From NCBI GenBank assembly GCA_964016885.1, contig OZ024754.1, positions 30,070,001 through 30,134,000 of the forward strand: a stretch of 64,000 bases of DNA. The letters are read 5' to 3'. How positions within the stretch are numbered: the stretch's first letter is position 1; every line of letters begins with the position of its first letter. Below the pieces are notes generated by a model. That model had not been told where the DNA came from. It did not search any database and saw nothing but the letters and a program-made list of their open reading frames with translations. Source of the DNA: Eledone cirrhosa. Lineage: Eukaryota. Positions 1-64,000 of this stretch are shown here, piece by piece. Made by a program: the position numbers and the translations under genes.

Positions 1-352
1 TCTCGTCTCTATCATCTCTTATCTCTCGTCTCTCGTCTCTCGTCTCTCTCATCTCTTATCTCTCGTCTCTCGCCTCTCTCATCTCTTATCTATCATCTCT
101 TGTCTCTCTCGTCTCTCCCGTCTCTCCCGTCCCTCTCCTTTTTTCTCTTTCTCTCTCTCTCATCTCTCTCTCCCTCATCTCTTTCTCATCTCTCTCTCAC
201 TCTCTCTCATCTCTCTCATCCCTCTCTCATCCATCTCTCTCTCATCTCTCTCTCATCCCCCATACCTCATCTCTCTCTCTCTTCCATCTCTCATCTCTCT
301 CTCTCATCTCTCTCTCCCTCTCCCTCCCATCCCCCATACCTCATCTCTCACT
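1..352. repeat. degenerate (CT)n/TCTCA pyrimidine-rich simple repeat
   Basis: Near-pure C/T tract with TCTCATC/TCTCG variants. Confidence 0.9.
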
Positions 353-669
353 CCAGTATTTTATCTGTTGTCTTCTAATGCCCATCCATTCTCGACAAAA
401 TGGCAATTATTGCTGTAATTTTGTTGGGATTTTTTCCCCGAAGACCAAAGCAATCATTAGCTGTTGACATAACCATATATAACACTACAACAATATGGCA
501 GCTGCAACTGAGAGAAAGAATTCAATCCTTAAGGGAGAAGAGAATTGTGGTGTTGCTCTTGTATTTGCATAAATCTCCTCCTGGTTTTCATTTATATCTT
601 TAACAAAATGGGAAATAAATGTACGAGAGATAGTCGAATAAAATAAAATAATTCAAAGTAGAATATAAG

Positions 670-897
670 CATTTCTGACTTAGGTATAAGGCTAATGGTT
701 TGCGGGGAGGGAAGGGAAAAGTCGATTAAATCGACCCCAGTGCGTTACTGGTACTTTATTTTATCGACTTTGTAAGGATGAAAGGCAAAGGCAAAACTAA
801 CCTCAGCAGGATTTGAACTCAGAAAATAAAGGGACCTAAGTATAAGCCGCAAAGCTTGTTGTCCGGTGCTCTACCGATTCTGCCAATCCACCACCCT
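670..897 (-). mobile_element. tRNA-derived SINE, family A (Nin/Deu-like core TTTCATCCTTACGGGGTCGATAAAATAAAGTACCAGT)
   Basis: Reverse complement has GGATTGGCAG and GAGTTCAAATCC A/B-box-like motifs plus the core shared with more than 20 copies in the window. Confidence 0.8.
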
Positions 898-904
898 AGA
901 GTAA

Positions 905-2086
905 TCTATCTATATATATAAAACAGAGGATGTCTGTCTGTCTGTGTAAATCCCTAAAACTCGAGATGTACACGACCGATTTTTTTCAAACTTTACACAT
1001 GCGTTATTTATATTTCTTGGAGTGCAATGAGCGAAAGAAATTTTAACTTTTTCTGCCCTAGGCGAAAAACCGATTAGGCGAAAAACCGCATTTTTTAGGC
1101 ATTTTTAGGCTCTTTTGAGGTGTAACTTAAAGATAATCCTGCCGATTTCCTCGAAATTTGCAGCACACATTAGTTAGTCCGTTCGTATTGCTGTGGACAA
1201 AAAAATGTCCCATTCTATTAATGGTTTCTAGGAAATTTACGAATTAGCATTGGGCATTACATGCCATTTTCATTTTCAATATAAACGCTACTTAAACATC
1301 GTAAGTAGCGTATAATATTTCGTTAAAAATTTGGTTTATTTAACAGAGGATACAACACTTACTTTTAAGCAGGACCATTTTCGGGGGATTGAGGAAATGA
1401 GGAGGACCTTAAAATTTTTGTCGGCGCCCTGTTGACACTTCGTACTTTCATCACGCGCAAATCCGAGCCTGTGTACGTTGCCGTGTTATTAAACACCATA
1501 AAACCCACGTTTGTGTTACTTCTACTAAGACTCATTTTGTTGCACTTACACCGCAGTATGAACGCCCTGCGCAAGTTCGCCGAACAACGGTTGTGCTAAT
1601 TCCGCAGTAACCCCTTTTGTCGCACCTTTGTTGCTGTGTAAACGCAGTGGAACCAGTGCCGCCCAGCGTTTGTGCTAATTGCACTATGACACGCTTCTGC
1701 TGCAGCTGCATTGCCACGCTGATTTTGTCATCTCAATATCCCTACTTAAACGTACTTCCCTACTTGGTTTTCACACAATTGACTACGTCGCTCCTTCAGA
1801 CTGACGTGTGTTCCCCATCCGTGACATAAATCGTGAGCAGACTTACGACATACATCGCCCCACAACACTTACTTACTCCTTTCGCATACAGGATTTCCAC
1901 AATCAGCCCATTGACACTGCTACTACTGGATTCGGCCTGCTGATGTTCTACGTTTCCAGTAGATGAACAATCATTCCCTGGGAATAAGGGAATTCAAAAA
2001 GTACACAGCTACATTCCTCAATCTTTGCATACGCGTGTAGCTGTTTCACGTTTCCTACCCCGTGCAACGCCGGGTCCTGCTGCTAG
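905..2086 (+). mobile_element. non-autonomous Helitron
   Basis: 5' TCTATCTATATATATAAAA start; 3' GC hairpin CCCGTGCAACGCCGGG followed by CTAG (2083-2086); inserted between A and T with no TSD. Confidence 0.8.
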
Positions 2087-2091
2087 TAGAA

Positions 2092-2285
2092 TATAATTGT
2101 TTCTACTTTTGGCACAAAGCCAGCAATTATCGCAGTGTATTACTGGTAATTTATTTCATCGAATCCGTAAGGATGAGAGGCAAAGTTAACCTCGGCGGGA
2201 TTTGAAATCAGATCATAAAGGGCCGTAACTCTATGCTGCAAAACATGGCATCCAACCTTCTACCGATACTGCCAATCCACCGCTC
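2092..2285 (-). mobile_element. SINE family A
   Basis: Near-full copy matching 45047-45240. Confidence 0.85.
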
Positions 2286-2744
2286 TGAGTAATATAATAT
2301 AATACTAATATTTCACATTGGACACAGCATGGCCTCGTGGTTAAGAAGTTCACTTTGTAATATATATCCTGAGTTCGATCCTGCTGAGTGAGATCTTGGG
2401 CAAGGCAAGTGTAATTTACCATAACTTCATATACACCCAAGCCTTGTGAGTGACAGTTGATAGATGGAAGCCGTGTAGAATCCCGTGGGTTATAGTATAA
2501 GATACTTACCCCTGGTGCAGTGTAGTGGAACTGAACCTGAAACCTGGTGATTGCGAAGTGAACGCCCTAACCACACACCAATCCCTATTATTTGTGTATA
2601 TGTTCTTATATTTTCTCTAAGATAAATCTTCTGTGTACTACTTTCTCGCTTTATTGTTTTATTTGCTCCAATACAAAGACTCTGAGAGAGATATTAGCGA
2701 CATTTTAAAATTAGTCGTTAAAAAAAAGCTATCGAGTTCGTCTG

Positions 2745-3030
2745 TTTAAAGTCTGTCTCGAGCCCGGAGACTCATCAGATTGTACTTATCCCGTTTTCCG
2801 TGGTGTTAAGTGACTGAGAGTACAAGACGCCAGGAAGCCAGTACAGGAAGCCAGTCCATCAGAGGGTTAAATCCTCAGCTATTGCTGGTAATCATTTTCA
2901 GCTGAGTGGACTGGAGCAACGACGTGAAATTAAGTGTTTTGCTCATAAACACAACACACAACCTAGTCCAGGAATTGAACCGACGACATTATTCTCGTAA
3001 ACCCTTATCACCACGCCACACGCCTCCACA
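2745..3030 (-). mobile_element. tRNA-derived SINE, family B (GTGTCCTTGAGCAAGACACTT CORE/V-like domain)
   Basis: Similar to 33405-33680, 30115-30250 and 48951-49080; tRNA-like head GGCGTGTGGCGTGGTG..GGTTCAATTCC on the minus strand. Confidence 0.7.
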
Positions 3031-3140
3031 TGGCTGGGAGTACAATATTTTGTCAAGGATCCACAAACCATACGATCCTCCAGTTCAAGGAAGCTACAAA
3101 AAGATTTAACAACGGAAACTTATTTAACTGAATCAATCAG

Positions 3141-3310
<170 letters not shown>

Positions 3311-4230
3311 TTCTTGGCGTTTTTCTTTTTAGTGTTTCTTCTCTTACTCATTCTCTTTCTCCATTTTGTTTCTTATATATCAGATGAGGTATTAGACACC
3401 TTTCTCAGATTATCAAACCTTATAAGCTTTACATGGGCGCTTAACATGATTAAATAGATAAATAGATAAATCGATGGACACTTCAAACGTGTTCTTCTTT
3501 ATAAAGGTTTTGATTGTAAACCATTAAAAGTTATTTACAGTACAACTGACAATCCTTGTCTTCTCTCGCTCGTCCAACACAAACCACCAAACTCCATTCA
3601 CTGAAGAAGTTTACTGGTGAACACAAACACAGACCACAAATAAATTAATTTCCGCTTCCTCCTTATAACTCACTACGTTTATTCTCTTTTGATATAAACG
3701 AATCAAATGCTGTTGCTGTTGCTGTTGCTGCTGTTGTTGTTGTTTGTTTGTTTTTCTAAACGAGGTGCAAGATATATACATTCTTAAAAGAATTTAGCAT
3801 AGTGGTATTTACTTCTTAATCTATTGAAGTGAGGAAACGAAATGGTTATTCAGGCATTCCATTCCCACCTTTGCTAGTTTATAATTCACGTGGATAGTTG
3901 AAGTTGTTAATCAATATATTTGAGTTTATCATTGTAGCAAACTTAAATAATCAAGTAGCTAAAGAAAACACATGCTTCAGTGCCTTGGGTATTGTCTTGA
4001 ATTTACACAGAAACTAAAGACGTGAACTGCAGTTACAATCTCGGAAGTGTTCTTTGAAGATTAATGGAACTAATGGAATTAAACTAGCATTTGGGTGGCG
4101 GGAACGGACATGTTAATGGTGAGTTTGTCTCCAGTGATTGGACTGTTTGATTGGAGGTGATGGTGGGAGGTGTGGTAGTGGTAGTGTGGAGATGGGAGGA
4201 GGGGTGGCGGTGACGGTGGTGGCGGTAGTT

Positions 4231-4371
4231 GAAGAAGAAGAAGAAGAAGAAGAAGAAGAAGAAGAAGAAGAAGAAGAAGAAGAAGAAGAAGAAGAAGAAG
4301 AAGAAGAAGAAGAAGAAGAAGGACGACGACGACAACAACAACAACAACAACAGCAACAACAACAACAACAA
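4231..4371. repeat. compound (GAA)n(GAC)n(CAA)n microsatellite
   Basis: Direct observation. Confidence 0.97.
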
Positions 4372-5225
4372 GATGCTGATGAGGAGGGTGAGGATGAGCG
4401 GGAGGGGATATTCATGATATATTATATCAGACTGTGTTATAAGCATATATTTTAATTATTTATTAACTTTTCTTAATTAGTTATATAAATAATGGAAAAG
4501 GTTGTATAGGAAAATAAAGGAAAGGATTATAAATGAGAAGAAAAAGAAGGAAAGAGCAAGGACTATTAGGCCACATGTGTTAGACGAATTGTCCCGATAT
4601 GAGCCAAGTCAGATCAGGAGACCATGTCTTGCTCATACAGAACAGTTTCTGGCTTGGTTTCTGCAGTTGCACTGATGTTTGTTGCGTACTTTTATCTACA
4701 CAAAACACCTTCGGATTTTTACTTGCCGATTAATGACTTTAATGCTTACTATATAGCCATGTCTCTATATCGTTTTTCATACATTATATGCTAGAATAAT
4801 ATCTTCGATATTGAAAAATAAATCTGGTAAATAATAAAAATATCAAGCATATAACAAAATGAAAACGGTGGTCGTGAAGCTATCAGCAACCGGAGCCAAA
4901 AAAAACGAAGCAAGCTAAACAGGTTAACAAAAGAATTTACCTAGACTTCCTGGAAATTGATGGTAGAATCCAGTGGGAGGTTTCTGTGACACCTAAATCA
5001 ATTATACTGCCTGATTTAGTTGTAAGCTTTTGGTATAACGATCGAACAAGGCTACCATTTCGTCAACAGGTATTTTGTTCTCAGCGGGCCAGCGGGTTCC
5101 AATGCAGTAGTAATGGTGAAGTGACTACCCCACGTGTTTACCCTGCTATGGAGGTAACCCCGGTTTTTTGCGTATGCATTCAGAATGTGTAAAATATATG
5201 TATATATAAAATATATGTATATATA

Positions 5226-5626
5226 TTTCTTTATTAGCCACAAGGGCGCACAAGAAAGGGGGACAATACAAAGACATGCCGGGGATTTTACATGCTGTCG
5301 TGTAAAAAATATAAAAACAAACAATTACAACAATCGAAATCCCCAATAAGGGGGAGGCACCACAAATGGGTTGTTTAATACCCCGTCGATAGAACAACCC
5401 TCAACTCCAGGAGCGTGTTGTGCAAGTGCTCCTTTCTTCCTTTTGCTCTCTTCTTCAACCTACAGGCTTATAAACAGAGAAGGCCCAATCACTCGGGCCA
5501 TTTTCGCTTCATTCACCCACCTTTCAGTAAATTTACTGGGGTGCAGTGCCTCTCTCTCCACCCTGATTCTCCTTCTAAAGTGATACTTAAAGAAGGGAAT
5601 CAATTGTTGTCCGGAGAGAAAGGCAT
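5226..5626 (-). mobile_element. 5'-truncated L1/Tx1-like LINE 3' end
   Basis: Encodes AFLSGQQLIPFFKYHFRRRIRVEREALHPSKFTERWVN*, followed by a 3' UTR with AATAAA; near-identical second copy at 7672-8075. Confidence 0.6.
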
Positions 5627-5628
5627 AT

Positions 5629-5706
<78 letters not shown>

Positions 5707-6310
5707 GATATAGATATATATATGTATGTATGTATGTATGTAGGTATACACATATATATCCGTGTATATATATATATATATATGTATGTGTCTGTGTGTG
5801 TGTGTGTTTGTATGTATGTACGTATGTAAGCACGTATGTATGCACATATACATCTATGTATGTATATCTGGAAATATGTATGTATATACATCTGTGTATG
5901 TATATATGTATATATGTATATATACACGTATACACGTATACACGTATACATCTGAGTATGTATATATGTATATATGTACGTATGTACGTACGTATGTACG
6001 TACGTATGCACGTATAAATCTGTGTATGTATATATGTATGTACGTACGTATGCACGTATACATCTGTGTATGTATATATGTATATATATATGTATGTACG
6101 TACGTATGCACGTATACATCTGTGTATGTACATATGTATGTATATATGTATGTACGTACGTATGCACGTATACATCTGTGTATGTATATATGTATATATG
6201 TATGTATATATGTATGTACGTACGTATGCACGTATAAATCTGTGTATGAATCTAGCCTCATTAACGTATGTATGTGTATATGTATATATGTATATGTATA
6301 TGTATGTAGG
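5629..6310. repeat. (GATA)n followed by a complex TATG/TACG minisatellite
   Basis: Direct observation; the unit GTACGTATGCACGTATACATCTGTGTATGTATATAT recurs. Confidence 0.9.
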
Positions 6311-6526
6311 CATGTACACAGGGATATATATGTGTATATATCTGGCAGCATTGACGTATTCTATATCCGTTGAACATAAATAGCTTAAATTAAACTGAAT
6401 AGCTTCATTTCATTAGAAATGAATGATTCCTACGGAAATTTTTATTATGAACAAAACAAACGTCTGATAATTCATACGATCGCTGTTTCACTGGAGAAAT
6501 GGCAATAGTTGAAATGAATACATATA

Positions 6527-6638
<112 letters not shown>

Positions 6639-6778
6639 TATAATTCAGCGAGAATCGTATTTCGGTTGGTAGAAAAAGCGAAACGAAACGCAAATTCGTA
6701 GAAATGCTGCCAAGCGCACACAAACGTACACACATATATATCTATATATACATATGCATATATATATAAGGATATATG

Positions 6779-6833
<55 letters not shown>

Positions 6834-6893
6834 ATATATACAGTTATATATATATATACATATATATATATACATATATATATACATATATAC

Positions 6894-6924
<31 letters not shown>

Positions 6925-7671
6925 CATGTATATATATATAGATATATAGATATATAGATATATGCCAGACATGTTTGTAATTACATATATATATTTATTG
7001 AAGATAAATGAATGATGAGAAGGTGTATAATTATAGCTGATTAAATGCAGAATATATAATATGTATATATATATATATATGTGTGTATAAGTGTGTGCGT
7101 ATATGTCTGTGTGTATAAGTGTGTGCGTATATGTGTGTGTGTAATGAGCAATTCAAAACTAATAATATATATATACATATGTATATATACATATGTATAT
7201 ATATATAGAGAGACACGTACACCCATATATATGTATGTGTTTTTATATATATATAATATATATATGTATGTGTATTTATATATATATATGAGAGAGAGAG
7301 AGAGGGGGGGGGAAGATAGATAGTATTTATGTATGGATGTATGTAGGTATATATATGTATGTCTGTATATACGTATGTATATATGTATGTATATATGTAT
7401 ATATGTATGTACATATATATATATATATGTATGTATATATGTATGTATATATGTATTTTGTATCCCTTTCTCTAACTCCAGTGAAAGGATGATATTAAAT
7501 AAACAATAAATATCGAATCAATTATTTTAAATCTAAATGTAATCTTATTGATAATAACAGTAATTATAATGGATAGTATACTTAGAGTTGTGTGCTGGTA
7601 ATTTCCCTATATATGTGTGGGGGGGGGGGAGTGTACATAGATAGTCCGCAATTAATTTAGATAGATAGATA

Positions 7672-8160
7672 GATTTCTTTATTTGCCACAAGGGCGCACA
7701 AGAAAAGGGGACAAAACAAAGACACATGCCGAGGATTTTACATACAATCGTGTAAAAATATTATTAAAACAAGCAAATTTAACAATCGAAATCCCCAATA
7801 GGGGGAGGTGCCACAAATGGGTTGTTTAATACCCCGTCGATAGAACAACCCTCAACTTCAGGAGCCTGTTGTGCAAGTGTTGCTTTCTTCCTTTTGCTCT
7901 CTTCTTTAACCTACAGGCTTATAAACAGAGAAGACCCAATCACTCGGGACATTTTTGCTACATTCACCCACCTTTCAGTAAATTTACTGGGGTGCAGTGC
8001 CTCTCTCTCCATTCTGATTCTCCTTCTAAAGTTGTACCTAAAGAAGGGAATGAGTTGTCCAGAGAGAAAGGCATCTGTACTCAGTCCTCTCAATCTCGCC
8101 CACCATATAACCTCTTTCACCATAGCCACTATACAGAGGAAAACCGCCTTTGTCTTTGCG
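7672..8160 (-). mobile_element. 5'-truncated L1/Tx1-like LINE 3' end
   Basis: Encodes KAVFLCIVAMVKEVIWWARL...RRRIRMERE...RWVN, resembling an L1/Tx1 ORF2 C-terminus; AATAAA followed by an (ATCT)n tail. Confidence 0.6.
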
Positions 8161-8945
8161 TGTTCTCACCGCTCCACATAGTGACGTATTATCTTCGTTT
8201 TTTTCATTCATTGCCAGAGAACGTCTCCATGAACCACCTAATAGAATATTAGTCTACGACTTCCTTTATACCATAAACGTGGTTTTGTCTTTGCGTGTAA
8301 TTTTTTTCATCGCACCAAATAATTACGTATTATCTTCGTTTTTTTCCGTTCTTTGCCAGGGAACGTTTCCACGAACCAAAGTATCGTCTTCCTGTCTTCC
8401 TTCGGTTGCAACGTTTTTTGAAATATTTACTTCTGCGTTCACAGATTGTCTTTTTTAGTTTCAGAAGATCCCGTTAAGGGTGAAAGCAGCGATTCTTTGC
8501 TGTTATTTTAATAAATATATATATATATATGTGTAGAGGTTATATTTAATTCTTAATTAAACATTTAATCAAATTTATTAATTAAACATTAGATAAATTC
8601 TTCAACTTAGCTTTATTATTGTTTATCCTTCTTTATTAGTATCTATTATTGGTTATTATTATTGTTTATCCATCTTACGGTATTCATCCACGCTATAATT
8701 ATTTCTTCGCCTCTTCTCTCAAAATTACGCTATTCTCTCTCACTAAAATATACTCAGATTTCTCTCTTTCTTTCTTTCGTTTTTTCGGCTTAATTTAAAT
8801 ATACTGTTTTTAAACCTTTCCAACACTAATTTGCATAATAAACCAACAATAAATCTAATAACTCCACTATCCAGGAGATTCCAACCAGAATGGTTGCATT
8901 TTTTAAGGGTATGTCAATATTTATTTATAAAACTAACCTATATTA

Positions 8946-9011
8946 TATTTTATCTGATGAAAGCGCACCATAGTTTGCTCTGGTGGCCCTTGAAATATGT
9001 ATAATGAAATA
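8946..9011 (+). ncRNA. type I hammerhead ribozyme, PLE pLTR family X
   Basis: TATTTTAT-CTGATGA-stem II (AAG..CACCA/TGGTG..CTT)-GAAA-TATGTA-TA-ATGAAATA; homologues at 51953 and 60585; abuts (TA)n. Confidence 0.8.
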
Positions 9012-9042
9012 AATATGGTTTTATAAATATAGTTTCCATTTG

Positions 9043-9044
<2 letters not shown>

Positions 9045-9102
<58 letters not shown>

Positions 9103-9103
9103 A

Positions 9104-9146
<43 letters not shown>

Positions 9147-9278
9147 TATATATATATATTAATACAAATATATATATATAAATATGTATATAAATAAATA
9201 TATATATGTGTGTGTATATATATATATAATTAAGATATATATATATATATATACATATATATACATATATATATATAC

Positions 9279-9347
<69 letters not shown>

Positions 9348-9385
9348 CAATATATATATGTATATATATATGTATATAGATATAC

Positions 9386-9432
<47 letters not shown>

Positions 9433-9458
9433 CAATATATATATGTATATAGATATAC

Positions 9459-9535
<77 letters not shown>
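9045..9535. repeat. (TA)n-rich microsatellite
   Basis: Direct observation. Confidence 0.95.
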
Positions 9536-9917
9536 TACGTGAGTGTATATGACACTGCTAGCCTAATCAAATGCGCGTGACCAGCAACCTCCACTCTTTA
9601 TTATTTGATCTAAGGAGATAAAATATGTTTTTTATAGTCTGAAACGACTGAAACACACAATTGAGGACTACATCAAAGAGACTGACCACCAAACCTACCT
9701 TTCAGAATCTAGTTACGAACAGTTTATTGCGACATCCTTTCAAATGTTTAGTTTTTACGTGGAAATAATTAATTGGCTTCTATCAACTTTTAACTTATCT
9801 AATATAGATTTGTGAATTTTTTTATATATTCGTAATTAAATCCTAATATAAGTAAAAAGTATAGTTGATGTTAACATCTAACTTTAAACGAAATATTTTT
9901 GTCTGATTCAATTGCAG

Positions 9918-9952
9918 AATTCAACGTTCTAGGAATGAAGAGCTTGCTGTTG
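9918..9952 (+). other. candidate micro-exon
   Basis: ttgcag|...|gtaagg, 35 nt; open frames read IQRSRNEELAV or MKSLLL. Confidence 0.35.
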
Positions 9953-10249
9953 GTAAGGTTCGTTTTAAATTGTTGTAGGCCCATTCGTTTTTGAAAGAGA
10001 TGAGCAGAGACTGAGTTCCTTCCCTGAGAACCAACGCTCTGGGAAGAAAGTGCTGGGTGAAGTGGTTAGAGTTAGGCTTAGCAAGGTTTGACACGACACG
10101 TTTGTTGAGAGATGAAGAAACGCGTGTGTTAATATTCGAGAGTGATTGGCTGAAGGTGGTATGAACCCGGCTCACTCCGATGAGTACCTTTCTGTAAAGT
10201 CATATTTTCATGTTAATAAAAATAATCGTGATTTTTTGTATAATTATAT

Positions 10250-10468
10250 AATAGTTTCTGATTTAGACACAAGTTCAACAACTGAAGAAAGGGGTAAGTC
10301 GATTAAATCGACCCCAGTGCGTTACTGATACTTTATGTTACTGACCCCGTAGGGATGAAAGGCAAAGCTGACCTCGATGGGATTTGAATTTAGAACGTAA
10401 AGAGGGGGTTACTAGATGCCGCAAAACATACTGTCCAATGCTCTACCGATACTGCCAATCAACCGCGC
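10250..10468 (-). mobile_element. SINE family A
   Basis: Core and tRNA-like head as in other copies. Confidence 0.8.
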
Positions 10469-11344
10469 CTGTTTAATTAGACAATAGTAACTATAAAATT
10501 CCTCATTTTCAGAGTACCAAATTTCACAGACATGGCATCGGTCAACCGGAGGACAATGTAGAAGCCACTTGCTCATGATACAATAGAGTACGGCGGCTCC
10601 ATATAACGTAGTTGCGAAGCAAACTCCTTAACTACATAGCTATGCTTGTGTCTATTCGAAAGTATTCTTCATTTGAGACAACGTAATGAGTCTTGATGGA
10701 TTTGCCACTGGCAAGTTGCTCTACATACCGCAAGCTTTATAAACAGCTAGCAGTTACCGGTACATGCTAGTCTACTCCTCTACTCCATCAGTGTTGTCCA
10801 AGGAAAGATGATATAGCTTGGTACGAGCGTCATTGTAACTCGTATATACACTCTTACTCGTTATATATACAGTAAATATTCACTATATACACAGCACATT
10901 CACTATATACGATGTTGTCCAAGGTAAAGAGACAGTGCTATACAGCTTGGTACCAGTGTAATTACAACTCTTATACACGCTATACTTACTATGTATACTG
11001 TGAATATACATTATATACACAGCACATCACTATATATGATATTGCCCACAGTAAAGAGAAGGTGTTGATGCAACACATATATACACTCAGCACACTAAAT
11101 ATACATTACATACACTATATATACACACTATATACACTATGTATGTTATTGTCTATATTTCTGAGCTGTGTAGACTGGAACAACGCGAAATATATCGTCC
11201 TGCTCAAGAACACAACGCATCACCCGGTCCAAGAATCGAACTCACGACCTTACGATCATAGGGCCCTACACACTAATCAAACACTATGTCTGCAAAACAG
11301 CATAATAACATTTTCTAATTTAGGCAACAAGGCTATATATGGAG

Positions 11345-12034
11345 GGCACACCGACAATTCAGCGCAGGACAATTCAACGCCGACAATTCAGCGCCGACAA
11401 TTCAGCGCATGACAATTTAGCGCATGACAATTTAGCGCAAAGACAATTAAGCGCCGACAATTCAGCGCCGACAATTCAGCGCCGACAATTAAGCGCATGA
11501 CAATTTAGCGCAAAGACAATTCAGCGCCGACAATTCAGCGCATGACAATTTAGCGCAAAGACAATTCAGCGCATGACAATTTAGCGCCGACAATAGTACC
11601 CCCTAATGCGCTGCTCACAAACACACCTTCTAAAAACATTCTTCTTGAACAAAAGAATTCTAAAATTGACCAAAACACATCACACCTGCTGTATATATAT
11701 ATTTTTTTCTTTTCCCCCCACCCCCACCCCACTCGCTATCTCAACTCACTACTACCACCAACCACTTTCAACACTCCCCCATTCCTACACATATTTCTCT
11801 TAAGAAAAAACTTTGCTTAAGGATTTCATCTCAAGCTCTCTTTAAAAATTTCAAATTGTAAACCTTTGGATTTTTGAAGAAAATAAATAATTTGGAACCA
11901 CAAGTGAAGTCATTCTATTTCCTTTTTTAAATATTTATATATATATATACACACACACATTATATATCGTTTTGCATTGTCCTTGCGCTGAATTGTCGGC
12001 GCTGAGTTGTCCTGCGCGGAATTGTCGGTTCACG
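11345..12034. mobile_element. non-autonomous TIR DNA transposon (Mutator/hAT-like) with tandem subterminal repeats, nested in a SINE A
   Basis: About 17 copies of GACAATT(C/T)AGCGC(C/A) on the left and 3-4 inverted copies on the right; direct repeat ATATGGAG flanks both ends (8 bp perfect, 9 bp with one mismatch). Confidence 0.75.
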
Positions 12035-12472
12035 ATATGGAGATAGGTCGGTCTCATCAACCCCGGTGTTTGAATGATACTTTGTTTTATTGAACTCCAG
12101 AAGTTGAACCCCAAAAGTTGACATCAGCGGGATTTGAAAGGAAAATGTAAAGAGCCATAACTATAAGCCGCAAAACATGTTGTCCGACGCTCTACCGATA
12201 CTGCCATTCCACTGCCCAGAAACAACGTAATATTGATATATTTATTGCACAATTGGCGTATTTACGCAAATGAAGTGAGCGTGGCCTTGCGAGAGAGAGA
12301 GTGAAGGCTATTAATTTCGCTTACTTGATTCATCATATATACTTTTATTTGCAGCTTTGTTTTGTTTTTGTTTTTTGTTTTTGTTTTTACACAAGCAGAC
12401 TTCTATCATCTGACTACATGTAATACAATATATAATATAGAGATAGAAATTGAAACTGAGATTAATCCGACA

Positions 12473-12475
<3 letters not shown>

Positions 12476-12544
<69 letters not shown>

Positions 12545-12586
12545 CCTCTCTTTATATATATATATATCCCTCTCTCTATCTATCTA

Positions 12587-12619
<33 letters not shown>

Positions 12620-12683
12620 CCCTCTCTCTATCTATCTATCTATCTCTCTCTATATATATATATATCCCTCTCTCTATCTATCT

Positions 12684-12758
<75 letters not shown>

Positions 12759-12800
12759 TCTCTATGTGCATGTGTGCGTGTGTGTGAGTGTGTGTGCGCG
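12476..12800. repeat. (CT)n/(TA)n compound microsatellite
   Basis: Direct observation. Confidence 0.95.
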
Positions 12801-13039
12801 TGGTAAATTGATTGCTTTCAGAAACAGAAATATATTTATCTTCTGACACACCGTGATGTAGTTATTGTTGTTGTTATTACATATTGTTTTCGATGATTCA
12901 GTTGTTGCTGTTGTTTGTTTGTTTTTGTTATGTTTTGTTCGTTTTTGTTGTTTTTGTGTGTTATTTTATATTTCTTCAAACGTATGATATTGATTGTATC
13001 AGGCAAATTATTAAAGCAGCGTTGTTTCTGAAAGGAATG

Positions 13040-13590
<551 letters not shown>

Positions 13591-13604
13591 ACATCTAAAA
13601 AATG

Positions 13605-14040
13605 ATTACCAATTTAGGTACAGGCCCCACAATTTGAGGGCAGGGGGAAATCGATTATATTGACCCCAGCACTTGACTGGTACTTTATTTTATCGACCTC
13701 CACAAGGGCGATGTTAACCCCAGTTTTAAACACAAAAAGTAAAGGATTTTGTCCGGTGCTCTACCGATTCTGCACATCCACAATACAAAGACACAAACTA
13801 GATAATATTCCTTTGGGGTCGATAAAATAAAGTACCAGTAATGAACTGGGTAATTGCTGGCCTTGTGCCTAAAGTAGAAACAATTATTAATATGCTTTGC
13901 AGCATAGAGTTACGGTCCTTTATGGTCCGAGTTCAAATCCCGCCGAGGTTAACTTTGCCTTTCGTCCTTAGGAGGTCGATAACATAAAGTACCACTGGGA
14001 TAATTGCTGGCCTTGTGCCAAAAGTAGAAGCAATTATCAA
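13605..14040. mobile_element. cluster of three SINE A fragments (one minus, two plus)
   Basis: Core motif GGGGTCGATAAAATAAAGTACCAG repeated. Confidence 0.75.
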
Positions 14041-14370
14041 TTACAGATAAAACTAACACAACTTACTCTCATTGATAGCATTTTAAGCCGTGATCATGTC
14101 ACGGCAATCTCAGCAGTGGCGTAAATACATATATTTCGCAATCATTACTCTTCATCAGCAACTATTCATCCATGTCCAGTTGATGAGGTATAAAACGCCA
14201 TCTCTTGGATTTTGTAAACAAACTATTCATGTTCAAAGTTTCTTTATATACAGTGCAACTACATGCAGAAATGCATGTATATATGTATGCATGTATGTAT
14301 ATAAGTGTTTATGTATGCATGTATGTATGTATCTATGTGTGTATGTATACATATATATATATATACATAT

Positions 14371-14465
14371 ATAGGAAAAGTATGACCCCGACGGCAGAGC
14401 TCAAGTCGTTTCGACGGCCGTTTCGTCGAAACGGCTTGAGCTCTGCCGTCGGGGTCATACTTTTT

Positions 14466-14470
<5 letters not shown>
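14371..14470. mobile_element. fold-back copy of HHR family Z in (TA)n
   Basis: 100-bp palindrome ATAGGAAAAGTATGACCCCGACGGC...GCCGTCGGGGTCATACTTTTTCCTAT. Confidence 0.85.
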
Positions 14471-14522
<52 letters not shown>

Positions 14523-14612
14523 GCAGTATACATGGCTATATATGTATAAATATATGTATATATACCTACTTACATATACAAACACATATACATATACATA
14601 TGCATATATACA

Positions 14613-14698
<86 letters not shown>

Positions 14699-14700
<2 letters not shown>

Positions 14701-14821
14701 ACGAAGGAAATGTGGTAAGGAACCAGGTGGACCATAACGCACCAAAGTACTCAATACTTGGGGTAGTAGAGTGGGTAATAGGAACCAGTAAGACCCCATA
14801 CTTTGGGGTCTTACTGGTTCC

Positions 14822-14824
<3 letters not shown>
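14699..14824 (-). mobile_element. family Z 3' fragment with terminal fold-back
   Basis: Matches 17242-17340; hairpin TAGGAACCAGTAAGACCCC-ATACTTT-GGGGTCTTACTGGTTCCTA; (TA)n on both sides. Confidence 0.85.
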
Positions 14825-14886
<62 letters not shown>

Positions 14887-15522
14887 CAATAAACGTCCAT
14901 TTTTTTTGTTCAAGTTTGCACAATTGTAGATACTTCCAAGTAGCTTCATAAATGTGTTATATGTGTATATAGGTGTTAGCTTTAGGTGTGTTGTGTGTGT
15001 TAGATGTGTTAGATGTGTCACGTGTAGTGTCACGTGTGCCATACATCTGATGATATATGTATACGTAAAACACGTTAGCAATTAAAGCAGGTGATTTTCA
15101 AGAAGATATTCGCTGAAATTAGTTCTTGGCAAGAAAAAATTCACATAAAACTTGGATGGCTTATTAATAATGTTGTTAATTAAAACAGTTATTAAATGTA
15201 GAAATAGATGAGATGAGGTGTATTTGTTATTATTGTTGTTGTTGTTATTGTTATTTGTAGTAAGTTCTGTGTGACTGTGTGTGTATGTGTGTCTGTTTGT
15301 GGTGAGTATGTTCTAAGAGAAGGTACATCTGGGACACAAACAGACATGTATATATACACACATATATATATATATACACACATGCACATACACAAACATA
15401 CTTACATATATACATATACATATATATGTGTGTGTGTGGATATAGATAGATAGATACATAGATAGATATACATTTATATATTTACATACATATGTGTGTG
15501 TTTTTGGAGAGGGCAGGCTCTG

Positions 15523-15601
<79 letters not shown>

Positions 15602-15646
15602 CGTAAAATAAGAAAATTATAAAATTAACTTACTTACTAAAATATC

Positions 15647-15728
15647 ACTTCCAACTAATTAGTTTCTGGAATGGAGTAAATATATTTTCCGAAGAACATA
15701 TGGAAAAGCATTCCGTCGTCAGGAAAGT
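15647..15728 (-). ncRNA. type I hammerhead ribozyme, family Y copy 1
   Basis: ACTTTC-CTGACGA-c-GGAATG..CATTCC-a-GAAA-CTAATTAG-TT-GGAAGT. Confidence 0.8.
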
Positions 15729-16169
15729 CTATTTTCGTGTAAGTTTCCAGGCATAGCGAGGACTCTGGAAACTTATTAAAAAAATAATTCAGTGGAAAGG
15801 AAATAGCGAAGCGTGGACTGAAATCCTAGCCATTGAGAAAATCACTGCCTCTACGTCTGTGGCAAATTCAAAAAGAATCAATCACGTGACATCGAGGTCA
15901 ATCAGTGGAAAGCGAGTTGTTAATAAGACAGCGGCCTGCCTACTACTATAGCAGCAGTCATGGCCAATATTGCTCGACAAATGATTTGGAGATAATTATA
16001 AAGAATTTATATCTAGTAACATTTATATACATACAGATGCATATCAATGCTAGCAAATATATAGGTTTTGTCTTAGTAACATTGTGGTTCAATGCATGGG
16101 GTTGCAGAACCATAATATGAGAGACGTAAAATAAGAAAATTATAAAATTAACTTACTTACTAAAATATC

Positions 16170-16251
16170 ACTTCCAACAAATTAGTTTCTGGAATGGAGT
16201 AAATATATTTTCCGAAGAAGATATAGAAAAGCATTCCGTCGTCAGGAAAGT
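16170..16251 (-). ncRNA. type I hammerhead ribozyme, family Y copy 2
   Basis: Same fold, with one substitution in stem III. Confidence 0.75.
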
Positions 16252-16895
16252 CTATTTTCGTGTAAGTTTCCAGGCATAGCGAGGACTCTGGAAACTTACA
16301 TGTGTGTGTTGTATATTTATTGGTGTGAGTTATTTGTTTATGTTTTAGGTGTTATGTTATATTCCATTCTGCTTTGAAAGAGAGAATCACTGTCAACAAT
16401 TAAATGCGAGTCTTAGGCAAGTTCCAATATCCCACCCACGCCTCTTTAAGTTTTTCACTTACTCCACCAAATGAAATCGATAAAACATTACCGTATCAGT
16501 TGATACTGGCAGAAAGGACAATGCCACCATATATATATACATATATATATCAATAGTAATATTTCATTCTGAGTTCAAGTCTCGCAGAAGAGAATATTCT
16601 TCGAATTTCATATTAACTAGGATTGGCTTATATCAAGAGTTCAGAAACTGGCATCTGAGGATTCATAGATAGAGGTGGGGGTCTGTAAATATGGTGCACA
16701 CTAACTTCGATTCTACTTGACTTTTTAATAAATTTGAATGTATGTATATATATATATATATATATACATATATATACATATATATATATATATATTTGAG
16801 TATATGTTGGTTTTTTACCGACACCTGAGTAAGCAGATTGGAGCACTCGACGAAGTACGTAGAAGCCAAATTTTAAATATTTGACTTAATTATTT

Positions 16896-16944
<49 letters not shown>

Positions 16945-16948
<4 letters not shown>

Positions 16949-17337
16949 AAAAAGTATGACCCCGACGGCAGAGCTCAAGCCGTTTCGACGGCTATTTCTG
17001 GACTAACTTAGAATTTTTAGCCTGGTGAATAAATAGCCGAACTTGTCAAGGGGGTACTTCCTTATATGGGAAGATTGTAGTTGTCAAGAAGATTGGTTAA
17101 AATTTTAACCAATCTTCTTGACAACTACAATCTTCCCATATAAGGAAGTACCTCCTTGACAAGTTCGGCTATTTATTCACCAGGCTAAACATTCTAAGTT
17201 AGTCCAGAAATAGCCGTCGAAACGGCTTGAGATCTGCCGTCGTGGTCATACTTTTTCCTATTTCCCACTCTACTACCCTAAGTATTGAGTCATCGGGTGC
17301 GCTATGGTCCATCTGGTTCCTTACCACAATTCCTTTG

Positions 17338-17340
<3 letters not shown>
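16945..17340. mobile_element. longest family Z copy: about 315-bp spacerless palindrome plus an 80-bp tail, in (TA)n
   Basis: Arms 16945-17102 and 17103-17260 are nearly perfect complements. Confidence 0.9.
16959..17055 (-). ncRNA. hammerhead ribozyme with U3-A8 variant core and GUC site (family Z)
   Basis: CCCC-TTGACAA-G..CGGCTATTT/AAATAGCCG..C-GAAA-CGGC(ttgagctct)GCCG-TC-GGGG; mirror copy at 17150-17246 (+) has a damaged stem I. Confidence 0.75.
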
Positions 17341-17377
<37 letters not shown>

Positions 17378-17651
17378 TGAGATAGTAAACAAAAAACAAA
17401 AAAAAACAACGTGGAAGCGAAGAGGCAGTACAAAATGTTAATATTAGTTTCACGCTTGTATATATGTATATATATATATATATATATAAAACAGTAAAGA
17501 GAAACGAACACAGATATATAACTATATGTGTTCAAATCAGAAGGTACAGAAACCGCCAGGGTGAAGAAAATACTGACTAAAATTGTATGGTTCACAGAAC
17601 TCAATTAAAAGGATAAATCGAGATATATAAACCTGGTATGATAACTATCAA

Positions 17652-17730
17652 ATATCCAGACAGCTTACGAGTAGAACTGTTTCGCAATTCAGTAAACAGA
17701 TTAACTGGTCCGATGCTTTTCAATGGCTAC
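17652..17730 (-). ncRNA. hammerhead ribozyme with U3-A8 variant core and GUC site
   Basis: GTAGCCA-TTGAAAA-GCATCGG..CTGAATTGC-GAAA-CAGTT..AGCTG-TC-TGGATAT. Confidence 0.65.
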
Positions 17731-18023
17731 TTCACAACCAGTATACCCCCCCCCCCACTACGCACATGTGTTAATAGAGAAAGCACATAGTTATCGCCTG
17801 CCAGGCGATCGAATAGAAGAGTAAGGTTACCAGAAAAAATAGCAGCCACACCATCTGATATATTAAAAGCTCAACCAAAGCATAGGAGTTCAATTTATCC
17901 AAAATATATGTTGAGTTAAAAACTCACAATAATAATTATAATCAAATTAGCTCAAGGAAAAATAATTTCAAAGTCTAATTTGAACGCATATAGTTATATA
18001 TCTGTGTTCGTCTCTCTTTACTG

Positions 18024-18096
<73 letters not shown>

Positions 18097-18125
18097 GTAT
18101 ATATATATAGCACCCCTTATTTTTC

Positions 18126-18186
<61 letters not shown>

Positions 18187-18215
18187 GTATATATATATAG
18201 CACCCCTTATTTTTC

Positions 18216-18290
<75 letters not shown>

Positions 18291-18488
18291 GTATATATAT
18301 ATATAGCACCCCTTATTTTTCAATTATGACTGATAGCACCCCTTATTTTTCAATTATTTTTCAATGTTTATTTTTCAATGTTTATTCCTCAATATTTTTT
18401 ATATTTTTTATCTTTTATTATTTTTTATTCTTTATTTCTTCAATGTCTTGGATTTGTTATTGCTTGTGTGATATGTAATCAACCTTTA

Positions 18489-18534
18489 TGCTCTGATGAG
18501 TCCCACTTATAGTGCGGATGAAACAATGTTAGCA
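18489..18534 (+). ncRNA. minimal type I hammerhead ribozyme
   Basis: TGCT-CTGATGA-GTCCCACT/AGTGCGGAT-GAAA-CAATG-TT-AGCA, about 40 nt upstream of (TA)n. Confidence 0.8.
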
Positions 18535-18574
18535 AGTAAATATATGCATATGCCATAGGCGTTCTTTGTTATTG

Positions 18575-18884
<310 letters not shown>

Positions 18885-19884
18885 TGTGTGTGTGGTAGAA
18901 CACTGGAAGGTAATATCCGTAGTGGTAGAGCACTCAGTCCATGGGACGAGTTAGGTAGAAGTGGTTACACAACAGTTAGTTCACCATATCGAGAACAATT
19001 GTTTCACCTTAGTGGATTCTCAGCTCGTAATGGACATGGTTATACGGAACACTAAAGATATATATAACTATATATATATATATATATATGCATATACATT
19101 AAACGAGAGGACACTTTATATAATACTGCAGCGTAGTGGAGATATGATGGAACATGAATGAGGTTTAGAAACTAAACACATGACATAGGAAGGACCAAGA
19201 GATATAATAATTGCTTTATTACGTAAATATTTCGTCTGACTGATCTGACAGCAAACACATTAGGTTGATTGGAGAGGTTAACCTCTATCATTGGGATGTA
19301 ATTGCTTTATCATGGAAATATAGTCAGGGACTGTTGAAGTCACACTACAAAACCACCATAGTACACATATGTGTGTGTGTGTGTGTACATGTGTGTATGT
19401 GTGTATGTGTGTATGTGTGTGTGTATGTGTGCATATATATGTATATATATAAACACACACATACACACATATATATATCTATGTTTATATCCATATATAT
19501 CTATATATATATATATTATTATATATATATACATATATATACAGACAAACACACTCTCACACAGGCACATATATACATATATATATACATGTATATATAT
19601 ATACAGATATATTTATATCTGTGCCGGTGTGAGAGTGTATATCTATGTATATATGTATATATATATATATATTATTATATATATATACATATATATACAT
19701 ATGTATATTCATATATATATAAGTATGTTTTGAATCAGCGAGCGAGTTTGAAATTAGAAATTACAAGCTTTTGCGGTATTTCTTGACTAAGCAAATTTAG
19801 CCTGATAGTGGGTCTAGAACCCTCTAAGAAATGGAACGAGATGAGTATTGACGTATATATATATATTGACGTGTATATATATAT

Positions 19885-19985
<101 letters not shown>

Positions 19986-19999
19986 TTAATATAGATGAG

Positions 20000-20046
20000 A
20001 TTCTACAGGACTAGAACTGTTTCATTCTTTAGAAATCATCAGGAAT
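20000..20046 (-). ncRNA. type I hammerhead ribozyme in a ~70-bp island within (TA)n
   Basis: ATTC-CTGATGA-tTTCtaaaGAAt-GAAA-CAG(ttctagtc)CTG-TA-GAAT. Confidence 0.75.
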
Positions 20047-20050
20047 AACG

Positions 20051-20089
<39 letters not shown>

Positions 20090-20223
20090 TACATAGATAT
20101 ACACCCTCACACAGGCACAGATATAAATATATCTGTATATATATATATACATGTATATATATATGTATATATGTGCCTGTGTGAGAGTGTGTTTGTCTGT
20201 ATATATATGTATATATATAAATG

Positions 20224-20256
<33 letters not shown>

Positions 20257-20293
20257 GTGTGTGTATATATATATATAATATATATATATACAC

Positions 20294-20325
<32 letters not shown>

Positions 20326-20342
20326 GTATATATATATGTATG

Positions 20343-20532
<190 letters not shown>

Positions 20533-20692
20533 TACATAGATATACACTCTCAAACAGGCACAGATATAAATATATATGTATATATATATACATGTATATA
20601 TATATATGTATATATGTGCCTGTGTGAGAGTGTGTTTGTCTGTATATATATGTATATATATAAATGTATATATATATATGTATATATATATA

Positions 20693-20731
<39 letters not shown>

Positions 20732-20750
20732 AAATATATATGTATAAATA

Positions 20751-20838
<88 letters not shown>

Positions 20839-20961
20839 TAATACATCTACCAACATATGCGTACAGATGTACACTAATACTAGTAAATATATAAGTTATG
20901 TCAAAGTAAATTTTAGTAAGTAAGTTAATTTTTAATTTTTAAAATGTTCTTATTTTACGTC

Positions 20962-21022
<61 letters not shown>

Positions 21023-21153
21023 TACATAGATATACACTCTCACACAGGCACAGATATAAATATATATATGTATATATATACATGTATATATATATATGTA
21101 TATATGTGCCTGTGTGAGAGTGTGTTTGTCTGTATATATATGTATATATATAA

Positions 21154-21189
<36 letters not shown>

Positions 21190-21193
21190 ATAT

Positions 21194-21345
<152 letters not shown>

Positions 21346-21382
21346 TAATATAAGATCAAAAGATGGTTAAAGGAGTTCCATG

Positions 21383-21453
21383 TATTTTATTATGCGCATT
21401 TCAAAAACAAACATCATCATGCAATAATATTTGTGTTTTCATCAGATAAAACA
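21383..21453 (-). ncRNA. minimal type I hammerhead ribozyme
   Basis: Reverse complement of 21572-21642. Confidence 0.75.
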
Positions 21454-21571
21454 GGAGAACATGATATGAAGGCTAAAAAACACTTGTGGATAGTGCAGTT
21501 TTAAATCAACATATGTTGATTTAAAACTACACTATCCACAAGTGTTTTTTAGCCTTCATATCATGTTCTCC

Positions 21572-21642
21572 TGTTTTATCTGATGAAAACACAAATATTA
21601 TTGCATGATGATTTTTGTTTTTGAAATGCGCATAATAAAATA
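21572..21642 (+). ncRNA. minimal type I hammerhead ribozyme
   Basis: TGTTTTAT-CTGATGA-AAACACAAA..TTTTGTTTTT-GAAA-TGCGCA-TA-ATAAAATA; palindromic stem III. Confidence 0.75.
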
Positions 21643-21826
21643 CATGGAACTCCTTTAACCATTTTTTGATCTTATATTATGTATACTTCAGTCCTACAAA
21701 CTGTAGAGTGCTTCTTATCCGATATCTGCATTGCTTTATTGTACTACAATAAAACTCACCTCCTACATATATACATATATACATAGATATACACTCTCAC
21801 ACAGGCACAGATATAAATATATCTGT

Positions 21827-21858
<32 letters not shown>

Positions 21859-21975
21859 ATATATATGTATATATGTGCCTGTGTGAGAGTGTGTTTGTCT
21901 GTATATATATATGTATATATATAAATGTATATATATATATGTATATATATATATATGTGTGTATATATATATATA

Positions 21976-22108
<133 letters not shown>

Positions 22109-22256
22109 GATATACACTCTCACACAGGCACAGATATAAATATGTATGTATATATATATACATGTATATATATATATGTATATATATATATGTATATATG
22201 TGCCTGTGTGAGAGTGTGTTTGTCTGTATATATATGTATATATATAAATGTATATA

Positions 22257-22349
<93 letters not shown>

Positions 22350-22809
22350 ATTATATATATATATCATATGCTGGTGGCCAGTGCAACTGTTAGTTGATAT
22401 CCACCAGCAGTATTTATATCCTTTCTTGTACACAGAGCAGTGATTACAATATTGTGTAAGAATTATCAAGTATAATGGAATTCCAAGACTGTTGATACAC
22501 GAAACATTTTTCTATTTTTTCTAAATTCCTATGTTTCACTGTATTTTGCTTTTATATCTCTCATCTGGTTTTAGTTAAATACATGAATATTTATTAATGG
22601 TGAAATCTACGTTTACATCAATATTGAATATTTGATATATGATGAAATGACTAAAGATCAAACAACATAACGTTGCACTAACACTCCATTAAAGTGATTT
22701 CATCAAAGAGCATTACACCAGAGCTGATGAGTTATTTATACTATTTTACACCCACACACACACACACACACACCCACACCCACATACACACATACATATA
22801 TATATATAC

Positions 22810-22840
<31 letters not shown>

Positions 22841-22859
22841 CACACATATATATATATAT

Positions 22860-22896
<37 letters not shown>

Positions 22897-22905
22897 CATA
22901 TAAGT

Positions 22906-22960
<55 letters not shown>

Positions 22961-23312
22961 TGTCACCAATTAAGCGGTATATACGCTAAATTTGGTGCGA
23001 TTTAACACCATCATTTTATCTATTTAGTATTTTATTTTGAACCGTATTAACGAGATTGGCGCTTTTTTGTTTTTATAAAATCTCCTAATTAGATATAATA
23101 ATCACTCATTTTTCCTATATTAATACTAATAAATGCTTAATCTCTTACAGAAATTCACATCGCTGTCCAACCCAAATGGGGAAGGCCCTAGAAATTGTAA
23201 GTTAAACATCGGAAATCTCTTCAAACTTGGTTGGGTAACCGCACATAGTGGGTTACCCTAAATGCTTAAATGCGGTTGAAATGACAATAAATGTCTCAAT
23301 CTCCCTTCTGTT

Positions 23313-23500
23313 TTGACAATCGGCATTTGGAATATGGCACCTCAGAATCTAAAAGAGAATGGGAACCGACGTGAAAGAAGAACGGCTTCTGTGATCCAAA
23401 AACTAGTTGGATTGAACATCGCCCTTGCTGATGTGAGTGAGAGAAGACTTCCAGAAGAATTTGATCAGGCTAGACCATCTTTTGGAAAGGAAAGAAAGTG
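23313..23500 (+). pseudogene. decayed RTE-clade LINE apurinic endonuclease N-terminus
   Basis: LTIGIWNM...RRERRTASVIQKL..LNIALADVSERRL resembles RTE LTIGTWNV..PERRTALV.REL..YNIDIAALSETRL. Confidence 0.7.
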
Positions 23501-24269
23501 GTGAGGGTGATTACGTTGATGATGATGATGATGATGATGATGAGGGTAGTGATGTTGGTGGTGAAGGTGATGGTGGTGATGATGACGTTGATGATGGCTG
23601 TAATACAAATGAAATTTGTAACTGTTATGCAAAAGTTCCGTTTTGCTTCCACCTTTTGGACATATGCGGTAGTTTTTAGAATATGATTAAACTTATGAAA
23701 TTGTGATTGGCATCAATTTTCTTTGAAATTCGTTGCCCTTTTTAAGTAATAACAGTTATGGATTAAGAAAATCTTATAACTTAAACTTCTGATTTAATGA
23801 ACGATATAAAGATTAAATCGCAATAGAAACAGCAACACGAAATATAAGGAGGTTGATAAAAATAAGAATAATAGAATGGAATGGAATCCAGAAATAGAAT
23901 ATAGAGAATATATATAAACAATATTTATATTAAAACCTTTGTTTGTTATTTTTAAGCTATGCATGATTGAAATCACAAAGATTATTGCAACTGAAGTTGT
24001 AGGGACACATCTATAATGAAGGCCTGGTGATATAAAAAGATTTGCAGTTGGTTGGAAATATAATCTTATTGCAAATAATCTCCTTATTGCAAAATGGTAA
24101 AAGGCTTCGTGAAAGGCATTGAGGTGAAATTTCAGACTACAAATATATGCAATTTATAATAATAAAGCTGTGGGGAATAAACGTTAACGAATTGAATAGA
24201 ACAATTGCTAGATAAGGCATTAATATAAAAAGTAGGGAGTAACATACATACACACACATATATATATGC

Positions 24270-24308
<39 letters not shown>

Positions 24309-24415
24309 TGTGTGTACATATATATACATATATATGTGTGTGTGTGTATATAAAGTAGCTAGCCAAAATCGCTAAACTCGTGGTCGATCCTTTACTTTCA
24401 TGAATATATATGTGC

Positions 24416-24472
<57 letters not shown>

Positions 24473-24573
24473 GGGACATATTATATATATATAATATATA
24501 TATATAATATGTCCCAAGGCTCTAAAACCATCAACACCATAAACACAGAGCTGGTATATCTAAGAACTGACTA

Positions 24574-24629
24574 ACTGCCTGATGAGGTCATAGCCATTCA
24601 ATGGCTATCATCGAAATATATATAGCAGT
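24574..24629 (+). ncRNA. minimal type I hammerhead ribozyme
   Basis: ACTGC-CTGATGA-GGT.TAGCCAT/ATGGCTA.ATC-GAAA-TATATA-TA-GCAGT; island bounded by (TA)n with a small inverted stub at its 5' end. Confidence 0.85.
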
Positions 24630-24670
24630 AAATAAAGGATTATGAGTTCATGCGATTGACTTATGTTTCG

Positions 24671-24718
<48 letters not shown>

Positions 24719-25020
24719 ACGTCACTGGTGCCAAGCTGTATCGGACATTGTCTTTCCCTTGGACAATATCGGTGATGTGGGGAACGGATGCTGTTACGGG
24801 TGGGTGACTGCTAGTCTTCCACAAATAAACCATGCCCAGTCTTGTGCTTCGGGGGGAAACTTTCTAGGTGTAAAACCATGATCATTAGTGACCGATGGTG
24901 ACCTTCAAAATCTCTTTATAAACCCACCAAATTGCAAATTTATTTTCTATATCAGTGTTTGGTGACCGTTGCGCCACACAGAGGTGTGGGTTGAACTCGG
25001 GATGGTATTCTTCTTCTTAG

Positions 25021-25061
25021 CCACTCAACCAGGATTGTGTCCATTTTCCAATGCAAATGGG
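25021..25061 (+). other. candidate micro-exon
   Basis: ttcttcttcttag|41 nt|gtaagt, with strong acceptor and donor. Confidence 0.5.
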
Positions 25062-26178
25062 GTAAGTCAGAGTGTTCTCTCCGTTTGCAACAACAATGGA
25101 ACACAAGATGGTTTCACATTTACCGAAGGTTCGTTTATTAATGGAAATATGATATAATGTTCGGCTGGTTTATATTCTGTCAGGATCTCCACTACAGCTT
25201 AATATTAAAGTTAATAAAATGTATACAAGCCGAAGTCTATTGAATTGCAATATCAATAACCTATCACTCTAGCGTGCTTTCGATTTTTTTTTTTTCGTAT
25301 ACAACATTATTGAATTCGGATGTTCTTCACTACTCAAGCTTAAGACATTTAATTTCCCTGTTACTGTATTTCTTAAAAAAGAATCTCATTTTTTAATCTC
25401 AACGTTAGCTACCGAAGCAGACGCAAGTCGATTGTAATATTATTTCCATAACATACATAACATTGAACTAACTCATTAACATTAATTTTGTTAATGGAAA
25501 AACTGTGCTGTCAAATCGTGAAACCACAGTAAAACTGTAATATATAACCAGCTTCCATTTCCTCCTCCAAAACATCGAAATAAAATGTTTTCTATTCCAT
25601 ATAAGTTGAATACAACCGCCCCCCTCACAGCCACGCAATACTCTCAGCCCCCCACAACCAGAGAGGGACCCCTCTGGACAATTTACATGTAGGCCTACAT
25701 GTAAATTGTAAATTATATATAATAAATAAAATCGTTAATTTATATATAATAAATAATACAATATATACTATGTATTAATAAATATTATATATTTTTTATT
25801 TTACTATATTTATATATATGTAACATTTGATATTTAATATGCTATTATATCATCTCTACCGCCCTCGCCCACCGTCTTTATAGGCCCCAGCAGCCGCTGG
25901 GTCTTATCAATGCCCCCGGGGGTGGTAGCGTCCACTATGAGTACTTCTGCTCTTGCAGCTTCTTTCTTGAAGAAAATGACTTCTCTTGGAAACTTTCATA
26001 AATTTTTTCCCTTTTTCTATAAACGTAACTAAATTAGCTTTACTGTTGAAATGACTTGAAATGACTTTACTGTTGAAATGACTTTACTGTTGAAATGACT
26101 TGAATGTTTTGCACATTTAACTGTTTCAACCCATGAACTGTGGTTATGCTGAACTAGGATTTTGTTTCCTCATTCCAG

Positions 26179-26230
26179 AAAGATGCAAAAAAGACTAAAT
26201 GATTCTGACGGGACCAGAAAACTAAACAAA
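26179..26230 (+). other. candidate micro-exon
   Basis: tttgtttcctcattccag|52 nt|gtgagt. Confidence 0.45.
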
Positions 26231-26949
26231 GTGAGTTAAAGCTAAATTCTGTAAAAGTATTTTAGTTAGATAATAGGGACCTGTTATAATCTTTATATTC
26301 ACCATTAACAATTGACACAAGGCCACAGATAAAATAAAATACCAGTACTTGAAATGGTATTTGATTTTATAAGCATAGAAGGATGAAAAGTCGACAGCAG
26401 CGAAATTTGAACTCAGATCGTAAAGTAAGTAATTTTACTTGGTGTTTTAACGATTCGGCCAATTTACTGCTCCTTGATATGTTAGCTTTAACAGGCTACA
26501 GTAAGTAATTCCTAAAACGAATCATGACACAATGTGACATGGCTAGAACTTTGAGTTATAGATATATATCCAATTTCACTCACAAAGCTAGAGTCATGCG
26601 AGGGGTTTACGGTAAATACCACTTACCCAACGTGCTACGATTGCTGGGATTGAACTCTGAACCTCATGATTGCGAATCAAACCCCGTTTACGATTGAACC
26701 ATAATTGAGTCCACAGTTACATCATTACAGAAAACACCCCTTTTTTCAAATTTTAGCCTAAAATTTATTTTAAAATAATCAAGGTGATATTATTGGCTAC
26801 AGCCAATAATATCATCTTGATTATTTTCATTCAGAGTTTCCCTGAGAAAAGGGACTGTTCCAAACGTCTTGAATACTTCAATATTTCATCACTAAATATT
26901 ATTTCGTTTCACTGATGAAATCGCTAATTCAGTCGAAAGTATAATACTA

Positions 26950-27136
26950 TAATTGTTTCTACTTTTGGCACAAGGCCAGCAATTATTCCAGTGCATTACT
27001 GGTACTTTATTTTATCGACCCCGTAAGGATGAAAGGCAAAGTTAACCTCGGCGAGATTTGAACTCAGATCATAAAGGGCCGTAACTCTATGTTGCAACGC
27101 ATGGTGTCCGACCCTCTACCGATACTGCCAATCCAC
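26950..27136 (-). mobile_element. young SINE A flanked by an ACTATAAT direct repeat
   Basis: Close match to other full copies. Confidence 0.85.
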
Positions 27137-27649
27137 TATAATGAAATGTAGTGTGTGTAATTGAAATTCTTCTGTCTAGTTTATTGAAAGCAATATTATC
27201 TATGTCAAGTGATTGATTTATAAACAAATTAATATTATCTGAAGCCTAAACATGAATAAAACATCTTACAGAGAAAGTCCTAATTAACTGAATATGTAAA
27301 TAATACTTGTCTAGTGGCTGAATATAAATTCAAGTGAGTCTTGGCAACGATGATCTGTTACATTTTGACAAATTTCTTCTTGGAAAACTCAACGCTGCTT
27401 TAATAGAATTTTCCTGACTCATTTGATATATGCGCTCCACTGAACTTATTAATTATCTCTTGCCGCTTCCAAAGACAATCAGCCAAGTAGAATCCATCAA
27501 AGTCTAAATATAAGCTTCGGATTATTTCATTACAACATCAACGAAACTAATGAAGCGCTTTAAAGTATACAGACTCCTTTACAATCTAATGTCAACGATG
27601 TGAAATGAACCGCCCATCCTTCAGTTAGTATGCTGATACTTAAATCTCG

Positions 27650-27950
27650 TGCATGTGGGTAGCTTAATGGTTAGGATGTTAGCTCGCTATCGTGATTTCG
27701 ATTTCCGATGGTGCATTGTGCCCTTAAGCAAGACACTTTATTTTACATTGCTTCAGATCACGTCGCTGGAGTAAATATGTTTTACCTGTAATTCAAAGGC
27801 CCATCTTTGCCACACACTTTGTCACACTGCATCTAAGTTAAGGGGACCCGTTTCTGTGGAATTCTCAAATACCTGCACGTTAATTTTACAAAATGGCTAT
27901 TTCATTGGTTGAACAAGTGGAATACTCGGTGGTGAAACTGACGACGGCAC
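27650..27950 (+). mobile_element. old SINE family B copy
   Basis: GTGCCCTTAAGCAAGACACTTTATTTTACATTGC; tail similar to 62815-62990. Confidence 0.55.
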
Positions 27951-30900
27951 AACACAATACACTTTAACCTTCAAGGGAGCCATAACTTCCTGTCACAGTT
28001 TTCAATCATAAAATACCTCAACCTTATGTAACATGGTAGAAATTATGGCTTGCAGTGGTTTATTACGTCTTTAGACGTTCTGAGTTCAAACCTTATAAAG
28101 ACTTGCATTCTGTGTCATTCCTCTAAGACTGATAAAATAAAGTAACAGTTTGGTAACACAAAGTTTAATAGCTTGTGGTTTAGTAGTTCAGTGCTTGGTT
28201 ACTCATAGTTTGGTGGCCCATAGTTTGATAGCTCAGAAATTTCATAGCTCGTGGTTTGGTTGCTCATGGCTTTATTGCTCACGGTTTGTTAATTGACGGT
28301 TTCGTAGCTCACAGTTTGATAATTGATGGTTTGATAGCTCGCGGATCGGTAGATAAAGATTAGCTAGTTTATGGTTTGATACCACGCGCTTTGATAGCAT
28401 AGGGGGTTGATAACTCAGTGTTTAGTTGGCCACGCTCTCCTCAGTGCGAGACTCTCATCTTGACCTTGCGGATGGAAGCAACAGTCCAGAACCCCGAGGA
28501 CATCAGGGCTCTTACAGTGACCGGGGCGTAATGGAATATAACCCCTGATAACTGGAGATTCTCTTATACAAATTGGACGGGTACTCAAAAATAGTACACA
28601 TATATATATAAATATATTTTCAAAGAACAAGTCTGAAACATATAAGAACCTATTCTTTGTTGAAATTTTCAAAGTCGCTTAATGTCCTTATAAGCCATAA
28701 TTATGTTTTTGCAACCCCCTCAGTTAAAATTCTCTTCACGCGTACTTCTCAAGGCGATCATAGGTACTTATGTGTGATTTTCGATTTTTGTTGGCACCTT
28801 ACCAGCGTTTTGAGAAATCGTCGACAAAAGAAAATTCGTTAGAATTATCCTTACTGGTGTTTCACATCAATTATTGCTATAAAGCTTTCTTCGTCCTCTC
28901 CTGAACTCTGTGGATGAACCAATCAAAGGCCAGCATTATCCTTTGTTCTTTTTAGACTAAACTAAACAATCAACCAATCAATGTCTATTATATTTGTTTG
29001 AAGATTGTATAATAAACGTTTATTGCTGAGATAATTATTATAGCAGACTGCTTACTATGTTTATGTCTTCGTCTTTCAGCAGAAAAATAATTTCTTTTTT
29101 GTCTACGAAACCAAACCACATTTCAGTTTCAGGGAAGGCCTAGGGGTAGGGAATGAAAGATTCTATTTCGCTCCACTTCTGGGAAATATATGATAACATA
29201 TTTCTTTTTATATGAACAGTCTAGAGTCTTCTATTAACGGCAATAACTTGGTAGATTTATTTTAATTATTGATGCGACGTTAAAATCGCAGCTACCCTGA
29301 ACGTATATAAAGATGACACTGAGATCAAATAGCGAATAAAAGCAAGGAGGAAATTACTTATTTACTAGCGGAAATCATACTACTATATTTAATGACTCTA
29401 GTTCAGTTTAAACTGCTTGTGTTCTCTTCTGGTAATATAGCAATATAATTAACAACACTAGATACTTGTGTCAGTTTTCTTGCTTTTCGTCTCCACGGTG
29501 TAGGGGTGAAAGAACTGTTGTGACCGCAAAGTGAACGCTCTTTTCTGGGCCCCTCCACTCAGTCGATTCCGGGAGAAGGATGAAATGTAGGAAAAATAGC
29601 CCTCAATGCATGATTGGTATTTCATTTATCGACCCTCAAAATCTACAAAGTAAAGTTCACCGTGATTGAATTTGAACTAGAGACAGAGAGATAGATAAGT
29701 ACAAGCAGGAGAGAGAAATCGAATGATACTTCATTTATCGACCCCAAAAGATGCCAGTTAGGGTTGGACTCGTCAGGGTTTTGAAACTCAGAACACTGCA
29801 AAATATCATATCTGATGGTTCTACCGACTCTGCCAGATTGCCACCTCCGAATAATAACGAAACTCACTTTAATAAAACACGAGGTTAACGACATTCGCAG
29901 TGACACCGAATTGATCGACTGTCATTACAGTTATTTCATGCGTTTAAGACTCTCACATTTTCAAAATTTATTTAGTTTCATTGCTTCGATAATTCATAAA
30001 ATGTATTAGGGTTTTTTTAATATGGATAAATCCTCTTAAAAAATTGAAATTAGGGTAATTTTCAGGCAGGTTCTGTGTGACAAGAATGGCACGTTGCATT
30101 ACATATACAGCTATTTTTTTCCAACTGGATGAACTGGAGCAACGTTAAATAAAGTGTCTTGCTCAAGGACAAAATGTGCTACCGGGAATCGAACTCATGG
30201 GCTTACGATCGACAGTCGAACAGCCGAACCACTATGCCAATCCCCTCCACATACTCACACACGCACACACACACATACATACACACACACACACACACAT
30301 ACACACACTGATTAGCGTTGTATACAAACCCAGACGCATCGACTGTCGGTCCGACATCCATTGTTTCGTCTAGCTGAGAGTTTTATAACAATGTCTGCCA
30401 AGATATCAAATTAATAATACAACACAAATGACGCAAGTGACTTTTTCATTTTCTTTCTTTAAAATTATAACTGATGATATGACAAATATAATTTTTTTAA
30501 ATAATAAAAGAATATTTCTTTAGCGATTAACTGCTGTTTGTCTTGCCAAACAAATGGCATCAATAAATCGATCATAAATCACACTGTAATCAATAGGTGA
30601 TCAATTGAGGTTACAATCAATTGTAAAAGAAAGGTTATGTGTATGTTTCGTCTTTAAAGAAACAAAACGATTGAAAAGATTGTCTGACAAATAAAATGCA
30701 AAAATCTTCTCCAGTCGGCAGATTTCAAAGAAATATTGTTATCATCATCATCAGTAGCAGATAATTATATTAAGAACATCAATAATCAAATTATTATGAA
30801 TAATAATTCTGTTTGTTTGTTTATTGCTGTTTTTGTTATTGTTTATTTGATACTTTTTTTTTTACTCAACTAATATCAATTAAGGTGAAAAGTGACAAAT

Positions 30901-31762
30901 TAAAAATAAATTTAACATATATCTCATTAAATTTATTGAAAATTAACTGAAAGCTTTCAAATATAGAAAACAAACGGATTCTTTACATGTCTTCTGGGAG
31001 TAAGATATCACCAGCTTATTAATGAGAAAGCTATGTTACTAAATTGTTCTACATTCTTGATTATTTTCAAAATTATTTGAAAATCATAGGCAATGCCTTC
31101 CATTAGAAAAGGATGATAGAAATATGTATGTCTATTTAAAAACCTTCCTAAATAGTTTTATGTAAGAACCTTTATTATTTAATGTTCCGAACGTCAGATT
31201 AATAACTGGAAAATTAGCTATATTACAGAAACCATTCAAATGAAAATTACAGTCAGTGTCTTTCATTAAAAATATGATAACAAAAGGATTGATGTGCTTA
31301 TATCAATCTAAAAAGTTCATTCATAATTCTATCTAACAACTTTTACTTTGTTATATTCCAAATATCAGATTGATAATGGGAAAGTTAGTTATATAACTAA
31401 ATCCATCCAAATTCTTGATTATTTTCGAAATTATTTGAAATTATTTGACTGTGTATTTCATTAGGAATATGATAAAGAAAAAGTTGAAATAGATAAATGG
31501 GGGAATAATATAATTTGCTAAAAGTTACTTTTCTAAATTAACTGCTAATTATCTTTCAATCAAACTCTAATATCACAACTGGAAGCTATGATTATTAATT
31601 TGTTTTAAATACTAATGCCCAGTGTATATTAATAAAAATGCCAGCAACTGTTCTCTTAGGAGATGTATGGTAATCGAATTATGCAATGATTCGATATTCT
31701 CAAAAGTGAGCAAAATTTGTTGGAAGAACTATATTCTTTTCTAAACTCCCCCTCTAAGAGGA

Positions 31763-32472
31763 CATTACGGATAAATAATCTATGTATATATCATTACGGA
31801 TGGATATATCTATATATATATATCATTACAGATAAATAATCTATGGATATATCATTACGGATGGATATATCTATATATATATATCATTACAGATAAATAT
31901 ATCTATGGATATATCATTACGGATGGATATATCTATATATATATATCATTACAGATAAATATATCTATGGATATATCATTACGGATGGATATATCTATAT
32001 ATATATATCATTACAGATAAATATATCTATGGATATATCATTACGGATGGATATATCTATATATATATATCATTACAGATAAATATATCTCTGGATATAT
32101 CATTACGGATGGATATATCTATATATATATATCATTACAGATAAATATATCTATGGATATATCATTACGGATGGATATATCTATATATATATATCATTAC
32201 AGATAAATATATCTATGGATATATCATTACGGATGGATATATCTATATATATATATCATTACAGATAAATATATCTATGGATATATCATTACGGATGGAT
32301 ATATCTATATATATATATCATTACAGATAAATATATCTATGGATATATCATTACGGATGGATATATCTATATATATATATCATTACAGATAAATATATCT
32401 ATGGATATATCATTACGGATGGATATATCTATATATATATATCATTACAGATAAATATATCTATGGATATAT
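31763..32472. repeat. 62-bp minisatellite, about 11 units, internally dimeric (33+29 bp)
   Basis: TCATTACGGATGGATATATCTATATATATATATCATTACAGATAAATATATCTATGGATATA repeated almost identically. Confidence 0.95.
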
Positions 32473-32852
32473 GTGTTATTAACCACGATTTAACACGAAT
32501 TCTGATCAAATCAGCGAGGAACTTTCTTTATTCCCCAATTAAGCAAACTGTAGCTTTGGCTATTGTTGATACACGTTGTGAAGGAAGCAAGCTATCACTG
32601 GTTCCCACTTAAGAAATATCGATTCTTCACTGTCTTCTAAATTAGTTACACCTTTCTTAATACCTCTCAAGAAAGTAGTTTGTGGTGGTCATGATCAGGG
32701 CAAATGTTACTAATAAGGTCAACTAAGCACCGGTCTAAGGCACAGAGATCAGAGAGGTGTATTACTGAACCGGAAACGATCACAGTTTTATGCAAATTTG
32801 TATAAATTCTTCTTCTTCTTCTTCTTCTTCTTCTTCTCTCTCTCTCTCTCGG

Positions 32853-33074
32853 GGTGGTGGATTGGCAGTATCAGTAGAGAGTCGGACACCATATTTTGCA
32901 ACATAGAGTTACGGTCCTTTACGGTCTGAGTTCAAATCCCACCGAGATTAACTTTGTCTCTCATCCTTACGGGGTCGATGAAATAAATCCCCAGTAACGT
33001 ACGCGGGTCGATTTAATCGCCTTTCCTATCCCTCCAAATTACTGGCCTTGTGCCTATACTAGAAATCATTATTA
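32853..33074 (+). mobile_element. full-length SINE A within a (CT)n/(CTT)n tract
   Basis: A-box and B-box-like head, core and ATT tail. Confidence 0.85.
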
Positions 33075-33404
33075 TCTCTCTCTCTCTCTCTTCTTCCTTT
33101 TCTTCTTCATCATCATCTTTTTCTCCGTCTTCTTCTTCTTCTTCACCCACATATTTCTGAGAGAATTGTTGGGGCAGTGTCCTCAAGCACTCTTCCCATT
33201 TTTGATTCGCTCAGAAGCAATGGTGGATGTTGACTGTGTGGTGAAAATGCAGGCTTCGTAATTTTACTAATTTGATCTAAGCAAGAATATTAACAACTAG
33301 GTTCTTCGGCTTTCCAAACAGTAAATTGATATTATTCTGGAGAATGGGGGTACATAACTGGAAGTAATGTACCCCCATTACAACATAGTGTAATTGTTTA
33401 CGTC

Positions 33405-33680
33405 TAAAGTCTGTCGCAAATCAGGAGGCTCGTTAGGCCAGTTTCATGGCGTGAAGCGTGAAGCGACTGAGAGTATAAGACTCTCCCTGGACAGGACGCT
33501 AGTCCATCGCAAATTTAAACACCCAGCTATTGCTGGTACACATTTTCAGCTGTTTATACTGGAACAGCGAAAATGAAGTGTTTTCCTCAAGAACACAACA
33601 CACTCAGCCCAAGAATCGAACCCATGACATTATGATCGTAAGTTAAACACATTTACCACTAGGCCACGCGCCTCCACAAT
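33405..33680 (-). mobile_element. SINE family B
   Basis: Homologous to 2745-3030. Confidence 0.7.
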
Positions 33681-34165
33681 TCTTACGTCTAAATAATTAT
33701 TTGTAATGTGGCATTCCCAGATTCTATCACGATATCCTACTTAGTAATTATACTAAAGTCATTTCATTTTATAGCTATTTCCTCGTTTAACTTGCGCTAT
33801 TTAAATTTACAGTTTTACTTGTGAAAGCATCCAACTTAACTTAATTGACAAATAAATGTTGAAATATAATGTGGATCAATATCAAATGTAAGACTGAATA
33901 AACAAATTAAAATAATCACAAAACCCTTTTATTTCATTTTAAACAGATGTGGCTTAAACAACAAATGTATGTGTTGGAGATTTTAGATATATTATACACT
34001 ATCATAGTATAATTCTAAAGTATCTTGCGGTTTTAGGCGAGGGTATTGGAATGATAAGAGATAAGGGTTAACTGATAAGATGTATAGGTTAACTAACAGG
34101 ATCTATAGGTTAACTGAGATATTACAAGAGTGTTTACTGGAGTAGACAGTTGTTTTTTATACATA

Positions 34166-35034
34166 CGAGGTGGGTCAGAAAAGTTCCAGGACTGATGTCA
34201 CAAACGATTTATTTCAAACCCAAACTTCACACTAAGAGTTTTCTCCATCAAAGTAATCCCCCTTTTCCATCCTTTTCTGCCACGCTTGCATGCACTGCTG
34301 GAAGGATTCTTCCGGGATCCTCCGCAGTTTCGTCGTTACGGCCTTTTTGATGTCGTCCACGTCTTCAAAACGGTCGTACTCGAAGATCCATGACTCATCA
34401 CCGGTGATGACTGTCCCTAGCAAGTCTGGTTCGGTTTCAAGACGCTCGAGGATGTCCTGGCACACTTGCATGCGTCGACTCTTCTGGTCATCGTTCAGCA
34501 GTTTTGGCACCATCTTCGCGCAAACTTTCCGCATGTCCAAATCTTCAGTGAGAATCTTCCAGACGCTGTCCCGATTCATGCCCAGCTCATTTGCCATCAG
34601 TCGAACAGTCAGCCGACGATCGCTACGCACTATTTGCCTGACGCGCTCAACGTTGACCTCAGTCCTGGTTGTTGAGGGACTTTCGCTCCTGGGGTCATCT
34701 TCCACGTCCTCGCGGCCTTCTTTAAACCTCTTGCACCACTCAAAAACACGTGAGCGTGACATCGTCTCATCTCCATACACTTGCTGCAGTAATCCCAGTG
34801 CTTCTGATGGAGTTTTCAAGTTTGTTCGTTGTTCTTTACTCATTGCTTTACTACCTGAAACAGAGCACATGTATATAAAATTATGAAGAAAAAAGTTTGA
34901 TCGCTGCAGAGAGCTAAGATTACAGTTACATACTCCAGGGGGATTACTTTGAAGGAGAAAACTCTTAGTGTGAAATTTGGGTTTGAAATAAATCTTTTGT
35001 GACATCAGTCCTGGAACTTTTCTGACCCACCTCG
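34166..35034 (-). mobile_element. mariner (Tc1/mariner) internal-deletion derivative
   Basis: About 97-bp TIRs beginning CGAGGTGGGTCAGAAAAGTTCCAGGACTG; TA TSD on both sides. Confidence 0.95.
34232..34840 (-). pseudogene. mariner transposase with an in-frame deletion of the catalytic core
   Basis: HTH region (VYGDETMSRSRVFEW..RFKEGREDVEDDPR), CAKMVPKLL, first D motif ITGDESWIFEYD joined directly to RFEDVDDIK..GDYFDG; HDNA and SPDLAP motifs absent. Confidence 0.9.
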
Positions 35035-35685
35035 TATATCTTACGATTAAATAAAAGTGGGACCTAGGAATGAGTATAATCTGTATGTATGTGTGTATTA
35101 TGTATGTATTATGTATGTATGTATGTATTACGTATATATATATAGAGAGAGAGAGAGAAAGCGAGAGAGGTGGGGGTGGGAGAGAAAGCTAAGATAGTGA
35201 AAGAGATGAGAGAGTGAGAGAAAGAGGAGAGAAAGAGGTGAAGGGTCAAAAACCTTTCGGATTGATAAGTCGATTTTAAACGGTGTTAAACTAAGCAAGC
35301 ATGTCATCAAAAACGTGTCATCCATGCCCATCACGTTTTTCTAGGGGAAGGGAGTTACATTACGCAATTTCTCAAGATGGTAGGATGTGGATTGGGCAAG
35401 ATTTTGCTGCTGTTTCTAGCATGTTGAGTGACTATACTAAGGCATCCTGGAGGGCTCGTTTTCATAGAATAAAAAAAAAACCAAGTATGAACTTAGAACC
35501 AGAAACTAAATATTGGTTTCTAATTTAGACAAAAAGCCTCCAATTTTGGAGAGAGGAAGGGGTAGATTAAATCGAGTCCAGTACTTAATTGATACTTTAT
35601 TTCATGGATCCCAAAAAGGGGAAAAGAAGAGTTGACCTTTACAAGATTTGAATTTCGGCAGCAGAGAGCCGGTAATAAGAAAATC

Positions 35686-35853
35686 CCGTATTTCCCGGCG
35701 CCGAAGACGCTACTTTTTTCATAAAATAAGTCTCAGAAATCTACCATGGGTCTTGGAGGCCGTAGGTTGTTTACAATTTTTTTTCAAATTTTTGCTTGTC
35801 AAAATTAGGGTGCGTCCTTGAGGACGAAGCGTCTTCGGCGCCGGAAAATACGG
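35686..35853. mobile_element. MITE (Tc1/mariner-pogo-like ends)
   Basis: 25-bp TIR CCGTATTTCCCGGCGCCGAAGACGC / GCGTCTTCGGCGCCGGAAAATACGG, followed by TA; inserted in a SINE A. Confidence 0.8.
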
Positions 35854-36655
35854 TAAATAATATAAGACTCGTCGTGTGGCATTCCTCTGTTTTATAGGAA
35901 ACAACCGAAATATGAAATAAACCTATAGTTTTAGAAACAGTCTGCTTAATATTTTTCTAAGTCCGTGTTTGGTAAATATGCTTCTAAGAATCTTTCTGTT
36001 TACAATCCGTGTTAAATTCCATTAAGGAATTCCTTTGTACCAAATTGAATAATGGCATTGAGGATCGTTTCTTTCAGTATCTGCAAAACCATATTTATAT
36101 GTAATTCTTTAGTGCAGTTTGATAAATGTTCCGAACGAATCCCTTTGGATTCTAATACTATTATTCTATTATACCGTTACTCCATTAAAAATGGTTTTCT
36201 AGAAACTTCCAAAAATATTATAAAACAAATCCCTACGTATGTAATATTTTATTGAATGTTAAAACGGTTTAGTTTTGTATATAATTCTTCCCTCATCATT
36301 TATGTGCAATCATTTAAAGAGATTTGTATTTCAAATATTTTACCTACATTTCCGTGTGAATATTTAAATAGAGGCGTAACGAGATTTGTGGAGGAATGGA
36401 AGTAAATTTAAGATGAGAGCCTATTCAATGTTTTTTTGAAAGTATTAACAATTTATGAACGTTCACGAAAGTATTTAGATGGAAACGATTTATAGGTTTA
36501 AAGCATGAGAGATTTCATATTCATCATAGAATACTTTTTGAAGCAATGTTTGGCGGTCGGAGGCTTTTTCTGGCGCCATTCCTTTTATTCACCTCGTACG
36601 ACTCGCAGGGATATTGTGTACCTACTCTAAACCGGATACACTCAGAATACTGTTT

Positions 36656-36729
<74 letters not shown>

Positions 36730-36731
36730 CA

Positions 36732-36794
<63 letters not shown>

Positions 36795-36805
36795 CAGCAG
36801 CAGTA
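36732..36805. repeat. (TAG)n microsatellite
   Basis: Direct observation. Confidence 0.95.
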
Positions 36806-37059
36806 GATTATGTATAGTGATAGATTAACAGTAATCGATAGAGCATCTAACAAAATGCTTTGTGTTATTTAGGTACAACTCTCTACGTTCTGAGTTCAAA
36901 TCCCGCCGAATTCAAGTCTGCCTTTTATCCTTCTAGGAATAATAGAATAAAGTACCAGTTTAGTACTGGCGTGGATATAATCGACTTTCCCTTTCCCCAA
37001 ATTACTGGTCTTGGGCTAACGTTAGAAAGAATTATATATATAAATATATATATATAAAT

Positions 37060-37093
<34 letters not shown>

Positions 37094-37280
37094 TTCGTTT
37101 CTGAATTTGTTTAGCAAGATTCTTTATCTGAAAACGTGTGTTGAAACCGATATTGTTATACTTTGGGAGGGTCATGTTGCCAATAAGAAACACACGCACC
37201 AGTTGCTTTCACTTCAATTTATTATAAATTTCCGATTGGTTGGTTGGTTGGTTCCACAACCGGATAGTTGTTCATATATT

Positions 37281-37323
37281 GTCAAAGTTCTTTCGTCACA
37301 CATTCTGTGACCTCTTCAGTGAC
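37281..37323 (-). ncRNA. minimal type I hammerhead ribozyme of the PLE pLTR (family P)
   Basis: GTCA-CTGAAGA-gGTCACA/TGTGAC-GAAA-GAAC-TT-TGAC. Confidence 0.8.
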
Positions 37324-37519
37324 TGGGGATTCTTTTCTTTGTTTTGTGCCTCTCCTTTGTTCCGTCCTACGCCATCTTGTTTTTGTGTGTGTTGTGTGCT
37401 TAGTTTGCGCATGTGTTACATCCGGGTGTCTGTGTGTGTTTTTATTTGTTTATTTATTTGTTTATATACATGTTACTAGTTAGTTGTTTGTTCTATATGT
37501 GTATGTTTTCATTTTGTCT

Positions 37520-38215
37520 TTAATTGTAAGTTGTTATGTTGCTATTCCATTCATATTTTCTATTTAATTTTGGTTGGAGTTCATTTATGTTTATTGCCTC
37601 TGTGATTTGTCTAAACATTGTGTCTTTTCTGTGTGTAGGTTTAATTTTTATTTCTATGTTCTCTAATTTGCCCTTATGTTCTATTATGTTCTATTTTAGC
37701 ATGTTGGTGGAGTACTGATGAGTCTTTTCTATCTTGGAGTTCTCATCAGTGTTCATTTAATCGTTCTCCTATACTACGAGCTGTCTCACCTATGTACATT
37801 ATATTCTTATCTTTACATTGTTCCTCAGTACATCTTATTCTATATACTATATTTCTAGTTTTACAGTTAATATGGGGGCTTAGTTTATAGATTATGCATT
37901 TCTTATCTATACAGGGAGGTCTTTGAAAAGGGTATGTATTGCTAATAAGTGTTTTTATGGAGGTACCTGGTCTTTCCACTATCTTAATATTTAGTTTAAG
38001 TTTATCTAGGGCCCTTCTAAATTTGTAAGCTAGTTCACCTCTAGGGGTTGTATTGATGAACATTACATTCTGGTATTTATTGCTATCATACCATGAGTTT
38101 ATTTTATTTACCTTATTCCTAGTTCTTTCTATTCTATTCAAAAATTTGCCCCTATACAAGGGGCAGGTCCCATTTTTATCATTATTTACCATTTTTTCCC
38201 ATTTGGTTCTGGTTC
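37520..38215 (-). pseudogene. PLE GIY-YIG endonuclease domain
   Basis: NCKTRNIVYRIRC...MYIGETARSIGERLNEH, then after two stops SSVLHQHAKIEH, then after a 10-bp duplication frameshift RQITEAINI..PKLNRKYEW. Confidence 0.9.
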
Positions 38216-38632
38216 CTCTATAAGGGCAATGGATTGGTAGTATCAGTAGAGCGTTCTGAGTTCAAATCCAGCCGAGGTTAGCTTTAACTTTTATTCTACT
38301 GGATTCGATAATATAAAGTAATTGCTATTAACTGGGATTAATATAATAGACTTATTCCTCTACATCTAATTGCTGGCCTGGCCTTATATGGAAATTAAAA
38401 ATCATTATATAAGTATTTTTTCCAAAATCATTATATTATATTCTATTATATTATACAAGACAATACCAACAAGCTGGAGCATGGGTTAGCCATGTGGGCC
38501 GCATGAAAAGCTTCATACTTATTATGGAGTACCTTTTTATGTAATATTTTCCAGCCAGATCTTCTTCCTAATAGGAACCCATTTAGTCGCCTCCACAACA
38601 CGCAGAGATACGTTGTACGTATTCTAAACCGG

Positions 38633-38717
<85 letters not shown>

Positions 38718-39979
38718 TATTATTGCTGCTATTAATAATTACAAAAATTCATAATTTTAATCAATAGTTTCAACCGAAGATTAGATTGTATGAATGTGTG
38801 TTTTTAAATATGAGCAAAAGTAACAATTAATTTCAATATTTCATTCCTCTGGGGCAGAAAACTGATGTGAATAGTTTAAATGATTGGCACCTTCGCAGTC
38901 CATATTTCCTCGAATAGAAATGTCATTTGACATGACATAGGAATTGTTCTGCCAATGAAGAAAAATAGTTATTCAACCGCAAAACCTATCTTCACGCGTC
39001 ATGAGTTCTTTTTTTTTCAATGATTTCCACACGTCTTCAGTGTTTTAACAAAAGAAATGTAGGCCTTAGAATGAAAGTAGCATAGGATAAAGGATAAAGG
39101 GTGTAAGGTAGAATGTGTTTGGATTGCTGAGGAAATTTCAATGAAGAAAAAATACCAATCCTTATAAAAAATCATGTGATATAACAGAAGGTGGTGTAGG
39201 GAAGATATTTTGCACAATACTGAAATTTCAAAAGGTTTGGTGAATTCATAACATGCTTTTATATCACACCATTTCTGTTATTTCAATGGCGGAAGAATTC
39301 ATAGATAATAATACGAAATTCAATTGATATGAGAAATATTATTGCACGCTGCTTCAGTGAATTTAAATTCAGTAAAGGATATTCGCATCGGGAAACCTTA
39401 TCAGGGTATATCTACTGAATCGTGATTATATTTTTTAATTTTATTGTTTATGTTTTTGGCAGTTTATTGGAATAATATAAACTGCTTTGCATTTTCTTTC
39501 AGTAATGTGAGCAAAGAGTTATGGCTTGATTTGATGTGATGCATGCAGCCTGAAAAACGTTGATACACTCACACACTCACACACACGCACGCACACGCGC
39601 GCACACACACACACACACGTACGTACACACACGCACGCACACACACACACTATATATATATATATATATATACAAACTTAAATACATACATACATGCATG
39701 CTTACATACATACATACGTACGTACGTACATATGTATGTATGTATATTTATATATCTGTATTATCGTAATTTAACATCCGATATTCCTTGTTGGCATGGG
39801 TGGTAATGCCGAATTTCGAGGATGGGTACAGTTTGGTTTGGCCGGAGTCATGATTGCAGACTGGCGTTCGATTTAGGGTAATTGTTCAAGGTTTGTAGAC
39901 TCATTGGAGCAATAACGGTCTTTTTTACGTGTATGTACATACATATATACACACATATATATATGTATATATATAGAGA

Positions 39980-40055
<76 letters not shown>

Positions 40056-40075
40056 TATGTATATATATATATGTG

Positions 40076-40106
<31 letters not shown>

Positions 40107-40142
40107 GTATATGTATATATATGTGTGTGTGTGTGTGTGTGT

Positions 40143-40332
40143 TTAGAAACGATCGACTTTCGTCAAATCGGACCGAGGAAACAATGTTTCCGTTGGTCTT
40201 TCCAATTGCTAATACTATCTATCGGTCGCAACTCCAGGTAGAAGGAGCAACGTGATATAAAGTGTCTTGCTCAAGGACATAACGCATCGCCTGTTCCTGG
40301 AATCGAACTCACAACCTCAAGATTGTGAATCC
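40143..40332 (-). mobile_element. SINE family B subtype
   Basis: Reverse-complement match to 48975-49170. Confidence 0.8.
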
Positions 40333-40333
40333 A

Positions 40334-40415
<82 letters not shown>

Positions 40416-40497
40416 CTGTATGTGTATCTGTATATGTATATATATGTATATATATATGTGTGTGTGTGTATATATATAAATGTGTGTGTGTGTGTAC

Positions 40498-40606
<109 letters not shown>

Positions 40607-40611
40607 AAAGA

Positions 40612-40720
40612 ATCGAAGAATCGCGACCCAACGGCTGAACTTTTGCCGTTCAACAGCTAGTTCCATAGCTGTTGAAACAGCAAGAGTTCGACCATGAGAT
40701 CGTCTCCGTATATTGATTGT
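40612..40720. mobile_element. diverged family Z-like fold-back beside (TA)n
   Basis: GACCCAACGGCTGAACTTTTGCCGTTCAACAGCTA..TAGCTGTTGAAACAGCAAGAGTTC; retains the GAAA-CGGC/GCCG-TT-GGGTC pattern. Confidence 0.55.
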
Positions 40721-40889
40721 TTACCCTATGTATTTCGGGGACAACATTAATTTCAAATATGTAATTGACTGCTTCAACAAATGACATTTCTATTTTGTGA
40801 ATTAGAAGATTGGTTGTATTTTAGTTGTTCTTGTATTTTTAAGTTGGCTTCAATGTGTTCCTCTATTTTGGTGGATGTTATTATCATCG

Positions 40890-41252
40890 TGGATTGACAG
40901 TATCGGTAGAAGGTCGGACGCCATGTTTTGCAGCATAGAGTTACGGCCCTTTACGGTCCGAGTTCAAATCACGCCTTTCATCCTTACGGGGTCGATAGAA
41001 TAAAGTACCAGTAATGTACTGGGATAATTGCTGGCCTTGTGCCAAAAGTAGAAACAATTATTATCGCAGATTGGCAGTATCGGGAGAGCGCTGGAGATTA
41101 TGCTTTGCGGCATCGAGTTACGTCCCTTTGCGTTCTGATTTCAAATCCCGCTGTGGTTAGCTTTGCCTTTCATTCTTACAGGGTCGATAAAATAAAGTAC
41201 CAGTAATGCACTGGGATAATTGCTGGCCTTATGACAAAAGTAGAAACAATTA
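40890..41252 (+). mobile_element. two tandem SINE A copies
   Basis: 40890-41062 and 41068-41252. Confidence 0.85.
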
Positions 41253-43802
41253 TAGTGGCTGATATACTGTATATGCCAGCGTACAAGTCGATCCGGCCTA
41301 TAGGTCGACCCCTAAAATTCTGGGGATTTAATCGACATCCCCTTCCACAAATGTGTTGGCCTTGTGCCTAGATCAGAAATCCTTATTATTATTACCTTAT
41401 TTCTTATTCTATTCTCTACATACGACATCACAACATGCCTTGAGCCATTATTTTATGTTCTTTAGTTATATTACTATTATCCAATTTCACTTTAAGCGGT
41501 TTTCTTCTATTACATAATTAAAGTAGATTCCGTATTTGAAGGGTATATTATCCATGTCTATTTCATAACAATGGCATATCTTAGAAATGAAATTCATTTC
41601 AGTTCAAGCTGCTTCCTATTACATCTCGTTCAGATATAATTTAATATGACAATTTATAATACATAATTTTGACTTTAATCCCAGCAGGTACGATTAACTT
41701 ACATAAATCTACAGAGGGTATTTTTACGATAGAGCAGTTATATAAACATATCCGGATCTGGCCAGTTACCAATTCTTGTCAAAATATTTGAACCGGAAAC
41801 TATGTGACAGGTTATACTATGAAACAAAGATGACGCAAAAGGATCTTTTGATTGGTGATACTACCTGCCAGTTACAACTCCTGGCAAAAGCGTCAATCTT
41901 TTTTTTTTTCTTTTTGTTTATGACAGGGGCGGGATTTGAACTCAGAAAGCACAGAGTCCGACACTTTAACAATACCGCCAATCTACCACTCCTTGACTGG
42001 TACTATTTTGTTCAGCAACCCCTGAAGAGGAAAGTCAAAATTTGACCTCTGTGGGATTTGAACTTGAAACAAAGCAACCAGGATAAATGCTATTGGGTAC
42101 TACATGTATACTCTAACGACTCTACCAACTTTTACCCTGGTCTTTACGTTTTACTAAAGAGCATAAATAGAATAAGAGAAGTAAAATATCTTTTTACTAG
42201 GACTCCATTTTTTTACCGGTCTTAATATAATCGAACTCACTATATGAATGTTAATTATTTGTATTGACTCAGACAAAAGGAAAGTAAAGCAGTCTGTCCT
42301 CCGGGGTTGATTTGAACTCAAAATATAAAAGAAAGAAACTAAACGCCATTAGACATTTTATCTTGTAATCTATTGTTACTGTTACTCCCAGTTCACTGCC
42401 TTATTCAAAATCAAAATCACTGCACACGTTGTGAACAGAATAATAAACAGATATTAAAAACTTTGTTTACATAAACCAGATTTGTGTAGTTGATAGTTTT
42501 GTGGACGGCCTGACACTTCATCCGTGGGATAGTTTTCTCTGCAGTTTATTTGGCAGATCATTTCAGGCAGAAATTTTAATTCAGAAATAGATATCTATAA
42601 TAAAACAGATCACAGGAGGAATAGAAATTAGAGAAAAGATTCTTGGATTATGTTATCAATCATTTAACTAAAAAAGGGCAAATGTTTTGGCCAACAGAGA
42701 TTTAATTCAAGCCAAAACAAAAATATAACATAGTTTAATTTTCTCCTCAATTGGATACGAAGAGAAAGCAAATACAATGTTTCTTGTGATACGATTTAGT
42801 TTTCATGAAACGTAAGTCTGTTTATCATTACTTGCGAGTTACTTTAGGGTTAAATCGATAGGTTTTCAGAATGCTAGCTAAATCAGTGTATGGTTTTCTT
42901 ATACAAAACTATATCCATGACAAACAAAACTTCACTTCCATTGGCTCGATCCATTGAACTGTAAATAGATAACATTATGTAAGAATAGTTCTCCGTGGAG
43001 AATACTTCGATTAATTCCATGATGTCAGCCTGAGTGCTAAGTTCAAACATTTACAGAGTCTTCGAGACTGTAAACGAGAATCATTATTATGTTTTAGTTA
43101 CGGTTATTTAAGTTCTAGATTCAAATGTGGCCGAGGTCAACTTCGTCTTTCATCCTTTCAGGATCGATAAAATAAGGGTTAGTCAACTACTACGATAGGT
43201 TTAATTGATTTTTTTCTTCGCTAACATTACTAGCCTTGTTCCTAAATTAGAAGCCCTTGTGATGTGTTTGATGTTCTGATTTCTGCCATATGCTAAATAT
43301 ATGAAAATAATGTATTTTTTCTTTTGTTACTAGGAATATAACTGGGTATAAAATAGCTTATTTCTTTCATGTATGCTGCATAAATACAAAATGTTCGAGT
43401 TGCCAGTTGTTTTATACTATGCTTTCATTCATGTCTAGTAATTGTTGTCGTTGCAATATTCAGATTTAACATATCAAGAGCTACATTATCCAATCAGTAC
43501 TTTTGTTTTAAGGATGATGTGTTATCATATACTAACCTCGAGTGACCAGGAGACTTAGTTGCAGGTTCTGACATGTCAATCAACCAAATACAGGCTCATT
43601 AAGTAGATTTTTTTACAGTGTTATTAGATTATTATAATATCTATTGTGAATATCCATTGGAATAATATCTATTGCGATCATATGTTCTGTGATCTTGGCA
43701 GATTTTCAAGTAGACACTACGAGAGGTGAAATGATGAAATGATCAATTCAGATACAGCTTTTACCGGCAACACACGTAACGATCATATATATATGTATGT
43801 AC

Positions 43803-44037
43803 ATATATGAAACAGAGGTTGAAAATGCAATTGGAGTCTTTAAGGAGGTTTGTTTAAAATAACTTTACCGGTTTCAGTTTTATGATTATTTAAAGTTAAG
43901 TGAGACGGAGAGATGTGTGATCACACATCTTTCCATCCCTCGTAACTTTTGAAAATCATAAAACTGAAACCGGTAAGGTTATCCTAAATAAATCTTCTTA
44001 AAGACTCCTGTTACATTTTCAACTTCTTTTTCCTATA
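43803..44037. mobile_element. old fold-back with a decayed U3-A8 HHR-like motif (43943-43981, +)
   Basis: Centre GATGTGTGA|TCACACATC with diverged arms; TAACTT-TTGAAAA..GAAA-CCGG-TA-AGGTTA, but stem II is poor. Confidence 0.6.
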
Positions 44038-44066
44038 CCCGTGTGTGATAAAAAAAAATGACTTTC

Positions 44067-44189
<123 letters not shown>

Positions 44190-45046
44190 TGTCTGTGTAT
44201 CTGTGAGAGAGAGAGTATGTGTTTGTGTGCGTATATAGTATGTATATAGTATGTATAGAGTCAGTATATAGTCTGTATATAGTCTGTATATAGTATTATA
44301 TAGTATGTATATAGTCAGTATATACTATGTATATAGTCTGTATATAGTCTGTATATAGTATGTATATAGTATGTATATAGTCTGTATATAGTATGTATAT
44401 AGTCTGAACATGATGTAACCTGAACAAACAGATATGCTTGAAAGGTGTTCCTGTCCGAACGTACGTAAAACTATCAAATATTAACTAAATGAGCACTCAA
44501 TACATGTGAACAAAATATAAGGTTTATTTTCTGAAGAAGAGGTCAGTGACTTCTTGTAGGCAAGCCACGGTGGGGCTTCAAAGTCACTCCCACGTTTTTC
44601 TTTAGAGAATACGTGTGTAAATATTTATGTGTGTCTATGTATAAGTGTGTTTGTGTTCGTGTGATTGTGTGCGTGTATGTGTGTATGTATGTTTGTGTGT
44701 TTGTGTTTGTGTGTCTGTGTGTTTGTGAGTGTGTTTGTGTGTGTATGTGTATGTTTGTGAGTGTGTGTGTGTGTGTGTGTGTGTGCGTGCGTGTGAGTGA
44801 GTGTGTATGTATGTGTGTATGCATGTGTGTGGGTGTGTTTATTTGCGTATGTATGTGTGTTTATGTGTGTATGTGTGTATGTGTGTATGTCTGTCTAAGT
44901 TTGTGTGTGTATGTATGTATGTGAGTGTGTTTGATTTTGTGCGTGTTTTAATATAAATATTTTTACAGAAAAACGATAATTTTTGGCTTGATTCTTTTAA
45001 CAGAGGCTCCGAAAATATGAGTATAATTTATTGTTTACAACAAAAA

Positions 45047-45415
45047 TATAATGGTTTCTACTTTAGGCACAAGGCCAGCAATTACCCTGTACATTACTGG
45101 TACTTTATTTTATCGACCCCGTAAGGATGAAAGGCAAAGTTAACCTCGGCGGGATTTGAACTCAGACCACAAAGGGCCGTAACTCTATGCTGCAAAGCAT
45201 GGCATCCGACCCTCTACCTATACTGCCAATCCACCGCCCTTTTACAACAAAAATATAATTGTTTCTACTTTTGGCACAAGGCCAGCAATTATTCCAATGT
45301 ACCACTGGTACTTTATTTTATCGACCCCGTAAGGATGAAAGGCAAAGTTAACCTCGGCGGGATTTGAACTCAGATCTTAAAGGGCCGTAACTCCATGCTG
45401 CAAAGCATTTTGTCC
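45047..45415 (-). mobile_element. two tandem young SINE A copies
   Basis: TTTACAACAAAAATATAAT duplicated at 45034 and 45242; CAAAAATATAAT again at 45415. Confidence 0.9.
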
Positions 45416-46293
45416 AAAAATATAATGAAATATAAAAATAGTTAAGAGGAAAATACATTTCTAAACGAATGCTGGCTATGAATATATTAAATATGAATGA
45501 ATATATGTATTCATATATTCCTTTGCAAATAGGAATTCACATTTCAAGTTACAACACGTAATGCTATTATCAAGAGAAACACTTAAGGAGACAGATGTAG
45601 GTGTATATATATAGTGTATATATACTGTATATATAGTGTAGATATAATGTATATATATTTTATATATAGTGTATATATAGTGTATATATAGTTTATATAT
45701 AGTGTATATATAGTGTATATATAATGTATATATAGTTTATATATAGTGTATATACAAACTACATACAGATTCATAAACCCGAAAATAATGACCACAATGC
45801 AGAAATGAATGCAGCTAAGATATCAATAGATATTTTCAATAAGAATCATTCCAAACTCTAATATGGACTGTAAAAATTGTATTTAAAATCAAGTTACGGA
45901 AATGGCCTGTTATATCAATGAGGGATATAAATATTTCGCAAGATTTTCGATGAAATTTTTCCGTAAAGTGATTTCACAGACGACACGAAAGACATGAATA
46001 TAAATTCATGTTTGGAGTGATGATTTATAGTAATGTAAAGCTAATTCAGACATGAAGACACGCGAAACTAAATGCCGGCTATTGATATTATAACAAATAC
46101 ATACATATATTCATGTACAAGAAATATATGGATGTGTGTATTTTAATAAGTGCCGTTATAGTTTATTTCCGACTATCATTTCGTCTGAGACATCTTTACA
46201 ATTCAATGATATATATTTATATATATATATATGTGTGTGTGTGCGTGTGTGTGTGTGTGTGCGCGTGTGTGTATACATACATATATGTGTGTG

Positions 46294-46329
<36 letters not shown>

Positions 46330-46439
46330 CGTGTTTTTGTATGTATATATACATACATACAGACACATACACACATATATATATATACATACATATATAT
46401 ATATGCATGTGTATGTATGTATATATATATGTGCGTGTG

Positions 46440-46485
<46 letters not shown>

Positions 46486-46492
46486 CATACAG

Positions 46493-46523
<31 letters not shown>

Positions 46524-46545
46524 CACATATATATATATGCATGTG

Positions 46546-46597
<52 letters not shown>

Positions 46598-47593
46598 TAT
46601 ACATTGTTGATGAGCTCTTCACTTTAAAATGTTTACATCTATACAAAACTTCTAACAAGTTTTCTGAAAACCAAACAATCGAAGGAAATCTGAGGTCATT
46701 GCTCTATTATGGCACTGAGAATAAACAACCGATTTCCCAGACCATAAAATTACCGAGGGGATTTTGTTGAATGTAGTTTGATACTGGACATAGTTCATAC
46801 CAACCCATCTGAAGCCGCCTTTGGTTCTTAGAAACAAAATTTTATTATAAAGTGTTTATATTTATCTATAATACTTCTCGAAATCCAGTAAAATGCGGTA
46901 GAAAAATACGAAAAGCAAATGATGGAAAATCAAACAAAATAAAAGAAAGCAATGTTTTAGCCAGTGTATTTTAGCAAGATATTTCAGGGCTATTGCTCTC
47001 TTTTCAGATGCGAAGCTGAAAGAGTCCAAGACAAAACAAAACAAAACGAGTAATCGGAGTTTCTCCCCTAACTGGTGTATGTGTTTGCAAAACGCGCAGG
47101 GTCGCAACATTGACCATTCTGCTTCGTGCATTTCTGAGATAATATTTATCTATGGTTTCATTCAGCTGATGAAAAAAGCCTCTTTAATCCTTAAATTTAC
47201 TATATTCCTTTCAGTCACTTCTACAAATGATTCTGTATCAAAACAAAATCAAAATATATATATATCTGCAGTAGCGTCTAAAGACAGAATCCGAATTGAT
47301 AAATGTCTTTGTAAATGCGCATGGCTAGAATTCAGAAATACTCACATAGATTACATAGTTCTTGAGTTGATGTATTGTCTTTTGGCAAAAGTTTATAACG
47401 GTAATTACAGCAAACTGTAGGCAAAAGAGAAGGAAAGTCAACTCCTACAATGTGTTCATATTTATCTTTCACGTTTCTTTTCTACAAAGTTGGTATAGAA
47501 ATATTGTCTAGAAAGTGTTAATGCATATTTACCGTTTTATATTGGACTGCAAACACTTAAGGAAATCGGATATATGTGTGTGTGCAAATTATA

Positions 47594-47665
<72 letters not shown>

Positions 47666-47864
47666 TATACATACATACATGTAGACATACATATATACAT
47701 ATGTATGTGCAAATATACATCAATACGCAAGCACAATTGAATTGACTAATATAATCATAGCGATGATTTCTGAATGGAAATATAGATTCAATAACTTCAG
47801 AACTGTGCCGGAATATAAAGTAAACCCATAAGGAACCAAAATATATATACATACATATATATAT

Positions 47865-47960
<96 letters not shown>

Positions 47961-47963
<3 letters not shown>

Positions 47964-48939
47964 AATATGATAATAATGAAGCTGCGGCGTTGCAAATGGG
48001 TTACATATGAAAAAGTTTGTCCTTCATCAGTGGTCTTCCAACCGTCATAGGCATTTCATCGCTTTAAAGACCATATACCTCAGGTTGGTGCGAGCAACGG
48101 CTAAAAAAAGTTGTTGGGACACGTAAATAAAGGGGAAGCTAGGGTAAACAAACAAAATGGTTTAAGCAACAGAAAGTGATGAAGAAAGAGACAAGTCCCA
48201 GATTTCTATGAATATAAATTCGGTGAAATCGTGAACGAGAGAATAAAGACCATCAAACCTGGTTGAAATGTGAGCAAGGAAGGAATTTCGCACAGGTCTA
48301 ACGGGAGGAAGAAGGGGTCGGGTCTGCGAATTCGGTAAACATAAGTTATGTGAAGTCGCAGACGAGAGAGAGAGAGAGAGAAAAAATTTATACCGGCTTG
48401 GCCAAGAGCGCGCGAGAAAAGAATTACGGACAGGTCAAACGGGAAGAAAGAGGAGGAGGAGAGGTAGTGGCAGAGAATGAGTGAGTGAAGGGTGAGGAAG
48501 AGGCTAACAGAGAGAGAGAGACTGCTAGAAAGGGTAAAGATACAAAGAACGAAACAGACGGGTAGCAGCAGAGGAAAAAATATATGTGTAAATATGATAA
48601 TAATGGAGCTGCGGCGTTGCAAATGGGTTACATATGAAAATGTTTGTCCTTCATCAGTGGTCTTCCAACCGTCCTAGGCATTTCATCGCTTTAAAAACCA
48701 TATACCTCAGGTTGGTGCGAGCAACGGCTAAAAAAAGTCGTTGGGACACGTAAATAAAGGGGACGCTAGGGTAAACAAACAAAATGGTTTAAGCAACAGA
48801 AAGTGATGAAGAAAGAGACAAGTCCCAGATTTCTATGAATATAAATTCGGTGAAATCGTGAACGAGAGAATAAAGACCATCAAACCTGGTTGAAATGTGA
48901 GCAAGGAAGGAATTTCGCACAGGTCTAACGGGAGGAAGA
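47961..48939. mobile_element. element with 352-bp direct terminal repeats (period 627 bp) in (TA)n; PLE-like partial tandem
   Basis: 47961-48312 matches 48588-48939 with few differences; no TG..CA LTR ends. Confidence 0.75.
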
Positions 48940-48950
48940 TATATATATTG

Positions 48951-49170
48951 TGAAGGCGTGTGGCTGAGTGGTTAGAGAATTGGAATTCGCAATCGTAAGG
49001 TTGTGAGTTCAATTACTGGACCAGGCGATGCGTTATGTCCTTGAGCAAGACACTTTATTTCACGTTGCTTCTTCTACCTGGAGTTGCGACCGATAGATAG
49101 TATTAGCAATTGGAAAGACCAACGGAAACATTGTTCCCTCGGTCCGATTTGACGAAAGTCGATCGTTCCT
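48951..49170 (+). mobile_element. SINE family B
   Basis: GGCGTGTGGCTGAGTGGTTAG..GAGTTCAATT head, then GTCCTTGAGCAAGACACTT. Confidence 0.85.
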
Positions 49171-49179
49171 ATATGTATA

Positions 49180-49213
<34 letters not shown>

Positions 49214-49565
49214 CATACATACTAGTAAATACCCTGTTCTGGAAAAGATTTTCTTTTCTTCATAACAATTTCCAAGGCTTAATAAACAATAATCAAATAT
49301 CATGAGGATATATCCCTGGGTTCAATAGAAAATTCTAGATGTTAACAATCTACTTAGTCATGAGAAAATATTCCTCCTTCTTCACTACCCCTCCCCCTAT
49401 TCCACTATCCCTCCTTCTACTCCCTTATCCCACCGTATACTCTCCTATTCCTCCACCTACTACACTCTCGCTCCATCTACTCCACATTCAAACGCATGTT
49501 TTCACGGGTACACACACATACACATATACATATGTGTATGTATGTATGTATATATGTATGTATGT

Positions 49566-50537
49566 TCTTCTGGTTTTATAATTTCACAAATTTTTTCCCA
49601 ATAGAGAGAGAGTCAGTTTCTAACATAGACACAAGACTCTCTCATTGGAATTTACACATCAACTAGGTAGATTATGTATGCATGCATGTGTAGATGTGTA
49701 TGTTTTGAGTTGTATGTGTGCATGTGTATATTCTTTGTATCTGTACATGTAGTATGTATGTGTATATGCAGTTATTAGATGCAAAATTTTTGGAATGTTT
49801 TACATATTTTTACTGTTCCATTAATGGATTGTACTTGTAATTTCCTAACTAGTTGTGTTCTTTCTGTTCCTGTGAAGCCTAGCTTCTCAAGATTTGTATT
49901 GCGACAGTTACTAACATACCTCAATACCCCATTAATAACAGGCATAAATCTGAAGGTGTAATCAGGGTGGAGTATCTGCAGATTTCTATTCAGTCGTGCA
50001 TAAATATTCTCCTTTTCGTTAATCTTTGATATTATATTGGCATCTGCTGGGCAGCTAATTTCCACTACTGTGCATGCTTTCTTCTCCCTGTCCCATATCA
50101 TAATATCTGGTCTGTTATGCCTGCATTTTATTGGGATTTTTACTGGAACATTCCACCAGTACTCTTTCATATTATGTACATGGATGTCTTCCACATTGCT
50201 GTAGCTTTTAATGTGTTTATTATCGGGGCTATCTTTTTTACGAACTGCATTGTACAGCGTTTTGGCCACTACATCATGCTTCATAGGTAGGTAGTGCCAC
50301 GATGACATCTTTGGACAGCTGCTGATGACATGGGTGACATCTTCGATGTTAGTTCTGCAGAGTCTGCACTTGTTATCACATCTAGGTGTTTTGCCTGCAT
50401 CCCTATCTCTTTTGTGAATCAGGTATTTCGTGTTAATCTCCTGTTCTTGAATTGCAAAAGCGTATCCTTCAAAGTGGGAGCCAATATAGCGGTTGTTGGT
50501 CCAAGATAGACTACTTTCCTTATCTATATTACTCGAT
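49566..50537 (-). mobile_element. 5'-truncated R4/Dong-clade non-LTR retrotransposon
   Basis: Open frame with CRLC..H....C zinc knuckle, KHD and NRPDIMIWD..VEISCP..EK restriction-like endonuclease; (TATG)n on both flanks. Confidence 0.9.
49775..50536 (-). pseudogene. R4/Dong ORF C-terminus (CCHC + PD-D/E..K endonuclease)
   Basis: C-terminal ~250 aa of ORF 49775..50782; the N-terminal ~80 aa are read-through of unrelated DNA. Confidence 0.88.
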
Positions 50538-51224
50538 GTATGTATGTATGTCAGGTCGCTATCGAGTGCTATTGGTAACATGTAACCCATTAGAACCTGT
50601 CTCATGGTAGGGTCGTCGACCTCTAAGCCAAGTTTGCTCGTTGAGGTGGGTGATATTTGGACACCCTGTGGGATGAAATACAAAACCCGCCGGCAAAGGG
50701 CGGGGGAACTCAGTAGAGTCAACGGCCATCCAGATAGTACCTTTTTTCCACCTGGGAGTGAAAGGCCCCCAGTTGTTGTCACACCTTTCTAAGAGAAGGA
50801 AACTGAAAAGAAAACTGCAGCTTCTGAAGCATCCGATAATGTTGACCAGTTCTCCTTTTCGGGTAGTGTTTTCGATACTCAGAGAGTGGGACTGGTCGAG
50901 TGCAAGGCCTTTCACCACTTAAAGAATCCAAAGCACAGGCATTGCTCGTTCAGGATATGTGTCTGGCCATAGCCTAAAGGTGCACCATTTTCTGTAATCT
51001 GACAAGTGATTGCAACAATATTCTTCGCAGAGTTTGCAGCCGCCATGTATGTATGTATTATGTATGTATGTATGCATATGTTTGTATGCATATGTTTGTA
51101 TATGCGTATATGAATGCATTTGAATTTGTGCTTATTTATTTAATATATGAATATAGATGATTTTATTCATGTATACATATTTGTATTCATGTATGTGTGT
51201 GTGGCGTTTTGTGTGAATTTTTGT

Positions 51225-51352
51225 GTATAAATCTATGTTTGTGTATAAATCTATGTTTCTGTATAAATCTATGTTTCTGTATAAATCTATGTTTGTGTAT
51301 AAATCTATGTTTCTGTATAAATCTATGTTTCTGTATAAATCTATGTTTGTGT
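51225..51352. repeat. 18-bp minisatellite, about 7 units
   Basis: TGTATAAATCTATGTTT(C/G) repeated. Confidence 0.95.
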
Positions 51353-51631
51353 TATATGAATACAGGAAATGTATGCAAGAGTCTGTCCCAGTGGCTGAGG
51401 TTTTTTGTTTTTTTTTAAGATTATCTCGTCTCACCAGTTTATCCCATTGTTGACACTCAGAATATTTAAATTTACATTTAATTTGAAAAATATCTAATAA
51501 CAAACCAACACACATACACACACGTACACACACACGCGCATACACACACACACACTCACATGTACACACACGCGCACACACACGCGCATACACACACACA
51601 CACAGATATATATATATATATATATATCTTT

Positions 51632-51734
<103 letters not shown>

Positions 51735-51877
51735 TAAACAGATAGAGAGATAGAGAGATAGAGAGATAGATAGATAGGAGTATATTTGTATGTATGCGTG
51801 AATGGATGGATGTGTAATGAATGGATGTGTGTATAATGTATATATATATATATGCATGTGTGTATTTGATGCTATTT

Positions 51878-51913
<36 letters not shown>

Positions 51914-51952
51914 GATATTAATAAATGGAAACTTTATTTATAAAACCATATT

Positions 51953-52017
51953 TATTTCATTATACATATTTCAGGGATACCATATTAAATTATGGTATGC
52001 CTTCATCAGACAAAATA
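51953..52017 (-). ncRNA. type I hammerhead ribozyme, family X
   Basis: TATTTTGT-CTGATGA-AGG.ATACCATA/TATGGTAT.CCT-GAAA-TATGTA-TA-ATGAAATA; island bounded by (TA)n. Confidence 0.8.
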
Positions 52018-52079
52018 CAATATATAACAGTTTTACAAATAGCTTTGACGTACCCTTTTAAAATACAACCATTACTTTT

Positions 52080-52139
<60 letters not shown>

Positions 52140-52297
52140 TTATGTTCATAACTATATATATATGCATTTATAAATATATATAAATTAATAAAAAAATTAA
52201 GTCTTCACAGATATTACACTTTTGATAAAAAAAACATTATCTTCAATCTCGTAATCAATATGCCAATATTCGATATTTTTATATATAAATATATATA

Positions 52298-52331
52298 TGT
52301 GTGTGTGTGTGTTTGTGTGTGTTAAGTATTT

Positions 52332-52366
<35 letters not shown>

Positions 52367-52373
52367 TAAGTAT

Positions 52374-52404
<31 letters not shown>

Positions 52405-52483
52405 TAAGTATTTTATATATATATATATGTGTGTGTGTGTTAAGTATTATATATATATATATGTGTGTGTGTGTGTTAAGTAT

Positions 52484-52514
<31 letters not shown>

Positions 52515-52557
52515 TAAGTATTTTATATATATATATATGTGTGTGTGTGTTAAGTAT

Positions 52558-52592
<35 letters not shown>

Positions 52593-52701
52593 TAAGTATT
52601 ATATATATATATATATATGTGTGTGTGTTAAATATTTTATATATATATATATGTATGTGTTAAGTATTATATATATATATGTGTGTGTGTGTTAAGTATT
52701 T

Positions 52702-52732
<31 letters not shown>

Positions 52733-52798
52733 TAAGTATTATATATATATGTGTGTGTGTTAAGTATGTTATATATATATATGTGTGTGTGTGTTAAG

Positions 52799-52872
<74 letters not shown>

Positions 52873-52918
52873 TAAGTACTTTATATATATATATATATGT
52901 GTGTGTGTGTTAAGTATT
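52298..52918. repeat. higher-order array of [(TG)n-TTAAGTAT(T)-(TA)n] units
   Basis: About 17 TTAAGTA linkers between variable microsatellite blocks. Confidence 0.9.
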
Positions 52919-53062
52919 TCCGTGGAAAAGATAAAGGAAAGAAGAGTGCTCTATGTTTAGTACAGAGCTATTTAATTATGTAATAAACAACACAATATAA
53001 TTATTCCATAGAATCGTCTAATTTGGTGAAATTATATTGTGTCGTTTATTTCATAATTAAAT

Positions 53063-53102
<40 letters not shown>

Positions 53103-53107
<5 letters not shown>

Positions 53108-53306
53108 AACGAGTAGGACCCCGACGGCTGAGCTCAAGCCGTTTCGACGGCTGATTCTGGACTAAATTTAGTCCAGAATTAGCCGTCGAAACGGCTTGAG
53201 CTCAGCCGTCGGGGTCCTACTCGTTCCTATTACCCACTCTACTACCCTAAGTATTGAGTACTTTGGTGCGTTATGGTCCACCTGGTTCCTTACCACATTT
53301 CTCCCG

Positions 53307-53310
<4 letters not shown>
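53103..53310. mobile_element. family Z fold-back plus tail in (TA)n
   Basis: Palindrome 53103-53231 centred on CTAAA|TTTAG. Confidence 0.88.
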
Positions 53311-53342
<32 letters not shown>

Positions 53343-53344
<2 letters not shown>

Positions 53345-53925
53345 AATGAATAATAACAGGTAGACATCATAAAAAGGTAATTTATTCCGTGTGCTTACAA
53401 ATGTTTCCACGGTGGTACTACAGCCTAGTTATGCTATGTGCAAATGTGCAAATTTACAAGTATTTGCAGAACCAATGCCTTTGGCCTACCTCCCTCTCCA
53501 CATCTATGAACCTGCCCTCTGGGGCAATAAATAATTCCGACCTTAACTATCAACGCATCTCTCCAAAAGTAACCAGTATAATAAAACCCCTACCATAACA
53601 TTTTGATTAAGATATCTACAAACCACTCTCTCCTACTTCTCCAACCCCTTCATATCTTTCTCTCTCTCTCCCTCTCCCCTACTTTTCTCTCTTCCTTTTC
53701 TACTCTATCTTCCCCAACAACCCCACTTAAGGGTATTTACATTGTACATTTTACCATTCTGCTCTGAGGATACAGTGGTCACAGCATTGGATATTTGAGT
53801 TCTGCAAATACTTGTAAATTTGCACATAGCATAACTAGGCTGTAGTACCACCGTGGAAACATTTGTAAGCACACGGAATAAATTACCTTTTTATGATGTC
53901 TACCTGTTATTATTCATCCTTTATA
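53343..53925 (+). mobile_element. PLE-like 3' end with inverted 5' pLTR stub
   Basis: 53343-53472 is the reverse complement of 53798-53925. Confidence 0.8.
53760..53871 (+). ncRNA. hammerhead ribozyme with ~85-nt stem II domain
   Basis: TGCT-CTGAGGA-TACAGTGGT.ACAGC...GCTGT.ACCACCGTG-GAAA-CATTTG-TA-AGCA. Confidence 0.7.
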
Positions 53926-54063
53926 TACACTCCGGAATACAGAAGGATCAGGAACTAAGTTTCTTCAACAATTCTTCCATAACTCGTAGAGTAACCTCTC
54001 ACCGTACGTCAACCATATCCAGTGTAGTAATTAACCATTACTACATCTTGGGTAATCTTATAC

Positions 54064-54121
<58 letters not shown>

Positions 54122-54345
54122 GGAAAAATTTGAACAGGGACAAAACAGAGAGGCAGTACAACGAATGTTTATTAATTTCACGCTCATTATCGGAGAAAGC
54201 TTTTAGCGATACTCCGGCCAAATCCCAACTCACTCAACAAACATTAGGAAATAAGTGAGTATATTCATAATTAAACGTTCGGGGTGCTAACTAACTGTAT
54301 TGTGTGGAAAATTGGCTGTATTATTTCATATGAGATATACCGAAT

Positions 54346-54377
<32 letters not shown>

Positions 54378-55144
54378 GTGGCTAAACACTGTCGTCTAGC
54401 ATGCGTGCTTCGTTTCCCGTCAGCATGCTGTCAACTTCAAAGTCTTCGGTGATGTTCATCCGGCTTATTCTACCTACATATATATATATATTTTAATCAG
54501 CTCTGTGGCGGCTTCCCAAAGCAGCAAGCCAAATGAAGGTGGGAGTAGATTCTTCAGTTGAATCAAAAGCAAGACAACTTCAGCTGGCCCCCGTTACGTC
54601 TGAGACATCACTTTCTCCTACTAATTAATGACATTGTCTGTGATGAGTAATGTAACCATTGTTCGCTGTACATATATATATGAAATATATATATATGTGA
54701 AATAGTCTTGTACATATATATATATGAAATATATATACGTGAAATAGTCTTTTTAAGACTATATAGAGCATTTGTAGTTTTTCCAAATTGAAGGGTGAGT
54801 ATTTAAACTTTATTTTATTCTGAGTTAAAACTCTATTGGTTTTTCCCCTGGATTTCACAAAATCTGTGGATAAAATCTCTGTCTTGATTTTTTTTTAATT
54901 GAGTTTGAATTATTTTCCCATATCTTACGTCAAATATTTTCCATTTTGACGTTATAGTCACTTATATATAATCAAATACTGTTGGCTTCTTGCTCACATT
55001 AATTTCTCTACTTTCATTTATATATATATATATATATATATACATTGAGTTGAGACTGTGTTTCGTACGCCTTCGTATGTCTTTGTCCATACTTTTTATT
55101 TGAAAAAGTTTATTAGTTTAACGCTTGAAATAGAAGGAAAAGAG

Positions 55145-55180
55145 TCTTAACGTTTCGGACACTAGTTCTTCATCAGAAGA
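55145..55180 (-). ncRNA. minimal hammerhead ribozyme
   Basis: TCTT-CTGATGA-agaactagtgtcc-GAAA-CG-TT-AAGA; stem II imperfect. Confidence 0.6.
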
Positions 55181-55470
55181 TAGAGTTAGAAATAGAAGAT
55201 AAATAGAGAGATAATGGGTGAGAAGAGTAAAGGACGGAGAAAAATGACAAAATCGGGGATATATGTATATATCCAAGGAGTGTAACGTGGAGTTACTGTA
55301 GGTTCACCCGGATGAGCACTCGGTGTTTAGGTTCACTTCAGTGTCAAGGTGTAGAGTTAGACAGAGTTGTATTATAGAATTTTACTATATGTATATATAT
55401 ATATATACTGTACATATATATATATCACATAAGAAACGGAGAATCAGTGTTGCGACGAATAAAATGTATT

Positions 55471-55567
55471 AGACATATTACAATCGTTTCTCTGGCGACC
55501 AGCTTGAGGCACGATCGATGTAATGATCGAACCGGACTCTGAAATCGCAAGGTCCTCAGATACGTCT
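55471..55567 (-). ncRNA. hammerhead ribozyme with extended stem II
   Basis: 8-bp stem I AGACGTAT/ATATGTCT; CTGAGGA; GCGATT/GGTCGC stem II; GAAA-CGATTG-TA. Confidence 0.75.
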
Positions 55568-55597
55568 CGATTCTACGACGCAAAATTTCTAATATAA

Positions 55598-55680
<83 letters not shown>

Positions 55681-55683
<3 letters not shown>

Positions 55684-55884
55684 CGAAGGATGTGGTAAGG
55701 AACTAGATGGACAATAACGCACCAGAGTACTCAATACTTAGGGTAGTAGAGTGGGTAATAGGAAAATGTTTGACCACGACGGCAGAGCTCAAGCCGTTTT
55801 GACGGCTATTTCTGGATTAAATAGAGTCCAGAAATAGCCGTCGAAACGGCTTGAACTCTGCCGTCGGGGTCAAACATTTTCCTA
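55681..55884. mobile_element. family Z tail plus fold-back in (TA)n
   Basis: Arms 55758-55817 and 55826-55884. Confidence 0.88.
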
Positions 55885-56048
55885 TATATATATATATGTG
55901 TGTGTGTATGAGTGTGTGTGTCTATATATATGTGTGTGTGTGTCTGTGTGTATATATATATATATATATATATTCCCCGTTTTTCTCATTTTTCTCCGTC
56001 CTTTCCTCTTCTCATCCATTATCTATCTATCTTCTATTTCTAACTCTA

Positions 56049-56084
56049 TCTTCTGATGAAGAACTAGTGACCGAAACGTTAAGA
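56049..56084 (+). ncRNA. minimal hammerhead ribozyme (mirror of 55145)
   Basis: Core intact; stem II degenerate. Confidence 0.5.
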
Positions 56085-56329
56085 CGCTTTTCCTGCTATT
56101 TCAAGCGTTAAACTAATAAACTTTTTCAAATAAAAAGTATGGACAAAGACAAGAGGAAGACGTACGAAACACAGTCTCAACTCATCAATCGATATGAGTG
56201 AGTGTGTGTGTTTGAGTATATGTGTGTGTGAGTGTGTGTGTGTGTATGCGCGTGTGTCTGTCTGTGTATGTGTATGGATGTGTGTTTGTATGTAGGTAGG
56301 TAGGTATTCATGTGTATGTGTATGTATAT

Positions 56330-56432
<103 letters not shown>

Positions 56433-56741
56433 GGCGTTGTAACATCATGAAAGTTCCTCACAAATTATTTACATTAAGAAGCTAGGTTCTGTTGTAGTCA
56501 AAGTTCAGATCGTACCAAGGGACTGACATTGCATTTTATCGATGCATATTCGATTAATTAAATACCAATTTTACAATAAGGTCGATTCGATTTACCATAT
56601 GCAAACCCCATGAGTATATAAACAGGTAGTTCAGTGCTTTAGTATGTATGTGTATATATGTATACATATATGTGTTTATGTACATATGTATATGTGTGTA
56701 TAGTGAGAGAGTATGGGCGTGTGATTTATATTTATATATAA

Positions 56742-56810
<69 letters not shown>

Positions 56811-56865
56811 CATATATATATATACATATTTGTTTTGCAAGGTTTTTGATATAACAATATATATA

Positions 56866-57287
56866 TATTGTTATACTTTGGGAGGGTCATGTTGCCAATA
56901 AGAAACACGCGCACCAGTTGCTTTCACTCCAATTTATTATAAATTAAATTTATAAATTTAAGAATTTATAAATTTCCGGTTGATAGGTTCCACAACCGGG
57001 CGGTTGTTCATATATAGTCAAAGTTCTTTCGTCACAGATTCTGTAACCTCTTCTGGGGATTATTTTTTTTGTTTTGTGCCTCTCCGGAAATTTATAAATT
57101 CTTAAATTTATAAATTCTTAAATTTATAAATTCTTAAATTTATAAATTTAATTTATAATAAATTGGAGTGAAAGCAACTGGTGCGTGTGTTTCTTATTGG
57201 CAACATGGCTCTCCCAAAGTATAAAAATATCGGTTTCAGCACACGTTTTCAGATAAAGAATCTTGCTAAACAAATTCAGAAACGAAA
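56866..57287. mobile_element. fold-back derivative of PLE family P pLTR
   Basis: Matches 37093-37352 in both orientations; HHR copy broken by a small deletion near 57053. Confidence 0.88.
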
Positions 57288-57598
57288 TATATATCTACAT
57301 ATATGCAAACATATATATATGTGTGTGTGTGTGTATGATATATATGAATGTATTCATATGTATCTGTGAGAATGTCTGAATGTATGCATGTGTATGTGTA
57401 GCAGGATTTACCATTAACAAATGATATAGTAGAATAAAATATAATAATTAATGAAGACCATTAATTATTGCTGAAATATATATAATTGTTTCTAATTTAA
57501 TGGTATTTTATCTTTCTCAATTAACAGTCAATTTATCAAAAATATAGTTGTGTATAATATATGAGTCTGTGTGTTTTTGTCAGTGTGTGGAGGGGGCG

Positions 57599-57665
<67 letters not shown>

Positions 57666-58627
57666 CGTGTGTGTGTGTGTGTATTCGCTCGCACGACACC
57701 AAACATATCTGCACACCAGCATATTTAGATCTCATAATTGCATGAGAATCTGATGATGTCACATGGAGACTGTAAATGGTGTAACTATTTCATGATTACT
57801 AACTATGCCATTGAAATATATATTATGCAATAAAACAATTATGTGAATGTAACACTGTCTGAACAATATAACAATATTTCGTATATATATATATATATAT
57901 ATATATAATAAAATGTGGAGAAGGGGCACACGAGTTGGGATATATATATATATATATATGTGTATACAGTCGCGTGCGTGCGCGTGATTAGATATACATG
58001 GGGCGAGGCGTATATACGTATATATGTGCATCATGTGTGCATCATGTAAGCATACGCTTTTGTCTGCACGTTTTTGCGTGTATATATATATATATTTCTT
58101 ATAGATATTCGTTTCTTGTAGATAGATGTGTGTGTATGCGTGTACCTTGTTTGTCTTCTTTTCTTTAATTTTTTCTTTCTAAATTATTGTTCCATTTTTA
58201 TAAATATATCGAGAATGATACTTTCTTTTTACTATTACACTCCCTTACCTCTTTTTCTTCCGCATATAAGTGTACGTGCGTTTGTGTGTGTTTATACGCG
58301 TGCCTTCATATTCTTGTAATGAATCTAATACCCTGTGTTTCTGTGTACCTACCAAACGGACACTCATTCTGTAGTTACAGAAACACAGATACACTTGCCC
58401 TAACACATATAATTACGCACACTTTTTCACTATACGTACACATTTGTACATACACACATATGTACATCTGTGAGCGTATATACATACATATACACACACC
58501 TAACTATATTTCTTGAAAGATTTTTATATATTTCATATGGCTATTGTAATTCCTTTATCTATATTTATATAATTATTTTTTTTGCTTTTCTTGATGACAC
58601 TTTCCAAGTATTTAGCCATGTTTTATA

Positions 58628-58703
58628 TTGCCTCGTCTGACGAACGAATGAAGACGTTTCTTTCGTATTCACCTCATTCGGGAAACCTCTGGTAATGAGG
58701 TAA
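58628..58703 (+). ncRNA. type I hammerhead ribozyme with extended stem II
   Basis: 9-bp stem I TTGCCTCGT/ATGAGGTAA; CTGACGA; CGAATGA/TCATTCG; GAAA-CC(tct)GG-TA. Confidence 0.85.
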
Positions 58704-58819
58704 TTATATTGTATTGATTTTTATACATTAAATTTTGCTCTGGTACTTACATAGAGCACTCTTCACTTCTATGACCTTTTCTGTTTTCAACGGAAATTTC
58801 AATATATATATATATATAT

Positions 58820-59188
58820 GTAAATATCTTTAAGTCGTTTGGAAGCCCCGACAATGCAAATGGGTAAATCTCCGGGTAACAAGATCTGGTGGTGGAGAGA
58901 AGGATGTAAGTGGGTGTACGTTGAGATGCGTGGTGTGTATGAGATGTGTAGAAGAATGAAGGAAAGAGTAAAAGGGATAAAATAAAAATAACAACACGAG
59001 AGAGAGTTACCTTGGGAGAGATTTATTTTATCCTTTATACTCTTTCCTTCATTCTTCTACACATCTCATACACACCACGCAACTCAACGTACACCCACTT
59101 ACATCCCTCTCTCCACCACCAGATCTTGTTACCCGGAGATTTACCCATTTTCATTGTCGAGGCTTCCAAATGACTTAAAGATATTTAC
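58820..59188. mobile_element. fold-back element with ~165-bp arms next to (TA)n
   Basis: 58820-58986 is the reverse complement of 59022-59188. Confidence 0.88.
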
Positions 59189-59240
59189 TTATTATTCCAC
59201 AATGCTTCAAGCAAACTTCAATACTCTCTTATATATATAC

Positions 59241-59362
<122 letters not shown>

Positions 59363-59683
59363 AGACGATTTATCTTATGTTGGTTAATCTGTATTTTAAT
59401 GGATTGAATATGCAAAGAAACTGTGAAATTTCATTTCTCACTCTTAGTACGGCTGATACTTAAATATAAGTATGTATACGTACATACATATATGTGTACA
59501 GACGTACACTAGTATGTATATACATACATACATGCACACATATATATATGTACGTATGGGTTTACCGAACAATTATTATAATGCTCGATGTGTTTGTAAT
59601 ATCGTTTTCGGTACACCCGGCCGACTAACTCACTCGATATGAAAATTAGGCTGCTCAGCCGTTAATATGCATAAGGAATGTAT

Positions 59684-59726
59684 ACGATGCTGATGACAGC
59701 TAATAAGCTAAAAACTAGTTCATCGT
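59684..59726 (+). ncRNA. hammerhead motif with a G12A lesion (probably inactive)
   Basis: ACGATG-CTGATGA-cAGCT/AGCTa-AAAA-CTAG-TT-CATCGT. Confidence 0.65.
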
Positions 59727-59787
59727 TCCTTAGTCAGTGTTGAACAAAAGGGCAACGATGGTTGCCGAACACTGTACGGCTACTTAT

Positions 59788-60177
59788 ATTTCGTTTCTGA
59801 ATTGAATTTGTTTAGCAAGATTCTTTATCTGAAAACGTGTGTTGAAACCGATATTGTTATACTTTGGGAGGGTCATGTTGCCAATAAGAAACACACGCAC
59901 CAGTTGCTTTCACTTCAATTTATTATAATAAATTTATAAATTTAGGAATTTATAAATTTCCGGTTGGTTGGTTGGTTCCACAACCAGATGGTTGTTTATA
60001 TATTGTCAATTGTTTATATATTGACAATATATAAACAATCAACTGGTTGTGGAACCAACCAACCAACCGGAAATTTATAAATTCTTAAATTTATAAATTT
60101 ATTATAATAAATTGAAGTGAAAGCAACTGGTGCGTGTGTTTCTTATTGGCAACATGACCCTCCCAATGTATAACAAT
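59788..60177. mobile_element. fold-back derivative of PLE family P pLTR
   Basis: Left arm matches 37093-37285; right arm is the inverted copy; (TA)n on the right. Confidence 0.9.
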
Positions 60178-60192
60178 ATATATATATATATA

Positions 60193-60257
<65 letters not shown>

Positions 60258-60401
60258 ATATATATATATATATGTGTGTGTGTATATATATATATATACA
60301 TATGTGTACATATGTATATATATATATATATAAATATATATGTGTAAATATATATCTATATATATATGTATATACATATACATATATATATGTATAAATA
60401 T

Positions 60402-60836
<435 letters not shown>

Positions 60837-60933
60837 ATCTACTCCAAATACTTGTCGAGTGCTTTATATCAGTTATAAAAATATTTGCTTGTTGTATCCC
60901 AACAATTTAAATAGAACTTTGCATATATATATG

Positions 60934-60990
<57 letters not shown>

Positions 60991-61075
60991 GCGCGCGCGC
61001 ACAGGTTGATTCGTATAATATCTTTAATATCTCTAAGTCAAGAGATTTGACTCAGACTTTCTACGTTGTTTTCAG

Positions 61076-61125
61076 AAATGAAGAAAAAAGCAGGAGAAAA
61101 TAACGGAATATATCAATATCCATAA
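61076..61125 (+). other. candidate terminal exon (..MKKKAGENNGIYQYP*)
   Basis: ctttctacgttgttttcag acceptor, short open frame, AATAAA at 61133. Confidence 0.3.
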
Positions 61126-61345
61126 GTTTTAAAATAAAGCTGTTAATATTAGCTGAGTAAAAATAATATATTTTTGGTAATCTCATGGGTGTTAATTTAC
61201 TTCCTATGATTGTCACAATATAAAACAAAGCAACAAAGTGAGATAATTCACATGAAACAATGAATATCAATGAAGCCATCTTTATTTTTACACACACTCA
61301 CATATATATATATATATAACAATACACATCCATAAACGAAAATTA

Positions 61346-61391
<46 letters not shown>

Positions 61392-61687
61392 TAATTTTCG
61401 TTTATGGATGTGTATTGTTTTATTCTTGTTTGTCGATTGTATTGAGTTTTGTTTGTTATTGTTGTTGCTTGTTGTTTTTTTTTTCTTTTGATTCGTCATA
61501 CGTTTCTTATTAGGTGTTGCTCTATTGATTTATGCCATGATATTTATTCATAAAAATCATCTTTTTGGGCAAATGTTTATCGATAAGAGGTTAAAGATGT
61601 ATTTTTCTTTTTTTAGTTTTGTTTAATTATCTCGTCGGATTTTACTAGAATAAACATTTTGTGCATTGTTATTGCTGACATTTCTCG

Positions 61688-61763
<76 letters not shown>

Positions 61764-61804
61764 AATATATATATATATATTGTTATACTTTGCCAATAAG
61801 AAAC

Positions 61805-61836
<32 letters not shown>

Positions 61837-62091
61837 TAATATATATATATATGTATGTATATATATATATGTATGTATGTATGTATATATGTATATATGT
61901 TTATGTATATATATGTATGTATATATATATATGTATGTATGTATGTATATATGTATATATGTTTATATATATATATGTATGTATATATATATATGTATGT
62001 ATGTATATATATATATATATGTATGTATATATATATATGTATGTATATATATATATGTATGTATGTATGTATATATGTATATATGTTTATG

Positions 62092-62132
<41 letters not shown>

Positions 62133-62184
62133 ATATATATATATATTGTTATACTTTGGGAGGGTCATGTTGCCAATAAGAAAC

Positions 62185-62211
<27 letters not shown>

Positions 62212-62216
<5 letters not shown>

Positions 62217-62778
62217 TTGTTTCTACTTTAGGCACAAGGCCAGCAATTACCCAGTGCATTACTGGTACTTTATTTTATCGACCCCGTAAGGATGAGTTTA
62301 TGTATATATATGTGTGTGTGTGTGTTATAATGGATTGGCAGTATCTTGCTTACGATCTGAGTTCAAATCCCGCCGAGGTTATCTCTGCCTGTCATCCTTA
62401 CGGAGTCGATAAAATGAAGTACCAGTAATGCACTGGAGTCTATTTAATCGACTTTTCCCTTCCTTCAAATTGCTTGCCTTGTGCCTAAATCAAAAACCAT
62501 TATTATTATTATAATATTCGGCATCCCAGAGGTGAGTAGTTATGATGTTCGCTTCACAATCGTAAGATCACGGGATCGATCCAGTTTCATAATATAATTG
62601 TTTCTACTTTAGGCACAAGGCCAGCAATTACTCAGTGTATTACTGGTACTTTATTTTATCGACCCCGTAAGGATGAAAGGCAAAGTTAACCTCGGCGGTA
62701 TTTGAACTCAGACTGTAAAGGGACGTAACTATGCTGGAAAGCATGGCGTCCGACTCTCTACCGATACTGCCAATCCAT
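62212..62778. mobile_element. cluster of three SINE A copies
   Basis: 62212-62297 (-), 62330-62510 (+), 62593-62778 (-). Confidence 0.85.
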
Positions 62779-63472
62779 GTTCAGATATTTACCATAACCT
62801 CGAATTGATGTTTGGAAGTCCGTAATTCAAAGTGTCAGCCTTGTCACATACTGTGACTCATTTAATCTCGTTGATAATTACGTTAAGGGGGTCACGTGTC
62901 AATGGAATTCTCATCCCTTGCACGATAATTTCATAAGCAGGCTGCACCGTTGATCAAACAACTGGAATATATATCGGCCAAACCAACGGAGGTCTATTTC
63001 AGCTTATAACTTTATTTCTTCGGTAGTCAACAGTTTTAGAGCAGTAGATTGATAAGAATTGTTAGAGCGGTGATTGTTCCGATTCTTTTTGGTCTGGGAA
63101 TCGATAAAATAAAATGCCAATCACATACCTGTGTCGTCATAATCGACTGTTCCATCACACCAAAGTTTCTGAATACTGTAGTCTATTATTTTTCGGGGGT
63201 CTCGTACAGTTTTACCGTGTATCTAGTACCCAGCAATCTATTTGATCTCTTGACCCATGTCTTCACAGGAATCTCCATTTTTTGTTGGTTAGAAAGGAAG
63301 GAAAACTACCCCAGACTTCACAAACATATCGATTAAAATTAAATAGAACCGACCTCCCTGGATTTCGACAACGTATGTTCCAGTGGAACAGCCTGTTCAC
63401 GATATTAACGTGTTAGTGGCTGAGTATTCTACTGTCACGTGTATCTGTGACGTAATATTCAGGCAAATTTAC

Positions 63473-63592
63473 CGTGACATGTGCGTGACAAAGCTGGCAT
63501 TCCCGTGACATATGCGTAACAAAGCTGGCATTCCCATGACATATGTGACACAAAGCTGGCATTCCTGTTACATATGCGGGACAAAGCTAGCA
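63473..63592. repeat. ~31-bp minisatellite, 4 units
   Basis: CGTGACATATGCGTGACAAAGCTGGCATTCC variants. Confidence 0.85.
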
Positions 63593-64000
63593 CTTCGAAT
63601 CATGAGTATAGTTTCTCCGATGGACATCCAAACAGCTTCCGTCTACCCAATTTCATTCACAAAACTAATTTCTTAACCGTTCGGCCATGCTTTTTCCATC
63701 GCTTCAAAATATTAATAGACAAAACCTATGCACATGCCAGTAAACCTGAATAAAATATCATGAATATATGCATAGACAATGAGGCGACTGAAACAAATGT
63801 GATACTGTAAGGAAAAATATGTGTTGAATACAAACACTATCTTATTATATTTGAAAGTGTCCGTGTTAGATGGTGAAAACATGCAGGTGGGGGGTGGCTG
63901 GAGACAGAGACAGGACTCAACGATGTAAATAAAATGTTGGATGGATTAAAATTGTAAAAATTTAGCAAATTAAAACGAAATGACATCTCATAAAATTATA

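Follow-up and report, generated by a model that had tools for sequence, protein, structure and literature searches.

Penelope-like retroelements (PLEs) are described as elements that form partial tandems, have an inverted copy that is truncated and one arm with a tail, and insert into microsatellites, and the Neptune and Nematis PLEs are named as having a Zn-finger-like linker between RT and EN (PMC8557442). Hammerhead ribozymes of PLEs, including one with a U3:A8 core in the Schistosoma element Cercyon, were described by Cervera and de la Pena (2014, PMC4209133), who stated that in vivo evidence was absent; this core variant is active in vitro (PMC3088659). For Poseidon of Anolis carolinensis (PAc), cleavage was reported to be dispensable for insertion in vitro, and no RNA-seq reads were reported to end at the cut (Frangieh et al., 2024, PMC11167929). 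For the Penelope elements of Adineta vaga, self-priming on an antisense, unspliced template was favoured (Arkhipova et al., 2013, PMC3846280). None of the element type, the U3:A8 core and the inverted structure is new. The role of the PLE hammerhead in cells and the origin of the head-to-head inverted ends are left open in the available text of PMC4209133, PMC11167929, PMC3846280 and PMC8557442.

The repeat family analysed here (family Z) was compared with these systems. As proposed for family Z, the PAc tail is defined by two internal reverse transcription (RT) start sites, and PAc nicks both target strands and extends each of them; shared features are also the AT-richness of the targets and a hammerhead at the junction of the pseudo-LTR (pLTR) and the ORF. 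The tail of a family Z arm measures 78 nt, against 30-40 nt in PAc (PMC11167929). The inverted-junction map and the cap-derived G reported below for family Z are absent from the PAc results text (PMC11167929). The hammerheads of PMC4209133 share with family Z the type I fold, a short stem I, a long stem II, the G10.1-C11.1 pair, a palindromic sequence in loop III and paired motifs on opposite strands. Unlike these hammerheads as described, that of family Z closes a GAGCTC-containing loop with a stem III of 5-6 pairs, lacks an extra base between A9 and G10.1, and has a loop II of ~33 nt that holds the inferred transcription start. With such a stem III and loop, the family Z hammerhead could fold as a monomer.

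The Penelope element of Drosophila virilis likewise has an internal pLTR initiator promoter and inverted terminal copies (Schostak et al., 2008, PMC2377424), but its start is placed 5′ of an intron that ends next to helix I (PMC4209133), whereas the inferred start of family Z lies inside the ribozyme. The A. vaga elements share head-to-head inverted pLTRs, an optional tail and junction palindromes (PMC3846280); in family Z, the cap-like G together with a cut site on the sense strand point to a sense template. L1 shares the extra cap G at full-length 5′ ends and a second reverse transcription primed by the other target end, but L1 twin priming is described as copying non-overlapping parts of the RNA, whereas both family Z arms copy the same segment (PMC11702581). 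The HDV-like ribozyme of R2, like the predicted one of family Z, sets the 5′ end of the element RNA; the R2 cut frees a full-length RNA (PMC6765202), whereas in family Z no more than 98 nt of template would remain 5′ of the start sites after the cut.

Family Z is almost certainly the pLTR of a PLE. Long copies extend upstream into an ORF whose end is a GIY-YIG-like domain, which is how we read the YIG-type motif found at the end of the ORF, where the 3′ region follows directly (sampled stretches L003, L006, L014 and others). The C-terminal ORF piece gave a protein atlas lead (0.95) to a cluster with 23% PF01541, and a cysteine-rich linker is visible in the ORF, while searches with the ORF pieces gave no match in Pfam, in PDB or among longer proteins in a homologue search. 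Motifs in the L011 ORF, including YRDD, are presumably RT-like, and in the same stretch the +98 end runs directly into the ORF start, a partial tandem forming pseudo-LTRs. A boundary that had seemed to be shared at L008:665 was dropped, as it is merely the edge of the L008 copy. Open frames of other diverged Penelope-like ORFs flank family Z copies in L009, L014 and L022, representing nested insertions. A few low-depth contigs from two other organisms (runs X5 and X6) also matched the pLTR.

The copies were surveyed in 161 stretches totalling 1.664 Mb, composed of evenly spaced picks, the window (the whole 64-kb stretch of Eledone cirrhosa DNA under analysis) and its neighbours, from a genome of ~3 Gb. 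This sample contained 146 arms and 48 inverted pairs, 47 of which joined one tailed and one tailless arm. Positions are given in element coordinates on the element sense strand, where +1 is the first G following GCCGTC. The 3′ ends were fixed, falling at +18 to +22 in 54 of the 146 arms and at +96 to +98 in 60, and arms with either end (+20 or +98) were found inserted in (TA)n. The density of ~44 tailed arms per Mb suggests copies of the order of 10^5 genome-wide.

The copy under study occupies 14700-14824 of the window. Its perfect 20-bp inverted arms, at 14778-14797 and 14805-14824, are separated by the 7-nt filler ATACTTT (14798-14804), and they lengthen by one A-T pair to 21 bp around a 5-nt loop. 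The tailed arm (14700-14797) carries the element sense on the minus strand and spans +1 to +98, with 14700 as its +98 end; it belongs to subfamily SF2a and is tagged by CTTACTGG. The short inverted arm (14805-14824, plus strand) spans +1 to +20. The (TA)n target microsatellite adjoins both, on the left at 14616-14699 and on the right at 14825-14886. Both arms begin at +1 and neither holds family sequence from 5′ of it, which bears out the first-pass annotation, where both arms had been said to stop at the predicted GUC site without upstream sequence. Each arm, read in cDNA sense, continues with an A that is likely untemplated. The inner filler bases are those found immediately 3′ of the cut site in the sibling subfamily SF1, where the same 8-mer occurs at 14377 and 14456; this match may reflect chance or a templated insert. 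On balance, we consider 14700-14824 to be a 5′-truncated inverted PLE insertion whose arms start at the predicted hammerhead cut, both of them likely copied from a self-cleaved 3′ RNA fragment. Only one of the six family Z copies in the window ends at +1, so that a single copy is weak evidence by itself.

The 5′ ends of the other five copies lie further upstream. An SF1 palindrome at 14371-14470 has no tail, both of its arms end near +20, and its junction is at -29/-27. A second SF1 palindrome, at 16944-17340, has its junction at -142, so the whole hammerhead fits on both arms; a complete predicted type I hammerhead lies at 16960-17053 on the minus strand, with the predicted cut between 16964 and 16963. 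On the plus strand of the same copy, an initiator-like element in the hammerhead loop II occupies 17198-17207, in which the A at 17201 corresponds to -41, the inferred capped start. The remaining copies comprise a single SF2b arm on the plus strand from -42 to +20, preceded by slipped repeats (18654-18715), a palindromic copy with junction -45/-45 (53103-53310) and another with junction -45/-41 (55682-55885), in which an untemplated G at 55824 stands before the -41 A of the short arm. Elsewhere in the window, a long CAG/CAA trinucleotide tract covers 13000-13560.

Hammerhead ribozymes are recognised by a conserved core and three stems, and the sequence of family Z upstream of +1 very probably folds as one of type I. 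The copy at 16960-17053 presents stem I (CCCC/GGGG), the core UUGACAA, the G10.1-C11.1 pair, a 9-bp stem II, GAAA, stem III and GUC. The core takes the form UUGA-N-AA, at -86 or -84, in place of CUGAUGA, where N is C, U, G or A by subfamily; this core, GAAA and GUC are present in all subfamilies. Nearly all of the 100 SF3-pattern matches listed, in which C3 and G8 were allowed, carry U3:A8, and core position 7 also varies in independent Logan contigs from four runs. Ten copies from several subfamilies, mutually related, were aligned, and 93% of the alignment cells were paired overall (97.5%, 89% and 98% for stems I, II and III). Three compensatory, double-changed pairs were found, in stem II only. 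The covariation score was reached by none of 500 shuffles, and by two of five covariation measures the alignment was no better than shuffles. The hammerhead that had been proposed at GCCGUC/GGGGUC from the letters alone is thus supported by core, stems and covariation.

The unconstrained minimum-energy fold is a three-way junction in SF1 and SF2a, and no hammerhead fold was predicted for the single SF3 copies modelled. When 250 nt of upstream sequence are included, the prediction for stem I drops to 0.11 or lower in every subfamily. An Rfam scan at E<=1 gave 389 matches; the 150 listed contained no hammerhead and only low-complexity microRNA matches. The GAGCTC palindrome is kept in loop III of all subfamilies (e.g., window 16970-16977), where it is also a junction hotspot, and it could allow ribozyme dimers.

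Hammerhead-like motifs were also observed in other repeat families of the window. A minimal motif with the canonical CUGAUGA core occurs at 18485-18535 on the plus strand, with stem I TGCT/AGCA, stem II, GAAA and GUU. Further CUGA-N-GA...GAAA motifs occur at 8954, 21580 and 24579 on the plus strand and at 21445, 37319 and 60641 on the minus strand; those at 21445 and 21580 form an inverted pair and point towards each other. In L173, the minus arm of a family Z copy is chimeric, being SF2b upstream and SF1b-type around and after the cut site, which suggests a template switch between subfamily RNAs.

Junctions between inverted arms were then counted across the subfamilies; total counts were computed, while tallies inside pattern listings were made by hand on the 50-100 matches listed. 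For SF2a sites with identical 17-nt flanks, the gap between arms was 0-12 nt at 130 sites, 13-42 nt at 246, 43-72 nt at 1,467 and 73-102 nt at 2,838. The +1 class (gap 0-12 nt) therefore makes up 130 of 4,681 SF2a junctions (2.8%), and gaps of 0-1 nt about 2%. Among the 50 of 130 SF2a matches listed, the gap was 0 nt in 21, 1 in 16, 2 in one, 3 in eight, 5 in one and 6 in three. With the junction left free from about +8 to -3, it fell within 1 nt of the exact site in 64 of the 100 matches listed (out of 212), a clustering with a binomial p of 7e-30 against uniform, one site being counted in both orientations. Gaps of 0-1 nt accounted for 37/50 (SF2a), 33/50 (SF2b), 6/15 (SF1; 10/15 counting fillers) and 4/4 (SF3) of the 0-12 class among the matches listed.

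Relative to the 73-102 class, the +1 class amounts to 4.6% in SF2a, 6.8% in SF2b (71 vs 1,037), 1.25% in SF1 (15 vs 1,197) and 1.4% in SF3 (4 vs 278). The SF2a share exceeds that of SF1 3.7-fold (Fisher p 6e-8); the predicted stem III in short RNA is equal in the two (0.22), and the predicted stem I in read-through RNA is 0.96 in SF2a against 0.17 in SF1. The copy at 14700-14824 is the sole +1/+1 pair among the 48 inverted pairs of the sample, and ten +1 loci in (TA)n have unrelated flanks. Rather than spreading evenly, the junctions of this histogram, which had been suggested as a check alongside the first-pass annotation, peak at GUC|G. The peak is sharp, minor and present in four subfamilies, and its reality is virtually beyond doubt.

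The bases inserted at these junctions were also inspected. Among the matches listed, 13 of 16 one-base fillers at +1 were A or T where the template has C, which fits an uncapped RNA end with an added A, and the extra A stood on either arm about equally (7-8 vs 7). Some fillers repeat the sequence of their own arm, which suggests RT slippage or templated end-joining. As the source of the A/T fillers, CpG decay of the zero-gap form was rejected (2 vs 25), and so was microhomology as the cause of the +1 peak, given that the 6-nt palindrome at -8 to -3 gave 0/50 junctions among the matches listed. As counter-points, a CG overlap joining two -1 ends would also explain the zero-gap form, and a nearby 3-nt overlap gives 9/50 SF2b junctions among the matches listed. 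From the sequence evidence, we consider it probable that ribozyme cleavage causes the +1 peak.

The major stop is located near -41. The outermost end falls at -48 to -35 in 35 of the 48 inverted pairs of the 1.664-Mb sample, and the +1 junctions amount to about 1-7% of the number at the -35 to -45 stop. In the SF2a 73-102 class, no arm extends beyond -45, and the end of most longer ones is at -40 or -41 (50 matches listed). Logan contigs from four runs show a step in depth at about -48 to -25. At -41 all subfamilies have an A, set in TTAGT or TCAGT despite differing neighbours, a context which we take to resemble an initiator. At the 57 sites among the matches listed where both arms reach -41, 11 had a G on both arms, 15 a single C/G, three one G and one extended arm, and 28 had both arms extended to -42 to -45. 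No reference sequence has G at -42, although in SF2b a template could account for about six of the 15 single C/G fillers. At full-length L1 5′ junctions, the cap is marked by an extra G (PMC11702581). A capped transcription start at -41, inside the hammerhead loop II, is accordingly a reading that we hold with considerable confidence from these junctions. A splice acceptor at -39 (TTTAG/TCCAG) was rejected because genomic sequence continues in the arms as far as -41 to -45, and what is added is one G, not a common upstream exon. A second GUC at -40 to -38 was also rejected as the cause of the main stop, as arms run past it. In L223 (~5417-5452), two arms ending at -44 are joined by a long poly-T/poly-A filler.

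These results are consistent with a mechanism in which the element endonuclease would nick both target strands, and the 3′-OH of each strand would prime a cDNA from an internal start site, either +20 or +98. The two cDNAs would end at the same RNA 5′ terminus, in most cases the capped start and in some the ribozyme cut, and would be joined head to head by a template jump or by microhomology end-joining. Promoter-started RNA, capped at -41, would give the common stubs; it does not contain the 5′ half of the ribozyme, whose core lies at -86 to -84, and thus would not cut in cis. Read-through RNA holding the whole ribozyme would be cut at GUC/G, yielding the rarer stubs of 20+98 nt such as 14700-14824, and the cut would leave the RT start sites on the short 3′ fragment. 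The claim that self-cleaved 3′ RNA served as the template thus holds in part: the sharp junction peak at GUC/G speaks for it, but the class is a minority and most arms stop at -35 to -45. The two arms are usually in the same end class, which indicates one RNA end.

Two separately primed cDNAs are, in our judgement, the likely origin of the arms. The first-pass annotation had instead proposed that synthesis folded back at the RNA 5′ end, so that one cDNA would run to the cleaved end, fold back and copy itself as far as +20. Such a fold-back would also predict the strong correlation between the 5′ ends of the two arms seen in both classes, and junction palindromes of PLEs have been read as self-priming in published work (PMC3846280). 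However, zero- and one-base loops dominate (37/50 among the matches listed), the 21/50 zero-loop palindromes being hard to self-prime, and the extra A falls on either arm about equally. Furthermore, of 47 tail/short pairs, 22 have a tailless arm that extends 5′ beyond the tailed one by 3 nt or more, eight show the opposite and 17 agree within 2 nt, as judged from BLAST edges that are uncertain by a few nt; neither arm, therefore, appears to be copied from the other. Copies with two tailless arms (14371-14470) imply that +20 serves as an independent start site. For some copies a fold-back could be rescued by later asymmetric deletion, but this origin is disfavoured and we regard it as quite unlikely. 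That the copy at 14700-14824 is a chance truncation at +1, unrelated to the +1 class, is highly improbable: although its 7-nt filler exceeds every filler among the matches listed (50 of 130 SF2a sites) and resembles another subfamily, both arms end at +1 and then have A in cDNA sense, as in the filler-bearing members of the class.

The +1 class itself could be made without ribozyme cutting if RT, while copying uncut RNA, stalled at the 3′ foot of stem III. The foot of this hairpin lies 1-2 nt from the cut site and gives nearly the same address, PAc uses uncut RNA in vitro (PMC11167929), and SF2b combines the most stable predicted stem III (0.84) with the highest +1 share. Stem III stability does not, however, account for the difference between SF1 and SF2a, and an alternative hairpin at -29 to -16, favoured in short RNA (0.77), showed no symmetric stop in the 50 matches listed. 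Independent stalls predict about six +1/+1 sites, whereas ~100-130 were found against ~60 mixed sites, the latter being extrapolated by hand tally from ~12 of the 50 matches listed of 246. The fillers, moreover, start with A, where copying of C-1 would give G, and we consider stalling unlikely. Later central deletion of longer palindromes, by cruciform or slippage repair with microhomology, would be a further route to +1 palindromes, and natural palindromes or repeats do give peaks of similar size: TGAGCTCA is the centre in 9/50 of the matches listed of 246, and AGTATACT in 11/58 SF1 sites. Yet the overlap at +1 is at most 2 nt (CG), the 6-nt CAGCTG palindrome has no junctions in the same kind of tally (0/50 matches listed), many +1 junctions bear untemplated A/T or fillers without overlap, and SF1 and SF2a differ in +1 rate with near-identical local DNA. 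Deletion is, therefore, very unlikely as the source of the class, and ribozyme cleavage remains our preferred reading.

Thousands of independent insertions give two base-exact addresses, one cap-marked and one at the predicted cut, and both kinds of RNA end are likely preserved in this genome. The cap-marked class, which is dominant, tells at least as much as the +1 class. The junction histogram is applicable to any PLE-rich genome. In the literature searched, we found no PLE junction map with cap-marked and cut-site classes and no start inside a ribozyme; supplements and most subscription papers lay outside its scope, and a prior report is possible. Judged from sequence, a wider reading can be offered tentatively, at somewhat less than even likelihood: the ~10^5 mini-palindromes may form a fossil map of the 5′ ends of PLE RNA, in which a metazoan PLE hammerhead would cut in the germ line, both arms would derive from one sense, capped RNA by twin priming and not from self-priming on an antisense template, and the start in loop II would act as a switch. 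If this is true, promoter RNA would be immune to cleavage, while read-through RNA would be cut, severing the RT start sites from the ORF and thereby limiting full-length copying of the element.

Follow-up and report, generated by a model that had tools for sequence, protein, structure and literature searches.

The window analysed here is a 64,000-nucleotide stretch of the Eledone cirrhosa genome (GCA_964016885.1, contig OZ024754.1, positions 30,070,001 to 30,134,000), and it contains an inverted pair of related arms at 16945-17341, with (TA)n target tracts on the left (16901-16946) and on the right (17339-17370). The arms meet at AAATTT (17100-17105), a self-complementary sequence of the element itself. 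The minus-strand arm (16945-17105), here called the short-end (S) arm, is a 5'-truncated 3' end of a Penelope-like element (PLE). It ends TTCC|TAT, 17 nt past the predicted cleavage site, and is 98.8% identical to the full-length copy L031. Within it lies a complete type I hammerhead (16960-17053, minus strand) that reads CCCC-UUGACAA-G..56 nt..C-GAAA-CGGC-UUGAGCUCU-GCCG-UC|GGGG. Stem I is CCCC/GGGG, the core half UUGACAA occupies 17043-17049, stem II takes the 56 nt of 16987-17042, and GAAA is followed by a 5-bp stem III with a 9-nt loop that holds GAGCUC; the predicted cut falls between 16964 and 16963. The plus-strand, long-end (L) arm (17100-17341) ends GT|TAT, 97 nt past the cleavage site. 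It resembles the minus arm, but its hammerhead (17152-17245, plus strand) has a damaged stem I (CUCC/GUGG) and it carries an 80-nt extension. This tail (17259-17341, plus strand) spans the two start sites, TAT at 17259-17261 and TAT at 17339-17341, and includes a hairpin (17267-17290, plus strand) of 4 bp, a 2-nt 3' bulge, 4 bp and a 6-nt loop, 5 nt after the S start. A twin of this hairpin, after the L start, is found in full-length copies only.

A first-pass annotation of the window had described seven copies of a hammerhead with a UUGACAA core, a GUC, a 5-bp stem III and a long stem II. Each of these parts can be read at 16945 and all seven places are family members, but the whole core is found only at 16945, the UUGACAA half being absent from the other six. 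At 14371-14470 there is a short inverted pair of two S arms, and at 18629-18714 an L-end stub of 11 nt is followed by filler and then by an S arm on the plus strand; neither has the 5' core. The copy at 14699-14823, from a young subfamily, joins a minus-strand L arm to a plus-strand S arm through 7 filler bases, both arms stopping at GGGG, the predicted cleavage site. A decayed inverted pair at 40605-40700, again lacking the 5' core, belongs to the oldest subfamily, in which complete copies have CUGA[CU]GA. The pairs at 53104-53309 (S arm minus, L arm plus) and 55681-55885 (L arm minus, S arm plus) are truncated in stem II on both sides. A covariance model, proposed as a check, was built from 37 natural copies. 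It gave two full matches in the window (118.5 and 106.6 bits), which are the two arms of 16945 and were both in the model's own training alignment, and partial matches at 14371, 18629, 53103, 55681 and 40612; the 14699 copy is too short for the model and is 98% identical to a young unit. As to the (TA)n setting claimed for all copies, the copy at 40612 has it on one side only, and the palindromic form claimed for nearly all is not found at 18629. The two recurring 3' ends stand as described, 80 nt apart, and the suggestion that they form a PLE tail proved apt.

No hammerhead match at the gathering score was obtained with Rfam in the window, and none was among the 52 matches up to E=10 in 16800-18800. 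Weak matches to miRNA families, below their gathering scores, are caused by the palindrome and were rejected. A type I hammerhead that belongs to another family and has the canonical CUGAUGA, 4 bp in stem I and CAAUG in stem III lies at 18489-18537 (plus strand) and adjoins the 18629 copy on its left. Further CUGANGA hammerhead-like motifs occur at 21576 (plus), 21449 (minus) and 37323 (minus), the first two as an outward-facing inverted pair, as for PLE ends, and CUGAUGAAGAACUAGUGACCGAAACGUU at 56053-56085 (plus) is a minimal hammerhead-like core. The family model also gave a weak match at 12382-12475 (plus; 11.7 bits, E 0.31), which is probably due to chance.

Fold and identity of the element

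The core elements of a hammerhead are all present with the U3-A8 variant (U4, G5, A6, N7 and A9; G12, A13 and A14; H17), and A15.1-U16.1 is found in all 37 rows of the alignment. Position 7 takes C, G, U and A, and U4, G5, A6, A9, GAAA, U16.1 and C17 are each at least 90% conserved. Three helices surround the core, with the open end at stem I; stems I, II and III are paired in 89, 90 and 94% of alignment cells (86% overall; 29-50% for slid partners), stem I with one internal loop and stem II with several. The CCCC/GGGG pairing of stem I, named earlier as something the consensus should show, is its majority state. Changes on both sides of a pair were seen at four stem II pairs and at 0 of the 9 pairs of stems I and III, a number not above that in shuffled alignments (4 vs 6.1). 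When the core was kept unpaired in the folding, the hammerhead structure came out a median of 1.1 kcal/mol above the minimum in 42 window-type and 15 young copies, 3.3-3.5 kcal/mol in C3.A8 copies and 10-12 kcal/mol in decayed older subfamilies. The GAGCUC palindrome of loop III would allow a dimer, for which -26.9 kcal/mol is predicted as against -13.0 for two monomers. The structure is a hammerhead in the pseudo-LTR (pLTR) of a PLE, and it is predicted to cleave itself, though slowly.

An exact search with the 20-mer of the family stem (stems II and III) gave 56,675 occurrences in the 3.0-Gb genome, counting both arms of a pair separately, and a reversed control gave 0. The advice to look for a PLE open reading frame (ORF) upstream of long copies was borne out, since longer copies continue upstream into one. 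The unit is ordered as hammerhead, 190 nt, an ORF with reverse transcriptase (RT) and GIY-YIG endonuclease (EN), 3' UTR and hammerhead. Copy L031 is full-length, with pLTR, ORF, 3' UTR and pLTR in a unit of 3,096 bp. In a tandem array, four units are complete; they measure 3,542-3,543 bp, and in each of them an intact ORF, 717 or 719 aa long, begins 190 nt after the cut site. This array (G000:C1:91472500-91496400; L099, L207 and L100) also has a partial unit and an inverted arm, its parts are more than 99.7% alike, and its long end lies in (TA)n. From its sequence it is a candidate active source copy. The units differ from one another at 2-7 sites, which fits rolling-circle copying, copying of a multimer or later duplication alike.

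The predicted protein contains RLRWRT, SDKTG, YRDDG, CNCPDRSIC, VIY..AYIG, CNLCSEE, NKKDELVTACKH and CKH. The Hydra clade is a motif-defined group of PLEs with a C-terminal EN and (TA)n targets (Craig et al. 2021, PMC8557442, parts drawn on here). The motifs of that clade are all found: RW[KR], DKT, the CxCx5C linker, and CxxC and CxH around E and N, with no CCHH. The architecture, as read from the motifs, is one ORF with RT followed by a C-terminal GIY-YIG. By this motif set we place the element in the Hydra clade; published Hydra proteins look similar by eye. No Pfam match was obtained for the ORF; protein searches returned 2,163 relatives, the best with 53% identity over 77% of the query and most with about 40%, and 20 more in another search. 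Membership of Naiad, Neptune or Nematis was rejected because the EN is C-terminal (N-terminal in Naiad) and the linker is CxCx5C rather than CX2-5CxxC with CCHH. Two reported tendencies of Hydra elements, which stand outside the protein definition of the clade, are not shared: a canonical CUGANGA core and a length generally below 3 kb. The variant core is found here in all but the oldest subfamilies, and units measure 3,096 and 3,543 bp. Among eight loci of metagenome relatives, canonical CUGANGA hammerheads occur in four, that is, wherever one was found.

What the available parts of Craig et al. (PMC8557442) describe for the clade is largely shared, namely a single ORF with RT and C-terminal GIY-YIG, the RW[KR], DKT, CxCx5C, CxxC and CxH motifs, (TA)n targets, a hammerhead in the pLTR, inverted 5'-truncated copies and a one-ended tail. 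The hammerheads themselves differ. All 25 Hydra rows of File S2 of that paper have CUGANGA, a stem II of 3-7 bp with a short loop, and a loop III of 1-3 nt, whereas the Eledone family has U3-A8, U3.G8 or C3.A8 in the core, a stem II of 54-56 nt and a loop III of 9 nt. Its tail of 80 nt compares with the 30-40 nt stated there for PLEs, in a unit of 3.1-3.5 kb.

Roughly nine in ten arms fall below 100 nt and are without the core (56,675 stem matches vs about 6,500 cores), as might be expected of a non-coding retrozyme or a MITE-like hairpin element that merely resembles a PLE end. That reading is hardly tenable, because the sequence runs into a coding unit of 3.1-3.5 kb and the truncation lengths form a continuum, and for the family as a whole it is refuted. 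A non-LTR retrozyme was likewise rejected, the tandem unit encoding an RT-EN protein. Other Hydra-type PLE families directly adjoin family copies at L010 (2-1435, minus), L023, L034 (2835-3446, minus) and L036 (8585-9634, plus), and several Hydra families thus use the same (TA)n sites.

The 3-8 pair across subfamilies

The first-pass annotation regarded U3-A8 as a compensated pair. In patterns matched against the genome, U3-A8 is the commonest state (5,244 matches). C3 with A or G at position 8 gave 631 matches, C3.A8 in 96 of 100 among the matches listed, and U3.G8 gave 69, all of them listed, with one subfamily supplying about 30 and an older one about 20. A pattern free at positions 3 and 8, with the stem II of the C3 subfamilies fixed, gave 1,298 matches; among the 100 listed, 86 were C3.A8 and 14 U3-A8, and none had G8. 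In one C3 subfamily 47 of 49 were C3.A8 (by eye, among the matches listed). The C3-G8 pattern gave 45 matches, of which 17 are whole cores (5 of the oldest subfamily, 5 of the one after it, and 7 that reverted singly within C3.A8 backgrounds); the remaining 28 match by chance, mostly where the pattern spans a palindrome.

Trees were built from endonuclease DNA (33 copies), from the ribozyme region after masking of positions 3 and 8 (71 of 127 copies) and from both combined. They point to one ladder, C-G > U.G > U-A (the window's subfamily) > C.A > U-A (youngest, with intact ORFs), whose root rests on two copies and the canonical cores of published Hydra elements, and the alignments are short. 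Monophyly of the U3-A8 copies was rejected (p-AU 9e-5) for a group that was named after earlier trees had been seen and that takes in a single C3 copy from the young clade. Insertion of one base may have given rise to U3. At L197 and at L204, one arm of the element copy has C at core position 3 and the other has U, either through later mutation or through copying from two RNAs.

The prevalence of U3-A8 and its return in the youngest lineage could mean that the 3-8 pair is truly selected for fast cleavage, U3-A8 being a true compensation and C3.A8 copies having moved in trans or used another register, with C3 alongside G7. Indeed G7 accompanies C3 in nearly all matches listed (at most 98 of 100), nearly all of which read CUGAGAA, and another register may be in use there. 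We nevertheless consider this account unlikely. The RNA that is copied itself carries the mismatch, so mobilisation in trans would leave the need to tolerate it; moreover, C3.A8 lasts through several successive branches, and the seven C3-G8 revertants are rare and unamplified. The family appears, from these sequence comparisons, to have kept jumping while its 3-8 pair was mismatched. The claim of compensation thus holds in so far as the pair is Watson-Crick in the window's and the youngest subfamilies, but C3.A8 and U3.G8 subfamilies were amplified too, and as far as the trees go U3-A8 is one state on a drifting path and not a fixed compensation.

Paired ends and junctions at the predicted cleavage site

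End offsets from the cut site peak at +17 (42 of 72, S) and +97 (50 of 76, L), each at a UAU that matches (TA)n, and a TA run follows 236 of 266 ends (126 of 142 S ends and 110 of 124 L ends), in keeping with the (TA)n insertion of Hydra elements. Of the sequencing runs listed as holding the sequence, none was of RNA. Contigs from three of these runs have loose TA ends at the same two positions; they may derive from the assembled sample and were not taken as independent evidence. Among 59 classifiable inverted pairs, chosen regardless of tail and with five further pairs excluded for a read-through or edge arm, 55 are LS, 3 SS and 1 LL (p=8e-13 against independence). In 21 long pairs the L arm is longer in 10 and the S arm in 7, with 4 equal, and clean junctions overlap by 0-6 nt. 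The arms of long pairs were thus truncated independently, which excludes a simple fold-back, and the S and L pairing, with either arm the longer, points to two priming events that were coupled.

Fold-back is a rival explanation for such palindromes. An L-primed cDNA would snap back and be copied to the short end, with resolution by the endonuclease, and in the parts of Craig et al. 2021 (PMC8557442) drawn on here the tail is put down to EN-mediated resolution. In short pairs the arms are of nearly equal length, to within 15 nt in 14 of 14, and junctions often fall at palindromes such as GAGCTC (15 of 50 among the matches listed), as fold-back would have it. The S arm, however, is the longer in those 7 of 21 long pairs, reaching 2,937 vs 975 nt, which an L-primed strand cannot yield, and an S-primed strand that folds back cannot yield the tail. 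We regard fold-back as quite improbable and prefer two coupled priming events.

Each start is followed by a hairpin of the same plan (4 bp, 2-nt bulge, 4 bp), at a distance of 5 nt from the S site and 3 nt from the L site. There are only two per unit, compared with 0.33 per shuffled unit. Subfamilies differ in them at a loop and a bulge position; no compensatory change was seen within the family, and the gap from UAU to hairpin is unequal (5 vs 3 nt). In the metagenome contig L208 the ORF is preceded by related GCUC..GAGCAC hairpins at a spacing of 61 nt, and similar ones occur in L208-L210. By eye, such hairpins are also found in published Hydra consensi, two in Hydra-1_Ajap and one each in Hydra-2_Ajap, Hydra-2_Amil and Hydra-1_Crog, the last with C-G in place of U-A; none was seen by eye in the ends of Hydra-1_Obim.

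The predicted cut site is crossed by about 97 of 100 arms listed, and about 3% stop at it, which suggests that the RNA is usually copied either uncut or after re-ligation. The arms mostly end 30-48 nt upstream of that site, in the 3' strand of stem II (L031 2464-2474). A pattern search restricted to the young U3-A8 subfamilies found 575 short inverted junctions genome-wide. In 25 of the 50 listed, both arms end at G1.1 or one base short of it (by eye). Of these 25, 7 are joined directly and 18 have 1-16 filler bases (a single A or T in 8), the first of which is never the next template base. One arm ends at the site in a further 10 of the 50, the remaining 15 have their joint within the loop III palindrome, and among the 50 matches listed there is no case in which both arms stop 2-9 nt past the site. 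Both arms end at the site far oftener than a per-arm rate of 3% predicts, which suggests that the two arms share one RNA. Window copy 14699 is one such junction. In a small local census of 30 arms chosen without a search, five scored 0-1, two of them one-base deletions and three real (L155 and both 14699 arms), and a scan of 808 kb found such junctions only at L155 and 14699. When an RT runs off the 5' end of its template, it typically adds untemplated bases. The cleavage-site junctions are likely, from their sequences, to be run-off copies of RNA that had been cut in vivo, and they make up roughly 2% of the insertions of the young subfamilies.

The hammerhead might instead be a catalytically dead relic that is kept for protein binding or structure, the stops at GGGG reflecting an RT stall at the three-way junction or a transcription start. 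The high rate of crossing is compatible with a relic, as are the C3.A8 subfamilies, which made about 1,100 whole-core arms (from the 86 of 100 listed and the 1,298 matches above) and gave rise to the youngest subfamilies, and the report, in the parts drawn on here, that cleavage is dispensable for Poseidon in vitro (PMC11167929). Such a relic is rather improbable, since the stop is at G1.1 itself and an RT stalled at stem III would be expected to incorporate the next base, seen in 0 of the 18 filler junctions, and since the core bases named above are conserved to at least 90% while position 7 takes all four. On balance the genomic evidence, which is indirect, favours cleavage at the predicted site.

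Proposed mechanism and relation to known systems

Our reading of the window locus, which we consider probable, is that two 5'-truncated 3' ends of a Hydra-type PLE stand back to back in a TA repeat, likely as a result of two coupled target-primed reverse transcriptions on RNA with a hammerhead for which slow cutting is predicted. The RT-EN protein, probably as a dimer, would bind the two similar hairpins and nick both strands of the (TA)n target. One cDNA would start at the UAU before each hairpin, giving inverted arms of which one is tailed, and the two cDNAs would stop and be joined by 0-6 nt of microhomology or by filler. The template would usually be uncut or re-ligated. On a cut template both enzymes would run off at G1.1 and leave dead-end stubs of 17 nt and 97 nt, as at 14699. 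Because a cut template would yield only stubs, a weak 3-8 pair (U.G, U-A or C.A) could be tolerated or even favoured, and a slow ribozyme would cost little. Cleavage and re-ligation would be needed only for a circular template made from copies such as L031, without downstream hairpins.

A more far-reaching account is tentative, and we would put it a little below an even chance. It holds that the hundreds of insertions ending at GUC|GGGG derive from RNA cut in vivo. Both RT starts lie just 3' of the cut, so cleavage would abort insertion and selection would have kept the ribozyme slow, the 3-8 pair walking C-G > U.G > U-A > C.A > U-A without loss of mobility. Both arms would come from one RNA by way of a dimer on the twin GCUC..GAGCAC hairpins, a start signal that would be Hydra-wide.

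Several parts of this picture have precedents. In Schistosoma mansoni, the Cercyon PLEs carry U3-A8 minimal hammerheads in the pLTR, with about 1,300 matches (Cervera and De la Pena 2014, PMC4209133, as far as the parts drawn on here go). The Eledone family shares with them U3-A8 in a PLE pLTR, G10.1-C11.1 and a palindromic loop 3 that allows dimers (here GAGCUC). Cercyon motifs have no stable stem III and are inactive as monomers, whereas the Eledone family has a 5-bp stem III and a predicted monomer fold; the available parts of the Cercyon account mention no U.G or C.A subfamilies. Covariation from C3-G8 to U3-A8 in nature was described by Perreault et al. 2011 (PMC3088659), who cite earlier work for the in vitro activity of such variants. 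The parts of that paper drawn on here give isolated examples and no lineage through wobble or mismatch states, and the Eledone family appears to be such a lineage.

The paired starts have a parallel in the Anolis element Poseidon PAc (Frangieh et al. 2024, PMC11167929), in which two internal RT starts bound the tail, cutting and extension take place on both strands of the target, a dimer is predicted and the template is mostly uncut RNA. The Poseidon starts are inside the ORF and not homologous to the target DNA, and no RNA ends at the cut site were reported there; in the Eledone family the starts are in the 5' UTR at UAU and used as an S and L pair, and insertions that stop at the predicted cut site form a class of their own.

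A U3-A8 hammerhead in a PLE is thus already published and is not new. Work by Przybilski and Hammann (2007), Nelson and Uhlenbeck (2008) and Lunse et al. (2017) may already report rates for U3.G8 and C3.A8, or larger PLE hammerheads. A search of openly available literature, in which most papers were judged from their listings, found no account of wobble or mismatch subfamilies, of insertions ending at a PLE hammerhead cut site, of coupled starts or of twin hairpins. As far as that search reaches, what goes beyond published work is the many copies that stop exactly where the cut is predicted, and which are likely to be fossils of cleavage in vivo, together with the amplified mismatch and wobble sister subfamilies and the pairing of S and L arms with a hairpin after each end.

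Hammerheads of PLEs have low rates in vitro, and in the one PLE that has been reconstituted cleavage of the Poseidon hammerhead was dispensable (PMC11167929, in the parts drawn on here). In this setting, the Eledone genome seems to record PLE hammerhead cleavage at single-base resolution, which bears on whether and why PLE ribozymes cut in vivo. Four natural 3-8 combinations in one scaffold would allow activity and transposition success to be compared variant by variant, and the strict pairing of S and L arms with twin hairpins offers a testable account of the one-sided PLE tail and the inverted pLTR.

Follow-up and report, generated by a model that had tools for sequence, protein, structure and literature searches.

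The 64-kb stretch of DNA analysed here (the window) very probably holds members of a high-copy Penelope-like element (PLE) family with a C-terminal endonuclease, in which two fold-backs and a stub are dead-on-arrival insertions at TA tracts and the protein joins a Nematis-like endonuclease to an insert in the fingers of the reverse transcriptase (RT). Judged from its sequence, the segment 38222→37093 on the minus strand is a dead, 5′-truncated PLE: the end of an RT thumb, a Cys linker, a C-terminal GIY-YIG domain, a minimal hammerhead and a pLTR end adjoining (TA)n follow one another in that order (Table 1). Published work is cited by accession, to the extent of the portions available to us.

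Table 1. Coordinates of the remnant, its parts and its recurrences in the window
Feature	Position	Strand	Basis or remark
Thumb end, Cys linker and GIY-YIG core with CCHH	37686..38222	-	tblastn, profile, reads
C-terminal GIY-YIG part with conserved E and N, and stop codon; shifted frame	37520..37687	-	tblastn, 48% to P0005
3′ UTR and pLTR body, containing the hammerhead	37176..37519	-	alignment, reads
Minimal type-I hammerhead motif	37281..37323	-	descriptor scan vs. shuffles; same architecture in L003 and L002
ORF start, from ATG 37175 to the tail-less terminus 37150/37151	37151..37175	-	27-aa peptide match to L003
Optional 58-bp tail, on one arm only of each fold-back	37093..37150	-	encodes about codons 9-27
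(TA)n-rich tract abutting the tail end of the element; likely target	37033..37092		sequence
Fold-back 1	56867..57287		long tail-less arm and short inverted arm with tail
Fold-back 2	59789..60177		arm with tail and inverted tail-less arm
Tail-less end as a stub that lies in (TA)n and lacks 15 nt	61778..61805	-	alignment
43-nt stub, equivalent of 37150-37192, (TA)n on both sides	62144..62185	-	blastn

A truncated element and the start of its reading frame

The GIY-YIG domain that the initial annotation had placed on the minus strand was confirmed by a Pfam match (PF01541, E=0.0018, which falls under the curated cut-off) and by tblastn to relatives, whose matches (E 2e-51) pass from one frame, over 38222-37686, to the next, over 37687-37544. 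The extent first given, 37093..38218, stands except at the 5′ edge, which lies at 38222, inside a TATA of the element. Over the RT-thumb end, linker and GIY-YIG, the remnant is 44-47% identical to longer proteins (6 matches among 121 candidates), and homologues of its protein number 935 representatives at E<=0.001 (best 150 of 935 listed). A profile search found no second PLE ORF in the 64-kb window, which therefore provides no named-clade outgroup. SINE-like repeats flank the remnant at 36861-37034 and 38223-38400, each with at least 14 other matches in the window.

A population view was obtained from 4 of 24 listed sequencing runs, aligned at likeness 85: X1 and X4, which consist of contigs, and X23 and X24, which consist of RAD reads. 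The aligned fractions (21,778 of 17,142,217 X1 contigs and 185,800 of 12,467,656 X23 reads) are not copy numbers; a cut site near 37413 skews the depth of RAD reads, and the depth of contigs does not count copies. None of the aligned contigs spans the whole of the stretch to which they were aligned. The remnant's linker follows the pattern C-x4-C-x2-[C]-x7-C with Tyr at the third Cys position, where 98% of reads carry another letter, and CCHH, with two Cys between GIY and YIG, is present. Its ORF is broken by two adjacent stops (37748-37743), at which 97-99% of RAD reads have other letters, and by a 10-nt tandem duplication (37676-37695), before ending in a stop codon at 37522-37520. Beyond 38222, six X1 contigs run on upstream in frame and match the thumb of homologues.

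The initial annotation was also right in placing a hammerhead in the 3′ region: a strict descriptor found 2 motifs in the window vs. 0 in each of 30 shuffles. In the remnant (core 37319), stem I has 4 bp, stem II 6 bp and loop III 4 nt, with one extra base, and the cut is predicted at 37285^37284. Rfam gave no hammerhead match at gathering score in the window, nor at E<=10 in 37050-37500, and the folding energy is unremarkable (z -1.0), as is the folding z-score of the tail. The architecture is like that of the min-HHR of metazoan PLEs, but without the palindromic loop III that the usual dimer type has (PMC4209133); U at the cleavage position is found in several published PLE hammerheads (PMC4209133 File S2). 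Only the remnant has an intact motif, the core of fold-back 1 being without 6 nt and fold-back 2 and the stubs ending before the core. The second strict-descriptor motif of the window lies at 18489-18535. Cores at 24579 and 26912 are also hammerhead-like, and the one at 24579 ends directly in a TA run.

From the ATG at 37175, 27 codons are open through the tail. How such a pLTR end relates to a whole element can be seen in L003, a metagenome contig that holds the whole unit of a relative, about 3.3 kb long. Its order is N-terminus, telomerase-like RT, Cys linker, GIY-YIG, 3′ UTR, minimal hammerhead, ATG and N-terminus again; since the N-terminus recurs after the hammerhead, the pLTR overlaps the ORF start, as pLTR and tail do in PLEs (PMC3846280). 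The repeat at the termini of L003 is 123 nt long and may be a collapsed tandem; the unit is interrupted by one stop and one frameshift. The score of the 27-aa pLTR peptide against its post-hammerhead N-terminus was reached by 16 of 20000 shuffles; against L001 and P0068 the figures were 185 and 367 of 20000, and summed over the three relatives 1 of 20000. One of 4402 unrelated 27-mers from the window equalled the match score of the peptide. A blastp search with the peptide against all stored proteins gave no significant match, significance being confined to the targeted comparison with post-hammerhead N-termini. In L001 (1755-1835), the copy of a relative goes as far as about ORF codon 24 and closes with a short AT run, close to the equivalent of the tail end in the remnant's family; the hammerhead core of L001 is mutated. 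The metagenome search confirmed 4 of 511 stretches, none of the remnant's family, and none of 124 pattern matches in viral contigs was confirmed.

Fold-backs, stubs and their (TA)n flanks

The recurrence of the remnant's terminus in two fold-backs and in stubs was reproduced by blastn, at 56865-57085(+) / 57150-57289(-), 59787-60009(+) / 60021-60179(-) and 62143-62185, and by alignment for the stub at 61778. The terminal 133 nt of the copies are 96-100% identical. All five recurrences first claimed hold as sequences, but they amount to four insertion events, not five: both flanks are common to the two stubs, which are therefore one insertion, duplicated locally. The statement that these copies lack any coding part is contradicted, as they carry the first 8-27 codons of the ORF.

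In each fold-back one arm ends at 37093 and the other at 37150/1, the tail lying on opposite sides in the two. The long arm of fold-back 1 is the equivalent of 37150-37355 with the hammerhead core deleted, and its arms, which turn at about 37355/37230, meet at a CC/GG microhomology. Fold-back 2 turns at 37285. In all four runs, the depth of the outer bin, which holds the tail, is 0.37-0.52 of that of the next bin, a value that fits a tail on about half of the ends, although an edge effect is possible. An AT-rich insert near 37225 is present in both fold-backs and absent from the remnant, so the fold-backs derive from siblings. The proposal that a PLE mobilised these sequences thus survives for the family, as the source of the two fold-backs and the stub. 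It fails for this copy, which cannot itself mobilise because its RT core is missing, its frame is broken by two adjacent stops and a frameshift, and the AT-rich insert is absent. Extreme truncation of PLE insertions, of the published kind with an inverted copy and a tail, accounts for the fold-backs better than a separate class of element would.

The link between PLE and fold-backs applies to this family and does not extend to the other fold-backs of the window: masking left a list of 21 local inverted pairs, of which only 2 match the element. By our own count, about 15 of the 21 are TA-flanked on one side. A second fold-back family, without similarity to the remnant, occurs at 14376-14464, 14778-14824, 16947-17258, 53106-53227 and 55761-55882, with (TA)n on one side and, in 4 of 5 cases, a common one-sided extension on the other. 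The last of these lies inside an inverted pair of another family (55046-56184) that has a hammerhead-like core at each of 55176(-) and 56053(+). Still other families contribute the TA-flanked fold-backs at 17491-18024, 21347-21678, 43810-44031, 52972-53060, 53342-53921, 58822-59186 and 60546-60832. Hammerhead-like cores at 8954, 21445/21580, 52009 and 60641 suggest that several PLE families share the fold-back behaviour. A Tc1/mariner-type element with terminal inverted repeats of ~100 nt and an internally deleted transposase frame (HTH_48, HTH_32) occupies 34163-35037.

The initial annotation had put all copies beside TA repeats and proposed (TA)n as the target. Six of the seven inspected junctions do abut an alternating TA run of >=6 nt, the exception being the tail end of fold-back 2, which has only TATA; the background for such a run is 8% of all positions and 0.7% of unmasked ones. 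Other copies could be followed through their loose ends. Before 37150, 148 contigs of X1, 186 of X4 and 2667 reads of X24 have loose ends whose consensus is (TA)n (agreement 0.52-0.70); these are consensus lines rather than per-copy flanks, and for the tail-less end only. Among the X23 loose ends listed, none falls at 37150 and 3177 reads are loose before 37104, with mixed flanks (agreement 0.35). RAD molecules ending at 37104 (2336 of 3397 in X23 and 2216 of 3066 in X24) likewise have mixed flanks. What stands of the target proposal is an association with (TA)n, upheld both by the junctions of the window and by the loose ends of other copies. Two further observations were made in the reads: a local duplication of 21-22 nt at 37498-37519, in thousands of them, and a joint that leads back from 37521 to 37104 (74 and 52 reads), which could be a tandem of pLTR-sized units.

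The same junctions bear on whether (TA)n is sought at all, or is instead added or expanded at insertion by slippage on a terminal TA or by telomerase-like addition by the RT. The stub has (TA)n on both sides, and the 5′ break of the remnant lies in a TATA run of the element at the edge of the tract, as expected for microhomology with a TA target. A (TA)n preference has moreover been reported for linker-bearing PLEs (PMC8557442). We therefore consider addition at insertion improbable, even though the element's own two ends finish in TA or ATAT, TATA alone stands at one junction and the 5′ junction of the remnant is without a TA tract.

Routes to a fold-back

Copies of the family end at two fixed points of the ORF start (37093 and 37150/1) beside (TA)n. 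We propose that an RT-endonuclease protein would bind its own tandem transcript at the ORF start, by analogy with PAc, and would nick a TA tract, the cDNA beginning at one of two internal sites; the optional tail would be the stretch between these two start sites. Both target strands would then prime short cDNAs, one per site, and a few paired bases would join them head to head into a fold-back of which one arm has the tail. Single priming would give the 1.1-kb remnant or the 43-nt stub, and the fold-backs would be products of intact siblings, not of this remnant. An inverted 5′-truncated copy, a one-sided tail and a (TA)n bias have been described for PLEs (PMC8557442; PMC3846280), as have a tail lying between two RT start sites and the nicking and extension of both target strands (PMC11167929).

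By analogy with these systems we lean slightly towards two-strand priming followed by joining as the way in which the fold-backs may have formed; snap-back of a single cDNA, with later trimming of one arm, seems rather unlikely. In each fold-back, the two arms look like cDNAs that begin at a terminus and run inward, the pattern expected of priming on both target strands with joining by microhomology. The private variants common to the two arms within each fold-back fit either route.

A role for the ribozyme in setting where copies end or turn is suggested by fold-back 2, which turns <=1 nt from the predicted cut, and by fold-back 1, which, with its core deleted, runs about 70 nt past it. These are two cases only, noticed afterwards, at a spot where a small palindrome gives a snap-back site anyway. 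Among the ends and joints listed there is no pile at 37284/5, and the hammerhead bin is the deepest. PAc with a mutated ribozyme still inserts normally, and none of its RNA reads ends at the cut (PMC11167929). Ends defined by the hammerhead are thus unlikely.

The turn points and the tail sides differ between the two fold-backs, neither of which has an intact hammerhead, and each of the four opposite-strand joints among those listed comes from 1-2 read starts. These features speak against a non-autonomous family that re-amplifies as whole hairpins, in the manner of MITEs or retrozymes, with the PLE protein acting in trans. Such a family might explain why summed X1 contig depth (no copy count) is 3-7x higher at the pLTR end than over the ORF (about 1.87M vs. 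0.27-0.56M). It could also draw on reports that pLTRs alone can drive integration in trans (PMC3846280) and that retrozymes derive from pLTRs (bioRxiv 10.64898/2026.07.22.740005). On balance we judge it very unlikely, and retain dead-on-arrival insertion of PLE ends at TA tracts as the preferred reading.

Position among Penelope-like elements

The RT can be followed in relatives of the remnant. The stored proteins that contain YVDD and more than 330 further residues number 108, and 94 of them have the linker and GIY-YIG downstream. Among the 268 stored proteins, 99 have both RT motifs, and in 98 of these motifs A and B are 126-134 residues apart, the exception being P0215 (90 residues). By hand counts from PMC8557442, the spacing is 59-62 in Neptune, Penelope and Nematis (Fig. 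S1), 83 in one Naiad (Naiad-Amil), 117 in human TERT and 121 in one Chlamys. The closest RT-bearing protein among the retrieved relatives, P0178, is an Octopus vulgaris prediction (54% over 151 aa) with a spacing of 130, and the named proteins of the lineage also include Holothuria leucospilota. Residues of the insert are conserved in 85-99% of 84 aligned sequences. The relatives thus share a conserved RT fingers insert of ~70 residues, which we infer for the remnant's family from proteins at most 54% identical to it. As the stored sample was retrieved by similarity, it shows the coherence of the lineage and not how common it is.

In a model of the L003 RT (pLDDT 94), the insert is confidently placed inside the RT. 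Foldseek ranks 1-4 are telomerases, and a second structural search (VIA) returned TERT at all of ranks 1-10 (Z 17.4, rmsd 3.8, 275 aligned), as expected of any PLE. The insert has the same position as the TERT IFD and a similar length, whole-RT matches being too coarse to resolve the insert itself; folded alone, it gave a pLDDT of 35. To a shared fold with the TERT IFD we assign a low probability. In an Atlas structure search with residues 325-470 of P0178, the alignment covered only 74-88 of 146 residues for 9 of 10 clusters, most of which carry canonical PLE Pfam families, and 116 for the remaining one, which is unannotated. Pfam RVT_1 was detected in 1 of 9 RT-bearing proteins, and not in the L003 or L001 RT; a PDB sequence search gave weak RT matches only. 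In the 2021 classification the IFD marks PLEs with an N-terminal endonuclease, some Coprina, in which IFD-like regions are sporadic, and telomerases, canonical PLEs lacking it (PMC8557442). A search of the open-access literature found no PLE with a C-terminal endonuclease and a fingers insertion this long.

As in EN+ PLEs, GIY-YIG is fused to a telomerase-related RT (in relatives), CCHH is present, a hammerhead-bearing pLTR lies over the ORF start and there is an inverted truncated copy with a one-sided tail. Of the clades suggested at the outset, Naiad is excluded, as the endonuclease here is C-terminal and followed by stop, UTR and hammerhead. The linker is unlike that of Neptune: its CxxC-to-C spacer is 7 residues in 134 of 176 stored proteins (range 5-14, where the pattern allowed 5-40), vs. 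a visibly longer spacer in the Neptune rows of Fig. S2 of PMC8557442, as read from rows that carry no stated definition. Hydra was rejected, CCHH being present and the linker not CxCX5C, and Penelope/Poseidon was rejected on the Cys linker between RT and endonuclease.

A quick tree groups the remnant with P0178 and P0007 (99% SH-aLRT); besides the remnant, its 88 rows comprise proteins that bear the insert and have over 125 aligned residues, and five close ones that do not have both motifs, with no named-clade references. Tentatively, and with only slightly less than even confidence, we assign these proteins to an unnamed clade, widespread in marine invertebrates, of C-terminal-endonuclease PLEs that carry a fingers insert of telomerase length (~70 residues), target (TA)n and fill the host genome with fold-backs. 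Alternatively, the family could simply belong to Nematis, carry a lineage-specific RT insert and already stand, unnamed, in repeat databases, which we find possible but doubtful. A Nematis-type CX2-5CxxC linker with a short spacer is found together with CCHH, the usual spacer of 7 is that of the Nematis rows of Fig. S2, and the C-terminal segment of the endonuclease (E...LN) and the extended RT1-RT2 loop resemble those of Nematis (PMC8557442). The relatives' RT does not share the lack of an insertion between motifs A and B, however, the spacing being about 62 in Nematis by hand count vs. 126-134 here. Also unlike the Nematis rows are the motif B, GG[AP]IG, and the RT1 motif RKDHK of the relatives; RKDHK, GGAIG and GGPIG have 0 occurrences in the supplement text of PMC8557442, which is gapped and whose FASTA covers Naiad, Chlamys and Hydra. 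Thirty-one recently active Penelope-like families are known in O. vulgaris (PMC13282606), and the repeat library of that study may hold the remnant's family already.

Fold-back, tail and (TA)n are already published PLE anatomy; the new part is the clade. For many short TA-flanked hairpins in genomes of this kind, PLE end is the proper annotation, not MITE. Telomerase has the PLE RTs as its sister group, and certain PLE clades have been tied to TERT through the fingers insertion. A broad lineage that combines a C-terminal endonuclease with an insert of TERT length, and that Pfam mostly misses, would add a branch to the PLE classification, and would bear on the origin of the telomerase IFD if the insert shared its fold. 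Natural full-length relatives would allow tests of the insert and the Cys linker in microsatellite targeting, and the sharpness of the two termini, with high copy number, means that a second PLE lineage can be used to test the two-start-site model of the tail.

With canonical C-terminal EN+ PLEs (PMC8557442; PMC3846280), the family shares an RT followed by GIY-YIG with CCHH, a pLTR hammerhead and a pLTR and tail over the ORF start, as well as 5′ truncation, an adjacent inverted copy, a one-sided tail and a microsatellite bias; the tail is 58 bp here vs. the published 30-40. Naiad and Chlamys resemble it in the insert between RT motifs A and B, and Naiads, which are known from octopus, in their (TA)n bias; they differ in that the endonuclease here is C-terminal, the hammerhead is of the canonical minimal kind and the A-B spacing is longer than in Naiad-Amil. 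Hydra elements, which have an octopus member, likewise have a C-terminal endonuclease, a hammerhead, (TA)n insertions and KDHK in RT1, but no IFD, whereas here there are CCHH, another linker and an ORF of about 1050 aa. PAc, the Poseidon of Anolis (PMC11167929), is similar in its two fixed termini within the ORF start that bound the tail, its AT-rich targets and its hammerhead near the start codon. It differs from the present family in that Poseidon is without the Cys linker and in the place of the hammerhead cut, which is predicted here to lie upstream of the ATG, by 109 nt (by 42 nt in L003), and not inside the ORF.
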